Shown: in pieces, positions 1 to 64,000 of the stretch
Numbering within the stretch: position 1 is the first letter of the stretch
How the letters are laid out: each line of letters begins with the position of its first letter
Source: an uncultured Gemmataceae bacterium
GTDB lineage: Bacteria; Planctomycetota; Planctomycetia; Gemmatales; Gemmataceae
Assembly (NCBI GenBank): GCA_963750165.1
Contig: CAVVPN010000012.1
Span: forward strand, 1,152,001-1,216,000
Reading direction: 5' to 3'
DNA: 64,000 nt
Position numbers and translations under genes: made by a program
The notes under the pieces: generated by a model
Databases searched by the model: none
Seen by the model: only the letters and a program-made list of their open reading frames with translations
Told to the model about the DNA's origin: nothing

Positions 1-729
1 CGGCCGGGCCGATCTGCGCCAGTGTCCGGGCGGCCTGGTCGGCGAACTCGGGGCCTTCGCGGCGCAGGCGCTCCATCAACGGCAGCACCGCGGCCCGGGC
101 GGCGGCACCCTGGTTGCCCAGCTCCTTCATCGCCGCCAGGCGCTCGGCCTTGACCGGCGACTGCAACTGCTTGATGAGCCGGGCCGTCTTTGGACTTACT
201 GGCGCCGGCTGCGCGGGGACGGCGCCCGGCTTGGCCGCCACCTCCGCGGGTTGGGCCTGCTGAACGGGCTGTGCGGGCGGGTCGGCCGGTTGCTCGAGCG
301 CTTCGGGTTGCGGTTTCTTCTGGGCGGGCGGGTCGGTCGGCCGGTCGCGGTTGGGCTCGACCGACTCCGGTTCCGGTCGCGCTGCGCAGGGGGCTGCGGC
401 AGTTCGACCGAAAGCCCGCCGCGAGCGGTCGTCTGGAGGTGCGGGCGTTCGGCATCTTCCTGTGCGGGCGGTTCTGCGGGGCTGTCGTCGGGGAGATTGC
501 GGAGCACCAGCGCACTGCCGGCTACGGACAGGCACAGCACGGCGGCCGTGGCGCAGGCGAGCATCGGCCGGCGGGACCGGACGGCACGCGGCGGGGCGGC
601 GCAAGGGACTGGTCGCGGCGCGACCCACCACGGCAGCGGTGCCGCGGTGGCGCAGCGCGGGCAGGCGGGCGGGTCGCCACTCGCCGGGAGCGGGGTCTGG
701 CACTGGGGGCAGGCAGATTGGGGCTGCAT
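1..729 (-). CDS. Zn-ribbon/membrane-anchored HEAT-repeat protein (frameshifted; runs off the window start)
   Basis: N-terminus has CPQC..CPRC and a TM segment. Another frame below ~200 reads KTARLIKQLQSPVKAERLAAMKELGNQGAAARAAVLPLMERL, which is HEAT/PBS-like. An indel in the Pro-rich linker is implied. Confidence 0.6.
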
Positions 730-881
730 GGATTCACGCCGGGGTTTGAGGAGTGCGAACGCGAGCGTCCGCGGGTGCGTCCCTCACCAACTTCTGCAGG
801 ACCAGCGTTTCGGCTTGTTTGAGATTCGATCAAGAATAGAAACGCCCAGCTGTCGGCGACGTTGGCGCAGGAATTGGGGCC

Positions 882-943
882 GCGCGAAACGTAAACGGGG
901 TCAGAAGGAGCGGGCGCCCTCTGACCCCGTTTACGTTTCGCGC
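882..943. terminator. Long hairpin (terminator or REP-like) downstream of the large surface protein
   Basis: Inverted repeat gcgcgaaacgtaaacggggtcaga...tctgaccccgtttacgtttcgcgc. Confidence 0.55.
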
Positions 944-972
944 TGAGTTGGAGCCGCCAGCTGCGGCGATGG

Positions 973-3900
973 TCAATGCACTGTCAGATTCGCCGACGAC
1001 GTGGTCGCCGAACCGAGGCTGTTGGTGAACACGACGCGGTAGCGGTAGCCGTTCTGGCTGGTCGTGACGGCGGTGAGGGTGAGCGTCGTGCCGGTGGCTC
1101 CCGTGATGTTGCTCCAGGTGGTGCCGCCGTCGATGCTCACCTGCCACTGGATGCTCACGGCCGGGTTGCCGGTCGCGGCGGCGGTGAAGGTCACGTTAGA
1201 CCCGGCGCTGACCATATGGTTGCTCGGGTTGGTCGTCACGGTCGGGGTGGACTGCACGGTCAGCGTCGCGGCGGCGGTGGTTGCGGAGCCGACGCTGTTG
1301 GTGAACACCGCCCGGTAGTGATAGCCGTTCTGGCTGGCCGTGGCGGCGCTGATGGTGTAGCTGAGACTGGTGGCGCCGCTGATGTTCGAGTAGTTGTTGC
1401 CGTTCGTGCTCTGCTGCCACTGCACCGTGGGCGCCGGGTAGCCCGACGCCGCGGCGGTGAATGTGACGCTGCCGCCGCTCACCACCGTCTGACTGCTCGG
1501 ACTGGTGAGGACGCTCGGGGCCGCCTGCACGGTTAGCGTGCCGCTCGCCAGGCCGGTCGTGCCGGCCGCGGTGAATTTGCTGCCGTCGCCGAGGTATTCG
1601 TAGGTGATCGGGTAGGTGCCCGTCGCCAGGCCCTGGATATTGAAGGTCGTCGAGAAGCTGCCGCCATTGCTGATCGACACTGGCTGTGTGACGCCGTTGA
1701 ACGTGATCGCCACGTCGTCGCCGCCGGGAGACACCGACCCGGCCGCAATGTGGCCGCTCACCGTGACGGTGCTCGCGCTGGTTGTGACCGTCGGCGAGGA
1801 CAGGCCGCTGAACGCCGGCGTCGCCTTGTTGATGACGTACGTGGCGTTGCCAGTTGAGCTGTAATAATTCGGATCGCTGCTGCCCCATTCCACGAACACC
1901 GCGTACGTCCCGGCCATGCTCGGCACGGTGGTGGAGCCGTTGTAGGTGGCGTAGGTCACGCTGCCGGCGACGGGCGTCACGCCGTCGATGCCGAGGGCGA
2001 CGGCGCTCACCGGCTGGGCCCTGCCGTTGTACGTGGTGGACGTGCCGCCGATGACCAGGGTGGGCGCGGCGGGATCGATCCACAATTCCCAGCTGTACGA
2101 GCCGCCGGTGTAGTTCGGGTCCAGGCTCGTGAAGGTTTCGATGAAGGTGTAGTAGCCCGCATCGGTCGGCGGCCCGGACAGCGGCGGGCCGAAGAGTTGA
2201 GTGTTGCTGCCGTACTCGTTGAAATACTCGTAGGTGAAGTAGCCGTTGATCGGGACGTAGCCGTTGATCGGGTCCCAGCCGTACGCGCTGCCGGCGACCG
2301 ACTGCGGTTGGCCGTTGTAGGTGAATTCCCACTGGCCGTCGTTGCCGAGGCCGATGGACGCGGTCGCCGGCAAGATCGTGAGCGTGCCGGTGGTGGTCGC
2401 CGACTGGTAGTTCGGGTTGGCGCTGGTGAACGTCGCCGTCACGTCGTAGGTGCCGGCATTGACGGGCAAGGTCGTGGAACCGTCGTAGGTCAGGCTGAAC
2501 GTGCCAGCGACCGGCGTCACGCCATCAAGACCCACCGCGGTGGCCACGACACCTTGGCCGCTGCCGTTGTAATAGAACGTAGTCGAACCGACGCTCAGTG
2601 TGGGAGCCACCGCGCTGATCGTCATGGTGCCGGCGATGGTGGCACTGACGTAGTTGGTGTCCGCACTGATGAAGTTGGCGACCACGGCATAGCTGCCGGC
2701 CTGGGTCGGCGGGTTGGGATTGCCGTTGTAGGTGATCTGGAACGATCCATCGACCGGGGTGACGCCATCAACGCCCACCACGCTGGCGGTGTCGGCGTGG
2801 GCGGTGCCGTCGTAGGCGGCCGAACCGTCCACGAGGGTCAAGGTCGGCGTCAGGGTGCCCAGGCTGTAGATAATGAGGTCGCTGGTGACGGCCACCGAAG
2901 CGTAGTCGGGGTCGTTGCTGGAAAACCGGATGGCCACGGTGAACAGGCCGGGACCGATCGGCGGGTTGGGATCGCCGTTGTAGGTGAGCTTGAAATCACC
3001 ATCGACGGGACTGACGCCGTCCACACCCACAGCCGTCGCGGTCGCCTCGTGCGGCATCATGTTGTAATAGAACGAGCCACTGTTCAGGGTAACGGCCGGC
3101 GTCGCCGGCAGGATCGTCAGGGTGCCCGTCGCCACCGCGTTGACGTAAGCCGGGTCGGCGCTCGTGAAGGTCGCCCTCACGGCGTAGGTGCCGGCCTTCG
3201 TCGGCGGCGTCGTGGAGCCGTTGTAGGTGTAGACGAAACTGCCGGCGACCGGGGTGACGCCATCGGTCTCGACCGCGGTGGCGCTGGCCGCGTGCGCATG
3301 GCCGTCGTAAATCACCGCCCTGGTGCTGACCCGCACCGCCGGCTGGTTGACCGACACGTAGAAATAGAACGTGTAGGACGATGTGCCGGCGAAGTTGGCC
3401 GCCTGGAAGGTGACGGGCAGGGTGCCGACCGAGGCCGCGGTCGGCGTGAACGTGACCAGGCCGGTCGTGGGATCGACGGTCAGGCCGCTCGGCGGGTTGA
3501 CGGCGGCGAACGTCGGCGCCGGGTTGGCGAACTCCTGCACCAGGTCGATCTGCACGGTCTGCCCCACGGTGACGTTGAGGCTGCCGATGTCGGCGCCGGA
3601 GGTGGTGGTGGCCACGTACAGGTCCGGCGGCGCCGCGACCGCCGCGTAGATGGCGGCGGTATGCCCTGACACGTGACCGGCGCTGTTGACCGCGGCGATG
3701 TAGTATTGGGCGCTGACGCTCGAACTGCCGGAAAGGATGACGGCGTTCGCGCCGAACGCCTGGGCATAGAGCACCCAGTTGATGCCGCCGCCGGAGCCGC
3801 GCGGACTGTGGTAAGGGTAGCCGCGGTAGATGTCGTAGCTGGTCACGTTCGGGTCGGGCGCGGCGTTCCAGGAGAGTTCGAGCGCCGTCGTGCTGATGGG

Positions 3901-5226
3901 AGTGCTCGTCAGCCCGGTCGGGACATTCGGCGTGACGCCGAGGGTGAGCGTTTGCGTCGTCTGGCCGACGTTGTTGCTGGCGGTCACGGTCACGACAGCG
4001 GTGCTGGTCTCGTCCGCGTAGGTGGGCGTCCACGAAATCCGGCCGGTGTTCGGGTCGATGGTCATGTCGGTCGGCGCCCCGCTGGTGAGGGCGTAGGTGG
4101 CTTGCGGGTTGGCCGTGGACGTGACCTGAAGGGTGGCAGGGGTGTTGACGAGGAACGTCCCGCTCGCGCCGGAGGTGATGATCGGGGCCTGGTCGGGCTG
4201 GTTCAGCTGCTGACTGACATAGGTCGTGGCCAGCGGGTTGCCGTTGGCGTCGTTGCCGCCCAGCACCTCGATGCGGCCCAGGGCATCGACCGTCGCGGCC
4301 GCCGAGTTGATCGGCTGCGGCAGCGGCGTCGCCACCGTCCAGGTGTTGGTCGTGATGTTGTAGGTCTCCACCGTGGCGGTCGTGCCCGCGGCCGTGCTGC
4401 CCCCAATGACGTAAATCAGGCCGTCCGGGCCGAGCACCGCGGCGCTGTCGCGGACGCCGACCTGCAGCGGGGCGACCTGATCCCAGGTGTTGGTCGCGAT
4501 GGTGTAGCGGTAGACGCTGCTGGTGATGGCACCGCCGGCGCCGACGCCGCCGAAGGTGTAAAGGTGGCCGGCGCCGTCATCGACCGCTGACGCGGAGAAC
4601 AGCGTCTGCGGCAGCGGGGCCTCGAACGTCCAGGTGTTGGCGGTCGCGTTGTACGCCTCCATCGTGGCGAGCGGTGTGCCGTTGTTGTCCACGCCGCCGA
4701 TGGCGTAGTTCGTGGCGGTGGCCGCGTCGTAGGCGGCGCCGAGCAGGCCGCGCGGCATGTTCATCGACTTCAGGGAGCGCGTCTGGTTGGTCGCGCCGTC
4801 CACGACGGTGACGGTGTTCGGATCGTACTGGGTGACGGCCGACGTGGCGAAGCCGTTTTGCGCGCCGCCGTAGACCAGGAAGTAGCCGCTGGGCAACGGC
4901 CCGACTCCCGGCCCGGAGCGCGCGAAATCGAGGGGTTGGACCGTCGGCGTCAGGTTCGCCTGCCAGCTCGGGTCGGTGGCGTTCAGCGCGTACGACGTGG
5001 TTGAGGGGCCCGCCAGGATGAGCAGGTTGGCGCCCTCCGGCTGAGCGGCCAGCCCGCCCGCCGCCACGGGCAGATTCACGCCCACGGCCCACGACAGGGC
5101 CGCCGGCAGGTCGCGCGTCTCCAGCTGTTCCAGCACCAACCGCCGCCCCGACCGCGCCCGTCCGGCGGCCCGGTTGCTCGTGACACCGCGAACTCCGACC
5201 CACTTCCGCAAGTAGTTTGTGAACAT
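973..5226 (-). CDS. Large planctomycete extracellular protein: Kelch beta-propeller, Ig-like/FN3, MBG-like and C-terminal Ig domains
   Basis: 1417 aa, Thr/Ala-rich. N-terminal RRLVLEQLETRDLPA motif; Kelch repeats (YAIGG, YTFGG, YVIGG..VETY..NTW); repeated YDG.AHA.ATA.G.DGVTPVAG units; two PTVQWQ.S..G...NI.GAT Ig repeats. Confidence 0.85.
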   Translation of the reverse strand: MFTNYLRKWVGVRGVTSNRAAGRARSGRRLVLEQLETRDLPAALSWAVGVNLPVAAGGLAAQPEGANLLILAGPSTTSYALNATDPSWQANLTPTVQPLDFARSGPGVGPLPSGYFLVYGGAQNGFATSAVTQYDPNTVTVVDGATNQTRSLKSMNMPRGLLGAAYDAATATNYAIGGVDNNGTPLATMEAYNATANTWTFEAPLPQTLFSASAVDDGAGHLYTFGGVGAGGAITSSVYRYTIATNTWDQVAPLQVGVRDSAAVLGPDGLIYVIGGSTAAGTTATVETYNITTNTWTVATPLPQPINSAAATVDALGRIEVLGGNDANGNPLATTYVSQQLNQPDQAPIITSGASGTFLVNTPATLQVTSTANPQATYALTSGAPTDMTIDPNTGRISWTPTYADETSTAVVTVTASNNVGQTTQTLTLGVTPNVPTGLTSTPISTTALELSWNAAPDPNVTSYDIYRGYPYHSPRGSGGGINWVLYAQAFGANAVILSGSSSVSAQYYIAAVNSAGHVSGHTAAIYAAVAAPPDLYVATTTSGADIGSLNVTVGQTVQIDLVQEFANPAPTFAAVNPPSGLTVDPTTGLVTFTPTAASVGTLPVTFQAANFAGTSSYTFYFYVSVNQPAVRVSTRAVIYDGHAHAASATAVETDGVTPVAGSFVYTYNGSTTPPTKAGTYAVRATFTSADPAYVNAVATGTLTILPATPAVTLNSGSFYYNMMPHEATATAVGVDGVSPVDGDFKLTYNGDPNPPIGPGLFTVAIRFSSNDPDYASVAVTSDLIIYSLGTLTPTLTLVDGSAAYDGTAHADTASVVGVDGVTPVDGSFQITYNGNPNPPTQAGSYAVVANFISADTNYVSATIAGTMTISAVAPTLSVGSTTFYYNGSGQGVVATAVGLDGVTPVAGTFSLTYDGSTTLPVNAGTYDVTATFTSANPNYQSATTTGTLTILPATASIGLGNDGQWEFTYNGQPQSVAGSAYGWDPINGYVPINGYFTYEYFNEYGSNTQLFGPPLSGPPTDAGYYTFIETFTSLDPNYTGGSYSWELWIDPAAPTLVIGGTSTTYNGRAQPVSAVALGIDGVTPVAGSVTYATYNGSTTVPSMAGTYAVFVEWGSSDPNYYSSTGNATYVINKATPAFSGLSSPTVTTSASTVTVSGHIAAGSVSPGGDDVAITFNGVTQPVSISNGGSFSTTFNIQGLATGTYPITYEYLGDGSKFTAAGTTGLASGTLTVQAAPSVLTSPSSQTVVSGGSVTFTAAASGYPAPTVQWQQSTNGNNYSNISGATSLSYTISAATASQNGYHYRAVFTNSVGSATTAAATLTVQSTPTVTTNPSNHMVSAGSNVTFTAAATGNPAVSIQWQVSIDGGTTWSNITGATGTTLTLTAVTTSQNGYRYRVVFTNSLGSATTSSANLTVH

Positions 5227-5421
5227 GCGCGCTCCCTCATGGGCAATCCCGGCTCTGAGGACGATCCTACCGATTGCCGTTTGTGATGTGTGATAGAGTT
5301 GCGAGGCGATCTTTGACGGGGTAGTAGATAGGAAATAGGGTATCCAGGCATCTGCTTATTGTCAATATGCGGATGATAAAATCGCCTTAATCTTCATGCG
5401 TTTCTCGCACAGCCGCCGCGG

Positions 5422-6222
5422 TTACGTCTTCACCTCCACGCCGGCCGTCGCGGTCGCCGGCGCCGCCTTGCGCATCGGCGGCGCCAGCAGCGTCGGCAGC
5501 TGGTGGTTGAGCACGCGCTCCAGCTCGCCCAGTGCCCGCGCCACCGTGGCCCCGTCCAGGACGCGGTGGTCGTAGATCAACCGCACGTCCACCGTGCCGT
5601 CCTCCGCGATGACGCCGTAGTTCAGCGTCGTTGTCAGGATCGACAGCGGGTGCAGCGCCTCGGCCCCGAGCCCCGAATACACCGTCACGCCGAACGTGCC
5701 CAGGTTGCGGGCGCGCTTGTAGCCCGACCAGTTCAGCCCGACCCACCAAATCAAGCGCCGCAGCGGCCACGGCAGCCGGCTGATGCGCAGCGCCCGCCGA
5801 AACGTGGCCACGCGCTCCACCGACGTCTCCTTGCACTCCTTCAGGTAGCGGTCGATCTGTTCGGGGCTGTGCTCTTCGACTCCGCGCAACTGCACGAACA
5901 GGACCGCCGGCTCGTTCTCCACCTCGCGCTCCATGGCGATGGAGGCGATGCTGACGGGGTGCTCGTACAGGTGCGGCCAGGGAAAGGTGAGGTAAGCGCG
6001 GCGCAACTCGGGCCGGGCGGCGGCGACCAGGGCGTAGGCCTTGGTGAACAGAGCGCACCAGCTCGGCCGTGGGCTGGCCTGCTCGCGGGCCACCATCAGC
6101 GGGGCAATGTTCATGCGCCGCTGCACCGGCACCGACGGCACCTTGCGGGCGCTGTGCAGGAAATCCCCGATCAGGCGCCGCGCCGGCGACAGAGGCAGGC
6201 TGCGGCCACGTGGTTCGGCCAT
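5422..6222 (-). CDS. 2-oxo-acid dehydrogenase E2-like acyltransferase, catalytic domain only
   Basis: YDHRVLDGA catalytic motif and a GTFGVT segment; no lipoyl domain. Confidence 0.75.
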   Translation of the reverse strand: MAEPRGRSLPLSPARRLIGDFLHSARKVPSVPVQRRMNIAPLMVAREQASPRPSWCALFTKAYALVAAARPELRRAYLTFPWPHLYEHPVSIASIAMEREVENEPAVLFVQLRGVEEHSPEQIDRYLKECKETSVERVATFRRALRISRLPWPLRRLIWWVGLNWSGYKRARNLGTFGVTVYSGLGAEALHPLSILTTTLNYGVIAEDGTVDVRLIYDHRVLDGATVARALGELERVLNHQLPTLLAPPMRKAAPATATAGVEVKT

Positions 6223-6437
6223 CGTCGTCCTCGCTGATCGATTCGACTAAATGGTGGCGATCCGTACCGCGAGAAGTGCTGAGGGTCGGTCGGGAACTGC
6301 TCCGCAACGCCCGCTGACCTGGCGCTGGAGGGTCTTCTCTTCCTTATATGGGTTTTCGCAACGGGGAGTGTTCCGCACTCCAGCCCGCCACCCGAGCGAA
6401 CGGGACATTGTAAATTTTAGAGAGGCATCCAGCCATG

Positions 6438-7492
6438 TCAACCATTTTCACCAGCCTTCCCAGCATATCCAGATTGCGCGACGGCCGCAATTCCGACACC
6501 TTCACGCTGGCGAAACCATTCCAGCGTGTGGCGCAACCCCTCCAGCGCCGGGGTGCATGGCTGCCAGCCCAGTTCCGCCCGCGCCCGGTCGATACTATAA
6601 GCGGCCGGCCGCGTCATCAGGTCGGCCCCGTAGCGCGTGACATAGGGGCGCGGTCCCAGCGCATGACGCGGGCGTAGACCTCGCCGAACAGGCCGCCCCA
6701 GGTCGCCAGCCAGCGCGGCGCGTGGCGCGTCAGACGCGGCAGACCGAGGCCGTCGGTCAGGGTCTCGAAGAACTGCCGTTGCGTGATCTCGCCGGGGCTG
6801 CACAGGTGATAGACGCGGCCGCCAGCGCTGGCGTGGTTGGCGGCCAGGACGGCGCCTGCGGCCACGTCGGCGGCGTAGACGAGGTTGAGCAGGTTGTCGG
6901 CGCGGCCGATGAGCTTGATCCAGCCGCCGCGCAGGCCGTTGACCAGGCGCGGCAGGCCGTTGCGGTCGCGCGGGCCGTAGATCCAGCTGGGCCGCACGAC
7001 CGTCACGCCGTCGCCCAGGGCACGGACCAGGCGCTCGGCCTCGATCTTGGCGCGACAGTAGTAGTCCAGGCGGCGGACGCGCTGGCCGAGCGGTTCGTCC
7101 TCGGTGAAGCCGGCCGGCGTCGGCCGTGGATGGCCGTAGACGGCGACAGAACTGACGTGCAGCAACCGGCTGACGCCCGCGGCGCGGACGGCGGCGACGA
7201 GGTTCGCGGTGGTGTCGATGACCTCAGCCCGGAACTGCCGCCAGGCGCCCCAGTCGCCAACGCGGGCGGCGCAGTGGTAGACGATGGTGGCGCCGTGGAC
7301 GGCGCGGCGAACGGCCTCGGCGTCGAGCAGGTCACCAGGGACCAGCTCCACGCCGAGGCCACGGAGGAAGGCGGTGTCGGCGCCGGGGCGGATGAGGGCG
7401 CGGACACGCTCATCGCGGCGGACGAGTTGTTCGGCGACGTGACTGCCGAGCAGCCCGGTCGCGCCGGTGAGGACATTGAGGGGAGCCGCCAT
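6438..7492 (-). CDS. NAD-dependent epimerase/dehydratase (3-beta-HSD/OleD-like extended SDR), frameshift near 6640
   Basis: TGATGLLG, HVSS, YCRAK and RPSWIYGP motifs; C-terminus (YSIDRARAELGWQP) lies in ORF 6438..6803. Confidence 0.8.
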
Positions 7493-7536
7493 CCGCCCGG
7501 GGCCTCCAGAAAACGCGAGCGCCGGGGTCCGGCGCG

Positions 7537-8079
7537 TCAGCGCGGCAGTTCCAGTTGCGCCTTCCACTCCTTGTCTTCGAGGGACATTTTCATTTGTTTG
7601 GTATCCCCTTCTTTCTCTTTGTAATGGACCGTGGCTTTGTTGCCGTCCACCTGCACCTTGGTGACCGTGGAGTCCTCGACCTTGTGAAATTTGTCGTGGA
7701 AGCGCTCGGTCTTGAAGTAGGATTTGGTGTCGAGGGTGGCCAGGTCAACCTTCTTCTTGCCGACCCAGGTCTTGTTCATCTCCTCCTTTTTCATCTTGTC
7801 CGCCTTGTCATAGGCTTCCTTGACGGCCTTGGCTGTCGCCTCGGCCTCTTTCTGGGTCTCCTTGTCGATAGCTGCCCAGAGTTTGTCCGTGTTGCCGTCG
7901 TCCACGGCCTCCAGGCCTGCCTGCAGATCGCCGAACGCTGTCTTGACGGCTTCCTCCTCCTTGGACATTTTTTTGCCGCTCTTGTCTTCCTGGTTGGTGC
8001 ATCCGACCAGCACCGCTCCGGCCAACAAGCCAACCGCCCAGCACCAACGTACGTTGCTGCCCATCATCGCACCTCTCAT
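7537..8079 (-). CDS. Lys/Asp-rich lipoprotein
   Basis: Signal peptide with LVGC lipobox; strongly coding-like composition. Confidence 0.7.
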   Translation of the reverse strand: MRGAMMGSNVRWCWAVGLLAGAVLVGCTNQEDKSGKKMSKEEEAVKTAFGDLQAGLEAVDDGNTDKLWAAIDKETQKEAEATAKAVKEAYDKADKMKKEEMNKTWVGKKKVDLATLDTKSYFKTERFHDKFHKVEDSTVTKVQVDGNKATVHYKEKEGDTKQMKMSLEDKEWKAQLELPR

Positions 8080-8187
8080 GAGTTTGGGGAACCGGCCCGG
8101 ACCGCGCGGCCGGCTGTGTTCGCTAAGGTAGCGGCAAACGGGCGGAAAGCCAACGAAATAAAAAGTTCCGGCGCGGAAGACTCACCC

Positions 8188-8248
8188 GGCGAGCGGCGCG
8201 GCGTTAGCCCGCCGGTACTGCAGAGCACCGGCGGATTGGACGGCTCCC
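8188..8248. repeat. REP-like palindrome family A (partial copy)
   Basis: ggcgagcggcgcggcgttagcccgccggt, shared with copies at 19511 and 43413. Confidence 0.6.
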
Positions 8249-8311
8249 CAGTCGCAACCTATAGTTGGGACACCAGGGGCTCTGACAATTCCTGTCGCCA
8301 GAGGACGGTTC

Positions 8312-9786
8312 ATGAAATTCGCCGTGCTGCCGCTGCTGTGCCTGGGCGTGGTGCCGACGCAGGTCCGGCCCCTGGGCAACCTCGACTTCCAGTCCGGGCC
8401 GGAGGTACGCTGGCAGGGTAGCGGCTTCGCCCTGCGGCCGGGCCAGCAAACGCCGCGCTGGGTCGGCAGCGCCGACGCCCCAGGCGGCAAGGCCCTGCTG
8501 CGCTATGTCTTCACCGTGCCCGAAGGCGCCGGCCGCATTCACTTCGCCGCCCACGCCGTTTACGGCCGGGGCTGCGCGCGGACAAGCGCATGAACGTCTA
8601 CCTGCTGGGCGCCGGCCACCGCCAGGTGCCCAAGCTGCGGCGCACCGCCACCGGCTGGACGCCGACCAACTCCCTGCTGCCGCTGGCCAACGGCGTCAAC
8701 AACGCCTACTGCTGGGACGTGTCCGCGGAGGCCGGCGCGACGCTGCAAATCGTGCTGCTCGACCAGGACGACCGGCCCGGCTGTCACGTCATTTGCAGCG
8801 GCTTCCGCGTCGAGCGCGCCGACGCGGAGCAGACCCGGCAATTCGCCGTGGAAATGCAGCGGCTGCAGAAACAGTACAAGCTGCCGCCGTTGCTGAAGTA
8901 CGACAGCCGGCACTTCACCGCCTGGAGCAACGCCGACCCGGACTTCACGGTGCTGCGGCTGCGCAACTGTGAGGTACTCCACCACAACTTCTTCCAGCAC
9001 TTCGAGCGCAAGGGCTTTCGCCTGCGGCCGCCAGCCGCCCGGCTCATGGTGGCGGTCTTCGACGCCCAGACCGGCTTTGAAGCGTACCTGGGCCAGAAGA
9101 TGCCGAACAGCCTGGTCGGCGTCTACCACCCCGCGAGCAACCGCCTGGTGGTGTATGACCTCAACCAGAATAAGGGCCTGCTGGCGAACAAGGAAAAGGC
9201 CCTGCAGTTGAGCAAGCAAATCGCCCTGGACATGGACCGCGTTCACTACGTTCAAGCGGTGGAGCGCTCGGCGCGCGACGCCAGCGCCGACGCCAACATC
9301 GCCACGACCATGCACGAGGCGGCCCATCAGGTGTCGTTCAACTGCGGTCTGCTGAACCGCGACGGCGACAAGCCGCTGTGGCTGGCCGAGGGACTCGCTT
9401 GCTACTGCGAGGCAACCGAGAAGGGGGCGTGGCAGGGGGTCGGCCGGCCGAACAACCCCGATCGGTTGCACGTGCTGGCCCAGGTGCAGCGCGGCAAGGC
9501 CAAACTGCTGCCGATTGCCGAGTTGGTCGGGTCGGCGGACTGGCGCAAGGACAGCGCGACGCTGACGGTCGGCTACGCCCAAAGTTGGGCGCTGTTCCAT
9601 CTGCTCATGCACCGGCGGCCGGAAGCGCTGCGGAAGTACCTGGCGCTGATCTACCCGCGCCGGACGCCGGACCATCGGCTGACGGATTTCCGGCAGGTGT
9701 TCGGGGCGGACCTGACGCGGCTGGACCGCGAACTGGCGGGGTACGTGACGGACCTGGTGGAGCGCTACGGGCCACGGCTGAAGTGA
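8312..9786 (+). CDS. DUF1570-like secreted zincin-motif protein (frameshift near 8580)
   Basis: Signal peptide in ORF 8312..8593; HEAAHQ, PLWLAEGLACY and YAQSWAL motifs in ORF 8590..9786. Confidence 0.75.
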
Positions 9787-9790
9787 CGGC

Positions 9791-9862
9791 TCGTGGTCGG
9801 AGCCCGAGCGCCAGCGAGGAGCAGAGGTTGGCCCCGCGCTGGCGCTCGGGCTCCGACCACGA
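9791..9862. repeat. REP-like palindrome family B between convergent genes
   Basis: tcgtggtcggagcccgagcgccagcg...cgctggcgctcgggctccgaccacga; second copy at ~62345. Confidence 0.7.
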
Positions 9863-9866
9863 ACAT

Positions 9867-11395
9867 TCATGGCGATTTCTTGTTAGACACGTCGCGCGGT
9901 TGCAGCCCGACCTCCAGCAATTCATGCACGTCGTCGGTGCGCGGCAGCAGTTCCGGCTGGCGAGCGGTGCGCCGGACGTGGGCCGCCAGCTCGGCCGTCA
10001 ACTCCTTGACCACCGGCGCGAACTCCGCCTTGCTGGCCAGGTTGGTCGTCTGACCGGGGTCCTTGAGGTTGTCGTACAGCAGGATGGTGCGGCCCGGGAG
10101 CGGCTTGCCGGTGGTGTAGCCGTCCTGACGAGCGCGCTTGCCGGTGCCGTAGATCAGGTGCCAGCGGTCCGTGCGCACCGCCATCTCCTCATTCTCGGCG
10201 TACTCCACAAAAACACGGTCGCGGTGCTTGTCGGTCTTGCTCTGCAGCAGCGGCAGCAGGCTGCGGCCCTGCACGGTCTTCGGCGTGGCGACGCCGCAGG
10301 AATCCAGGATCGTCGGGGCGATGTCGATGAACTCGACGAGGGCACGGCTGCTGCGGCGCTTCTTCGGCGCCGGCGGCGGTGGCAGGGCCGGCGGCAGCCG
10401 GATGAGCAGCGGCGCCCGGATGGCCTCCAGGAACAGGCAGTGCTTCTCGAAGCGGCCGTGGTGGCCGAGCAAGTAACCGTGATCGCCGATAAAGACGATC
10501 AGTGTGTTGCGGTCCAGGCCGAGCTTCTCCAGGGCCGCGAGCACGACGCCGATGTTCCTGTCGAGGAACTCCACGGAGGTGTAGTAAGCCGCGGTGATGC
10601 CCTGCGTGTCGCGCTCGGTTAGACCGCGGAAGATGGCGGGAATCTGCCAGTCGTCCTCGGCGCCGGCCTTCGGCACCTTGATGGTTTCGGGCTGGTGCCG
10701 GCCGCGGAACTCGACGGGGAAGTGAAACGGCGAGTGCGGCTCTGTGAAGCTGACCATCAGAAAGAATGATTCGTCCCTGTGCTGCCCGAGGTAGCGAACC
10801 GCTTCATTGGCGAAGTAGGTGCCGGCCATGTCCACATCGCCGGCGGGGTAGGGCCGGCAGTCGGCGTTGAGCCAGACGCGCCGGGATCCTTGAAGGGCCG
10901 CCACTGCGGCAGAAACTCCACGTCCTTCGGCAGCGGCGTGGCGCCCTTTTGCTTGAGCCATTTGCGGAAGTCGGGCAGATCCAGGCGATACTCGAAGCCG
11001 TGCTTGAGATCGCTGTTGAAGTGCATCTTGCCGATGGCGGCGGTGCGGTAGCCGGCCCGGGCCAGCAGCTTCGCCAGCGTGTTCTCGGTCGCCGGCAGGG
11101 CGGTCTTCAACTGCGTGACGCCGACGGTGCGCGGGTAGCGGCCGGTGAGGAACGACTGCCGTGAGGCGGTACACACCGGCGAATTACAGAACGCCTGGTC
11201 GAAGCGGACGCTCTGCGCCGCCAGCCTGTCGAGGTTGGGTGTGCGGACCTGCTTGTTGCCGTAGGCGCCGATGGCGTATGCCGCCAAATCATCGGCGACG
11301 ATGAACAGAACGTTGGGTTTTTTGGGGGCGGCCTGGGCCGCGGCCGGCGACGGCAGCAGTCCGAGCATGGCGACGGCAAGACAGGACCAGCGCAT
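9867..11395 (-). CDS. Sulfatase (choline-sulfatase-like), frameshift near 10880
   Basis: Signal peptide, PNVLFIVADD, CTASRQSFLTGRYP, GKMH and GDHGYLLGHHGRFEKH motifs. Confidence 0.85.
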
Positions 11396-11495
11396 GACAA
11401 CTCCGGGAAAAAGCCGAGCAACGTGAACAACGGGATTCCCTGCCAATATCACTATCCCCAGTGCGCTGAAACGTCTTCCCTTATGGAGCTCTGCG

Positions 11496-12452
<957 letters not shown>

Positions 12453-12553
12453 CGGGATTGCTGCCGCTGGCGCCGGGCGCGTCCGTGGTAGTGAACGGAA
12501 GCGGGGAATAGCGGCAAGAACGACCCGAATTCTGTTGGGAAAGGGGGCGGACT

Positions 12554-12946
12554 TTGAGTGCCGGGGTAATTCTGCCGATGGCAAAATCGCTGTATCTTTG
12601 CGACGGGCACCTCGGCTTTACCTCCGGGAAGACGGACCTGATGGGGATCTTTGATTCCATTCGCCCCCAGGGTGGATATCCACACATCCACCCGTCCTTT
12701 GTGGTCTTCGCCCGCCTGGCGCAGGGGCTGGGAACCATTCCCTTTCGAGTGGACATCCGTCGCGCCGCCAGTGGCCAGTTTGTTGCAGGCACTCTGGTCC
12801 AACAGCTGGTTTTTCCCGACCGAGATACGATCGTCAACATGGTGGTGACCATGAAGGGAGTATCCTTTCCCCAGCCGGGACTATTTCTGGTAGAATTGCT
12901 GCTGGACAATCAGTGGGTGGCAGACACCACCGTGGAACTGAAATGA
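12554..12946 (+). CDS. DUF6941-like protein
   Basis: Pattern LYLCD...GKTDLMGIFDSI...FPQPGLFLVELLLD; lower GC than flanks. Confidence 0.6.
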   Translation: MSAGVILPMAKSLYLCDGHLGFTSGKTDLMGIFDSIRPQGGYPHIHPSFVVFARLAQGLGTIPFRVDIRRAASGQFVAGTLVQQLVFPDRDTIVNMVVTMKGVSFPQPGLFLVELLLDNQWVADTTVELK

Positions 12947-12952
12947 GGAGAC

Positions 12953-13171
12953 GTGCGCATGAGCGCGATCCAGCAGCCAACCCCGAATCATCAGGGCGAG
13001 ACGTTTGGTTCGGGGGATTTCCAGTTTTTTGAATGCGAGGCGCTTTCCGCGGACCACCCGGAGATTCAGGCCCGCGAGCGCGCCCGTCAACAGCAATTGC
13101 CACTCTCCAATCCAACCGAGAAGGAGGCCCGGCCTGCACCGGAAGGGGAAAAGAAGAAACATCCTGAATAA
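12953..13171 (+). CDS. Small hypothetical protein
   Basis: RBS gaggag directly after the upstream stop codon; 72 aa. Confidence 0.4.
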
Positions 13172-13196
13172 GACAGCCAACGGACGCGGTGAGAAA

Positions 13197-13508
<312 letters not shown>

Positions 13509-13757
13509 CTGGATTTCGGTCGCTGGCGTCCTGGCGTGCTGCACCTCTCCAGACTCCAGCGTACCCGTTCACGGGTTTGTGGCGGCGACGCACGAGCCAA
13601 CTGGGCGAACCCCAGGGCAAGGCTGTAGGATGCCCCGGCAGGGAAACGCCGTAGGCTGCCCCCGCAACGCCCCTACGCGCCCGAGACGAGAAGGCCGTTG
13701 AATTCCGGAACCAATTTCGCTCCGGTTTGCCGCCATTATTACATAGGGGGCACAACG

Positions 13758-14066
13758 ATGATTGACAAAACAACTGCCAGAGACATCGTGAGTCGATGCT
13801 TGAGTTCACTTGCTGAACACGATGAGAATGACCCATGGGTCATTTGGGATGAATATACCGAAGAGTATGATATTGCCTGGGTGTTCTACTGGACAAAAGA
13901 ATCAATTTTTCTAGGAAAGGCTCGGAACCTTATTACTGGAAACAACCCGATCCTGGTTGACAAACAAACCGGCTTTTTGTTTCTTATAGAAGTTTCTGCC
14001 CCCCCCAAGTTCAGTGTTGAGAAATACCGAAAAGATAAAAACAGCTTGCCTCGGCTTACTTTTTGA
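13758..14066 (+). CDS. YrhB/Imm35-like immunity protein
   Basis: EEYDIAWVFYW...GNNPILVDKQTG motif; AT-rich; RBS aggggg before ATG 13758. Confidence 0.6.
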   Translation: MIDKTTARDIVSRCLSSLAEHDENDPWVIWDEYTEEYDIAWVFYWTKESIFLGKARNLITGNNPILVDKQTGFLFLIEVSAPPKFSVEKYRKDKNSLPRLTF

Positions 14067-14117
14067 AAAGAGAGGAAAAGGGCCAGCTTTCCGTCAGCAG
14101 GTCGTTCCGGCAGCCGG

Positions 14118-15488
14118 TCAGCGTTCCCTGGGGCGCTTCGGCTTCTTTTCCCCAAAATCCAGCTGGTCTGCCAAATCCGGCGCGGCGACGAAAGCACGCT
14201 GCCTACCCTGTTTCGTCTCGACCAGCAGTTTACGCCCCGCCAAGTCGAGCAAGTCGTTGCGTGCCGTCACCAGGGTGATGCCCTGAGAATGTTGGTGCGA
14301 CTGGAAGGTGAAAACCTGGGACGGGTCCTGCAGCGCGCGGTCCAGCACGGCGCGCTGGCGGTGGTTCAGGTCGGGGAACCGGCGCAGGGCCGCCGCCGCC
14401 CGCTGCTGCTCCGCCTGCTTTTCGGCCAGGTACTGGCGCAGGCTTACGAGGGCTTGTTGCGTCGCCTCCAGCTGGAACAGCACGGAGTAGGTCAGGTCGT
14501 TGTCGTCGTGTTCGCTGTGCAAAAACGAGCGGTAATACTGCATCGGGGCTTTCATGATGACGCGGGAAATCGTCAGAAACTCGAACAGCCAGTAACCCCG
14601 TTTCAGCATGTACCAGTAAAACAGGCTGCGCGCCGTGCGGCCGTTGCCGTCGATGAACGGGTGCTCGTAGGCCAGCCAGAAGTGCAGGACCGCCGCCTTG
14701 ACCAGGGGGTGAATGAAGTTGTCCTTGCCGTCCTCGGCGTTGGCGAAGTCAATCAAGCGGGCGAGTCGGTCCGGCAGCCGATCGGCCGGCGGCGGCGTGA
14801 ACACCACCTCGTTGTCGCGCACGTCGATCACGGAAATCGCTTCGTCCGGGGTGCGGAGCCGTCCCACGCCCGTCGGGTCGTCCAGGGTGTCCCGGGTCAT
14901 GCTCTCCTGGATCTCAAACAACAAATCCAGCGACAGGGGCACGTCCAGGCGCTGCCGCAACGTCTGGATGGTGCGGTAGCTGTTGACGATCATCTGTTCG
15001 CTGCGATCGCGCGGCTTGCGGTTGGTGCGGAGCATTTCCTTGGCCACCCTGCGAGTGGTGGCCGCGCCCTCGATCTGACTGGTGGCAATGGCTTCTTCCA
15101 TCAGCGAACTGATCAGCACGCGCTCGCGAATTTCCCGGATGGCCGGGGCGGCGCCGGCTTCCAGGCCGATCATGGTTCCGCCCATGCGGTCCACCTCGTG
15201 CAGCACCCGGAGCGAAGGCAGCGGCATCCAGTAATTAAAGGCGAGGCGGTGCTCATCCACCAGCGGGAGAAAGCGCCGCTGGCCCATGCGCGACAGTTTG
15301 ACCGCCAGCCAGGCTTCCTCGGGGTCGAGCCCGGCCAGGGGTGGCCGGTGGCGCAGTTTGTCCCAGTGAAAGTAGGCGGTGTTCGCTTCGGTGATGTACT
15401 GCTGGATGGACGGGTTCCCCAACTGCTGCAGTACGCGCGGCAGCTTTTCGTTGGCTAACGAGGGTGGTTTTTGAGGCAACTTGACCAT
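14118..15488 (-). CDS. Fic family protein with C-terminal wHTH-like region
   Basis: HPFIDGNGRTAR Fic motif and TSQIEGA inhibitory-helix-like motif. Confidence 0.9.
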   Translation of the reverse strand: MVKLPQKPPSLANEKLPRVLQQLGNPSIQQYITEANTAYFHWDKLRHRPPLAGLDPEEAWLAVKLSRMGQRRFLPLVDEHRLAFNYWMPLPSLRVLHEVDRMGGTMIGLEAGAAPAIREIRERVLISSLMEEAIATSQIEGAATTRRVAKEMLRTNRKPRDRSEQMIVNSYRTIQTLRQRLDVPLSLDLLFEIQESMTRDTLDDPTGVGRLRTPDEAISVIDVRDNEVVFTPPPADRLPDRLARLIDFANAEDGKDNFIHPLVKAAVLHFWLAYEHPFIDGNGRTARSLFYWYMLKRGYWLFEFLTISRVIMKAPMQYYRSFLHSEHDDNDLTYSVLFQLEATQQALVSLRQYLAEKQAEQQRAAAALRRFPDLNHRQRAVLDRALQDPSQVFTFQSHQHSQGITLVTARNDLLDLAGRKLLVETKQGRQRAFVAAPDLADQLDFGEKKPKRPRER

Positions 15489-15761
15489 CGACGATAACTG
15501 TATAGCAACTGTATAGTCTTGAAATATTATACAGTTTTCGCTGGCCAAAAGGAAGGCGATTCAGAAAACCACTGACTGTCCTGGAGTTGCGCTGCTGAAG
15601 GGGTGGTTGGGGCGGTGGCAGTCTTCTCTTTACTATCCAGTCCTGCCGCCGGGATGGATGCGCCGCGCCAGGCCGCCAGCGGCAGAAAAACCATTGCCAT
15701 CGCCGCCGGCGCCGTCATAATCGAGTCAGTTCCACCCCGCGCACTTTTTGGAGACCTCACC

Positions 15762-17059
15762 GTGGCCACCCGCCTCACGCGCCGCCGCTTCCTGCAGGGC
15801 AGCGCCGCCGTCGCCGCCAGCGCCGTCGTGCCGTACACCCTCACCGCCGCCCAACCGCAGCCCAACGGCGAGCGCCTGCGCCTCGGCGTCATCGGTGTCG
15901 CCGGCCGCGGCGCCGACAACCTCCGCGGCGTCAGCCACGAACACATCGTCGCCCTGTGCGACGTGGACACCAACCGCGCCGCCGCCGCCCGCAAGCAGTT
16001 TCCCAAGGCCGCGTTCGTCGAGGACTACCACCGCCTGATCGATCGCAAGGACGTGCAGGCCGTGGTCATCAGCACGCCGGACCACGCGCATGCGCTGCCG
16101 GCGCTGCTGGCGCTGCAGGCCGGCAAGCACGTTTACCTCGAAAAGCCGCTGGCGCACAACGTCCGCGAGGTGCGGTTGCTGATGGAAGCGGCCGGTCGCC
16201 ACAAGGCCGTCACGCAGATGGGCACGCAAATCCACGCCGGTGAGAATTATCGACGTGTCGTCGAGATCATGCGCGCCGGCACCATCGGCCGTGTCCGCCG
16301 CGTCCACGTCTGGGTGAACACCCGGCCGACCGCCGGCACCCGCGTCAAGCAAGCGACGCCGGTGCCGCAGGGCCTCAACTACGACCTGTGGCTGGGCGGA
16401 GCGCCGTCGCGGCCGTACCACGAGTCGCACGTGCATTTCCGCTGGCGCTGGTGGTGGGACTTCGGCGGCGGTGTGCTCGCGGACATGGCCTGCCATTACC
16501 TGGACCTGGCCTACTGGGCGCTGGGCCTGACGCAACCGCGGACGGTGGCGGCGAGCGGCCGCGTCACCTACAAGGGCGACAACACCGTGCCGAACCTGAT
16601 GCGGGTGGACTACGAATATCCGGCGCCGGCGAACAACCGCCGGTGCATCTGACGTGGTATCACGGCGTCACCGGCCCGGACCTGAATGGGAAAGTCACCT
16701 ACACGGGCTTCCCGGCGGGCGTGCTGTTCGAGGGCGAGAAGGGCAACCTGCTGGCGGGTTACAACGGCTATCGGCTGCTGCCGGTGGAGCGATTCAAGGG
16801 TTTCGAGCCGCCGAAGCCGACCATCGCGCGCTCGATCGGTCATCACCGCGAATGGCTGCAAGCGATCCGCAGCGGCGGGCCAACGACGTGCAGTTTCGCT
16901 TACAGCGGCAACCTGACGGTGGCGGTGCTGCTGGGGAATGTGGCGTACCGCTGCGGCGGCAAGATCGAGTGGGACGACCGCACGGGCACGGTGACCAACA
17001 ACAAGAACGCGGCCCAGTATCTGCGGCGCGAGTACCGCAGGGGCTGGGCCGTCGGCTAA
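15762..17059 (+). CDS. Tat-exported Gfo/Idh/MocA oxidoreductase (frameshift near 16630)
   Basis: TRRRFL Tat motif, GVAGRG, STPDHAH, YLEKPL and DMACH; C-terminus ends REYRRGW. Confidence 0.85.
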
Positions 17060-17120
17060 TGTCCTGGCGCACGGCGCGCCGTGAGCCCAGAGCGGTTCAC
17101 AGGCGCGTGGATCACGAACC

Positions 17121-17179
17121 GTAGGACGGCTCGCCAGCGCCGTCGGGAGAACGCTGACGGCTCTGGAGAGCCGTCCTAC
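17121..17179. repeat. GTAG-type REP-like palindrome family C
   Basis: gtaggacggctc...gagccgtcctac; related units at 17884-17973. Confidence 0.6.
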
Positions 17180-17209
17180 CACTTGTGTGCTAACCGATCG
17201 TGAACCGCC

Positions 17210-17863
17210 TTAATTGGGGTTCAGGTTGTAGAGGGCGCTGGCCTCAACCGTACGGTCGGCGGCCCGGTAAGCGCGGGCGAGGTTGTTGCGACAGGCCACG
17301 GTGTCGGTGTGGTTCGGCCCCTGCGCCGTCTGCCGCAAGTCCAGCGCCTGCTTGTACTGCTGGACCGCCAGCGCCGGCTCGCCCTGGTCCAGGTAAGACG
17401 AGCCGAGCACCTCGCGGACCTGCGCCGCCGCCAGCGGCCGATCCGCGAAGACCTTGGCGATCTCCGGCTCGGCCGCGTCCACCGCCTGGCGCAGCGTCAC
17501 CGCCTTGTCGAAGACGCCGGCCCAGGCCTTCGGGCGGCCCGCCGCGAACACCCGGTCCTGCAAGAACTCCAGCGCCGCGCGGGCGTCCTGCGCGGCACGC
17601 TTCGCCTCTGCCGCCACGGCCAAAGCCCGGTCGAGCGACTGCGCCGTGGTCTGGCGCGTCGCCTCTGCCTGGTCGCGCTGGCTTGTGAGCGCTGCCTTGA
17701 AGCTCATCGCCTCGTCACGCTGCTTCGTGGCCTCTTCGGCCTTTGTTTGCGATTCGGTTTCCGCCTGCCGCGCCCACACGGCCAGGCCCGTGCCCGCGGC
17801 GCCCATCCCCACTAGCAGCGTCAGCAGGACCGCTGCCATCCGGTTCGTTCGTTGGTTCATCAT
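17210..17863 (-). CDS. Membrane-anchored coiled-coil/TPR protein
   Basis: N-terminal TM, coiled coil, then LGSSYLDQGEPALAVQQYKQAL..GPNHTDT..NNLA TPR. Confidence 0.7.
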   Translation of the reverse strand: MMNQRTNRMAAVLLTLLVGMGAAGTGLAVWARQAETESQTKAEEATKQRDEAMSFKAALTSQRDQAEATRQTTAQSLDRALAVAAEAKRAAQDARAALEFLQDRVFAAGRPKAWAGVFDKAVTLRQAVDAAEPEIAKVFADRPLAAAQVREVLGSSYLDQGEPALAVQQYKQALDLRQTAQGPNHTDTVACRNNLARAYRAADRTVEASALYNLNPN

Positions 17864-17883
17864 AACGTTAGTCTCACGAATGG

Positions 17884-17973
17884 TTGGACGGCTCGCCCGA
17901 GCCGTCTGGAACAGGGACGGCTCCGCAGAGCCGCCCCGCCAAGTTTCCCGGACGGCTGCAGCGAGCCGTCCCA
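17884..17973. repeat. Cluster of family C palindromes
   Basis: Three ggacggct...agccg(t/c)c units. Confidence 0.55.
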
Positions 17974-17981
17974 CAACGGAC

Positions 17982-19469
17982 CTAGCGATCGTTCATTTTC
18001 GGCACGAGAACCCCAGGGGCGAGGCGCACGGGGGCGCCGTCGGTCAGGGCCATCAGGTCGTCGGCGGTGGCCACATTCACCCGGTCGTCGAACGGCACCC
18101 AGCGTGCCTTGCCGTCGGGCCCGTTCGGCAGCCGGCGGTTGGTGACCTCGATCCACTTGCCGTCGCTGATGCCCGTCTGGATCTCGGTCCTGACCACGTG
18201 GCCGTTCTTGTACAGCCAGCAGAAGGTCTGTTCGCCGACCGTGAAGGTGGCGCTCACCGGCAGCGCCCGCACGTCGGGGTGCTCGATAATCACGTTGGCG
18301 TAGGCGTACATGCCCGGCAGAATCTTGCTGTTGGGGTTGTTCAGATCGATCTCGGCGCGGAGCGTGCGGCTGGTGACGTTCAAGGCCCATGAGGTGCGCG
18401 TCACCGTCGCCGACAGCCACTCGTCCTTGTAGCCGCGGATGTAGACGCTCGCCGGCGTCCCCTTGCGGACGTAGTTGGCGTCTTGCTCGGGGATGTCCAC
18501 GAAGATGCGGACGATGTCGGTGCGGTCCACCACGTAGAGCGGCGCGGCCCCGCTGGGCGACTGGTGCGGCGACCGGTGCATGGCCGTCGGGTCGCCGTTG
18601 GCGGGCAGCACGAAGTCGTTGGTGTTGGCGTTGCGCACCGTGATGATGCCGTCGAACGGCGCCGGCAACGTCAGGTAGCCAACCAGAGCCTCGAGCCGTT
18701 TTGCCTCGCTCTCGGCGACCTTCAGTTCCGCGCTGGCGACCGCGACGGCGACCGTCTTCTCATCCAGCTTGGCGTTCTTCGAGAGCAGTTCCGCGTCCGC
18801 CTTCAGGATGGTCGCCTTGGCCGCCTCCCGCGCGGCCCGGTTCGACCGCAACTGATTCTCCGATTCGAGCAGCACCTGTGGATCGACCGTGCCGTTGGCG
18901 ACCTCGCGCCGCAGCCGCTTGACCTCCGAGTCCCAGCGGACGACCTGGGCCTCGTACTGGTCCAGGATCGCCTTGGTTTCCAGCAGGCGCGCCTCGGCCG
19001 CCTTGACATCGGCCTCGGCCACCTTGACGAGCTTGCGGGCCAGTTGCACGCGCTCCTCATCGAGCTTGACCGTGGCCTTCTTCGTCTCCCAGTCCTCGAC
19101 CCACTCCGGCACGAACAGCTTCGCAAGCACGTCATTCTTCTTCACCTTGTCGCCGATGTCCACGCACCACTTTTCGATGTACGCGGTCATCTTCGGGTAG
19201 ATCGACGTGCGCTCGTAGGCCTCGACGAAGCTCGGCTGGCTGACGGTGCGGACGATGGTCTTCACCGGCGTCTGGAGCAGCTTCACCATTGGCGGGTCCG
19301 CGACGCTCCCGGTGGCGGCCTCGTGCTTGCCCTCCGGCTCGCCGGATCGGCCCCAGCTGAACCAGAGCGTCAGGCAGCCCCCGATCACGATCACGGGCGC
19401 GACCCAGAGCAGGAGCCGGTGGCGCGTGGTGGCAGGAAACGACGCCGGAGTTTGATCTGCACTATTCAT
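17982..19469 (-). CDS. RND efflux periplasmic adaptor (MFP)
   Basis: N-terminal TM, VDIGDKVK, long alpha-hairpin, APFDGIIT and ILPGMY motifs. Confidence 0.9.
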   Translation of the reverse strand: MNSADQTPASFPATTRHRLLLWVAPVIVIGGCLTLWFSWGRSGEPEGKHEAATGSVADPPMVKLLQTPVKTIVRTVSQPSFVEAYERTSIYPKMTAYIEKWCVDIGDKVKKNDVLAKLFVPEWVEDWETKKATVKLDEERVQLARKLVKVAEADVKAAEARLLETKAILDQYEAQVVRWDSEVKRLRREVANGTVDPQVLLESENQLRSNRAAREAAKATILKADAELLSKNAKLDEKTVAVAVASAELKVAESEAKRLEALVGYLTLPAPFDGIITVRNANTNDFVLPANGDPTAMHRSPHQSPSGAAPLYVVDRTDIVRIFVDIPEQDANYVRKGTPASVYIRGYKDEWLSATVTRTSWALNVTSRTLRAEIDLNNPNSKILPGMYAYANVIIEHPDVRALPVSATFTVGEQTFCWLYKNGHVVRTEIQTGISDGKWIEVTNRRLPNGPDGKARWVPFDDRVNVATADDLMALTDGAPVRLAPGVLVPKMNDR

Positions 19470-19510
19470 CGAACATCTCCTTATGAATCAGGATGAGGTT
19501 GTTCCGCGCT

Positions 19511-19580
19511 GGGCGAGCGGCGCGGCGTCAGCCCGCCGTGTCTGGCGTTCCACGGCGGGTTGACGCCGCGCCGCTCGCCC
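19511..19580. repeat. REP-like palindrome family A
   Basis: gggcgagcggcgcggcgtcagcccgccgtg...cacggcgggttgacgccgcgccgctcgccc. Confidence 0.7.
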
Positions 19581-19588
19581 CGGTTTTT

Positions 19589-22500
19589 TCACTCAATGAG
19601 GCGGCGCTCCGGGCTCGTGGCCTCCGTCATTGGGGCCGTGATCTCCGTGCGGCGGCGGCGGCGCGGCGCGCGCGGCCGCTCGATCGGGCCGTGGCCGGTC
19701 CCCGGCGAGATGCCCTCACCGTGCTGCGGCTCCAGCGCGATCGGCCGGCCGCTTTCGTCCCAGGCCCCGTAATCCTCGCTCGCCGCCACGTCCGCGACGT
19801 ACTCGTCCTTGTGAGCGTGGACGTTCGGGTCGTAGTGCGCGCTGTCGCGGTCGTCGGGGTAGATCGATGGCGACTTGGCTTTCTGGCGGCCGATGACCAC
19901 CGCGAAGATCGATGGCAGCACCAGCAGCGTCGCCACCGTGGACATCACCAGGCCGCCGATCACCGCCAGGCCCAGCGGCGCCTGCATCTGACTGCCCTTC
20001 TCCAACGCCAGGGCCATCGGCACCATGCCGACGGTCATGGCGCAGGCGGTCATCAGAATCGGCCGCAACCGGTCGCTCGCCCCGAGGATGGCCGCGTCGG
20101 TCGAGGACTTGCCGTTCTTCCAGTGGTCGTCCATGAACGTCACGAGCATGACCGAGTTGGACACCGACACGCCCAGGCTCATGATCGAACCCATGAACGA
20201 CTCAATGTTCAAACTGGTGCGGGTGAAGTACAGGATGGTGGCGATGCCCGCGAGCACGCCCGGCACGGCGCCGATGGAGATCAGGCCGAGCTTCGGCGAC
20301 TGGAAGTAGGCGGTCAGCAGCACGAGGATGACGAACACCGCGACCGCCAGGCCGACGCCGAGCGCCAGGAACATCTCGTTCATCGGCGGCAGCTGGCCGC
20401 GGAGTTCGACGCGGACGCCGGCGGGAGGGGTGCCGGCCCGGTCGATGGCCTCCTGCACCTGGCGGGCGGCGCGGCCCATGTCCTCGCCTTCGACGTTGGC
20501 GGTCACGGTCAGGTAGCGCTGCGACATGTTGCGGTCGAACTCGCCGGGCCGCACGCTGGTGCGGACCTTGGCCACGTCGCGGATCATCAGGTTGACGAAC
20601 GGGTTGATCGAGTGAATCGGCAGCTCCTCGATGGCCTCCGCCTTGACCATCTTGTTCGGTGGCACCTGGATCTGCACCAGGTAGTCGAAGCCGGTGCGCT
20701 CGTCGCACCAGTAATTGAGGTCGCTGAAGCGGGTCGAGGAGGTCGCCATCACGAGGGCGCGGTGGATGTCCTCGACGGTGACGCCGCTCAGGTTCGCCTT
20801 CTCGCGGTCAATCTCGACCTCGATGGTCGGGTAATCGACGGTCTGCTCGAACTGCACGTCGCGCAGGTACGGAATCTTCTTCATCTCGGTGGCGACCTTC
20901 TCCGCGTGCTTGCGGACGTCGCCCAGGTCGGTGCCGACGAGCCGCACCGCGATCGGCGTCATCGAACCGAAGCTCATCACCGAGGAGACGATGTCGCCGG
21001 GCTCGAAGCCGAAGGTCGCCAGGTGAGCCTGCTTGATGGCCTCCGCGTTGGACAGGCCGCCCTGCTCCAACCGCTGCTCCAGCCACGGGATGACCTTCTC
21101 GGGCAGCTTCTTGCGGAGACGCTCGCGGAACTCGGCGAGCTGAATGCCGCTGTCCTCCTTGAGTTTGACGCGCAGCTGGCCATCATCCGGGCCGCGCATG
21201 AACAACACCATGTTGTTGATGCCGAAGTTCGGGGCCACCTGGCCGACGTAGCCCATCGAAATCTCAATGTTTTCGCGGCCGGCTTCCTGCTCGATCACCT
21301 CCAGGTTCTTGAGCGCCATCTGCCGGGTCAGCTCGAAGTTGGAGCCGGGCGGCGGCCGGAAGCGGAGCACGAATTGCCCCGAATCGACCTGCGGGAACAG
21401 CTCGGTGCCGACCTGCAAGCCGAGCACCAGCAGGATCGCGACGCAGCCGCCGAGGTAGGTCAACACCACCGGCCAGCGCAGCCGGACGAACAGGTTCACC
21501 GCCTTGCCGTAGCCCTTGAGCAACAGGCCGAACAGTCCGGCCTCTTCGCCGTGGCCCGCGCCGTGTTCGTGGCCCATGTGCTTGAGCAGGTACACCGACA
21601 GCACCGGCACGAACGTGCTGGAGAGCAGGTACGACGAGATCATGGCGAAGCCGACGCCCAGGGTCAGCGGCATGAACAGCGACCGCAGGGGGTCCGCCAT
21701 GATGAACGCCGGGATGAACACCGACAAAATACAGAGCAGTGCCAGCAACCGCGGCACGGCGGTGGCGTTGCTGGCGTGCAGCACCGCCGTGGCCACGTTT
21801 TTCGTGTGCCCCATCTGCACGTGGACGTTTTCGATGGTCACCGTCGCCTCATCCACGAGGATGCCGATGGCCAGGGCCATGCCGCCCAGGGACATGATGT
21901 TGATGGTGTTGCCCGTCAGGTACAGGCCGAACAGCGACCCGAGCAGGGCCAGCGGGATGTTGGCGACGACGACGATCACGCTGCGTAAATCGCGGAGGAA
22001 CAGCAGGATCATCAGGCCGGTCAGGCAGGCGCCGATGGCCCCCTCGGTGGCCACGCTCTCGACCGCCGCCACCACGGTCGGCGACTCGTCGAACTGGAAG
22101 CTGATCTTGACCTTGTCGCGGTACTCCTTGGGGATGACGCTACGGAACAGGTCCATCGACTTGCGCGTGTTGGCGACCACGTCGAGCGTCGAGCCAGTGT
22201 CGGTCTTGATGATCGGCAGGTAGACCGACTTCTTGCCGTTGACGACCGCGTAGCCGTAGGTGATGTCGGTGTCGTCCATGATGGTCGCCACGTCACGGAT
22301 GTAGACGTTGCGCTTGCTCTTGAGCGGGATGTCGCCGAGGCGCTGGATATTGCTGACCGTGGCGTTGTTGTGGACGATCGGCATCGAGTCCTTCACGTAG
22401 ACGTTGCCGGCCGGGATGATGGTATTGCCCTTGTGCAGGGCGTCCACGACCTCCTGGGGCGTGATGTTGTAGGTCTGGAGTTTGTTCGGGTTCACGTAGA

Positions 22501-23059
22501 CGACGATGGAGCGCATGTTCGGGCCGAAGGGCGAGATGGCCACGGTGCCGGGCACGTTCTTCTGCACCTGCGGCCGCACCAGGTTCTGGGCCCAGTCGCC
22601 GAGTTGGCCGAGCGACGCCTCGTCGCTCTCCAGCACGAGGTAGCCGACGGGGACGCTGCCGGCGTCCATGCGCATAATCATCGGCGGCAGCGTCCCCTTG
22701 GGCATCCACGACATGGCCCGGTTGGACATGGCCACGGTCTGGGCCATGGCCTGGCCCATGTTGGTGCCGGGGTAGAACGACAGCTTGCACAGCGACACCT
22801 GCTGGATGTTGCGCGAGTCGATGTCCTTGATGCCATCGACGTACTGGAAATACAACTCCAGCTGGTTGACGATGAAGCCCTCGATCTGATCGGGCCCCAT
22901 GCCGACGTAGTCGAGAAAGACGTAGATCTGCGGGGTATTCAGGGAGGGGAAGATGTCCACCCGCATGCGGTTGAACGCCAGGAGGCCGCCGCTAATCAGG
23001 CCCACGACCAACATCAGGGTCGTGATCGGACGCTTCATGGCGAATACGGTCGGGTTCAT
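19589..23059 (-). CDS. RND efflux permease (AcrB/CusA superfamily)
   Basis: ~1150 aa; GILVDEATVTIEN, RLRPILMT and APLGLAVIGGL motifs. Confidence 0.92.
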   Translation of the reverse strand: MNPTVFAMKRPITTLMLVVGLISGGLLAFNRMRVDIFPSLNTPQIYVFLDYVGMGPDQIEGFIVNQLELYFQYVDGIKDIDSRNIQQVSLCKLSFYPGTNMGQAMAQTVAMSNRAMSWMPKGTLPPMIMRMDAGSVPVGYLVLESDEASLGQLGDWAQNLVRPQVQKNVPGTVAISPFGPNMRSIVVYVNPNKLQTYNITPQEVVDALHKGNTIIPAGNVYVKDSMPIVHNNATVSNIQRLGDIPLKSKRNVYIRDVATIMDDTDITYGYAVVNGKKSVYLPIIKTDTGSTLDVVANTRKSMDLFRSVIPKEYRDKVKISFQFDESPTVVAAVESVATEGAIGACLTGLMILLFLRDLRSVIVVVANIPLALLGSLFGLYLTGNTINIMSLGGMALAIGILVDEATVTIENVHVQMGHTKNVATAVLHASNATAVPRLLALLCILSVFIPAFIMADPLRSLFMPLTLGVGFAMISSYLLSSTFVPVLSVYLLKHMGHEHGAGHGEEAGLFGLLLKGYGKAVNLFVRLRWPVVLTYLGGCVAILLVLGLQVGTELFPQVDSGQFVLRFRPPPGSNFELTRQMALKNLEVIEQEAGRENIEISMGYVGQVAPNFGINNMVLFMRGPDDGQLRVKLKEDSGIQLAEFRERLRKKLPEKVIPWLEQRLEQGGLSNAEAIKQAHLATFGFEPGDIVSSVMSFGSMTPIAVRLVGTDLGDVRKHAEKVATEMKKIPYLRDVQFEQTVDYPTIEVEIDREKANLSGVTVEDIHRALVMATSSTRFSDLNYWCDERTGFDYLVQIQVPPNKMVKAEAIEELPIHSINPFVNLMIRDVAKVRTSVRPGEFDRNMSQRYLTVTANVEGEDMGRAARQVQEAIDRAGTPPAGVRVELRGQLPPMNEMFLALGVGLAVAVFVILVLLTAYFQSPKLGLISIGAVPGVLAGIATILYFTRTSLNIESFMGSIMSLGVSVSNSVMLVTFMDDHWKNGKSSTDAAILGASDRLRPILMTACAMTVGMVPMALALEKGSQMQAPLGLAVIGGLVMSTVATLLVLPSIFAVVIGRQKAKSPSIYPDDRDSAHYDPNVHAHKDEYVADVAASEDYGAWDESGRPIALEPQHGEGISPGTGHGPIERPRAPRRRRRTEITAPMTEATSPERRLIE

Positions 23060-23604
23060 AACAATCCTCACGCCGGGTCATTCACACAATCATCACGTCG
23101 GCCACCTCACCCCCAGAGCAACCTCCATGCCGGGGGAAGATAACAAGCTTGTTAGGCGCTACAAGTATTTATTTGCAACCGGTTACGGGCGTTGGTGTCG
23201 TCTGGAGAGGAGGATGGCAAACGCTGTTGCCTCAGAATCCTGGGGGTTATTTCGTCATCGGGCCGATTTTTTATGCACGCACCGCGGGGGGTTGTGGAGC
23301 ACTTTACGGATGCGGTTGGGAACTCGGCGCGAGGCGTTATCATTCATCCAGGGATGATGCCGTCTGGATAAATAACATTGATTATATTACGATTTTATGC
23401 ACCGTCACGCCATCACCGTTTTCATTACAAGATCGTTAGCTTTCGCGACCGCAGTGCGGCTAGGTGTTGGGAAGATTACGAAATTGTTATTTTTCGCCGG
23501 GCTTTCTGCATTCGTAAACCCCGGAGGGAAAGGGGGGGCGGCGAAAGTGATCCCGGGTTGCGGGACGGGTGATAAGATACCCGCACGATACCCTGGCGTC
23601 GAGG

Positions 23605-25056
23605 TCAAACCGCTGGCGGCGACGGTTCTGGCGGTGCGAGTTGAACTTCCGGCGGCTGGTAGTGCGTGCATCCCGGCAGCCGCACGGTCACCTCCGTGCC
23701 GCGACCGGGCACGCTCGTGATCTCAATGGTCCCCTGGTGGGCCGCGACGATGGTCTGGCAAATGCTCAGGCCGAGCCCCGTGCCGCGGGTGTTCCCCTGC
23801 CGCCCCCGCCCCTTGTCGCCACGGTAGAAGCGCTCGAAGACGTGCGGCAGGTCCTCGGCCGCGATGCCGGCGCCGCTGTCGGCCACGCGCAGCACGGCCG
23901 CCCCGGCCTCCTCGACCAGCGTCACGCGGACGCGACCGGGGGCGGGGGTGTACTTGGTGGCGTTGTCGAGCAGGTTGTTAATCACCTGCCACAGGTAGCC
24001 GGCGTCGCCCGGGACGAGCAGCGGTTCCAGGCGTTCGATCTGTAACTCGACCCCGGCCACCTCCGCTACTCCCTGGAACATCTCCGCCGAGCGGCGCACG
24101 ACCTCGTCCAGCTGCACGGGCTTCGGGGCGTTGCACACCTGGCCCACGTCGCCCTCCGCGAGCAGGAGCAGGCGATTCACCAGCAGCCGCAGGCCGCTCG
24201 CCTCCTCCAGCAGGTCGGACAGAACCTCCTGATACTCCGCCGCGCTGCGCTCGGCGTTGAGCGCGACCTGCATGCCGCTGTACATGGCGGTCAGGGGCGA
24301 GCGCAGCTCGTGAGCGGCGTTGGCAGTGAACTCTCGCATCTGTTCGATGTAGCGGGCGATGCGGTCGAGCAGGCCGTTGATGGTCTGCGAGAGCTGGTCC
24401 AGCTCGTCGTGACTGTCGCGGATGGGGAGGCGCTCCTTGAGGTGATCGGGCTGCAGCCGGGCCGTGGTGGCGATGATGAGGGCCAGCGGCCGGGTGGCGC
24501 GTCCGGCCAGCAGGAAGCCGCCCAGCGGCGCCAGCAGCAGTGCCAGGCAGCCGACGCCGATCATGAGCCGGGTGAAGCGGGTCAGGTCGTGGTTGGCGTG
24601 CCGCAGCGAGCAGCCGACCTGCATAACCCGGCCGCCCCCGGGCGCGGCGATCCGCCGGTGGACGAAGCGGTAATCGCCAACCGTGAAAAACTGGCCATCC
24701 CCGGCTGGCGTCAGGAAGGCGACCTCCAGGCCCGGAGCGTGGACGCTGCTCCAGAGGAGCCGGCCGTCGATGGTGAAGAGTTGCACGAAGAGGCCGCGAC
24801 GCGGGTGACCGGCGGCGCGGTGGTTGAGGAGCAAACGCGCCGCTGGCGCGTCCGGATCGTCGTCCGGGAGGTCGATGGTGGCGGCGTCCAACTCCTCGCC
24901 GATGAACTCGTCCACCATCTGGTACAGGGTGAAGCGGAGGCCCTCCCGGAGGGCCAGCAGGGTGACCAACACCAGGGCGGCGAGGACGACGGTGTTCCAC
25001 AACGTGAGCCGCACGCGCAGGCTGCCCAGGACGGCCCTAAGGCGAGACAATACCAT
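23605..25056 (-). CDS. HAMP sensor histidine kinase (CusS/CzcS-like)
   Basis: Two TMs, AAHELRSPL, NLLDNATKY, DSGAGI and GTGLGLSI boxes. Confidence 0.92.
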   Translation of the reverse strand: MVLSRLRAVLGSLRVRLTLWNTVVLAALVLVTLLALREGLRFTLYQMVDEFIGEELDAATIDLPDDDPDAPAARLLLNHRAAGHPRRGLFVQLFTIDGRLLWSSVHAPGLEVAFLTPAGDGQFFTVGDYRFVHRRIAAPGGGRVMQVGCSLRHANHDLTRFTRLMIGVGCLALLLAPLGGFLLAGRATRPLALIIATTARLQPDHLKERLPIRDSHDELDQLSQTINGLLDRIARYIEQMREFTANAAHELRSPLTAMYSGMQVALNAERSAAEYQEVLSDLLEEASGLRLLVNRLLLLAEGDVGQVCNAPKPVQLDEVVRRSAEMFQGVAEVAGVELQIERLEPLLVPGDAGYLWQVINNLLDNATKYTPAPGRVRVTLVEEAGAAVLRVADSGAGIAAEDLPHVFERFYRGDKGRGRQGNTRGTGLGLSICQTIVAAHQGTIEITSVPGRGTEVTVRLPGCTHYQPPEVQLAPPEPSPPAV

Positions 25057-25708
25057 AGCCGCGCCCTCGCACGGTTCGGATGGCGGAGGTGGTGTACCCG
25101 CGGTCCAGCTTGGCCCGCAGGCGGTTGATGTGGACCTCGATCACGTTGGTCACGCCGTCCCAGTCGGCGCGCCAGAGGTGCTCGCACAGCATCTTCCGCG
25201 TCACCACCTGGCCGGCGTGCCGCATCAGGAATTCGAGCAGGCTGAACTCGGTCGGCGTGAGGTCAATTTCGCGCTCCGCCCGGGTGACGCGGTGGCGGGC
25301 CAGGTCGAGTCGCAGGTCGCCCACCTCGAGAACCGGCGCCGGCCGGCGCATCGAGCGGCGGCACACCGCCTCCAGGCGCGCCAGCAACTCGGCGAAGTCG
25401 AACGGCTTGACGAGGTAGTCGTCGGCGCCGTCCTGCAGGCCCTGGACGCGGTCCTGCACGGTGCCCAGGGCGGTCAGCAGGATGACGGGGGTTTGAATGC
25501 CGGCCTGTCGCAATTCGCGGAGCACGTCGCGGCCGTCCATGCCCGGCAGCAGCTGGTCCAGGACGAGGGCGTCGTACTGCTGCGAGCGCGCCCTGTCGAG
25601 CCCGGCCTTGCCGTCGGTCACCCAGTCGGACTCGATCCCCATCTCGGCGAAACCGGAGTGCAGCGATTTCCCAGTCATCGGGTCGTCTTCGATCACGAGT
25701 ACGTGCAT
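25037..25708 (-). CDS. OmpR-family response regulator (CusR-like)
   Basis: VIEDD, LDQLLP, GADDYLVKPF and IRTVRGRGY motifs. Confidence 0.92.
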   Translation of the reverse strand: MHVLVIEDDPMTGKSLHSGFAEMGIESDWVTDGKAGLDRARSQQYDALVLDQLLPGMDGRDVLRELRQAGIQTPVILLTALGTVQDRVQGLQDGADDYLVKPFDFAELLARLEAVCRRSMRRPAPVLEVGDLRLDLARHRVTRAEREIDLTPTEFSLLEFLMRHAGQVVTRKMLCEHLWRADWDGVTNVIEVHINRLRAKLDRGYTTSAIRTVRGRGYGIVSP

Positions 25709-26071
25709 GCCTTTGTCCCTTCCGAGGCAAAGAGCCTGTCCGTTGAAACACCCATCTCCAGGTTCAGGATACCGCATTCGCTGCATCGGGTAGGTTTTTC
25801 TGGGATTGCTGACTCGCTGGTCGAGTCGTTCGTGTGCTTCCACTGGCGGCCGGGGAAACTCACCCTAATTTATTACCTTGTGGGGCCCTCACAACCAAGG
25901 GGGCACCAGTTAACGGATTTGTAATCCCGCAAATTCCCGAAGCGTGCGGGGCTTCGGCCTGGTGCAGGAACGGCATAACCACGGAGTGTGGCGCCAGGCA
26001 CTGCGCGAAGCAGGAGACGACCTTGATGCCTCTGGACGCTGACCGCCGATCTGAAGCAAGGGAGACTTGAC

Positions 26072-27178
26072 GTGGTGGATACCCCCCTCGGCCGCGGCCC
26101 CGGGCGCCCGGTGAAGCGCCGCACACGCACGTTTCGGCCCAACTACCTGTCGTTCGCCGGGACATACCAGTGCAACCTGAGCTGTCCTCATTGCTGCGTG
26201 CCGATCGAATGGCCCGACCGGTTGCCGATCCCGGCGGCGCTGCGCTTCCTGGAAGACGCGCGCACCTTCGGCATCGAAATCCTCGGCTTCACCGGCGGCG
26301 AGCCATTCCTCTACCCGGAATTCGTGCGCACGCTGTGCCGCCGGGCGGTCGAGCTGGGCTTTCGCTTCGACAAGATCATGACCAACGGCGTCTGGTTCCG
26401 GGACGCCGCGGAACTGGAGACGGTGCTCCGCGACCTGGCCGCGACCGGCTTCAGCGGCAAACTCGGCCTGAGCGTGGACAAGTTCCACGGCGTCCACACC
26501 CCGCAGCTGGCGGCGTTTTGCCGCACCGCCCGCCGGGTCTTCGACCGCGACAACATCGTGTCGATCTCCTACGCCAGTCGGCGGCCGGACCAGGGGCTGG
26601 AGCCGGTCCACGCACTGGCGCAGGAGCTGGGCGCCGTCGTGGACTGGTCGCCGCTGCTGCACCGTTATCTGCTGGTGTCGCCGGAGCTGACGGTGACGCT
26701 GAACTGGAATGCGTTGGCCGCGGTGGAGCGAGCCGAGAAGCTGACCGGGGCGTGGGACGGCGCGTGGTTCGAGGAGGACTACTGCGAGGGCCCGGGCCAG
26801 GCGCTGATCGTGACGCCGCGCGGCGAGGTCAAGCCGTGCTGCGGCTTCGCGTCGGACCTGGACCAGCTGACGATCGGCAACATTCAAAGCGACACGGTGG
26901 CGCAGATTGTCGAGCGCGCGCGGCGGCACCCGTATGTCGGCAAGGTGTTCCGCGCGGGGCTAACCGCCATCCGCGACGAAATCCTCGCGCACGACCCGGC
27001 GGCGCTGCCGGGGGCGACATCCAATCATTGCTACTTCTGCTGGTACGTGCTGACGCGCGGGCTGGCGGCGGGGGTACACGGCGGCGGCGGCCAGGTCGGC
27101 GGCTGGACGGGAGCGCGGCCGAACTTCGCGGGGGAGCTGGTGCAGGTGGGGACGCTGAATTTGCGGCCGGGCACGTGA
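26072..27178 (+). CDS. Radical SAM protein with C-terminal SPASM/twitch-like domain
   Basis: CNLSCPHC, FTGGEPFL and C...GEVKPCC...IGNI...HCYFC motifs. Confidence 0.85.
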   Translation: MVDTPLGRGPGRPVKRRTRTFRPNYLSFAGTYQCNLSCPHCCVPIEWPDRLPIPAALRFLEDARTFGIEILGFTGGEPFLYPEFVRTLCRRAVELGFRFDKIMTNGVWFRDAAELETVLRDLAATGFSGKLGLSVDKFHGVHTPQLAAFCRTARRVFDRDNIVSISYASRRPDQGLEPVHALAQELGAVVDWSPLLHRYLLVSPELTVTLNWNALAAVERAEKLTGAWDGAWFEEDYCEGPGQALIVTPRGEVKPCCGFASDLDQLTIGNIQSDTVAQIVERARRHPYVGKVFRAGLTAIRDEILAHDPAALPGATSNHCYFCWYVLTRGLAAGVHGGGGQVGGWTGARPNFAGELVQVGTLNLRPGT

Positions 27179-27198
27179 TCCACTGACGGGAGTGCTTG

Positions 27199-29324
27199 CT
27201 ACCCGGCGGCGCCCGCCAGCTGCCGCAGTGCCGCGCTCGGCGTGAAGCGCGGCCCGTGTGCCTGCGCCAGCCGCTCCAGCGCCGTCACGATGTCGGCGAC
27301 GCCGCGCTGCCGGGCGTAGTGCAGCGGGCCGCCACGGTGCGGCGCCCAGCCCGCGCCCAGCACCAGCGCCAGATCCAGCGCGTCCGCGTTGTCCACCAGC
27401 CCTTCGCTCAGGCACAGCGCCGCCTCGTTGACGCTCAGCGTCACCAGCCGCTCGCGGGCCGCAGCCATCTCGTCGGCCGGCGTGCCGGTCACCGCGGTCG
27501 CCGTTGGGTCGCGCACCAGGGCCAGCACAGCGGGGTTCGGCCGCGGTTTGCCACGGCGGTGGCGGTAGAACCCCTGACCGCTCTTGGCGCCGAGCCAGCC
27601 GAGCGCCTGCATTTTCTCCAGCACGCCCGCCGCCGGCAGGCGGTCGCCGAAGACCGATTGCAGCGCCCGCGTCGCCGCCGCGGCCACGTCCAGGCCGACC
27701 TGGTCCAGCACCTCCAGCGGCCCGCGCGGCATACCGAAGCGTCGCAGCGCTTCATCGATCAGCTCGACGCGCATGCCGCCGCGCAACAGCAGCAGCGCCT
27801 CGTTGAAGTACGGCGCCAGCACCCGGTTGACGACGAAGCCGGGGCTGTCCTGGACGCGCACCGGCACCTTGCCGAGCTTGCCGACGAAGTCCGTCAGGCG
27901 GTCGCTGACCTCCGCCCGCGTCGCCGGCGTGCGCACCACCTCGACGAGCGGCATCTGATGGACGGGGTTGAAGAAGTGCAGTCCCGCGACGCGCCCGGAT
28001 GCTGCAACCCCTGCTGCAAGTCGGCGACCCGCAGTGACGAGGTGTTCGTCGCCAGGATGGTCGAGGGCGACGTGTGCTTTTCCAGGTCGCGGAAGACGGC
28101 CTGCTTGGCGGCCAGGTCCTCGACGATCACTTCAATCACCAGGTCCAGGTCGCCGAAGCCGCCCCAGTCCGACTTGACGTGCAGCCGCTTGTCGAGGCAA
28201 AGCTTCATCTCCTCAGCCGTGAGCAGGCCGACCTCCACCGCCTTGTTCATCAGGGCGTAGAGCCGAAACATGCCCAGGCCCAGGGCGGTCTTGTTCACCT
28301 CGCGCACCACCACGTCGCAGCTCTTGAGCAGCGCCAGCTGGATGATGCCGACGCCCATGACGCCGGCGCCGATGACACCGACGCGGCGAATGACCTCCGC
28401 CCGCGCTTCCGGCCGCGGCCTGCGTAGCTCCTCGTGCTGCAGGAACAGGCCGATGAGGTTGCGGCTCGCGTTCGATGTGGCCAGCCGGCCGACGGCGGCG
28501 CTCTCGGCGGCCAGGCCGGCATCGAAGCCCTGCGTCACGCCGGTGCAGACGGCGCGGAACGCTTCCCACGGCGCCGGCATGTCGTCGGGCACCTTGCGGG
28601 CCAGCACGTGCTCGGTGCCGCGAAAGAGAAAGCTGCGGCCCAGGCCGTTCGATTCCAGCAGCCACTGCCGCCAGGTCCGCAGCGGCAACCGCGTCAGCGG
28701 CCGCTTGACGGGGTGCTGCAGGACCGCCGGCGGCCCCTCGTCTGGCGTGTCCGCGGTGGCGTCGGCCAGGCCCCAGCGCAGCGCCTCGTCGGCCTTGAGG
28801 CGGCGGGCGCCGAGGATCATTTGCAGCCCGCGCTCCAGGCCGACGACGCGCGGCAGTCGCTGCGTGCCGCCCCAGGCGGGCAGCAGGCCCAGCTCGACCT
28901 CGGGCAGTCCCAGTTGCGTCCGCGGGTTGGCGATGACGACGCGGTAATCGCAGGCCAGCGCCAGTTCCAGGCCGCCGCCCAGGCAGGCGCCCTCGATCAT
29001 GGCGACGGTCGGCTGCGGCAGTGCCGCCAGTTTGGCGAACAGCTGCTGGCCGCGCTGCGACAGCCGCTGCGCCTCCTCTGCGGCCGCGACCGCGGCGAGT
29101 TCGCGCACGTCGGCACCGGCGATGAAGGTACCGGGCTTGCCGCTGCGGATCACCAGGAGACGGATGGACGTTTCGGCGGCGATGCGGTCGAGGGCCAGTT
29201 CGAGGTCGTCGAGGACCTGGCGCCCGAGGACGTTGACGCTGCGGCCGGGCACGTCGAGCACCAGGGCCGCGACGCCGTCCGCGAGTTGATTGACCCAGAG
29301 GGTCTGCGCTTGAAACCAGGCCAT
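27199..29324 (-). CDS. Fatty-acid oxidation complex alpha subunit (enoyl-CoA hydratase/3-hydroxyacyl-CoA dehydrogenase, FadB/FadJ-like), frameshift near 27990
   Basis: FIAGADV, GGGLELALAC, LPEVELG, GAGVMG, ATNTSSL, MPLVEVV and PGFVVNR motifs. Confidence 0.88.
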
Positions 29325-29425
29325 GCCGTCGCCCCCGCTCGTGCCCGTGAGGTCCGTCGGGGTCAGCGTAGCGGCTTTTCGCGGGGAAGCAACCGCCGCG
29401 GACGGCGCCCATCCGCGTTGCGTCT

Positions 29426-29599
29426 TCACACCCTTTGCCGGAGCGGTAGAATCCCAGGGTAGTCTGTCTGGCCGGCCGACCAGGCGCCGGCTTGTTTGGA
29501 GCGAACGAGCCGCGGTTCGCCGGGTTGCGCCAGCGCGGCGGCAGGGAAAAAGCTGACCGCCAGCGCGGCGACCAGCCAGCAAGCAACACTGCGATGCAT
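29426..29599 (-). pseudogene. Truncated secreted-protein gene (G8-domain-like N-terminus)
   Basis: Own translation (below the ORF-track cutoff): RBS gagga, then MHRSVACWLVAALAVSFFPAAALAQPGEPRLVRSKQAGAWSAGQTDYPGILPLRQRV*. Confidence 0.45.
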
Positions 29600-29635
29600 G
29601 TCGAGTTCCTCAACAAGGGAAGTTCCATCGCCGCA

Positions 29636-30040
29636 TCAGGGAGCGCTCAGGGCAAACGGGTTGAGGTCATTCCGACCGGTCTGGATGGTGACTTTGGTGA
29701 AGGCTTTGGCGAGGCTGTCGTAGCGGCCGCGCAAGCGATCCCCTTTTTGAATCTCCTCGCCGCCGTTGATTTCGTACACCGGCCAGACGATTGTGACTGC
29801 GTATTCGCCGACCGGCACCCCGCCCTTGCCGCTCAGCTCAAAACTGCCGTCGGCCTGCGTCTCGGCGCTCGGGCGCAGCGGGGAGCCAGCGACCGGCACG
29901 AAGATCACCCTGGCCCGCGCCGCCGGCCGGCCGTTGACCAGCACCTTGCCGAAAACGGGATGTCGGTTCTCCGGTTGGGAGCAGCCCGCCAGGAGTGCCA
30001 GTGCCAAAACGCCACCTCGGAACCAGGGAGTTTTCGCCAT
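29636..30040 (-). CDS. Carboxypeptidase-regulatory-like domain lipoprotein (usual DUF1559 partner)
   Basis: LAGC lipobox; PVFGKVLVNGRPA, TQADGSFEL and GEYAVTI motifs. Confidence 0.8.
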   Translation of the reverse strand: MAKTPWFRGGVLALALLAGCSQPENRHPVFGKVLVNGRPAARARVIFVPVAGSPLRPSAETQADGSFELSGKGGVPVGEYAVTIVWPVYEINGGEEIQKGDRLRGRYDSLAKAFTKVTIQTGRNDLNPFALSAP

Positions 30041-30086
30041 CGCTTGCTGTACCCTTCCCAGCCTCAGACCGTACGGGGAGAAGTCA

Positions 30087-31083
30087 TCAATAGTCGGTGA
30101 CAGAAACAACCTCCCGGCCGTCGCGGCTGAACAGCTGCATCAAGGTGAGCACCGGGATGCTGGCGCTGATGAAGCGGACGCTGCCGTCGCAGAAGGCGAA
30201 GTTGGCGCCGCCGGAGTGGAAGGTGTAGACGCCCGCGGAGTTGTTGCAGTTGATCGAGCAGTCGGTGCCCGCCGCGGTCCCGGTCGCGTTGTAGCCGGTG
30301 ACGGCGTAGGCGTTGAACGACGCCCACGGCCCCCACCAGTACGGGTTCGACATGCCGGCGTTCGTCGCCTGCTGGACGCCCAGGATGTAATAATCCGGCC
30401 GGCCGGCGCACTCGTTCATGAGGATCGTGTTGGACGTGCCATCGACGATTTTGGCGATGGGGGTCGGGTTGCCGTACGGGTCGAGCGCGGGGCTCGTGCT
30501 GCCGACGCCCGTGACGTTCTGGACCGACCAGGGGGTGAAATAGTCGCCGTAATACGCGATCCCCGGCGCTGGCGGGGATGTCACAGTTGGTCGTACTGAA
30601 GCCGCTGGTGCCCAGCGCCACGGTCGTGGTCCGAAACCCGGACGGCGTCGCGGGGCACACGTACACGGAGATCGGCTGACTGACCACCGGCTGATTGACA
30701 CTCGCCGCCCAGTTGCCCCAGGTCGCCTTCGGATAAAATTGAAACTGCGAGTACAGGTTATCCTGTTCGATGTAGGGGAGCAACTCCACCCCCCAGCCGT
30801 GTCCGTTGGAAGCGGACCCCCCTGGCTGATCGATGGTCCCGGCCAGGGCACCGGAGGTCACGTAAATGACCCGGGCCGGCGGCAGCGATTTTTTGGCGTC
30901 CAGATAGGAATGCGTAGCCGTCCCGATCTGCTTGAGGTTGTTGGCGCATTGTGTTAACTGGGCCGCCGCGCGCACCTTCTGGACGGCGGGCAGGAGCAGG
31001 CCGATGAGGATGGCGATGATCGCAATCACCACCAGCAACTCGATCAGCGTGAACGCGGTGGGGGACGGGGACCGTTGGCGCAT
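30087..31083 (-). CDS. DUF1559 prepilin-type N-methylation/H-X9-DG protein (frameshift near 30570)
   Basis: [38 protein letters not shown] and [16 protein letters not shown]. Confidence 0.9.
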
Positions 31084-31211
31084 GAAAACCTCCGAAAAGA
31101 ACAGCTTCGCGCGAAGAGCGTCCGGTAACGGGATCGACTCCCGCCGCACACTCCCGGGGAAAGCAAAAGCGCTTGTGCGAGCCCAGTCGTCAGGCCGGCG
31201 TTCCTGTTAGC

Positions 31212-31327
31212 GCGGATTGCAGGTGCGTGTAGCGGGTAGTAGGTCCGGCGAGCCGAGCCGGACCCGCAGCGGGTGCCGCTCGGCTCGCGGCACCTACCCC
31301 AGACCGCTACACCCAACCGCAATCCGC
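31212..31327. repeat. Nested palindrome (GTAG-type REP pair inside an outer inverted repeat)
   Basis: gcggattgc..gtgtagcgg..gtaggt..gcgagccgagc / gctcggctcgc..acctac..ccgctacac..gcaatccgc. Confidence 0.6.
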
Positions 31328-31576
31328 TTTAAGCAAGTGACATACCAACCGCAGACCGCCGCTTTTCCCTGGTTTTCTGCGATCACCGGCGGGGGCGCCG
31401 GGTCAGGTGGTCAATCAGTAACCAGCGGCGGTCAACGGTCGGCCAACATGCGAGGAAGTGCCGTGAGAGAGGATCCTGGCGCTCACTTCAGCGGGCTCCT
31501 CGATCAACTCCGTCTTGCCGCCGCAACAGATGCACGGTCAGCCGCATCGGCTGAAAGGGAAATGGAAAGGGAAAAG

Positions 31577-31628
31577 AGGCGGAGTTCGATATTACGAATC
31601 TCAAAATTTGTAATATCGAACTCCGCCC
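31577..31628. terminator. Strong hairpin with flanking A/T tracts
   Basis: ggcggagttcgatattacgaat-ctcaaa-atttgtaatatcgaactccgcc followed by a T run. Confidence 0.55.
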
Positions 31629-31763
31629 CCTTTTTCGGGTCAGTGCAACTCCAGCACTTTTTTCAGACAGTCCTCGATCTGCCGGATGATCCCGTTGAGG
31701 TAGTCGGCCTGGACAACGAGGGCCGGGCAGGACAGGCAGGGTTCGTTGCCTCTTCTTTGCGCT

Positions 31764-32066
31764 TCAGCAGCGCCAGGCGCGACGCCCCGAGGCCGCGGGC
31801 TGGATGTGGTGATTCCCGCTGATTGTCCACCGGAAGGATTCAAGGAAGGTGGCGGGGACGGCGGGCGGAGCGGGAGGACGCTCATACGTCAGCCAGGAGA
31901 ACCCCAGGCATACGACCGCCAACGTGCCGGTGCCGGCCAGCAATTCCACAAAAACCCACGGGTCGCCGGCAGCCATCCGGGCGACGATGTTCGGCAGACA
32001 CCCCAGCGCCAGCGCGCCGAGGACGACCGGCTCCCAAAACCCCGCGGAGAGCAGCCACCGTTTCAT
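31764..32066 (-). CDS. Small membrane protein
   Basis: Start overlaps the ligase stop (ATGA); two hydrophobic segments. Confidence 0.4.
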   Translation of the reverse strand: MKRWLLSAGFWEPVVLGALALGCLPNIVARMAAGDPWVFVELLAGTGTLAVVCLGFSWLTYERPPAPPAVPATFLESFRWTISGNHHIQPAASGRRAWRC

Positions 32067-33742
32067 CCGCGCTCCCCCTCCCGGGCGCCGGCCTCGCGCA
32101 GCTTGCGGCGCTGCACCTTGCCCAGGAAATTCTTGGGCAGCTCGCTCACCAGCATCAGCCGCCGCGGCCGCTTGTGCTTGCCCAGGTGCTCGGCACAGAA
32201 GCGCTCCAGGCCGGCCAGATCGAACGCCACGCCCGGTCGCGGCACTACCAGCGCCTTGATGATCTCGCCGCGCTCCGCGTCCGGCTCGCCGATCACCGCC
32301 GCCTCCGCCACGTCCGGGTGCCGTCGCAGCACCTCCTCCACCTCCGCCGGCACCACCAGAAAACCGCCTGTCTTGATGATGTCCTTCTTGCGGTCCACCA
32401 CGGTGAAGAAGCCGTCCGCGTCACGCTTCGCCAGGTCGCCGGTGTACAGCCAACCGTCGCGCAGCACCGCCGCCGTCTCGGCCGGGTTGTTGAAGTAGCC
32501 CTTCATCACCTGCGGACCACGCACCACCAGTTCGCCGACCTCGCCGTCCGGCAGTTCGTCGCGGTCCTGTACCGGGTCGAGGATGCGGGCCTCGGTGTCA
32601 GCCACCGGCAGGCCGATGGTGCCGGGCCGGGCGCGGTCGCTCAGCGGGTTGATGTGCGTGACCGGGCTCGCTTCCGACAGGCCGTAGCCCTCGATGAGGT
32701 GTTGCACGCCCGTCTTCTGGAACTCGGCGCGAACCTCCGCCGACAGCGCCGACGCCCCGGAGACGACGCCGCGCAGGAACGACAGATCGCGCGGCTGCTG
32801 ACGCAGGATACGGTTCATGGCGGTGAGCATAAGCGGCACCACCGGGGCCAGATCGACACGGTGCCGCACCAGCAGGTCCAGCACGGCGCGCGGCTCGAAG
32901 CGCGGCACCAGATGCACGGTGGCCGCCTTGGCGAAGCTCGCCAGCAGGCACGCGGACAGGCCGAAGGCGTGGAAGATCGGCAGCGCCGCCAGCACGCCGT
33001 CGGTGCCGTCGGCGCCGCCGTCCCAGGCGCGGACCTGCAGGGCGTTCGCGATCAGGTTGGAGTGCGTCAGCATCACCGCCTTGGGCGCCGCCGTGGTGCC
33101 GCCGGTCGGGGCCAGCACCGCCACGTCCTCTTCCGGCGTGATGGTCGGGGTCAGCGGCCGGGCCGGCGTGTGCAGCAGGTGGTCGAAGACATGGACCTTG
33201 CCGCGGTCGCGCAGCCGCAGCGGGCCACCCCGGCGCCGGCGTTCGATGCGGTACAGCAGCCCCTTCAGGATCGACAGGTGCTCCATCAGCGAGGTCAGGA
33301 CCAGGTGCTCGACGGGGTCTTCTTCCAGCGCCGGATGCACGCCGGCCGCCAGCAGGTCCAGGGCGATGACCACATGGCAGTCCGTCAACTGCAACCAGTG
33401 ACGGATCTCCTCCGCGACCATGAGCGGGCTGAGCTGCAGCGCGGTGGCGCCGGTCAGCCAGGTGGCCTGCAGGGCGACCACATATTCGGGGGAATTCGGC
33501 AGCAACAGGCCGACGCGCTTGCCGGCCCCAACTCCCAGCGCCGCCAGGGCCGCCGCCAGCTTGCGAGCGCGGCCGGCCAGTTCCGCGTAGGTGAAACTCT
33601 CGTGGAACAGCGTGCAGCCGACGCGCTGCGGAAATCGTTCGGCGGCGCCGTCGAGCAGCGAACTGACGGGTGCTCGCGGATAGTCGAGTGTCGTTGGGGC
33701 GCCCTGCGGCTGATCGTGGAGGCGGTCGGGATGCAGATCCAT
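32063..33742 (-). CDS. Long-chain fatty-acid--CoA ligase (FadD-like)
   Basis: TGGTTAAPK, EGYGLSE, LYTGD, DRKKD and LPKNFLGKV motifs. Confidence 0.9.
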   Translation of the reverse strand: MDLHPDRLHDQPQGAPTTLDYPRAPVSSLLDGAAERFPQRVGCTLFHESFTYAELAGRARKLAAALAALGVGAGKRVGLLLPNSPEYVVALQATWLTGATALQLSPLMVAEEIRHWLQLTDCHVVIALDLLAAGVHPALEEDPVEHLVLTSLMEHLSILKGLLYRIERRRRGGPLRLRDRGKVHVFDHLLHTPARPLTPTITPEEDVAVLAPTGGTTAAPKAVMLTHSNLIANALQVRAWDGGADGTDGVLAALPIFHAFGLSACLLASFAKAATVHLVPRFEPRAVLDLLVRHRVDLAPVVPLMLTAMNRILRQQPRDLSFLRGVVSGASALSAEVRAEFQKTGVQHLIEGYGLSEASPVTHINPLSDRARPGTIGLPVADTEARILDPVQDRDELPDGEVGELVVRGPQVMKGYFNNPAETAAVLRDGWLYTGDLAKRDADGFFTVVDRKKDIIKTGGFLVVPAEVEEVLRRHPDVAEAAVIGEPDAERGEIIKALVVPRPGVAFDLAGLERFCAEHLGKHKRPRRLMLVSELPKNFLGKVQRRKLREAGAREGERG

Positions 33743-34003
33743 GTGCGCACGAGTTCCTTTGCCGGGCCGTGGGGCCACGGTCACCAGAGGTAAGCGCTGG
33801 CGGTGACTCGGGGAATGGGCACGCCAGAGGATTGGCGGTAGACGGGGCAATGTCCGATTTGCCGGGTCTGCTTACATTTTACCTCATCGGCGCCGTGCGG
33901 ACAACTGGCGCGCACGCCGTCGGCGCGATTGGCGGACCTGGACCGCCCGCTTAAAATGGCTGGGCCGCATAACCCGACCGCTTCGCCCACCATGAGGCCG
34001 CGC

Positions 34004-34897
34004 ATGCCGCCGCTACTGCATAGTCACGTCGAAGGCATCCCCTGCCGCCGCGGCAAGGTGCGCGACGTGTACGATCTGGGCGACCGCCTTGTCATCGTCG
34101 CCACCGATCGCATCAGTGCCTTCGACCACATCCTGCCGACCGGCATCCCCGACAAGGGCCGCATGCTCACCGGCCTGACGCGCTTCTGGCTGGACTTCCT
34201 GACCGTGTCGAATCACTTCCTTGGCGATTCGTTAGCGGACATGGGCCCGGCGTTCGCGGCCCAGGCGGAGGCGCTGCGCGGCCGGTCGATGCTGGTGCGC
34301 AAGACGGCGGTGGTGCCGATCGAGTGCGTGGTGCGCGGCTACCTGGCCGGCTCGGGCTGGAAGGAGTATCGGCAGACGGGCCGCGTCTGTGGCGTGGAAT
34401 TGCCGGCGGGGCTGCGTGAGGCCCAGCAGTTGCCGGAGCCGATTTTCACGCCGGCGACCAAGGCGGAGAGCGGCCACGACGAGAACATCACCGTCGCGGA
34501 GATGGCCCACGCGGTCGGCACCGAGGCGACGACCGAGCTGGAGCGGCGCAGCCTCGACCTGTACCGCCGCGCCGCGGAGCACGCGCGCCGGTGTGGCATC
34601 ATTCTGGCCGACACGAAGTTCGAGTGGGGCCGGCTACCGGGCGGTGAACTGATCCTGATTGACGAGGTGCTGACGCCGGACAGCTCGCGCTTCTGGCCGG
34701 AGGACCAGTACCGGGTGGGCGGCAGTCCGCCGTCGTTCGACAAGCAATTCGTGCGCGACTGGCTGGAGAGCGTGGGCTGGGACAAGAACAGTCCGCCGCC
34801 GCCGCTGCCCGCGGAGGTGGTGGAGCGGACGCGGCAGAAGTACGCCGAGGCGTTCGCGCGGCTGACGGGACGGGAGTTTCAAGGGGGGGCCGCATGA
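34004..34897 (+). CDS. purC: SAICAR synthetase
   Basis: [46 protein letters not shown] and [11 protein letters not shown]. Confidence 0.96.
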
Positions 34898-35319
34898 CCG
34901 AGGGACACCATCCGCCGCGGGGCGGCGGCCTGGCCAGGGGCCTCGCCGGCTTTGTGGCCGGCGCCTTCCTCGGCGCCGTGCTGGGAGTCGTGACCGCTGC
35001 GGCGTATGCGTCGCCGGGCGACCCGGAAAACCTGCTGGCCGATGAGCGGTCCATGACGGCCTTCACTGCCGGCGTGTCCTGGGGAGCGATCGGCGGCGGC
35101 TTGATCGGCCTGATCCTGGGGGCGATCGGTGCGGGGGTTCGCGGCTTCCTGGTTGCCGGTGCCGGCCCGACCCTGGCCCTGGCGGCGAGCTGGTTCACGC
35201 GGGAAGCGCTCGGGGAGGACAGTTTCTTGCGGGCCCTGCAATTCTGCCTGGTCGGAGCAGTCATCGGCCTCATCGCCGCGCTGGTGCTGCACGCCTATTT
35301 CAATCCCGACCGAGTTTAA
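34894..35319 (+). CDS. Gly-rich membrane protein
   Basis: ATGA overlap with purC; four hydrophobic helices. Confidence 0.6.
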
Positions 35320-35344
35320 TCGCGGTTCCCTGGCAGGCACTGGC

Positions 35345-36705
35345 TTATTCGTTCGGCGCCGGCTTCTGCCGCTTCAACTTCAGAAGCATGTTCCCACCTT
35401 TTCTGTCGCCGCGATTGTTGCTGCTGAACGCGACAGGCCGCCCGCCGTCGGCGCCGATCAGACAAACGGTAAGCTCGTCCCCGTCCTGTTTGTAAATCCC
35501 CTGCAGGACCGTCCGCTTCCCGGCGGTCTGCGTCACTACGTCCAGGTGGGCCGGGCTCCTCGTCGGGTCGATGGTGAAGCGCACCACATCCTCCCGGGTG
35601 CCGTCCTTGGTGTTCGTGAATGTCCGTGTGATCTTCCCGTCCGCGATGTCCCAGACGCAATCCCCCGCGACCTGCTCCGGCAAGAACCGGTCCGTGGTCT
35701 CCACGTACACCACCCGCCAGGTTCCCTTCAGGGTTGCCAGGGCGGCGTCCAGTCGCTGCCGGTTTTCCGCCTGCTTCGGGGCCGGTTTGTCCTGCTGCGC
35801 GGCCGGCAGTCGCTTCAACTTGATGACCGGATCGGGCTGCCGTGCCGTCGTGCCGCCTTGCATCAGCACACTGCCGCAGCCGAGCACCGCCAGCAGCAAC
35901 AGCGTCGCGACCTTCAGCCTGGTCAGTAACATGGCTTTCAGCACTCCATCTGTAAGGGCGATCACCCTGGCCCCGAGAACCCCGGAAGCCGCCCCGGTGG
36001 CGAACAGGTGCGCCGCCCGGCTCGTCGATGCCACCAGGGACAACGGCACACCGGCCGTGGCCACGTTCGCAGACAACACGGTCGCGATGCCGGCGCCCGA
36101 GACGGGCAAGCCGTGACGGGCCAGCCGCCGGCCGAGCAGCGCCCGCCCGCGCCAGCCGGGTGCCGATGGTCCCCACCGGTGCGCCCGAGCTGCCGCGCCG
36201 CTTCCTTGATCGACTTGCCCTCCAGGTCGCACAGGACGATGGGGGCGCGGTATCGGTCAGGCAGGGCTTGCAACTCCTGGTCGAGGACCGTTTCCAGTTG
36301 CCGCCAGACCTCCGGGGGCGTTTCCGGCTTCGGCCGCGTCCCCGCGGTCTTCTCCTTCACCCGTCGTTTGCTTCGCATGGCCTTCGCCTTCAGCGCCGTG
36401 GTGCGGGCCACCCCGTACAGCCAGTTGCCGACCAGGGTCCGGGGCCGGATGGTGCCGGCCTTGCGCACCAGCACCAGGAACGTGGCCTGGAAGGCGTCCT
36501 CCGCGTCGGCCTCGTGGCGGAGCGTGCGCCGGCACACCCCCAGGACCATGGGTGCGTGCCGGCGCAGCAGCGCCTCAAAGGCGGACTCGTCGCGCCGGGC
36601 GATGAAGCACTCCAGCAATTCGCCGTCCGTGAGGCCGGCAACTTCCTGGCGGCGGCAGACCCGGCGCAGATTGTCCAGGACGGCGTCAAACGTGTTGGTT
36701 GCCAT
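35345..36705 (-). CDS. ECF sigma-70 factor with TM and C-terminal TIGR03067-like domain (frameshift near 36180)
   Basis: DGELLECF, DAEDAFQATFLVL and LPDRYRAPIVLCDLEG; C-terminal LKGTWRVV..IDPTRSPAHLD..GIYKQDGDELTVC. Confidence 0.85.
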
Positions 36706-36881
36706 CGTGATCGCCCGTGGAACTCGAGTTCTACCCTTCCATCTCCCGGACGCCGCGATTTTTTTCACCCCTTTCTTGTGAAAGATGGTGAAGAGGTGAG
36801 ATGAAAAGATGGCTTCCGGATGATAAAGCTATGGTAGCAACGCACTCACCTGGCGTTGCGGAAAGGAAGGTTCCCGGCTCC

Positions 36882-37703
36882 ATGACCACCCCGCTGCGCC
36901 TGCTCATCATCGGCGCCCACCCCGACGACGCCGACTTCGCCGCCGGCGGCACCGCGGCGCTGTACCGTGCCGCCGGCCACGCCGTCAAGTTCGTCAGCCT
37001 GACCAACGGCGACGCTGGCCATCACCTGCACCCCGGCCCCGCGCTGGCCCGGCGGCGGCGCGGCGAGGCGAGCGCGGCGGCGGCCGTCATCGGCGCGACC
37101 TATGACATCTTCGACAGCCACGATGGCCAGCTGCTGCCGACACTGGAGAATCGGCTGGCGGTGATCCGCCTGATCCGCACGTTTCAACCGGACATGCTGC
37201 TGACGCACCGGCCCAACGACTATCACCCCGACCACCGCTACACCAGCCAGCTCGTACAGGACGCCGCTTACATGGTCACGGTGCCGGCCCTGGCGCCGGA
37301 GACGCCGCACCTGCAGCGCGACCCCGTGATCGCGTACCTGCCGGACGACTTCCAGAAACCGTATCCGTTGCAGCCGGATGTGGTCGTGGACGTGGGCGGC
37401 GTCTTCGACTTCATCGTGGACATGCTGGACTGTCACGTGTCGCAGTTCTACGAGTGGCTGCCGTACAACGGCAAGCACATCGACCAGGTACCGGCCGACG
37501 CCCGCGCCCGCCGTGACTGGCTGGCGGAGCACACGCGGCGGCGGCTGCAGGCGCGCGCCGACAGATACCGCCACGCCCTGCTGCAGCGCTACGGGATGCG
37601 CCGCGGCGCCGACGTGCAGTTCGCCGAGGTGTTCGAGGCTTGCGAGTACGGCGCCCCGCTGGACGCGGCGGCGCGCGAACGGTTGTTCGGCTTCCTGGGA
37701 TAA
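36882..37703 (+). CDS. PIG-L/LmbE family deacetylase
   Basis: GAHPDD, TNGDAG, YHPDH and CHVSQF motifs. Confidence 0.9.
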   Translation: MTTPLRLLIIGAHPDDADFAAGGTAALYRAAGHAVKFVSLTNGDAGHHLHPGPALARRRRGEASAAAAVIGATYDIFDSHDGQLLPTLENRLAVIRLIRTFQPDMLLTHRPNDYHPDHRYTSQLVQDAAYMVTVPALAPETPHLQRDPVIAYLPDDFQKPYPLQPDVVVDVGGVFDFIVDMLDCHVSQFYEWLPYNGKHIDQVPADARARRDWLAEHTRRRLQARADRYRHALLQRYGMRRGADVQFAEVFEACEYGAPLDAAARERLFGFLG

Positions 37704-38867
37704 ATGCACAAACCGACTCCGAAACCCTGGCGCCGGTGGCTGGAGGATGCGTGGCACCTGCTGGTCCTGATTCGGCACCGCCGCATCCTGCGCATGACCC
37801 TGGTGCCAATCCTGCTCGTGGCCGTCGGCACCACCGGCTACTGCGTCATTGACGAGCGCTACACGTTCCTGGACGCGCTGTACATGACGGTCATCACGTT
37901 GGCCACGATCGGCTACGGCGAGGTGCATCCGTTGACGGATTCCGGCCGCGTCTTCACGATTTTCCTGATCCTGGGCGGCGTGTTTGTGTTTTTCTACTCC
38001 TTCACCGAGTTGATCCGCACCGTCGTCAGCGGCGAACTGCGGCAGCAGTTGGGGAGACAGCGGATGAAGCGGGAGCTGGCGGCGCTGGACGGGCACTTCA
38101 TCGTCTGCGGTTACGGCCGCATGGGGCGGCAGGTCTGCCAGGAGTTTTCCCGGCAGGGCATGCCGTTCGTCATCATCGACCGGCACCCGGAGGTGCTGGA
38201 GGGGTTCGACCTGGCGCACGGCATTCCGCTACCGGGCGACGCCTCCTCCGACGAGTTGCTGCGCCATGCCGGCATCGAGCGGGCGCGGGCGCTGGTCACG
38301 GTCATGAGTTCCGACGCCGCGAACCTGTACACGACCATGAGCGCCCGGCTGCTGAACAGGCATCTGTTCATCGTGGCCCGTGTGGAGGACCCGCACTCGG
38401 AACAGAAGCTGAAACGGGCCGGGGCCAACCGTGTGGTGTCGCCGTACCAGATCGGCGGCCTGCGGCTGGCGCACGCGGTGCTGCGGCCAACGGTGGTGGA
38501 CTTCATCGAACTGGCGACGCGCACGGAGCACTTCGAGTTGCAAATGGAGGAGGCGCGCGTGCAGGCCGGCAGTCCGCTGGACGGCAGCCAGTTGAAGGAT
38601 GGCCGGCTGCGGAACGAGCTGAAGGTGATGGTGATCGCGGTCAAGAAGCACAGCGGCGAGATGCTGTTCAACCCGGAGCCGGACGTGGTAATCGAGGCGG
38701 GCGACACGCTGGTGGTGCTGGGGCGGCGCGAGCAGCTGGGGCAGCTGGAGGCGCTGGCGGCAGCGCCGGGGCGTAGCGCCGCCAGCGACTTGCGGCCGGA
38801 GGTCTGCGGGTTGGGGAAGCTGCTTGCGTTTTCTGACCCGTGCTGTACTGTGAGAAAAGGTTGTTGA
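37704..38867 (+). CDS. RCK-gated potassium channel (2TM pore + TrkA_N + TrkA_C)
   Basis: TIGYG selectivity filter and CGYGRMG Rossmann motif; the last ~30 aa may be read-through past the true end. Confidence 0.9.
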   Translation: MHKPTPKPWRRWLEDAWHLLVLIRHRRILRMTLVPILLVAVGTTGYCVIDERYTFLDALYMTVITLATIGYGEVHPLTDSGRVFTIFLILGGVFVFFYSFTELIRTVVSGELRQQLGRQRMKRELAALDGHFIVCGYGRMGRQVCQEFSRQGMPFVIIDRHPEVLEGFDLAHGIPLPGDASSDELLRHAGIERARALVTVMSSDAANLYTTMSARLLNRHLFIVARVEDPHSEQKLKRAGANRVVSPYQIGGLRLAHAVLRPTVVDFIELATRTEHFELQMEEARVQAGSPLDGSQLKDGRLRNELKVMVIAVKKHSGEMLFNPEPDVVIEAGDTLVVLGRREQLGQLEALAAAPGRSAASDLRPEVCGLGKLLAFSDPCCTVRKGC

Positions 38868-39069
38868 TAGCAAAACCAGAGCCGTAATAGCGAAAAGTAG
38901 CCCGGTGACAGCGACAAGAAAGATCGTCATAGCGATACGAAGCAGTTGCAGGTGACTTTCCGCTATTCCAATAGTTCGGCGGCGGCCTGTCCTGGCGAAT
39001 CACCGCCTGGCCGCAAAGTCCGTACGGTTATCGTTGCACACCGTCACGACTCGCATGAGGTCCCAACGC

Positions 39070-42000
39070 ATGAACGACGCCACGTTCAGCCACGAACTCC
39101 CGAACGCCCCGGCCGACGACGCCGCGCCCGTGGTGCCCGGCTACGAACTCGGCGACCTCATCGGCCGCGGCGGCATGGGCGACGTCTACCGCGCCCGCGA
39201 CCTCGAGATGGACCGCGAGGTGGCCGTCAAGGTCCTGCAAGACCGCTACCCCGTCGGCTCGCCCACGGCGGCCCGCTTCGTGGCAGAGGCCAGGATCACC
39301 GGCCAGTTGCAGCACCCCGGCATCCCGGCGGTCTACCGCGTCGCCGCGCTCGCCGACGGCCGGCCGTTCCTGGCGATGAAGCTCATCAAGGGCCGGACGC
39401 TCGACGAACTGGTGCGGGCGAACGCCCCCCTCAACCACCTCGCCGTGATCGAGGCGGTGGCCCAGGCGCTCGGCTACGCCCACGCCCACGACGTCATCCA
39501 CCGCGACCTCAAGCCGCACAACGTCATGGTCGGGCCGTTCGGCGAAGTGCAACTGATGGACTGGGGCCTGGCGAAGGTGCTCACGGCGCGCCAGGAGGGT
39601 GCGCCACCGGAGAATGACCCCGAGGCGACGACGGCCCCCACCGCGATCCGCACGGGCCGCGGCAGCGACCACACGCAGCCCGGCAGCGTGCTGGGCACGC
39701 CGGCGTACATGGCGCCCGAGCAGGCCGCCGGCGAGACCCACCGCGTCGGCCGGGCGTCGGACGTGTTCGGCCTGGGGGCGCTCTGGTGCAAGCTGCTCAC
39801 CGGTCAGCCGCCGTTCACCGGGGCCGATGCCGAGAGCGTCCGCCGCAAGGCGCTGCGCGGCCAGACGGGGGAGGCCCTGGCCCGGCTCGCGGCCTGCGGG
39901 GCCGAGCCTGAAGTGGTGGCGCTGTGCCGGCGATGCCTGGCGGTGGAGCCGGAGGACCGGCCGGCGGACGCCAACGAGGTGGCCCGGCGGGTGGCGGACT
40001 TGCGGGTCGCGGCCGAGGAGCGGGCCAGGCAGGCGGAGCTGGACCGGGCCCGGGCGGCGGTGCAGGCGGCGGAGCAGGCCAGGCGGCGGCGGACGGTGCA
40101 ACGGGCCGGGGCGGTCGTGGCGGCGGTGCTGCTGGTGGGCCTGGCCGGCACCGGCTACGGGCTGTACCGCGCCAACGAGGAGCGGCTGGCGGCCCGGGAG
40201 GCGGAGCGGATCGCTGATGAAGAGCGGGACACCGCCCGGGCGGCGGAGCGGATCGCCGAAAAAGAGCGGGTTGCCGCCCGGGCGGCGGAAGGAGACGCGG
40301 ACAGGAAGCGTATCCGGGCCGAGGGAGCGGAGCAGAAGGAAACGGCGGCGCGGCAGCGCGCCGAGGAGGCGTCGGAGCAGACGCTGGCGGCGCTGGACGT
40401 GCTCGTGACCGAGATCGCGGGGGAGTCGCTGGCCTCGCAGCCAGGGATCACCGCGGACCAGAAGGCGTTCCTGACGCAGGTGCTGCCGGTCTACCGCAAG
40501 TTCGCCAGCCACAAGGGGGACGACGAGCGAACGCGACACCGGATTGCCCGCACGGCCCATCGCGTGGGCGTGATCGAGTATCGCCTGGGTCGCATGGAGG
40601 AAAGTCGGGCCGCGTTCGAGGAGGCCCGAGCCGCGCATGCCGGCCTGGTGGCCGAGTACCCCGCCGTGCCCAAGTACCGCCAGGGGTTGGCCGCGAGCCA
40701 TAACAACCTGGGGCTTCTGCTGTGTGACCTCGGGGACCGGGCGGCGGCGCGGGCGGAGTACAGCAAGGCGCTGGCGCTCCTGGAGAAGCTGGCGGCCGAG
40801 TACCCCGCTGAGCCCGCCTACCGCCAGGACTTGGCCGCGAGCCACAACAACCTGGGGATTGTGCTGCATGACCTCGGGGACCGGGCGGCGGCGCGGGCGG
40901 AGTTCGGCAAGGCGCTGGCGATTCAGGAGAAGCTGGCGGCCGAATACCCCGCCGTGCCCGCCTGCCGCCAGGAGTTGGCCAGGAGCCACAACAACCTGGG
41001 GATTGTGCTGCGTGACCTCGGGGAACGGGCGGCGGCGCGGGCGGAGTACGCCAAGGCGGTGCCGCTCCTGGAGAAGCTGGCGGCCGAGTACCCCGTCGTG
41101 CCCGCCTACCGCCAGGAACTGGCCGGTAGCCACTACAACCTGGGGAATCTGCTGCGTGACCTCGGGGAACGGGCGGCGGCGCGGGCGGAGTACGCCAAGG
41201 CGGTGCCGCTCCTGGAGAAGCTGGCGGCCGAGTACCCCGCCGTGCCCAAGTACCGCCAGGAGTTGGCCAGGAGCCATAACAGCCTGGGGGTTCTGTTGCG
41301 TGACCTCGGGGAACGGGCGGCGGCGCGGGCGGAGTACGCCAAGGCGGTGCCGCTCCTGGAGAAGCTGGCGGCCGACTTCCCCGAATTGGCCGCCTACCGC
41401 CAGGAGTTGGCCGTGAGCCACTACAACCTGGGGCTTCTGCTGCTGGTTGACCTCGGGGACCGGCCGGCGGCGCGGGCGGAGTACGCCAAGGCGCTGGCGC
41501 TCCGGGAGAAGCTGGCGGCCGAGTACCCCGCCGTGCCCAAGTACCGCCAGTACTTGGCCAGTAGCCACTACAGCCTGGGGGCTCTGCTGCGTGACCTCGG
41601 GGACCGGCCGGCGGCCCGGGCGGAGTTCGGCAAGGCGGTGGCGCTCCAGGAGAAGCTGGCGGCTGAGTACCCCGCCGTACCGGATTACCGCCAGACGTTG
41701 GCCTCGATCCACTACAACCTGGGGAATCTGCTGCGTGACCTCGGGAACCGGCCGGCGGCGGGGGCGGAGTACGCCAAGGCGGTGAGGCTCCTGGAGAAGC
41801 TTGCGGCCGAGTACCCCGCCGTGCCCAAGTACCGCCAGGAGTTGGCCAGGAGCCATAACAACCTGGGGATTGTGCTGAGCGAACTCGGGGAGCGGCCGGC
41901 GGCGCGAGCGGAGTACGGCAAGGCGCTGGCGCTCCGGGAGAAGCTGGTGGCCGACTTCCCCGCCGTGCCCGTGTACCGGGTGGAGCTTGGCGGCAACTAT

Positions 42001-42570
42001 TGCAATATCGGCGACCTCATGCGCGATGACGGCCAGGCGGACCAAAGCCTGGACTGGTTCGGCAAGGCGATCGCCGTCCTCCGGCCGGTCCACGACCGCG
42101 AACCGCGGGATGTCACGGCCCGACTGTTTCTGCGCAACAGCTTCTGGAACCGGGCACTCGCCCACAACGGCCTGGCGAAGTACGGCGCGGCGGTCGCCGA
42201 CTGGGACCAGGCGATTGCCTTGACGTCGAAAACCCAACAGCCCCCCTTGCGATTGGACCGGGCGCAGTCTCTCGTCCAGGTGGCAGGCAAGGTCGCCGAG
42301 GCCGTGGCCGAGGTCGAGGAGTTGGCGGCGCTGCCGACGAAGTGGCGGGCCGGCCAGTGGTACGACTTTGCCTGTGTGTATGCCCTGGCCGCGGCCAGGA
42401 GCGACGACAAGAAGGTCGCCTACGCCGACCGGGCGATGGAGCTGTTGCACAGGGCCGTGCAGGCGGGCTTCACGAACCGCGCCCACATGGAAATGGACAC
42501 CGACCTGGACGCGCTCCGCGCGCGCGCCGACTTCAAGAAGCTGATCGAGCGCTTGCCGAAGGCGAAGTAA
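39070..42570 (+). CDS. Ser/Thr protein kinase with TM and TPR array
   Basis: GRGGMG, VAVK, HRDLKPHN, DWGLAK and GTPAYMAPE motifs; TM; coiled coil; TPR repeats. Confidence 0.93.
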   Translation: MNDATFSHELPNAPADDAAPVVPGYELGDLIGRGGMGDVYRARDLEMDREVAVKVLQDRYPVGSPTAARFVAEARITGQLQHPGIPAVYRVAALADGRPFLAMKLIKGRTLDELVRANAPLNHLAVIEAVAQALGYAHAHDVIHRDLKPHNVMVGPFGEVQLMDWGLAKVLTARQEGAPPENDPEATTAPTAIRTGRGSDHTQPGSVLGTPAYMAPEQAAGETHRVGRASDVFGLGALWCKLLTGQPPFTGADAESVRRKALRGQTGEALARLAACGAEPEVVALCRRCLAVEPEDRPADANEVARRVADLRVAAEERARQAELDRARAAVQAAEQARRRRTVQRAGAVVAAVLLVGLAGTGYGLYRANEERLAAREAERIADEERDTARAAERIAEKERVAARAAEGDADRKRIRAEGAEQKETAARQRAEEASEQTLAALDVLVTEIAGESLASQPGITADQKAFLTQVLPVYRKFASHKGDDERTRHRIARTAHRVGVIEYRLGRMEESRAAFEEARAAHAGLVAEYPAVPKYRQGLAASHNNLGLLLCDLGDRAAARAEYSKALALLEKLAAEYPAEPAYRQDLAASHNNLGIVLHDLGDRAAARAEFGKALAIQEKLAAEYPAVPACRQELARSHNNLGIVLRDLGERAAARAEYAKAVPLLEKLAAEYPVVPAYRQELAGSHYNLGNLLRDLGERAAARAEYAKAVPLLEKLAAEYPAVPKYRQELARSHNSLGVLLRDLGERAAARAEYAKAVPLLEKLAADFPELAAYRQELAVSHYNLGLLLLVDLGDRPAARAEYAKALALREKLAAEYPAVPKYRQYLASSHYSLGALLRDLGDRPAARAEFGKAVALQEKLAAEYPAVPDYRQTLASIHYNLGNLLRDLGNRPAAGAEYAKAVRLLEKLAAEYPAVPKYRQELARSHNNLGIVLSELGERPAARAEYGKALALREKLVADFPAVPVYRVELGGNYCNIGDLMRDDGQADQSLDWFGKAIAVLRPVHDREPRDVTARLFLRNSFWNRALAHNGLAKYGAAVADWDQAIALTSKTQQPPLRLDRAQSLVQVAGKVAEAVAEVEELAALPTKWRAGQWYDFACVYALAAARSDDKKVAYADRAMELLHRAVQAGFTNRAHMEMDTDLDALRARADFKKLIERLPKAK
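40651..41990 (+). repeat. Nine 144-bp (48-aa) intragenic tandem TPR repeats plus a degenerate tenth
   Basis: Units start at 40651, 40795, 40939, 41083, 41227, 41371 (147 bp), 41518, 41662 and 41806. Confidence 0.9.
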
Positions 42571-42961
42571 CGGGGGATTCGCGCCGCCGCCACCGGTCCT
42601 GCCGGCCGCGTCCGCCGCCCGGGACGCCCCGCAAGCCGTCTCACTTTTTTATTCAGCCGCAAGCCGCGGCAAAGACCAGGGCCGTTCGCTGCTCCGCGTC
42701 GCGCCGAAGGCCAACGGGTGCCGGCCGCTGCCCGTGGTTGTCCGGGGTTCCGTGCGGGGCTCGCGTGGGCTTGGCGGCCTTGGCGGCCTTGCCCGGAGCG
42801 GCAATGGGAGGCGTTCGCCGGCGCGACGCGGCAGGTCCGTCCGGCGCGGCACGGGAGTCCCTTGGCGGCCTTGGCGGCCTTGCGAGGCCTGGCAACTGCC
42901 GGCACGCCCCCGCCCCGGCACCTGAAAGACAGGGAGAAAGGGGACATTCAAGTTTATTTTG

Positions 42962-43050
42962 GCCGAACCACCCACTGCACATGACGGGCCTTCCAGGGTC
43001 AAGCGGACAGTCCGAGTCGCGCGGGTCCGCACGTGAGCTAGGTGGTCGGC
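42962..43050 (+). other. attC-like integron cassette recombination site (degenerate, solitary)
   Basis: GCCGAAC-cacccaCTGCACatgacgggcc...ggtccgcacGTGAGctaggt-GGTCGGC; R''/L''/L'/R' layout with a bulged G. Confidence 0.45.
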
Positions 43051-43143
43051 GAAGCTGCCGCAGGCTGTATTCCTCCGAACTGGCATGATGAGCAGGAGCG
43101 AGGTGTGGGTTCTGCAAGTCAATCAGCAAGGAGGTCTCTGGTG

Positions 43144-43347
43144 ATGTCCCTAACTGAATTGCGGCCCGCTGTGCGGGCACTCCCCCGTCGCGACGAGTTC
43201 CTGCTCGTCCAGGAACTCATTGCTGAACTGGCCCAGGAAGACGGCGTCACCGCCATCGAGTATCCAGTCTGGTCTCCCCATGACGCTCACGCCGCTGCCG
43301 CCACGCTCCTGCAACTACTGGAACAGGAGAAAGCGAGCAACCCATGA
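43144..43347 (+). CDS. Small antitoxin-like protein
   Basis: RBS aggagg; MSLTELRPAVRALPRRDEFLLVQELIAELA...YPVWSPHDA. Confidence 0.55.
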   Translation: MSLTELRPAVRALPRRDEFLLVQELIAELAQEDGVTAIEYPVWSPHDAHAAAATLLQLLEQEKASNP

Positions 43348-43406
43348 GCGAGGTGGCCCGGTTTCCTTTTGCAGACGCCAAACCCGGTCCACCCGGAAGT
43401 AGCTAA
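43344..43406 (+). pseudogene. Truncated partner gene of the antitoxin-like ORF
   Basis: ATGA-coupled MSEVARFPFADAKPGPPGSS*, ending just before a REP hairpin. Confidence 0.35.
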
Positions 43407-43412
43407 GCGCTA

Positions 43413-43498
43413 GACGGAGACGGCGAGCGACGCGGCGTCAGCCCGCCGGTGCTTCGCAGGACCGGCGGGCTGACGCCGCGTCGCTCGCCGTCTCCGTC
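43413..43498. repeat. REP-like palindrome family A (long perfect stem)
   Basis: gacggagacggcgagcgacgcggcgtcagcccgccggt...accggcgggctgacgccgcgtcgctcgccgtctccgtc. Confidence 0.75.
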
Positions 43499-43568
43499 AA
43501 CCTGAGAGGTTTTCTCCGGAGCAACCCTGACCCCGTTTCCTCTCCGCCACGCCAGGGAAGCCCCCGGA

Positions 43569-44132
43569 TCACTTCTTCAACCCGGCGGCCGCCTTGAGCA
43601 GTTCCGCAGTCGTGTGCCGCCGGGCGTAGCCGTCCACGAACAGTTTGGCGCGGAGGACGCCGGCGCGGTCCACGACCAGCGTCCCCGGGTAGGGGACGCC
43701 CGCGGCCTTGCCCTTCGCCTCCTTGTTGAGCAGCTCATAGGCCCGGATCACCTTGCTGTCGGGGTCCGACAGCAGCGGGAACGTGATCTTCTTCCGGGCG
43801 GCGAAGGCGGCCAGCTCCGCGACGGAGTCGTAGCTGACGCCGACCACCTGCACGCCGGCGTCCGCGAACTGTTTGAGGTCCTTTTGCAACTGAACCAGTT
43901 GCACCTGGCAGAACGGTCACCAGTTGGCCGAGCGGTAGAACACCAGCGCGACGTTGCCCTGCTTGAGCAGGTCCGCCAGCGATCGGTCCTTGCCGGCCTG
44001 GTCCTTGAGCGTGAAGGCCGGGGCCTTCGCGCCGACTTTCAGGCCGGTCTTGTCGGCCGGCGGTTGGCCCGCCCCCGCCGCGACGGCCAGCCCGGCCAGC
44101 AGGCCGAGCCCGAGTCCCACGGTCCGTGTCAT
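43569..44132 (-). CDS. Secreted AhpC/TSA peroxiredoxin-like selenoprotein (Sec codon at 43917-43919)
   Basis: ORFs 43917..44132 and 43569..43904 are in the same frame and read VFYRSANW-UGA-PFCQVQLVQLQ (UxxC); KAPAFTLKDQ, GVSYDS and FPLLSD motifs. Confidence 0.85.
43885..43903 (-). promoter_or_regulatory. Putative bacterial SECIS hairpin
   Basis: mRNA: UGA + 13 nt + UGCAACUG-GUU-CAGUUGCA, an 8-bp perfect stem with a GU-containing apical loop. Confidence 0.65.
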
Positions 44133-44269
44133 TGGTTTGCCCTCCGAAGGATGTGCCCCGGGCGGCGGTGTTCCGGGACCGCGCCGCCCCTGATCTGATT
44201 AAATGAAATGCAGCGGGGCAAGCCAACGACCTGGTTCGGTGCTGGGATTCCTGGCCGGGCGCTAAACCG

Positions 44270-44617
44270 TCACGACCCGGCCGCGGCGTCATGGCGGTAG
44301 ACGAGCACGCGCACCTTCTCCAGCGTCACCAGGCCCTCGCCGATCAGGCCGTCCAGCTCTGGCAGAAAAGCCGCGATCTTGTCCGGCGCATCGACAATCT
44401 CCACGACCATCGGCAAATCCTCCGACAGCCGCAAAATCTTCGCGGTGTGGATGCGGCTGTTGGCGCCGAAGCCGAGTACGCCACGCAGCACCGTCGCCCC
44501 GGCCAGGCCGCGCCGCCGCGCCTCCTCGACCAGCACCGCGTACAGCGGCCGGCCGTGGTGCTTGTCGTTCTCGCCGATGAAAATCCGCAGCAGTTCCGCC
44601 TCCGCCGGCAGTTTCAT
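44270..44617 (-). CDS. DUF190 (PII-like) protein
   Basis: LLRIFIGENDKHHGRPLY, GATVLRG and LSEDLP motifs; usual crcB neighbour. Confidence 0.88.
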   Translation of the reverse strand: MKLPAEAELLRIFIGENDKHHGRPLYAVLVEEARRRGLAGATVLRGVLGFGANSRIHTAKILRLSEDLPMVVEIVDAPDKIAAFLPELDGLIGEGLVTLEKVRVLVYRHDAAAGS

Positions 44618-44630
44618 AGCCTGACCCTCC

Positions 44631-45005
44631 TCACAGCAGACGACCCAGGAAAAACCCCGCGAACATGCACGCCAACCCGAGGCCCAGCTCCGCCCCGAGG
44701 TTGGCCGCGGCCAGCAGCCACTGCGTCCCGCGCAGCTGCTCGGCCGTCTCGAACGCGAACGTGGAGAACGTGGTGTATGCGCCGATGAACCCGGTCAGGA
44801 TGATGACGCGCGTCTCGCCGCTGATGAGGAAGCGCTCCTCCGCCAGCGTCCAGACGAAGCCGAACAGCAGACAGCCCGAGGCATTGATGACGAGGGTGCC
44901 CCAGGGGAAGTCCGCCCCGCACAGGCGCTGCACGACGCCGCCGAGCCAGTAGCGGGCCAGCGTCCCGGCGGTGCCGGCCAGCGCGAGCAGGATGACCTTC
45001 TTCAC
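44631..45005 (-). CDS. crcB: Fluoride channel CrcB/FluC
   Basis: GTLARY, FPWGTLVIN and TGFIGAYTTFSTF motifs. Confidence 0.92.
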   Translation of the reverse strand: MKKVILLALAGTAGTLARYWLGGVVQRLCGADFPWGTLVINASGCLLFGFVWTLAEERFLISGETRVIILTGFIGAYTTFSTFAFETAEQLRGTQWLLAAANLGAELGLGLACMFAGFFLGRLL

Positions 45006-45305
45006 TACGGGTTGCCTCCCTCGAACGAGAACGCGCGGCCGGCGCGGTTGTTGTACGTTGACCCCGAACACGGGGCAGAGGTATTTTCACAATGGCTGCA
45101 CTGGATCGAACCACACCCACAGGCAAGGCCAATGATGACCGGTCTCGAATTGCCCCCGTCGCGGTGCCTTTGGAAGCGTCGTTGGACGCCCCCGGCCGTC
45201 CTGGCTAAATTGTTTCGAGAGGCGTCGGGCCGTCCGCCGTCGCTCGCCGTCGGAAATGCGTCCCCTTTCTCGGAGCCCATCCATGAACAAGGTACAAGCG
45301 CCCTG

Positions 45306-46238
45306 ATGTTGGCGGTGATGGTCCTCGGGATCATCGCGTGCGGTGGCACGATCACCACCGGCCCCGGCCCGAACAACCCGAACAACCCGAACGACGGGGG
45401 GCCCAAACAGGTCGCCCTCGACCCCGCCGAGAAGGCGGCCGCGGACCTGCTCAAGGCGCACGGCGGCTTCGCCACCCAGGAAGGCAGCCACGTCATCGGC
45501 GTCACCGTGTTCCAGAAGAGCTTTACCGACGACCACCTCAAGCAACTCGCCCCGCTCACCAGGGTCCGGAAGATGGGCCTGACCCAGACCGGCATCACCG
45601 GCACCGGCTTCGCGGCCCTCACCGGGCTCACCGAACTCACCGAACTCAGCGTCGGCCAGGGGCCGCTCAGCGACGCCGGCATGAAGGAGATCGGCCGCTT
45701 CAAGCAGCTCAAGGTTCTGTCGATGAACCACAACCAGGTCACTGACGCCGGCTTCCGCGAGCTGGCCGGCATGACCCGGCTCGAAAAACTGGGCGCCCAG
45801 GGGACGAAGATCAGCAACACCGGCGTCGTCTTCATCGCCGACAACCTCAAGCAACTCCGCGAACTCGACGTCGGCAACAGTTCCATCGACGACACCGCCG
45901 CCGTCGCCATCGCCACCATGCCCAACCTCAAGGTGCTGACCATCTACGGCACCAGCGTCGGCGACAAGGGACTGGCAGCCCTCGCCGCCAGCCCGACGCT
46001 GGAGGAACTCCTGCTGAACCGCAGCAACCGCCTGACGGAGAAAAGCACCGCCATCCTCGCCAACAGCAAGAGCCTGCGCAAAATCGCTCTCTGGAGTACC
46101 TACCTCACCGACCAGAGCCTGGCGCCCCTGGGGAACATGCCGCAACTCACGGAACTCGACCTCCACGGCAGCGATAAAATTTCCTCCGAAGCCAAGATGA
46201 AGTTCATCAAGGCGCACCCGAACGTCAGTGTCAAGTAG
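45306..46238 (+). CDS. Leucine-rich-repeat lipoprotein (true start may be ATG 45283 with an indel)
   Basis: IIAC lipobox; repeated LxxLxL...TD.G LRR units. Confidence 0.8.
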   Translation: MLAVMVLGIIACGGTITTGPGPNNPNNPNDGGPKQVALDPAEKAAADLLKAHGGFATQEGSHVIGVTVFQKSFTDDHLKQLAPLTRVRKMGLTQTGITGTGFAALTGLTELTELSVGQGPLSDAGMKEIGRFKQLKVLSMNHNQVTDAGFRELAGMTRLEKLGAQGTKISNTGVVFIADNLKQLRELDVGNSSIDDTAAVAIATMPNLKVLTIYGTSVGDKGLAALAASPTLEELLLNRSNRLTEKSTAILANSKSLRKIALWSTYLTDQSLAPLGNMPQLTELDLHGSDKISSEAKMKFIKAHPNVSVK

Positions 46239-46268
46239 CGACGGCCGCGCAGGGGGCACTGAAGAAAG

Positions 46269-46381
46269 CTCACGCAAAGGCGCAAAGACGCAAAGAGTCG
46301 CAAAAGGGAATTGAAAAAAGACGACTACCGTGTTCTTGTAATTCGGTATTTCCTTGCGCCTCTTGGCGCCTTTGCGTGAGC
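46269..46381. repeat. Intergenic inverted repeat (cgcaaag-type REP-like)
   Basis: gctcacgcaaaggcgcaaagacgcaaag...cttgcgcctcttggcgcctttgcgtgagc. Confidence 0.6.
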
Positions 46382-46408
46382 TTTCTTCCTTTTCTTCAGA
46401 GACTGCCG

Positions 46409-47993
46409 ATGGACGAACTGCTCGCCGAGCTGCGCCGCCAGGAAGCCAAAATCAAGGAGGGCGGCGGCAAATCCGCCAGCGACCGCCAGCACGCCAAGGG
46501 CCGCCTCACCGCCCGCGAGCGCATCGCCAACTTGCTCGACCCCGGCACGGACCTGTTCGAACTGGGCCTGTGGGCCGCGTGGGGCATGTACCAGGACTGG
46601 GGCGGCGCACCGGCGGCGGGCGTCGTCACCGGCGTCGGCAGTGTCGGCGGCCGCCGCGTCATGGTCATCGCCAACGACGCCACCGTGAAAGCCGGCGCCT
46701 TCTTCCCCATGACCGCCAAGAAGGTGCTCCGCGCCCAGCGCATCGCCCTGGACAACCGCCTGCCGCTCGTCTACCTCGTCGATTCCGCCGGCGTCTTCCT
46801 GCCGCTGCAGGACGAGGTGTTCCCCGATGAGGACGACTTCGGCCGCATCTTCCGCAACAACGCGGTGCTCTCCGCCGCGGGCGTGCCGCAGTTCGCGGCC
46901 ATCCTCGGCAACTGCGTCGCCGGCGGCGGCTACCTGCCGGTGCTGTGCGACCAGCTGCTCATGACCGAGGGCAGCGGCCTGTACCTCGCCGGGCCGGCGC
47001 TGGTCAAGCGCCGCCATCGGTCAGAGCGTCGAGAGTGAGGAACTGGGCGGCGCCAAGATGCACAGCAGCATCAGCGGCACCGTCGATTACCGCGAGCCGG
47101 ACGACCCCGCCTGCCTGACGCGCCTGCGCCGCCTGGTCGAATTGCTGGCCGCCGACGTGCCGCGCGTCGCTTTCGACATCCCGACCGCCCGGCCAGCCGC
47201 GGACCTGCTGCACTACTGCGACCGCGCCGGTCGTCAGGAGTACGATGTGCGCGACGTGCTGGCGTGTCTGCTGGACGCGGCGCCGTTCGACGAGTACAAG
47301 GCCGAATATGGTCAAACGCTGGTGTGCGGCTTCGGCCGGCTGGGCGGCGTGCCGGTCGGCGTCGTGGCCAACCAGCGCCAGCGTTGCAAGCCGGCGGCGG
47401 GGCCGTTGCAGTTCGGCGGCGTCATCTACGTCGATAGCGCCGACAAGGCGGCGCGCTTCATCATGGACTGCAACCAGACACGGGTGCCGCTGCTGTTCCT
47501 GCAGGACGTGAACGGCTTCATGGTCGGCCGCGACTCGGAGCAGGCCGGCATCATCCGCGCCGGCGCCAAGCTGGTGAACGTCATCGCCAACAGCGTGGTG
47601 CCCAAGATCACACTGATCCTGGGCGGCTCGTTCGGCGCCGGCAACTACGCTCTGTGTGGCAAGGCGTTCGACCCGCGTTTCATCCTGGCGTGGCCCACGG
47701 CGAAGTACGCGGTCATGGGTGCGGACCAGGCGGCGGGCACGCTGCTGGACATCACCGTCAGCGCGCTGAAGCGCGGCGGCCACGAGCCGGACGCGGCGGA
47801 GTTGCAGGAGCTGCGCGACAGGGTGACGGCGGCGTACCAGGAGCAGACGGACGTGCGCTACGCGGCGGCGCGGTTGTGGGTCGATGGCGTCGTGGAGCCA
47901 ACCGCCACGCGGCCGGCGCTGCTGACGGCGCTGGCGGTGGCGCTGCGGTACGATGAGGGCCGGCCGTTTCGGACGGGCGTGCTGCAAGTGTAG
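46409..47993 (+). CDS. Acyl-CoA carboxylase carboxyltransferase (MccB/LiuB-like), frameshift near 47010
   Basis: GRLTARERI, ANDATVKAG, GNCVAGGGY, GGSFGAGNYA and YAAARLWVDG motifs. Confidence 0.88.
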
Positions 47994-48164
47994 CCTCCCG
48001 CCCGGTATCGACAGCGCTTCCCTGATGATTGCCCCTTGACAGGGATTGGACGACAGCCGAACATTCCCTGGTGGCCTTGATCGTCGGCTTTCCGCAGCGC
48101 TAACTCAGTAAGTTACCTCCTTTCTCCGTTGACAGAGTTACCCATGCGCCACCTGATGTTCGTT

Positions 48165-48908
48165 TCACACCTGGGCTGCGGAAGCCGTGCCGGCCGTGAG
48201 GCCGATCTGTTGGGCCGGGAGATGCGCTTGTGCTTCGGGGCTCCCAAGGATGGCCGCCTCCACTTGGGTGTCCGTCATGTCCCCAGACGTCAGATGCTGT
48301 ACCCACAAGGTCACTCCCTTTTCCTCCGGGGAAGGGGCACGGCCCAGGTAGAGGCGATACCACAGCGTCACCCGTTCGAGCGGGGTCATGGAAGCCATAC
48401 CGACTGTGTTGCCGTTCCGTGGGGCCGGGAGAAGCGCTTGTGCTTCCTGGACCTGCACGTCGCGGAAGTGCAATTTCACTTCCCATCCGTTGCTGAGCAG
48501 AATCGACCAGGACCAGATAGGCGGTTCGCCGGGGATCAGTTCCAGTTCATCATACTGCCATTCCACCACGCTGCCTGTGGAACGAAACTGCAGGGGCAAG
48601 TCGGTCGGGTTGATTTTGGGTTCGTTCACCAGGTCGAAGGTAAGCGTCACCAAAGGTTGCGGCGGCGAATCCAGCTGTAACACGATGACAAAGGAATGCC
48701 CCTGTTTGCCCAGGCCCCGAACCTTGGCGTCATGGAGTTGATAACTTTCTTCAATGTGCCTCAAACCCGAGGGCATTTTCCCCTTAATCGAGTCAAAGTA
48801 ATGGCCATAACTATCGCAGGCGCAGTCCCATTCCTCCTGGGCGGCGTTGGCAATGGCATCGTCTTTGGAGCCGAAGCGGACGAGCAGGTCAGGCGTAAAG
48901 TATTTCAT
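48165..48908 (-). CDS. Hypothetical immunity-like protein with C-terminal DUF4214-like segment
   Basis: MKYFTPDL...LHDAKV core; tail YRLYLGRAPS...WVQHL...VEAAILGSPE; lower GC. Confidence 0.5.
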   Translation of the reverse strand: MKYFTPDLLVRFGSKDDAIANAAQEEWDCACDSYGHYFDSIKGKMPSGLRHIEESYQLHDAKVRGLGKQGHSFVIVLQLDSPPQPLVTLTFDLVNEPKINPTDLPLQFRSTGSVVEWQYDELELIPGEPPIWSWSILLSNGWEVKLHFRDVQVQEAQALLPAPRNGNTVGMASMTPLERVTLWYRLYLGRAPSPEEKGVTLWVQHLTSGDMTDTQVEAAILGSPEAQAHLPAQQIGLTAGTASAAQV

Positions 48909-49285
48909 TTTTTCTTCCTCGCCTTGCGCTTGTCGGTTTCGTAAAAGGTGTGCCCGTCCGGTTCCCGCGACTCCTGGTGGTAGTGCGGTAAAGCGTGCGG
49001 CCCGGCGCGCCGCTCGGGCGGCTGCGGCGGTGTGCGCGGCCCGACGGCGGCTTCAATTTGGCCAGCAAGTCGCCGATTCGCGGCCAGATCCTCCCCGCAA
49101 ACCACAACATCTTCGGCAACAATCCGCCGCGCCACCGCGTCCTTGAAGCTGAGTTCCTGGCCCCGCTCCACAAGGCCGGAAGGGCCGGAGACTCTTTCCG
49201 CCGCGTGGATTGTTGGCGAGGGCGTCTTCGGTTGCTCCTGAGACGGCGCTGCTTCGGGGGGCGCTTCGTTTGGCTCGGCAGCCAT
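48905..49285 (-). CDS. Small His-motif toxin-like protein
   Basis: C-terminal PHALPHYHQ...GHTFYE; stop codon overlaps the next start (ATGA). Confidence 0.45.
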   Translation of the reverse strand: MAAEPNEAPPEAAPSQEQPKTPSPTIHAAERVSGPSGLVERGQELSFKDAVARRIVAEDVVVCGEDLAANRRLAGQIEAAVGPRTPPQPPERRAGPHALPHYHQESREPDGHTFYETDKRKARKKK

Positions 49286-49289
49286 TGGT

Positions 49290-49505
49290 TCATCTTACCT
49301 CATCCCTGATGGTTCCCATGATCCCGCGCTGCCGCCGCAGTTCCTCCATGCGCCGCTTGATCTCCGCCTGGTAGCCACGCTCCAACGGCTCATAATACCG
49401 CACGGGACGCTCCGCCGTGGACCGCACGCCCACCTCCAGCGCCGTCAGCGCCCGCCGTGCGTCGCCGTCGCTCAACTGCGCCAGCACGTCCAGCGCCTCC
49501 TCCGT
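49290..49505 (-). pseudogene. rarA: Internally deleted rarA/mgsA remnant
   Basis: EALDVLAQLSDGDARRALTALEVGV (AAA lid) fused in frame at ~49398 to YYEPLERGYQAEIKRRME (RarA C-terminus). Confidence 0.7.
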
Positions 49506-49748
49506 TTCGCAAGGAGGACGGATTCTCGATGATTATCTTACCTGATCCGGCATTCCCTGGGCACTCCTGAAAGCGATTGATTCCCGACACCCAACCGTCT
49601 CGGGAGTGCAACGAAAAAAACCGCAAGGATCAAAGGCCGATTCCTTGCTTGACGAGGCGAGAATGTCGCGCCTACACTCCCTTATGTATCGTGACTGTCC
49701 GTTCTGCGGAAGCGGTTGAACAACGACCCCGGCGCTTGAGGATCTTCC

Positions 49749-50455
49749 ATGGCGAGCGACCACGACCTGAATTCGCTGTCGCGCTTCCGCAAACAGTCCG
49801 GGCGGTTGGTCCTGGAAGAGCACAGCCACTGCGAGATACCGGCCGGCTGCGGCGGCGTTGTGCTGCGCTGGCGCAACCCATTCGCCGCTGTGCCGCTCCG
49901 GCTCCACCTCTACGCGCCAGTCCCCGCCGCCTGCTTCCTCGACGGGGCCGAGGTGCAAAACGGTCGCGTGGACCTCGCTCTCGGACGGCACGCCGTCGCC
50001 CTTGCCCTGGAGGACACGGACCTGTCCGGCGGCCTGATCCTGTTTGCGGCCGTCCACCCCGAGACGCGCTCGGAGCGCAATCCGCCGGCCCTGGTGACCG
50101 ACGCCCCGCTGCGGGTGCTGACGGCCGACGACGGCACCTGGAAATGTACCCTCCAGCGGCCGGAAACCGACGAGTGGAAGACGCCCACCTTCGACGACCG
50201 CGACTGGGTCGTCCTGACGGGGGCGCCGAAGCCGCGGCTCGCCTCCGGCGCCCGGGCGCCTACCAGTGCGACGAGTGTGTCCGCCTGGGGGCCGTCTGCC
50301 TCCGACTACCGGCACCGGCTCCCGCGGCGGAACGGGGCTCGTTGTGGCAGCTGCTGGGGTTGTGGCGAGGCCCGCAGGCGCCCCCGGTGATGGGCAGCGT
50401 CTGGATCCGCAAAGTCTTTGACATCCCACCGCCCCAAACCCGTGCGTCGTCGTGA
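49749..50455 (+). CDS. Hypothetical protein with HSHCEIPAGCGG motif (frameshift near 50250)
   Basis: RBS gagga; coherent N-terminus in ORF 49749..50390; C-terminus (..GSVWIRKVFDI) in the frame ending at 50455. Confidence 0.6.
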
Positions 50456-50492
50456 CGCACGGCTGGGGGCGGATCGACCCAGGACGACCCGC

Positions 50493-51838
50493 ATGACCAC
50501 CTCGCGTAACCCGCTGACCCTGGTCCCGCAGTATTTCGGCTGCCTTGTCTTCGACCGGCGCACGTCGCGCTACCTGCCGTTCGACCACGAGGCGACTGCC
50601 CTGCTGCGCGCGCTCCACGGCCGGCCGATTGACGCCGTCCTCGCCGATTACCCCGGCGAAGACGAGCGCGCCGCGGTCGAACGGTTCTTCGCCTGTTTTT
50701 ACGAGCGCGGCTTCTTTCGCCTGGACGGACGGTTGGCGGCGGACCTCCTCGACGTGGACGTGCCCGCGGACCACCTGGTCGGGCCGCTGGCGGTCCACCT
50801 GGAGGTCGTGGGCGCCTGCAACCTGACCTGCACCCACTGCTTCGCGGGCACGCTGCCGCGCAACCACCAGCCGCTGACCGTCGCCGAGATGGACCGCCTG
50901 TTCGGCGAGCTGGCCCGGCTCGGGTCGTTTCGGCTGGGCCTCACCGGCGGCGAACCGCTGCTGCGCAAGGACCTGGGCGACATCCTCGACGCGGCCACCG
51001 GGCACGGCCTGCACCCCTGCTTGACGACGAACGGCCTGCTGCTCACCGAGGAGATCGCCCGCCAGCTGGGCCGTCGCGACCTCGTCTGGATCAACGTGAG
51101 CCTCGAAGGCCCGGACGCCGAGACGAACGACGCCGTCCGCGGGCCGGGGACGTTCGCGGCCGTGCTGGAGAACCTGAAAGTCCTCCGCCGGCACGCGCGC
51201 TTCACCCTGGCCTTCACGGTCCTGCGCACGAACGCCCACCTCGTCAACCGCTGCGCCGAACTGGCCTATCGCGTCGGCGCCCACACCGCCGTGTTCCGGC
51301 CGCTCTACCCGGCCGGCGTCGCTCTCGAACACCTCGACCTGATGCCGAGTTTCAGCCAGTACAGCCACGCCCTGCACGAACTGGCGGACATGGCGAGCCC
51401 GGGGGCGGACCTGCGCGGCCTCGATCCGTTCGGCCCGGACAGCCGGGCCGCCACGCAGCCGCGCATCCACACCAGCCACACTTGCGGGGCGGGCCAGCAC
51501 GTCTGTTCCGTCTCAGTGCAGGGCGAGGTCAGCCCGTGCAGTTTCCTCGGCCCCGCCTTCCATACCGGCAACGTCCGCGCCACGCCCTTCGCGGTCCTCT
51601 GGCGCACTGGCCAGCAGTTCCGGCGGCTGCGCGAACCGTCGGCGGGCGGCTTCTCGGGCGGCTGCCGGGCGCGGCGCAGGCGCTCGCGGGCTCCGCGGAC
51701 GCGCCCGACCCGTGGTTCGAGGAGTATCTGGCCGGCGCCGCGCCGCACCCCGGGGCCAACGTCGAGGCGGCGGCCGCCTTCCCGCGGGCGCTGCCGGTTC
51801 GGTCCGCCGCGCCGGAGGAGGCGAGCCATGCTCCCTGA
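50493..51838 (+). CDS. Radical SAM/SPASM protein with RRE-like N-terminus (frameshift near 51672)
   Basis: CNLTCTHC, LTGGEPL, TTNG, VSLEG, CGAG...GEVSPCSFL...GNVR and GGCRAR; then ..DAPDPW in the shifted frame. Confidence 0.85.
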
Positions 51839-52957
51839 GAAGTACCGCTGGATCGGCGTGCAGTTCGAGCCGGGAGAGGGCGACCCCGACCTGTTGCTGG
51901 CGGTCGCCGAGGAGCTGGAGGACGAGGGCAACCGGGCGGGGGCCGCGCAGGTGCTCGACCGGGCGTTTGGCATCGCCCCGGCGCACGAGGCGGTGCGACG
52001 GGCGCGGCGCGCGTCCTGGACAGCCTGGCGGTGGTCGAGCACGGCCTGACATTCCGCTACATCCCGGGCGGCGTGTTCCTGATGGGCTGCGACACACGCG
52101 AGCAAGATGAGCGCCCCTGGCACCCGGTATGGCTGGCGCCGTACTGGATGTCGGAGACGCCGGTCAGCTGGGAGGCGTACTGCCGGCTCATGGGCTGGGA
52201 GGCGCCGCCGGGCGGTTATCCGCGGGACCGTGAGCCGGCGCCGGGTGATTTCGACCGCCCGCTCTTTCATCTGTACAACGCGAACAAAATTCGCCTGCAA
52301 TACTGCGAGGACCGTACAACGCAGGCCGGCGACTGGCACGCCCACGCCCCGGGGCAGATGTGGCAGACGGGCGGCCAGACCCAGTCCGCTCAGGAGTTGT
52401 TCGGCACGCCGCCGCGCGACGAGCCCGACGCACCGTGGCGGTACGACACCAAGCCGATGATTGCGGTCGCCTGGCAGGATGTCGAGGACCTGGCCGCCCG
52501 CCTGTCCACCGACCGGGTGCGCTACGGCTGTCCGACCGAGGCGCAGTGGGAGAAGGCCGCCCGCGGCGGCCTGATCGGCGCCCGCTACGCCTGGGGCGAC
52601 GAGCCGCCGACCCCCGACTGCTGCGACTTTGACCACTTCGGCGACTTTTCGATCCGCCCGATGACGACCTTTCCGCCCAACGGCTACGGGCTGTACGCGG
52701 TCAACGGCGGTGTCTGGGAGTGGACGCGCGACTGGTACGACCGCGACTACTACCGGCACTCCCCCGAGGAGGACCCGGAGGGGCAGGAGAAGGGGCAGGA
52801 GAAGGTGTTGCGCGGCGGCTCCTGGGCGGACTGTGCCGACGCGGTCACGGTGACCTTCCGCATGTCGCGCGGCTCCCGCAGCTGGACGGAGGGCGAGTGG
52901 AGCGAGCACCTGGCGCCGAACATTGGTTTCCGGCTGTGCCGGACGGTCGTCGGCTGA
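51828..52957 (+). CDS. FGE-sulfatase (SUMF1/CLec-fold) domain protein with N-terminal TPR-like helix pair (frameshift near 52005)
   Basis: IPGGVFLMG, PTEAQWEKAARGG, PPNGYGLY..GGVWEW, LRGGSW and IGFR motifs; overlaps the rSAM 3' end. Confidence 0.85.
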
Positions 52958-52973
52958 CGGGCGTGGCGGGAGG

Positions 52974-54978
52974 TTACGGGGCGGCCGCGGCGGTCGCCGG
53001 CTCGGCGCTCTTCCAGGACTCGGACGGCGTCACCAGCGGCAGCAGGCCGGCGCACTGGCTGGCCAGAAACGCGCGGGCCGCGGCGGCGCCCGCGCCGGGC
53101 ACCTGCGCCGCCACGGCCTCGTGCCACCCGGCGGCCGCGGCCAGCTGCCAGGCCTGTCCATCGCTCAGACTGCGCAGGCTGGCCCGCGCCGGCCGCAGCT
53201 TGTCCCAGACCTGCTTCGTCAGGGGCGGCAACTCCCGGTGCGCCGGCGCCAGCCACAGCACGATCATGGCGTCCGCCGGACGGGCGGGCTCGGCCAGCGG
53301 CGCAAGCCGGGCTTCCAGTTCCGTGGGCAACGCCCGGCCGGTCGTGAGCAACAGGCCGACGGCCACGCGCGCGGGCCGCCCCAGGGCGCCGTCGTCGGTC
53401 ACCCGCTGCCAGTCCACCGCGGTGACCAGAGCGTAATCGCGGTGCGGATCCTTGGTCACCACCACCTCGGCGCCCGCCAGCCGCCAGCCGTCGCGGGTGA
53501 CCGCCCCGGCCGCCTGCAGCACCTGACACAACCCCTCGTTGAGCTTCCCTCCCAGGCTCGAGAGCCCGACGTTCTGGGCTACCTGCTCCGCCGCGCGCAC
53601 GCGCTCTTGCCAGAGGCGCCGCAGCAGCGTGTCCGGGTCGGTCGCCGTCGCCAGCGCTGGCGGCGCCGACGACGGCACTGGCGGTTTGACCGCCGGCGTC
53701 GGTGCATGCCCGTGGACGATACGGTCGTACTCCTCGCGCAGCCGCTGCAAGCGCGTCCGCAGCGGCACGTCCGCCATCTGCTCGACCGCGGCCAGGTCGG
53801 CGTCCGTGAACGGGAACAGCCGCGGCAGTTGATCGGCCGCCGCAAAGCCCCGCAGTGTCCGCGCGACGCGGTGCTCGACCAGCGTGCGGAGCGCCGCCGG
53901 CGCCGGCGCTCCGAGGTACACGACATCCACCACGCCGTGGCCGGGCACGGACACGCCCTGATCCAGGCGGCTCAGGGCGAACGGGTGCCCCAGCGTGCGC
54001 AGCGCCCGGTACACCTCGCTCTCGGCGAACACCAGGAAGAGCAGGCTGCGCGTCGCGTCCACCGCCTGGGCCAGGCCGTCGAGGAAGGCACGCACGCGCT
54101 CCGGGCTGAGTTCGCCCTGCGGTGCCAGCAGCCCCTCCAGGTTGTCGTAGGCGAAGACGACCGGCAACCGCACCAGGGCGCACACCTCGACCAGGGCGAG
54201 CAGCAGCTGGCGGGCCGCCACGCTGCGGAAGGACGGCCGCGCACCGCCAGGGCCGGCATCGGTTTCCACAAACGTCCCGAGCGGGTCGGCCTCGTCCAGC
54301 AAAGCCGCCCGAACCAGTGCCATCAGCAGCCGCCGGCGCACCACGCCCGCCGCTTCCTTTTCCCAGCGCTGCAGATCATCGGCGATGCGCTCGACCGCCG
54401 CAGCCGGCGTGAGCCCGTGAGTCTGGGCGAGCGCCGCCGGATCCTCGACCGCCGACGGCGCGTCCGGGGCGGATACGCCCAGGACGCGGCGCAGCAGCCG
54501 GGCGGTCAGGTTGGCGGCGATGTCGCGCAATGGCGGCCGGCCGGAAGGCGTGCCCTCGGCGCGAAGGGCCGCGATCAGGTGGCCGACCAGTGCCTCATCA
54601 AGGGGCACTTCCGGTTCAAAAAAGGTGGGCTGGATCAGCAGCTGGAGCGCGTCGTCGCGGTGCGCCAGTGCCTCCAGCAGATGGGTCTTGCCGGCGCCGC
54701 GCGGCCCGACCACGGCGACCACACGGCTGTCGGCCAGGCCGCTGCCGGGGTGATACGCCTTCAGGCGGTACGTCTGCGGCCGATACACGTCCATCGTCGC
54801 GGTGAGTTTCTGGTATTCGGCCTGGTGAATGCTGGGCTCGTGGTGATCGAGGAAGTGCTCGTCGGGCCGCTGCGGCCGCACCAGACCGTCAAACGGGTTG
54901 GGCTGGCCGCGCAGCCAGTCGCGGGCCTGGTCGGTCAGGGCCGGGCCGGGCTGTGCGATGTCAGGGGAGATCGACATA
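52974..54978 (-). CDS. Large P-loop (AAA+/STAND-like) ATPase
   Basis: NPF near the N-terminus, Walker A GPRGAGKT, Walker B VVFAYDNLE, candidate Arg finger LSRL. Confidence 0.75.
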
Positions 54979-55280
54979 AATATCACCTATCTGAAATATA
55001 GTAAAACTGGTATTGTCTGCCACCTGCGCCGTGCCTATCCTCCCCGCGCCCTTATGAAGTTTGTGAAGGCGCCTGCGAACTTGACAACCCTCCCCTGGCA
55101 TTTTACTGTGCAACCAGTGGCCGCGGTGGAGCGTTCTGCCCCGCCGCGGCGGTCCATCCCCCGTCCCCACGGCGCATTGCGCAAGGAACCCAATGCTGTG
55201 CGTGTCCTGCCGGGGACCGCTGCGTAGAATGGTTCACCCGGGCGCAGTCCCGGTAAAGCATACATCGAAGGAGGCATCCC

Positions 55281-56294
55281 ATGTGGTCAGTTGGCGATCG
55301 GGTGTTGGGGAAGCGGCCGGAGGAGCCGTTCTGGTATCCGGGCACGGTCAAACACAGCGACGGCACGCGCTATTTCGTGCTGTTCGACGACGGTGAGGAC
55401 GCGCTGCTGCCGGCGGCGGAGCTGGCGCGGCTGGAGTGGCAGGCGGGCGACCGCGTGTTCGTGCGGGCGGCGACGAGTCGGGCCTACACTGCAGCCACGG
55501 TCAGCGGCAAGGACGGCGATGCGCTGCAGGTGCGCTTCGACGATGGCCGGCAGGAGTGGACCTCGGCGGCGCGGTTGCGCGTCGATCCGGCGGCGCGGCG
55601 GCCGGCGCTGGCGGAGGAGGAAGCGGCGCCGCAGTGGACGCCGGGCGACGCGGTGCTGGCGTGCGGGCCGGATTCGTTCTGGTATCCCGGCGCCGTGCTG
55701 GCGCTGCGCGGCCGTCAGGTGCATGTGGTGCTCGACGACGGCAACCAGTTGCTGGCGGAGCCCGGCCAGTTGCGGAAGCTGACGGTCGAGATCGGCGACG
55801 CGGTGCAGGGACGCTGGCAGGGCGGCCCGGAGTTTTTCCCCGGCGAGGTCACACGGCGGGACGGCCAGGTGGTCCAGATCCGCTACGAAGATGGTGACGA
55901 GGAGGTGACGCTGCTGCGGTTGCTGCGCCTGGACCGCGACGACTGGCTGCCGGGCGAGATGAACTGGTCGGAGGGCGATCGAGTGCTGGGCCAGTGGCTG
56001 GACACCTGCTGGTACCCGGGGGTGGTGCTGGCGGTGAACGGCAAGCGCTTGCAGGTGCTGTTCGACGACGGCGATCAGGCGCTGCTGTCCGCGGCCAAGC
56101 TCAAGCGGCTGAGCGTGCAGGTGGGCGACCGCGTCGCCTGCCGGCGCGGCGGCGGCCAGATTTTCTACCCCGGTGAGGTCGCGGAAAAGCGCGGCGAGAC
56201 CATCCGCGTCCACTACGACGACGGCCAGGAAGAGACGACCACCGTTCGCCTGCTGCGCGTGGAGCCCGAGGGGATGCGCGAAGGGATGGAGTGA
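55281..56294 (+). CDS. Protein of six tandem Tudor/Agenet-like domains
   Basis: RBS aggagg; six ~50-aa units of GDxV..W/FYPGxV....V.F/YDDG. Confidence 0.8.
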   Translation: MWSVGDRVLGKRPEEPFWYPGTVKHSDGTRYFVLFDDGEDALLPAAELARLEWQAGDRVFVRAATSRAYTAATVSGKDGDALQVRFDDGRQEWTSAARLRVDPAARRPALAEEEAAPQWTPGDAVLACGPDSFWYPGAVLALRGRQVHVVLDDGNQLLAEPGQLRKLTVEIGDAVQGRWQGGPEFFPGEVTRRDGQVVQIRYEDGDEEVTLLRLLRLDRDDWLPGEMNWSEGDRVLGQWLDTCWYPGVVLAVNGKRLQVLFDDGDQALLSAAKLKRLSVQVGDRVACRRGGGQIFYPGEVAEKRGETIRVHYDDGQEETTTVRLLRVEPEGMREGME

Positions 56295-56316
56295 CGTTCG
56301 CGGTCGGCCTATCTTG

Positions 56317-56396
56317 CTCCCCTCGCCCCTTCAGGGGGAGAGGGGTCGGGGGTGAGGGGCCCCCAACCCCTCTCCCCCTGAAGGGGCGAGGGGAGT
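56317..56396. repeat. C/G-tract palindromic REP-like element
   Basis: ctcccctcgccccttcagggggagagggg...cccctctccccctgaaggggcgaggggag. Confidence 0.7.
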
Positions 56397-56414
56397 TCAA
56401 TTTCCCGAATCATC

Positions 56415-57770
56415 ATGAACCTGTGTCTGCCCGAGCTGGCGCTGGTGCTGCTGGTCGGCCCGTCGGGGTCCGGCAAGTCCACGTTCGCGCGCCGTCACTT
56501 CAAGCCGACCGAGGTGATGTCCTCCGACTTCTTCCGGGGCCTGGTGCGCGACGACGAGAACGACCAGTCCGCCAGCCGTGACGCCTTCGACGCGCTGCAC
56601 CTGGTGGCGGCGCGACGGCTGGCGGCCGGCCGGCTCACCGTCATCGACGCCACCAACCTCCAGGCTGAGGGTCGCAAGCCGCTGCTGATCCTGGCCAACA
56701 AATATCATGTGCCGCCGGTCGCTGTCGTCTTCGCCCTGGAGGAGGACGTTTGTCAGCGGCACAACCAGCAGCGTGCCGAGCGCGTTGTGCCGGTCACGGT
56801 GGTCAGCAACCACTGGCAACAACTGCAAACCGCCCTCGCCGCCCTGGGACGCGAACACTTCCAGCACGTCTACGTGTTACGCAGCCTCGAAGAGGTGGCC
56901 GCGGCCCGGGTCGAACGGCTGCCGCTGCCGGTGGATCGCCGCGCCGAGCACGGGCCTTTCGACGTGATCGGCGATGTGCACGGCTGCTTCGACGAACTGA
57001 TGCTGCTGTTGCAAAAGCTCGGCTACGAGGTGCATCCGCGGGAGCCGCCGCCGGACGGGGCTGGCTTCGCGGTGCGTGGGCCGGAGGGGCGCAAGGTGGT
57101 GTTCGTCGGCGATCTGGTGGACCGCGGCCCGCGGACGCCGGCGGCGCTGCGGCTGGTGATGAGCATGGCCCGCACCGGCCTGGCGCTGAGCGTGCGCGGC
57201 AACCACGACGACAAGCTGCTGCGCAAGCTGCAAGGCCGCGACGTAAGGTTGACGCACGGCCTGGCCGAGTCGCTGGAGCAACTGGGTCGGGAGCCGCCGG
57301 GCTTCCTGGACCGCGTCCGCGACTTTCTGGAGATGCTACCGAGCCATTACGTGCTGGACGGCGGCAAGCTGGTGGTGGCGCACGCGGGCATCAAGGAGGA
57401 GATGCAGGGCCGGATGTCGGAGCGAGTGCGTGTGTTCGCGCTGTTCGGCGACACGACCGGCGAGATGGCTGCGGACGGGCTGCCGGTGCGGCGCAACTGG
57501 GCGGCGGACTACCACGGCCGGGCGCTGGTGGTCTACGGTCACACGCCGGTGCTGGAGCCGATCCGCGTGCAGCGCACCGTCAATATCGACACCGGCTGCG
57601 TCTTCGGCGGCCAGCTGACCGCCCTGCGCTACCCGGAAATGGAGCCGGTGTCAGTGCCGGCGGCGCGGCAGTACTGCGCGCCGCACCGCCAGCTGCTGAC
57701 GAGTCTGGACGTGCCGACGCCGCTGCGCATCGGCTGGCGCCGGCCGGAGCGGATGCCGCCGGGGGCGTGA
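56415..57770 (+). CDS. Polynucleotide kinase-phosphatase (Pnkp) lacking the C-terminal ligase domain
   Basis: GPSGSGKST and DATN kinase motifs; GDVHG, GDLVDRG, GNHD, YGHTP and IDTGCVFGG phosphoesterase motifs; only 451 aa. Confidence 0.88.
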   Translation: MNLCLPELALVLLVGPSGSGKSTFARRHFKPTEVMSSDFFRGLVRDDENDQSASRDAFDALHLVAARRLAAGRLTVIDATNLQAEGRKPLLILANKYHVPPVAVVFALEEDVCQRHNQQRAERVVPVTVVSNHWQQLQTALAALGREHFQHVYVLRSLEEVAAARVERLPLPVDRRAEHGPFDVIGDVHGCFDELMLLLQKLGYEVHPREPPPDGAGFAVRGPEGRKVVFVGDLVDRGPRTPAALRLVMSMARTGLALSVRGNHDDKLLRKLQGRDVRLTHGLAESLEQLGREPPGFLDRVRDFLEMLPSHYVLDGGKLVVAHAGIKEEMQGRMSERVRVFALFGDTTGEMAADGLPVRRNWAADYHGRALVVYGHTPVLEPIRVQRTVNIDTGCVFGGQLTALRYPEMEPVSVPAARQYCAPHRQLLTSLDVPTPLRIGWRRPERMPPGA

Positions 57771-57824
57771 CGCCGCTGATAGAATGGACGCGAAGACACA
57801 GCTTCAAACGGGGAGTAAGATCCG

Positions 57825-58571
57825 ATGCCAATCCATGATTGGACGCGCGTGAGCGCCGGTACGTGGCATGCGTTTCACCTGAGTTGGATTGTTGAGATTC
57901 AACTCGCGCTCAACGACGGGCTGTTGCCGGCGGATTACTACGCCCAGGCCGAACAAATCGCCGGGCCGCTCGGGCCGGATGTGCTCACCCTTCAGGAGTC
58001 GAACGGGACTCCGAACGAACCGGTCGCGCAACCTTCCGGTGGCGGCATTGCGGTCGCCACCGCCCCGCCGCGAATGCGGGTCGCCGCCGAAGCCGAGATG
58101 AACGACTATGTCCTGAAGCGCCGTACGTTGGTGATCCGTCACACCAGCGGCGACCGCATCGTCGCCTTGCTGGAGATCGTCTCGCCGGGGAACAAGTCGG
58201 CACGCCACGCCATCCGCGCGTTCGTCGAGAAGGCGGTGGAAGCGCTGTACCGCGGCTATCACCTGCTCATCGTGGACCTGTTCCCGCCCGGCCCGCGCGA
58301 CCCCAACGGCATTCACGCCCGAATCTGGGGCGAGATCAGCGACGCCCCCTTCGAGCTGCCGCCGGACGAGCCGCTCACCCTGGCCGCGTACTCCGCCGGG
58401 CCGGTCAAGCGGGCTTACGTCGAGCCAACCGCCGTCAGCCGGGAACTGATCGACATGCCGCTGTTCCTCGACCCCGAGACCTACGTCAACGTGCCGCTGG
58501 AGGCGACCTACCAGGCCGCGTACCGCGGTGTGCCGCGCCGCTGGCGTGAAGTGCTGGAAGTGATCTCGTAG
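57825..58571 (+). CDS. DUF4058 family protein
   Basis: MPIHDWTRVSAGTWHAFH, EIVSPGNK and HLLIVDLFPP motifs. Confidence 0.8.
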   Translation: MPIHDWTRVSAGTWHAFHLSWIVEIQLALNDGLLPADYYAQAEQIAGPLGPDVLTLQESNGTPNEPVAQPSGGGIAVATAPPRMRVAAEAEMNDYVLKRRTLVIRHTSGDRIVALLEIVSPGNKSARHAIRAFVEKAVEALYRGYHLLIVDLFPPGPRDPNGIHARIWGEISDAPFELPPDEPLTLAAYSAGPVKRAYVEPTAVSRELIDMPLFLDPETYVNVPLEATYQAAYRGVPRRWREVLEVIS

Positions 58572-58664
58572 CGCTGCGGACTCCCCGTTGCCGGCACGGC
58601 CACTTTGCTTCCCTCCGGCATAGAATGGCTCTGTTTCCGGGGATGTTCCTGCCTGGGCGAAGCG

Positions 58665-59234
58665 ATGTCCGACGTGACGCAACTGCTGAACGCGATGGAC
58701 CGGGGCGACCCGCACGCCGCCGCGCAGCTGCTGCCTTTGGTCTACGACGAACTACGCCGCCTCGCCGCCGCCCGGTTAGCCGTCGAGCCGTCCGGCAACA
58801 CGCTGCAGCCGACCGCCCTCGTCCACGAAGCGTACCTGCGGCTGGTTGGCACCCCCGCCGGCGACCAGTGGGACCACCGCGGCCACTTCTTCGCCGCCGC
58901 GGCCGAGGCCATGCGCCGCATCCTCATCGACCAGGCCCGCCAGAAGGCCGCCCTGCGCCACGGCGGTGCGCTGCAGCGCCAGGCACTCGACCCGAATGCC
59001 GCCACCATCCCCGAACCCCGCGAAGATTTACTCGCGCTGAACGAGGCACTGGACAAGCTGGCGATCGAAGACCCTCTCAAAGCCAATCTCGTCAAGCTCC
59101 GCTATTTCGTTGGGTTGAGTCTCACCGAGGCCGCCGCCGCGCTCGACCTGTCCGAGCGGACGGCCAGCCGGCACTGGGCCTACGCCCGCGCCTGGCTGCG
59201 CCGGGCCGTGGAGGGACCGCAGGAAAAAAATTAA
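58665..59234 (+). CDS. TIGR02999-type ECF sigma factor
   Basis: LLPLVYDELRRLA, TLQPTALVHEAYLRL, FFAAAAEAMRRIL and WAYARAWL motifs. Confidence 0.9.
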   Translation: MSDVTQLLNAMDRGDPHAAAQLLPLVYDELRRLAAARLAVEPSGNTLQPTALVHEAYLRLVGTPAGDQWDHRGHFFAAAAEAMRRILIDQARQKAALRHGGALQRQALDPNAATIPEPREDLLALNEALDKLAIEDPLKANLVKLRYFVGLSLTEAAAALDLSERTASRHWAYARAWLRRAVEGPQEKN

Positions 59235-59312
59235 AAAACGTTGTCCAGCTTTCGGTCGGAATTTCGCATTGGGAACGAGGTGCCGTAACGGCATTCCTGA
59301 GGGATGTTCGCC

Positions 59313-61655
59313 ATGACGGAAGAACAGGTCTTTCTGGCGGCCCTGGAGCTGGCCAACCCGGCCGACCGTATTGCTTACCTGAACAAGGTCTGTGGCGGGG
59401 ACGTGGAGTTCCGCAGCCAGGTCGAAGACCTGCTGGCCGCTCACTTCCGCTCGGGGCCGTTCCTGGATGAGCCGCTCGGCCAGCAGCTGGCGGCCGGCGC
59501 GGCGACGCCGATCAACGAGAACACCTTGAGCCTGCGCGGCAAGCCGGAAGGAGATGCCGTGGCCGACGCCAAGAACCAGGAACCCGACCTGCATTTCTTG
59601 CAACCGTCCGCCCGCGCCAACGCGCTCGGCCGGATCGGCCACTACGACGTGTTGCAGATCCTCGGCAAAGGCGGGTTCGGCATCGTCTTCCGGGCCTTCG
59701 ACGACATGCTGCAGCGCGTGGTGGCGCTCAAGGTGCTCGCCCCCGCGATCGCCGCCACCTCGCCGGCCCGCAAGCGCTTCTCGCGCGAAGCCCGCTCGTC
59801 CGCAAAGGTCCGCCACGAGAATGTCATCCAGGTGTACGCCGTCGAGGAGCACCCGGTGCCCTACCTGGTGATGGAGTTCATCCCCGGCGAGTCCCTCCAG
59901 CAACGGCTGGACCGCGTCGGCCCGCTGGAAACGCCGGAGATCGTGCAAATCGGCCGGCAGATCGCCGAGGGACTGGCCGCTGCCCACGCCACGGGGCTCA
60001 TCCACCGCGACATCAAGCCGGGCAACGTGCTCCTCGAAAGCGGGCACCAACGGGTCAAGATCAGCGACTTCGGCCTGGCGCGGGCGGCCGACGACGCCAG
60101 CCTGAGCCAGAGCGGCGTGCTGGCCGGCACCCCCATGTACATGGCCCCGGAGCAGGCCAGAGGCGATTCGCTCGACCACCGGGCCGACCTGTTCAGCCTC
60201 GGCAGCGTGCTGTACATCATGGCCAGCGGCCGACCGCCGTTCCGTGCTTCGACCACCTATGCCGTGCTCAAGCGCGTGGTGGACGACACCCCGCGACCGA
60301 TCCGCGAGGTGATTCCAGAAGTGCCGCAATGGCTGTGCGACATCATCGCCAGGCTGCACGCCAAGAAGCCGGAGGAGCGCTTCCAGTCGGCCCGCGAAGT
60401 GGCCGATGTCCTCGCCGATTGCGAGTCTCAGCTCAAGGCGAACGCCCGGCTCAAGGATTTCTCCCGGATCCCCCGAAGCAAACCCGCAGCCGGGCGATCC
60501 GGCCGGTGGAAATGGGTCGCGGCAACCGCCCTGTTGCTTCCCCTCCTCGCCCTGGCGCTGACGGAGATCGCTGGCATAACGCATCTGTTCCGGGATCGGG
60601 ACGCAACACCGATTGCCAGGGTGGACCCACCGAAGAAGGACGATCCGCCCCCCAGGGTCGTGGCGCCGCCGAAGCAGAAGGACGATGCGATTCCCTCAGT
60701 CAGCGATGCCGACAGGAAACGGATCGCCGCGCTGCCGGCCGCCGAACAGATCGAGGAAGTGCGCAAGGAGCTGAAGCGGCGCAATCCGAACTTTGATGGG
60801 CAGCTCAACCCCATGATCGAGGATGGCGTGGTGACGGGCCTGGAGTTCTCGGCGGACCAGGTGAGCGACATTTCGCCGGTGCGCGTGCTAACGAAATTGC
60901 GGTCGCTCGAATGTTCTGGCAGCGATGTTGACCGTGGTCAACTGGGCGCCCGCGGGCTCCTGCCGCTCAAAGGGTTGCCGCTGACGAACCTGATCTGCCG
61001 CTATTCGCCCATCACTGACCTCTCACCGCTGAAGGAAATGGAGCTGACGACCCTTGACCTCAGACACACGAATGTCAGCGACGCGGACGTGAAAAATCTG
61101 GCCGGCCTGAAAAAACTTCACTGGCTCAGCCTTTGGGGCACCAGGGTGACGAACGTGGGCCTGAAGGAGCTGGCCGGCCTGAAAAAACTTCAGTGGCTCA
61201 GCCTCGAAAACACCGGGGTAACGGACGTGGGCCTGAAGGAACTCGCCGGTCTGCAAAACCTCACGCATCTGAGCCTCTACGCCGTCCCGACAGTGACGGA
61301 CGCGGGCGTGGAGCCGCTGGCTGGCCTCAAGGCGCTCCAGTGGTTAGACCTCCGCGGAACGAGTGTAACGGACGCCGGTGCCAGGAAGCTCGCCGCCCTG
61401 CTGCCGTCGCTCAAGATCGAACGGCTCGGCGCCGCCATCGAGCCGATGGTGAAGGACAATCCGCCGCCGCCAGCACTCGCTGCGTTCACCGATGCCGACG
61501 TCCAGCGGATCGCTGCGCTGCCCGCCGCCGAACAGGTCGAGGAAGTGCGGAAGGAGTTGCAGCGGCGCAATCCGGACTTTGAGGGTCCGGTGCGGCGCAA
61601 GATCGAAAACGACACCCCGGCCGCGGAGTTCTTGAAGAGCGTCGAGAAGAAGTGA
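59313..61655 (+). CDS. Ser/Thr kinase with TM and LRR ectodomain
   Basis: GKGGFG, HRDIKPGN, DFGLA and GTPMYMAPE motifs; TM; LAGLKKLxWL LRRs. Confidence 0.92.
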   Translation: MTEEQVFLAALELANPADRIAYLNKVCGGDVEFRSQVEDLLAAHFRSGPFLDEPLGQQLAAGAATPINENTLSLRGKPEGDAVADAKNQEPDLHFLQPSARANALGRIGHYDVLQILGKGGFGIVFRAFDDMLQRVVALKVLAPAIAATSPARKRFSREARSSAKVRHENVIQVYAVEEHPVPYLVMEFIPGESLQQRLDRVGPLETPEIVQIGRQIAEGLAAAHATGLIHRDIKPGNVLLESGHQRVKISDFGLARAADDASLSQSGVLAGTPMYMAPEQARGDSLDHRADLFSLGSVLYIMASGRPPFRASTTYAVLKRVVDDTPRPIREVIPEVPQWLCDIIARLHAKKPEERFQSAREVADVLADCESQLKANARLKDFSRIPRSKPAAGRSGRWKWVAATALLLPLLALALTEIAGITHLFRDRDATPIARVDPPKKDDPPPRVVAPPKQKDDAIPSVSDADRKRIAALPAAEQIEEVRKELKRRNPNFDGQLNPMIEDGVVTGLEFSADQVSDISPVRVLTKLRSLECSGSDVDRGQLGARGLLPLKGLPLTNLICRYSPITDLSPLKEMELTTLDLRHTNVSDADVKNLAGLKKLHWLSLWGTRVTNVGLKELAGLKKLQWLSLENTGVTDVGLKELAGLQNLTHLSLYAVPTVTDAGVEPLAGLKALQWLDLRGTSVTDAGARKLAALLPSLKIERLGAAIEPMVKDNPPPPALAAFTDADVQRIAALPAAEQVEEVRKELQRRNPDFEGPVRRKIENDTPAAEFLKSVEKK

Positions 61656-61734
61656 CCACCGGCCCCGCGCCCGCACCCCACTTGCTCATCCCGACGCTTG
61701 CGTGCCGCGCGCCGCCACGGTACGCTCGACCGTC

Positions 61735-62316
61735 ATGAGTGAAGTCACCCACATCCTGAGCGCCATCGACCAGGGCGACCCGCGCGCCGCCGAACAGCTG
61801 CTGCCGCTGGTCTACGACGAGCTGCGCCGCCTGGCCGCGCAGAAGTTGGCCCAGGAACAGCCCGGCCAGACCCTGGACGCCACCGCGCTGGTCCACGAAG
61901 CGTACCTGCGCCTGGTGGCGAGCCCCCTGCATGAGCGGGGGGAGGAACCTCAGTGGGATGGCCGCGGTCATTTCTTCGCCGCCGCGGCCGAGGCGATGCG
62001 CCGCATCCTCATCGATCGGGCGCGGGCGAAGCGCACCGAGAAGCGCGGCGGCAATCGCAAGCGCCTCGACATTGACGCCATCGACCTGGCCACCACAGCC
62101 GCGCCGGACCAGTTGCTGGCCCTCGACGAGGCCCTGGCGAAGCTGGCCAGCGGCGACCCGGCGGCAGCGCGGCTCGTCGAGCTGCGCTACTTCGCGGGGC
62201 TGACCGTGGACGAGGCCGGACGGGCTCTCGGCATGTCCACCGCCACCGCCTACCGGCACTGGAACTTCGCCCGCGCCTGGCTGCACGTCGAACTGCGCGA
62301 CGATCCGGCTACCTGA
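61735..62316 (+). CDS. TIGR02999-type ECF sigma factor (second copy)
   Basis: Same motifs as the copy at 58665, with TLDATALVHEAYLRL. Confidence 0.9.
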   Translation: MSEVTHILSAIDQGDPRAAEQLLPLVYDELRRLAAQKLAQEQPGQTLDATALVHEAYLRLVASPLHERGEEPQWDGRGHFFAAAAEAMRRILIDRARAKRTEKRGGNRKRLDIDAIDLATTAAPDQLLALDEALAKLASGDPAAARLVELRYFAGLTVDEAGRALGMSTATAYRHWNFARAWLHVELRDDPAT

Positions 62317-62344
62317 TCCGGCAGCGCCAGCGCGGGGCTTGTTT

Positions 62345-62410
62345 GTAGTCCGAGCCCGAGCGCCAGCGCGGGGCCTGCGCTGCCCCGCGCTGGCGCTCGG
62401 GCTCCGACCC
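62345..62410. repeat. REP-like palindrome family B
   Basis: gagcccgagcgccagcgcgggg...ccccgcgctggcgctcgggctc. Confidence 0.7.
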
Positions 62411-62517
62411 ACCCGACCACAACACAATTTTTCACTTTCTTCCCGCGCCGTGAGAAAATCAGCGTGCCGATTCCGCATTGGAGTGCAGAGGAGGCCCCGT
62501 GCCAGGGGGCAACGATC

Positions 62518-64000
62518 ATGAGCGACCCATCCAACCAGGCCAAGTCGATCTTTCTGGCGGCCCTCGAGGGGCACTCGCCGGAGCAGTGGCCGGCGTTCCT
62601 GGAGCGCGCCTGCGGCGGCGACGCCGGGCTCCGTGCCGAGGTTGAGAAGTTGCTGCACGCACGGGCCGAACTGGGCTCGTTCCACGAGGCGCCGCGGTCG
62701 GGGACCACCGTCGATGCGGCGGTGGGCGAGCAGCCCGGCGCGGCGATCGGGCGCTACAAGCTATTGGAGCAGATCGGCGAGGGTGGCTTCGGGGTCGTCT
62801 TCATGGCCGAGCAACAGCAGCCGGTCCGCCGCCGCGTGGCCCTGAAGGTGCTCAAGCCGGGCATGGACACCCGGCAGGTCGTGGCGCGCTTCGAGCAGGA
62901 GCGGCAGGCGCTGGCGCTGATGGACCATCCCAACATCGCCCGCATCCTCGACGGCGGCGCCACCGACAGCGGCCGGCCTTACTTCGTCATGGAGCTGGTC
63001 AAGGGCGTGCCCGTGACCGCCTTCTGTGACCAGAACCACCTGGGCATCCGCGAGCGGCTCGACCTGTTCGTCAGCGTCTGTCAGGCGGTGCAGCACGCGC
63101 ACCAGAAGGGCGTCATCCACCGCGACCTCAAGCCAGGGAACGTCCTGGTCACGCTGCACGACGGCAGACCGGTGGCCAAGGTCATTGACTTCGGCATCGC
63201 CAAGGCGACCGGACCGCAGCTGACCGACAGGACGCTGTTCACGCACTTCGCGCAGCTGGTCGGCACGCCGCTGTACATGGCCCCCGAACAGGCGGAGCTG
63301 AGCGGTCTGGACCTCGACACGCGCTGCGACATCTACAGCCTGGGCGTGCTGCTCTACGAACTGCTGACCGGCACGACACCGTTCGAGAAGGAGCGCTTTC
63401 ACGGGGCGGGCTTCGACGAAATCCGCCGCATCATCCGCGAGGAGGAGCCGCCGAAGCCGAGCACGCGCATGAGCACGGCCGGCCCGGCGGCGGCAACGAC
63501 CTCGACGAAGCGCCGTAGCGACCCGCGCAAGCTGAGCCGGCTGTTCCGCGGCGAACTGGACTGGGTGGTGATGCAGGCGCTGGAGAAGGACCGCAACCGC
63601 CGCTACGAGTCGGCCAGCGCCTTCGCGGCGGACGTACAGCGCTACCTGGCGGACGAGCCGGTGCTGGCGTGCCCGCCGAGCGCGGGCTACCGGCTGCGGA
63701 AGCTCGTGCGGCGGCACCGGGGCAAGGTGACGGCGGCCGTGGCGATGCTGACGCTGTTGCTGGCCGGGACGGCGGTGAGCACCTGGCAGGCGGTGCGGGC
63801 CACGCAAGCCGAGCGGGAAACCGCCGATGCCCTGGTCCAGGTGACGGCCGAGCAGACGAAGACCGCGGCGGCCCTGACGGCGGCGCGCGACGTGCTGGAC
63901 ACGCTCACCGACGACGTGGTGCAGACCATGTTCGCCCGGCAGCCAGAGTTGGGAGAGACGGAGCGGGCGTTCCTGCGCAAGGTGCTCGGGTTTTACCAGG
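62518..64000 (+). CDS. Ser/Thr protein kinase with TM (partial; runs off the window end)
   Basis: Own translation: MSDPSNQAKSIFLAAL..GEGGFG..HRDLKPGN..DFGIAK..GTPLYMAPE. Confidence 0.9.
   Translation, partial: MSDPSNQAKSIFLAALEGHSPEQWPAFLERACGGDAGLRAEVEKLLHARAELGSFHEAPRSGTTVDAAVGEQPGAAIGRYKLLEQIGEGGFGVVFMAEQQQPVRRRVALKVLKPGMDTRQVVARFEQERQALALMDHPNIARILDGGATDSGRPYFVMELVKGVPVTAFCDQNHLGIRERLDLFVSVCQAVQHAHQKGVIHRDLKPGNVLVTLHDGRPVAKVIDFGIAKATGPQLTDRTLFTHFAQLVGTPLYMAPEQAELSGLDLDTRCDIYSLGVLLYELLTGTTPFEKERFHGAGFDEIRRIIREEEPPKPSTRMSTAGPAAATTSTKRRSDPRKLSRLFRGELDWVVMQALEKDRNRRYESASAFAADVQRYLADEPVLACPPSAGYRLRKLVRRHRGKVTAAVAMLTLLLAGTAVSTWQAVRATQAERETADALVQVTAEQTKTAAALTAARDVLDTLTDDVVQTMFARQPELGETERAFLRKVLGFYQ

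Follow-up and report, generated by a model that had tools for sequence, protein, structure and literature searches.

The stretch of DNA analysed here (the window) comprises 64,000 nucleotides from an uncultured Gemmataceae bacterium, and its part between positions 48165 and 57770 carries a gene pair, a rarA remnant, a three-gene operon with a radical SAM (rSAM) enzyme in its middle, an ATPase gene, a Tudor gene and a Pnkp gene (Table 1), all of which the original prediction had listed.

Table 1. Features between positions 48165 and 57770 of the window.
Feature	Position	Strand	Remarks
DUF4085-like gene	48165..48908	-	Second gene of the pair; putatively immunity/antitoxin-like; bystander
Small His-motif protein	48905..49285	-	First gene of a coupled multi-copy pair; putatively toxin-like; bystander
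rarA remnant	49293..49532	-	No ATPase domain, ~200-codon internal deletion; bystander
Gene X	49749..50455	+	N-terminal Cys loop, then CBM67-like jelly roll; predicted substrate; frame break ~50252
RRE-rSAM	50493..51838	+	CX3CX2C, reduced SPASM; frame break ~51674
TPR-FGE-like	51828..52957	+	TPR and FGE-sulfatase (C-type-lectin) fold; frame break ~52007
P-loop ATPase, 670 aa	52974..54986	-	Walker A and B; bystander, without its usual flanking genes
Six-Tudor-repeat protein, 337 aa	55281..56294	+	Bystander
Pnkp, kinase-phosphatase	56415..57770	+	Matches TIGR04075 positions 1-426 of 851; bystander

The two genes of the pair overlap by 4 nt and have a GC content of 61%, against about 66% for the genome; the second gives weak matches to DUF4085 and DUF4214, below cut-offs. 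The rarA remnant is an 80-codon frame matching AAA_assoc_2 (E 5e-8), whose two halves are separated by about 600 nt in the intact rarA of relatives, meaning that an internal deletion has occurred, and an MgsA_C search of the window's genome found no other rarA. Five of the six Tudor repeats follow a simple motif, while the sixth was read by eye. The Pnkp protein is 59-65% identical to family Pnkp proteins in its kinase and phosphatase, and its partial match to TIGR04075 indicates that the ligase is absent. The ATPase homologues normally have partner genes of their own, and the family occurs in 145 of 151 Gemmataceae genomes, which makes it doubtful, as far as this gene is concerned, that the region is free of housekeeping genes as had been claimed.

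The 9.6-kb stretch is a mosaic whose genes were inherited separately. The original prediction had read it as one island for sensing, modification and RNA-repair defence, and had made its case depend on co-occurrence in other genomes; the genes do not co-occur. We sampled 160 loci carrying gene X, the first gene of the operon (66 of them spanning at least 15 kb), and at none was the ATPase, Tudor, Pnkp, gene pair or rarA present. Nor was the operon found in 77 non-self loci of the ATPase, Tudor, Pnkp or pair genes, or in 19 wider regions around ATPase and Tudor genes. It is absent from all nine genomes with close six-Tudor homologues, and only one of eight genomes with close ATPase homologues has it, on another contig. 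The RNA-repair component is likewise unsupported, since no Hen1 was found in the window's genome (best TIGR04074 match 32 bits, cut-off 340); unlike in Pnkp/Hen1 systems, this Pnkp lacks both ligase and Hen1, and it is not linked to the operon. What speaks for a single system is that the genes are contiguous in the window, that the adjacency of Tudor and short Pnkp genes recurs in one genome (G312), and that Pnkp occurs somewhere in 9 of the 12 Gemmataceae genomes carrying the operon as against 77 of 150 overall. The nine-gene island as one system is refuted by the co-occurrence tests, and we regard it as very improbable.

The three-gene operon (49749-52957), hereafter the cassette, is a real unit. 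Gene X, the rSAM gene and the TPR-FGE-like gene are all present in 93 of the 98 loci with enough downstream DNA, X standing alone in three and the FGE gene missing from two, and the rSAM gene is present in 132 of 137 loci with enough downstream DNA. Strong X matches occur in 12 of 150 Gemmataceae genomes; exactly the same 12 have the rSAM (E<=1e-60), and 11 of them also have the FGE-like gene (E<=1e-55), which none of the remaining 138 genomes has. Stops and starts usually overlap across loci: the gap between X and rSAM is -4 nt in 41 of 77 loci, -4 is also the commonest value between rSAM and FGE (25 loci), and in the window the last 11 nt of the rSAM gene are shared with the TPR-FGE gene. 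At 50% identity the family falls into 287 clusters (E<=1e-30) with at least eight phylum-level labels, and the cassette is spread over several phyla including Planctomycetota, Myxococcota and Actinomycetota, so that the operon holds up as the conserved, unnamed unit originally proposed. The copy in Myxococcus xanthus DK1622 is MXAN_3455-3457, with similar transcript levels (RPKM 35-90) for all three genes according to PMC6791715. At L005, one of the incomplete loci, the genome (G392) carries the other two cassette genes on separate contigs.

Clustering of 3836 flanking ORFs revealed no further partner gene shared across lineages, and 2902 short flanking ORFs (20-110 aa) included no precursor conserved across lineages. 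We found no conserved protease, transporter or sulfatase gene beside the cassette, and no signal or membrane segment in X, the rSAM or the TPR-FGE-like protein. The passages and supplements searched, including those of the EAD and VMAP conflict literature (Kaur et al. 2020, 2021), do not describe an X-rSAM-FGE core, and six UniProt ids of the cassette rSAM family are absent from the table of about 14,550 RRE-rSAM proteins of PMC10288494. The cassette is probably an undescribed protein-modification system.

In the window each cassette gene contains one frame break (50252 in X, 51674 in the rSAM and about 52007 in the TPR-FGE-like gene), none of which the original prediction had mentioned, and these are probably assembly errors. 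They could instead be real and mark a decaying pseudo-operon: every gene is hit, and two scored breaks fall in about 1050 aa of the cassette where about 0.4 would be expected from the background rate elsewhere in the genome (6 breaks over 15,736 aa, affecting 5 of the 40 ordinary genes). We think this unlikely, given that the copy has no in-frame stops and keeps all family motifs, that identity to the cassette of locus L085 is 58-81% upstream and downstream of the X break and also upstream of the rSAM break, that the breaks sit in GC-only runs within a 72% GC stretch, and that further genes of the same assembly are split too. Decay of this one copy would not affect the results at the family level.

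Gene X encodes an N-terminal leader/core segment of about 43 aa followed by a jelly roll. The segment contains a near-invariant loop, E-x4-C-E-(V/I)-P-A-G-C-G-G, located 24-38 residues from the start and behind a conserved leader-like stretch. Among 149 representatives (clustered at 50%), 148 keep the residues C, E, P, G, C, G and G of this motif and 140 have E-x4-CE.PAGCGG in full; by position, C28, E29, G33, C34, G35 and G36 are present in 148 of 149, while E23 is seen in 141 of 148. Conservation thus places conserved cysteines beside conserved candidate acceptor residues, in a protein whose body diverges to a mean column identity of 34%. The model of the body aligns with the CBM67 region of a rhamnosidase (3w5n 166-298; Z 7.4, rmsd 3.0, 113 residues), and GH78 rhamnosidases and the POL lectin occupy ranks 1-5 of the fold search, rank 6 falling to Z 4.5. 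Foldseek (probability 0.95 to the POL lectin), an Atlas match (0.94 to a Bac_rhamnosid-like_N cluster) and a sequence match to 3w5m (E 1e-5) point in the same direction, and X is therefore predicted to have a sugar-binding, CBM67-like jelly-roll fold, although its Z of 7.4 remains below 8.

The rSAM keeps CX3CX2C in all 86 homologues compared (PF04055, E 7e-25). Residues 7-69 of its AF2 model form three strands followed by three helices, as in an RRE (pLDDT 85-98 over residues 1-90); the profile can be aligned with SkfB from position 10 onwards, CteB, SuiB and SkfB fill the first nine Foldseek rows, and Pfam PqqD gives no match. The SPASM region is reduced, the full two-cluster motif being absent: CX2CX5C is found in only 2 of 86 homologues, the last Cys is replaced (DPW in 84), and the cysteines of the first auxiliary cluster are kept in 86, 66, 85 and 80 of 86 (the second being Ala in 20), while the ligands of the second cluster are lost. 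The enzyme is thus predicted to bind a single auxiliary cluster, twitch-like by count. Among NCBIfam models, MftC and AhbD come closest, but scores are far below cut-offs (MftC 157 of 265 bits, StsB 78 of 625). As far as excerpts of the literature give the residues of the others, its catalytic-site-proximity signature reads F-T-T-S-S-F, against F-F-T-S-H-Q in CteB and Y-T-I-S-K-L in StsB, and it has no His or Lys beside the auxiliary Cys, unlike both.

Structure prediction, one of the checks that the original prediction had proposed, suggests that the rSAM binds the adjacent Cys-containing protein X. With the homologues from locus L006 the complex scored 0.68, against 0.00 for the best of three controls; this score is reached by 116 of 157 solved pairs and 2 of 215 mismatched pairs; these figures apply only approximately, because custom alignments and ligands were used for rSAM-X, and solved RRE-rSAM/peptide complexes could have raised the score. 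At least 58% of the contacts agree between runs, with a partner pLDDT of at least 77. In the predicted interface, residues 5-14 and 33-43 of X meet the RRE and the auxiliary-cluster region; the best-resolved contacts are those of the C-terminal helix of X (165-175) on the RRE helices, and C28 and E29 lie outside the confident interface residues.

We slightly favour a reading in which the three-gene cassette is the functional unit, the rSAM gripping X through its N-terminal RRE and cross-linking the X loop by a thioether, with the remaining genes of the stretch unrelated. SAM cleavage would yield a 5'-deoxyadenosyl radical, this would remove a hydrogen atom from the X loop, and a Cys sulfur would then close the ring. 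Tandem Glu-x4-Cys pairs (E23-C28 and E29-C34) would give rings of the ranthionine type, comparable to the Cys-Glu links of QhpC; alternatively, Cys28-x4-Gly33 would give a sactionine spaced like the inner ring in StsA and BlaA, StsB being a maker of Cys-Gly rings (excerpts of PMC10288494). The modified X would stay cytoplasmic as a locked-loop lectin-fold protein, and the TPR-FGE-like partner may bind or further process it. With no short precursor, protease or transporter conserved, X is likely the substrate, by analogy with QhpD/QhpC.

X might also be an unmodified partner: its His/Cys/Glu loop would coordinate a metal or an Fe-S cluster, or X would present a glycan or small molecule, and the rSAM would act on that ligand or on the conserved Cys of the FGE-like protein. 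H25, H27, C28, E29 and C34 make a plausible metal site, the best predicted contacts use the folded body of X, the enzyme lacks the His/Lys of CteB and StsB, the closest models, MftC and AhbD, are decarboxylases, and the FGE-like protein has a conserved insert of its own (RLQYCE...WHxH; YCE in 73 and WHxH in 66 of 87). However, H25 and H27 vary (Y, S) whereas Glu and Gly are constant, a peptide substrate is implied where an RRE has near-invariant residues, as established for RRE enzymes, and the loop follows a leader-like stretch, both segments lying in the predicted interface. We consider this alternative rather improbable.

Thioether cross-linking of X would have precedents. In excerpts of PMC13692751, QhpD has an RRE that acts on a leader and makes Cys-Glu/Asp thioethers in the adjacent QhpC, and both QhpD/QhpC and CrpC/CrpA of Methanococcus voltae, like the cassette, place an rSAM/SPASM enzyme beside a Cys-containing protein substrate. 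CrpC has two auxiliary clusters there, as against one predicted here; X differs from QhpC and CrpA as a 200-240-aa protein with a CBM67-like fold and two loop cysteines, and the cassette has a TPR-FGE-like partner in place of dehydrogenase subunits or a conserved protease. The MftC-related CteB, SkfB and StsB/BlaB share the layout of RRE, barrel and auxiliary cluster, but the cassette enzyme falls below their family cut-offs, has no short precursor and has other catalytic-site residues; unlike in sacti- and ranthipeptide clusters, the Cys motif stands ahead of a folded domain and not on a short dedicated precursor. The folds of anSME and FGE/SUMF1 occur here in one operon, yet X has C-x-x-P and no CxPxR sulfatase-maturation motif, the catalytic CxxxxC pair is found in none of 87 FGE-like proteins, and there is no conserved sulfatase neighbour.

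As to purpose, the flanks in some lineages are informative. EAD7 domains flank the cassette at 9 of 160 loci, on both sides in seven and upstream only in two, six coming from one Streptomyces clade. The six Streptomyces and one Nonomuraea have a trypsin- or caspase-EAD7 gene upstream and an EAD7-STAND-repeat gene downstream, while locus L123 has trypsin-EAD7 and L119 EAD7 upstream. Genomes G451 and G452 yielded no EAD7 domains other than those flanking the cassette, and none exceeded the cut-off in 350 other genomes of their class. Because of such EAD7-coupled protease/STAND operons, in some actinomycetes and one metagenome lineage, a role in sensing or conflict is the leading candidate for the purpose of the cassette, though unproven; the conflict link first drawn for the whole stretch thus finds some support for the operon alone.

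Irrespective of the chemistry, the cassette may possibly be the constant core of a counter-invader system, in which EAD7 adaptors would recruit proteases and a STAND NTPase, the protease would cut X and the lectin-fold proteins would sense molecules of the invader. The rarity of EAD7 outside these flanks, the separate branches of the Streptomyces and Nonomuraea enzymes, and the recurrence of FGS and lectin folds and of rSAM/SPASM peptide modules in conflict systems (excerpts of PMC7159879 and PMC8195603) are consistent with this. In the same excerpted literature, EAD-coupled systems, like the seven loci with EAD7 on both sides, surround a constant core with paired EADs on a protease and a STAND/AP-ATPase; rSAM/SPASM combined with AP-ATPase-TPR, FGS and lectin folds, and a patchy spread in actinomycetes, myxobacteria and planctomycetes are further features shared with these systems and the VMAP FxSxx module. 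Against it, 151 of 160 loci and the window's genome have no EAD7, most neighbours among the 114 scanned are ordinary genes, the FGE-like protein is conserved, recurring neighbours include no reverse transcriptase, and PADLOC gave generic rSAM matches only. The core also differs from the described systems in having no MoxR/vWA, no zincin peptidase and no FxSxx peptide. The cassette may merely have inserted into EAD7 operons, yet the same slot twice is hardly chance. An unlikely extension is a new class of intracellular immune or signalling module in bacteria of the multicellular type, in which the rSAM would cross-link the loop of a lectin-fold sensor, the C-type-lectin-fold protein would read it, and EAD7-linked caspase/trypsin and STAND proteins would use it as a switch.

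Few rSAM enzymes have been validated as modifying folded proteins and not short peptides (QhpD, CrpC), and RiPP mining for short precursors would miss the cassette family. Its chemistry is directly testable: the candidate substrate is defined, the ring patterns to be considered are two, and the copy in a genetic model organism is expressed. The EAD7 flanks offer a route to the role of peptide- and protein-modifying modules in bacterial conflict systems. If the immune-switch reading is true, the cassette would represent a modification in the style of RiPPs that serves defence and is made on a folded protein.

All parts listed in the original prediction are present in the sequence, which belongs to G000, a 9.6 Mb, 93%-complete genome in 12 contigs, assigned by its named homologues to Gemmataceae (Planctomycetota). 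GC content rises from 58% at 48-49 kb to 69-76% between 50 and 58 kb, and no tRNA gene was found in the window. The prediction had joined nine genes over positions 48165-57770 into one candidate conflict and repair system, an interpretation that did not survive our co-occurrence tests. With an alignment of 40 of the 374 homologues of X, the first product of the three-gene operon, we retrieved 160 loci (the best 80 of 112 from genomes and the best 80 of 162 from metagenomes), 66 of which are at least 15 kb long. None of these best-ranked 160 contains the ATPase, Tudor, Pnkp, either gene of the small pair, or rarA; a TPR piece used as query found matches in 26 of them. Reverse tests from the other genes agree, ruling out the island as a unit, and on this sequence evidence it is a chance juxtaposition. 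A viperin-like or PADLOC-listed system was also rejected, PADLOC giving just generic rSAM matches.

Location of the features discussed (window positions unless a locus, L, or a G000 contig, C, is named)
Feature	Location	Remark
X gene	49749-50455 (+)	cassette
rSAM/SPASM gene	50493-51838 (+)	cassette
TPR-FGE-like gene	51828-52957 (+)	cassette
Gene pair	48165-49285, as 48905-49285 (-) and 48165-48908 (-); L266-L284; C11:1325036-1325834	coupled two-gene module without Pfam family
STAND-like ATPase gene	C11:1329547-1331826	4 kb from second pair copy
rarA remnant	49293-49532	
ATPase gene	52974-54986	
ATPase-family member with upstream gene	C3:1457237-1461066	upstream gene unannotated, 230-280 aa in the family, without Pfam match
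Six-Tudor gene, then ligase-less Pnkp	55281-57770	recurs at L225 (G312:C295)
DUF4058 gene	57825-58571	
DUF4058 gene preceding Tudor paralogue	C3:2618665-2620211	
Genes split by frame breaks	46376-47993; C3:2620440-2622261	
RtcB RNA ligase genes	L033:12812-13963; L034:12856-14013	directly downstream of cassette, opposite strand
EAD7-coupled trypsin/caspase and STAND-repeat genes by cassette	L037:8245-15932; L076:8897-15410; L123:2166-3092; L119:299-640	

Judged by gene linkage, the cassette of X, rSAM and TPR-FGE-like genes is a real unit. Within the same 160 loci, rSAM follows X in 132 of the 137 where the contig allows, and all three genes occur in 93 of 98; the order is swapped in four loci (L039, L042, L071, L075) and divergent in one (L049). 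Stop and start codons overlap by 4 nt at 41 of 77 X-rSAM junctions and at 25 rSAM-FGE junctions. The same picture emerged without anchoring on X, when each gene was searched separately in 150 genomes of the family: a strong X match occurs in 12, exactly those with the rSAM, while 15 more have weak partial X matches only. At the chosen cut-off the FGE-like gene was found in 11 of these 12 and in none of the other 138, and the twelfth genome, which by contig position matches Zavarzinella formosa (L021), also carries one, at 42% identity. Among the host phyla are Planctomycetota, Actinomycetota, Myxococcota, Acidobacteriota, Chloroflexota, Armatimonadota, Methylomirabilota and Eisenbacteria. We take their hosts to be bacteria of the multicellular type. 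Because phyla are mixed in the rSAM tree, a quick version without bootstrap, transfer between phyla is suggested. We did not find any X in viral_contigs with the one pattern searched.

Clustering of flanking ORFs gave neither a fourth partner gene nor a conserved short peptide. At 61 of the best 80 of 112 genome loci (18 near-duplicate loci were skipped and the ORFs chosen by a heuristic), the nearest neighbours, 114 in all, are mostly unrelated genes. In two Virgisporangium genomes of one lineage the neighbour is an RtcB RNA ligase gene. When 8000 long candidates were scored, a single ORF joined X to rSAM, and this fusion appears to be an artefact of a frameshift.

One feature not mentioned in the prediction is a frame break in each operon gene as assembled (50252, 51674 and ~52007, compared with the intact homologue L085). 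The genes have no in-frame stops and keep all family motifs, with the GGCRAR motif running into the rSAM break. Among 40 ordinary G000 genes used as control, from 297 query ORFs of relatives, five contain breaks (6 in 15,736 aa). The operon rate is a few-fold higher; from the sequence, assembly error is the likely cause. Frame breaks also split two further genes, presumably carboxyltransferase-like and ABC-F-like, which fits an assembly prone to indels.

The X family comprises 287 clusters at E<=1e-30. In its AlphaFold2 model (pLDDT 84), residues 44-176 form a jelly roll similar to the CBM67 region of alpha-L-rhamnosidases and the POL lectin (Z 7.4-6.2 at ranks 1-5 and 4.5 at rank 6), a fold also backed by sequence and language-model matches; Foldseek gave nothing at E<=0.001, the virus-envelope rows being noise. 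Residues 1-43, outside this match, hold a leader-like L-N-S-L-x-R-(F/Y)-x-K followed by L-E-x-x-x-x-C-E-V-P-A-G-C-G-G, with the Cys loop at the tip of a predicted hairpin. Of 149 representatives, 148 retain the loop residues C, E, P, G, C, G and G, a count less biased than those from loci found with the motif itself; overall column identity is 34%. Four variants of 363-381 aa (P0198, P0213, P0227, P0231) have a single Cys loop at the N terminus and a duplicated jelly roll, its two copies in tandem. Signal-like and membrane-like segments are, as a rule, absent from all three cassette proteins.

In the rSAM, the CX3CX2C motif is invariant, the cysteines of the first auxiliary cluster are kept and those of the second are lost. 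The model gives residues 7-69 three strands followed by three helices, the profile alignment with SkfB starts at position 10, and the top Foldseek matches are CteB, SuiB and SkfB; for these reasons the enzyme is, on its predicted structure, a maturase with a peptide-recognition domain (RRE). It falls far below every cut-off of the NCBIfam models. When the L006 enzyme was modelled together with its X, clusters and SAM included, the predicted complex scored 0.68, whereas the best of three controls scored 0.00. Of 157 solved pairs 116 reach this mark, as do 2 of 215 mismatched ones, although these counts apply only roughly to the L006 complex. At least 58% of contacts are shared between runs, and partner pLDDT is at least 77. 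The interface comprises the RRE and residues near the auxiliary cysteines (330-331, 336, 348, 350, 390) on the enzyme, and residues 5-14, 33-43 and 165-175 on X. In the sharpest predicted pairs, the RRE helices contact the helix at the C terminus of X; the interface list does not include C28 and E29. The model supports binding, as distinct from catalysis. That X is a partner which stays unmodified seems to us unlikely.

X is instead the likely substrate, by analogy with QhpD/QhpC and CrpC/CrpA (PMC13692751): the enzyme is of the RRE type, no separate short precursor turned up among clustered short ORFs, and the protein encoded upstream and coupled to it carries a near-invariant Cys loop after its leader. 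The rSAM would act on X as a protein substrate, within this N-terminal loop, where the candidate rings are tandem Glu-x4-Cys or Cys-x4-Gly, the latter the same as in StsA and BlaA (PMC10288494). We lean towards X being modified in this loop as a substrate, most probably with a thioether. The catalytic-site residues are F-T-T-S-S-F, of which position 5 is unlike both CteB and StsB; other chemistry is therefore possible.

The third protein combines TPR with an FGE-sulfatase fold and has a family-specific insert with one Cys and two His. The FGE catalytic Cys pair is present in none of 87 sequences, and a sulfatase maturase was ruled out on motifs; most simply, the protein would be a reader or a second-step enzyme.

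In 9 of the 160 loci (best 80 of 112 and best 80 of 162), the cassette is flanked by genes with EAD7, an adaptor domain of conflict systems. Six Streptomyces have EAD1-trypsin, EAD1-EAD7, cassette and EAD7-STAND, Nonomuraea has caspase-EAD7, cassette and EAD7-STAND, and trypsin-EAD7 (L123) or EAD7 (L119) lies upstream elsewhere. This arrangement follows the coupling grammar of the conflict systems of Kaur et al., whose searched text and supplements (PMC7159879, PMC8195603, in part) do not contain the X-rSAM-FGE-like core. The flanking EAD7 domains are the only ones found in two genomes, none of 350 other genomes of the same class passed the EAD7 cut-off, and the two actinomycete groups with EAD7 lie on separate branches of the unbootstrapped rSAM tree. 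However, EAD7 is missing from the other 151 loci and from G000, and we regard a conflict role as possible, though less likely than not.

The remaining island genes have distributions of their own. The P-loop ATPase family has members in 145 of the 151 genomes of the Gemmataceae family, mostly with 2-3 matches each, and appears to be an uncharacterised core system of the whole lineage; the close homologues L238, L241 and L242 lie between two other conserved unannotated genes, both missing in the window. Tudor-repeat genes, found in 40 of the 151, are stand-alone multi-Tudor genes, some in tandem (G322:C313). Pnkp occurs in 78, where ~27 matches have open reading frames 430-535 aa long, and the ligase-less form is therefore common. 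Tudor and Pnkp are adjacent in one of 19 Tudor loci, that of G312, a genome with a long Pnkp elsewhere. Hen1 was not found in G000, where the DUF4058 gene has many paralogues (23 tblastn matches).

The small pair, a multi-copy module, was found in 40 of 151 family genomes, with up to 8 matches per genome; its genes are adjacent in 19 of 19 pair loci, none of them near a cassette. Gene 1 encodes a small His-motif protein with LPH..Q and GH.FYE, and gene 2, DUF4085-like, carries an extra DUF4214-like tail in the window copy. The pair may represent a new family of toxin-antitoxin or toxin-immunity genes, its labels toxin-like and immunity-like being our assumption. The STAND-like ATPase near its second G000 copy lacks EAD7 and by eye resembles the EAD7-STAND proteins of L037 and L076. 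The rarA remnant, a scar left by a deletion, matches in 28 of 40 family genomes and is the sole trace of rarA found in G000, from which the gene appears to have been lost.

No description of the cassette was found in the openly accessible literature, searched for the system and for the names of its genes; prior notice elsewhere is possible. Nothing appeared in the passages searched of PMC12710340 and bioRxiv 10.64898/2026.10.19.760177, and the RRE-rSAM compendium of PMC10288494, a table of about 14,550 proteins, contains none of the six family ids looked up. Myxococcus xanthus DK1622 carries the cassette as MXAN_3457-3455, all transcribed at RPKM 35-90 according to the PMC6791715 supplement. 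Developmental regulation is not supported there, its rows being flagged as failing; the PMC11980068 supplement rows searched include none for the cassette. The cassette is likely a protein-modifying RRE-rSAM system with a lectin-fold substrate, and is testable in M. xanthus.
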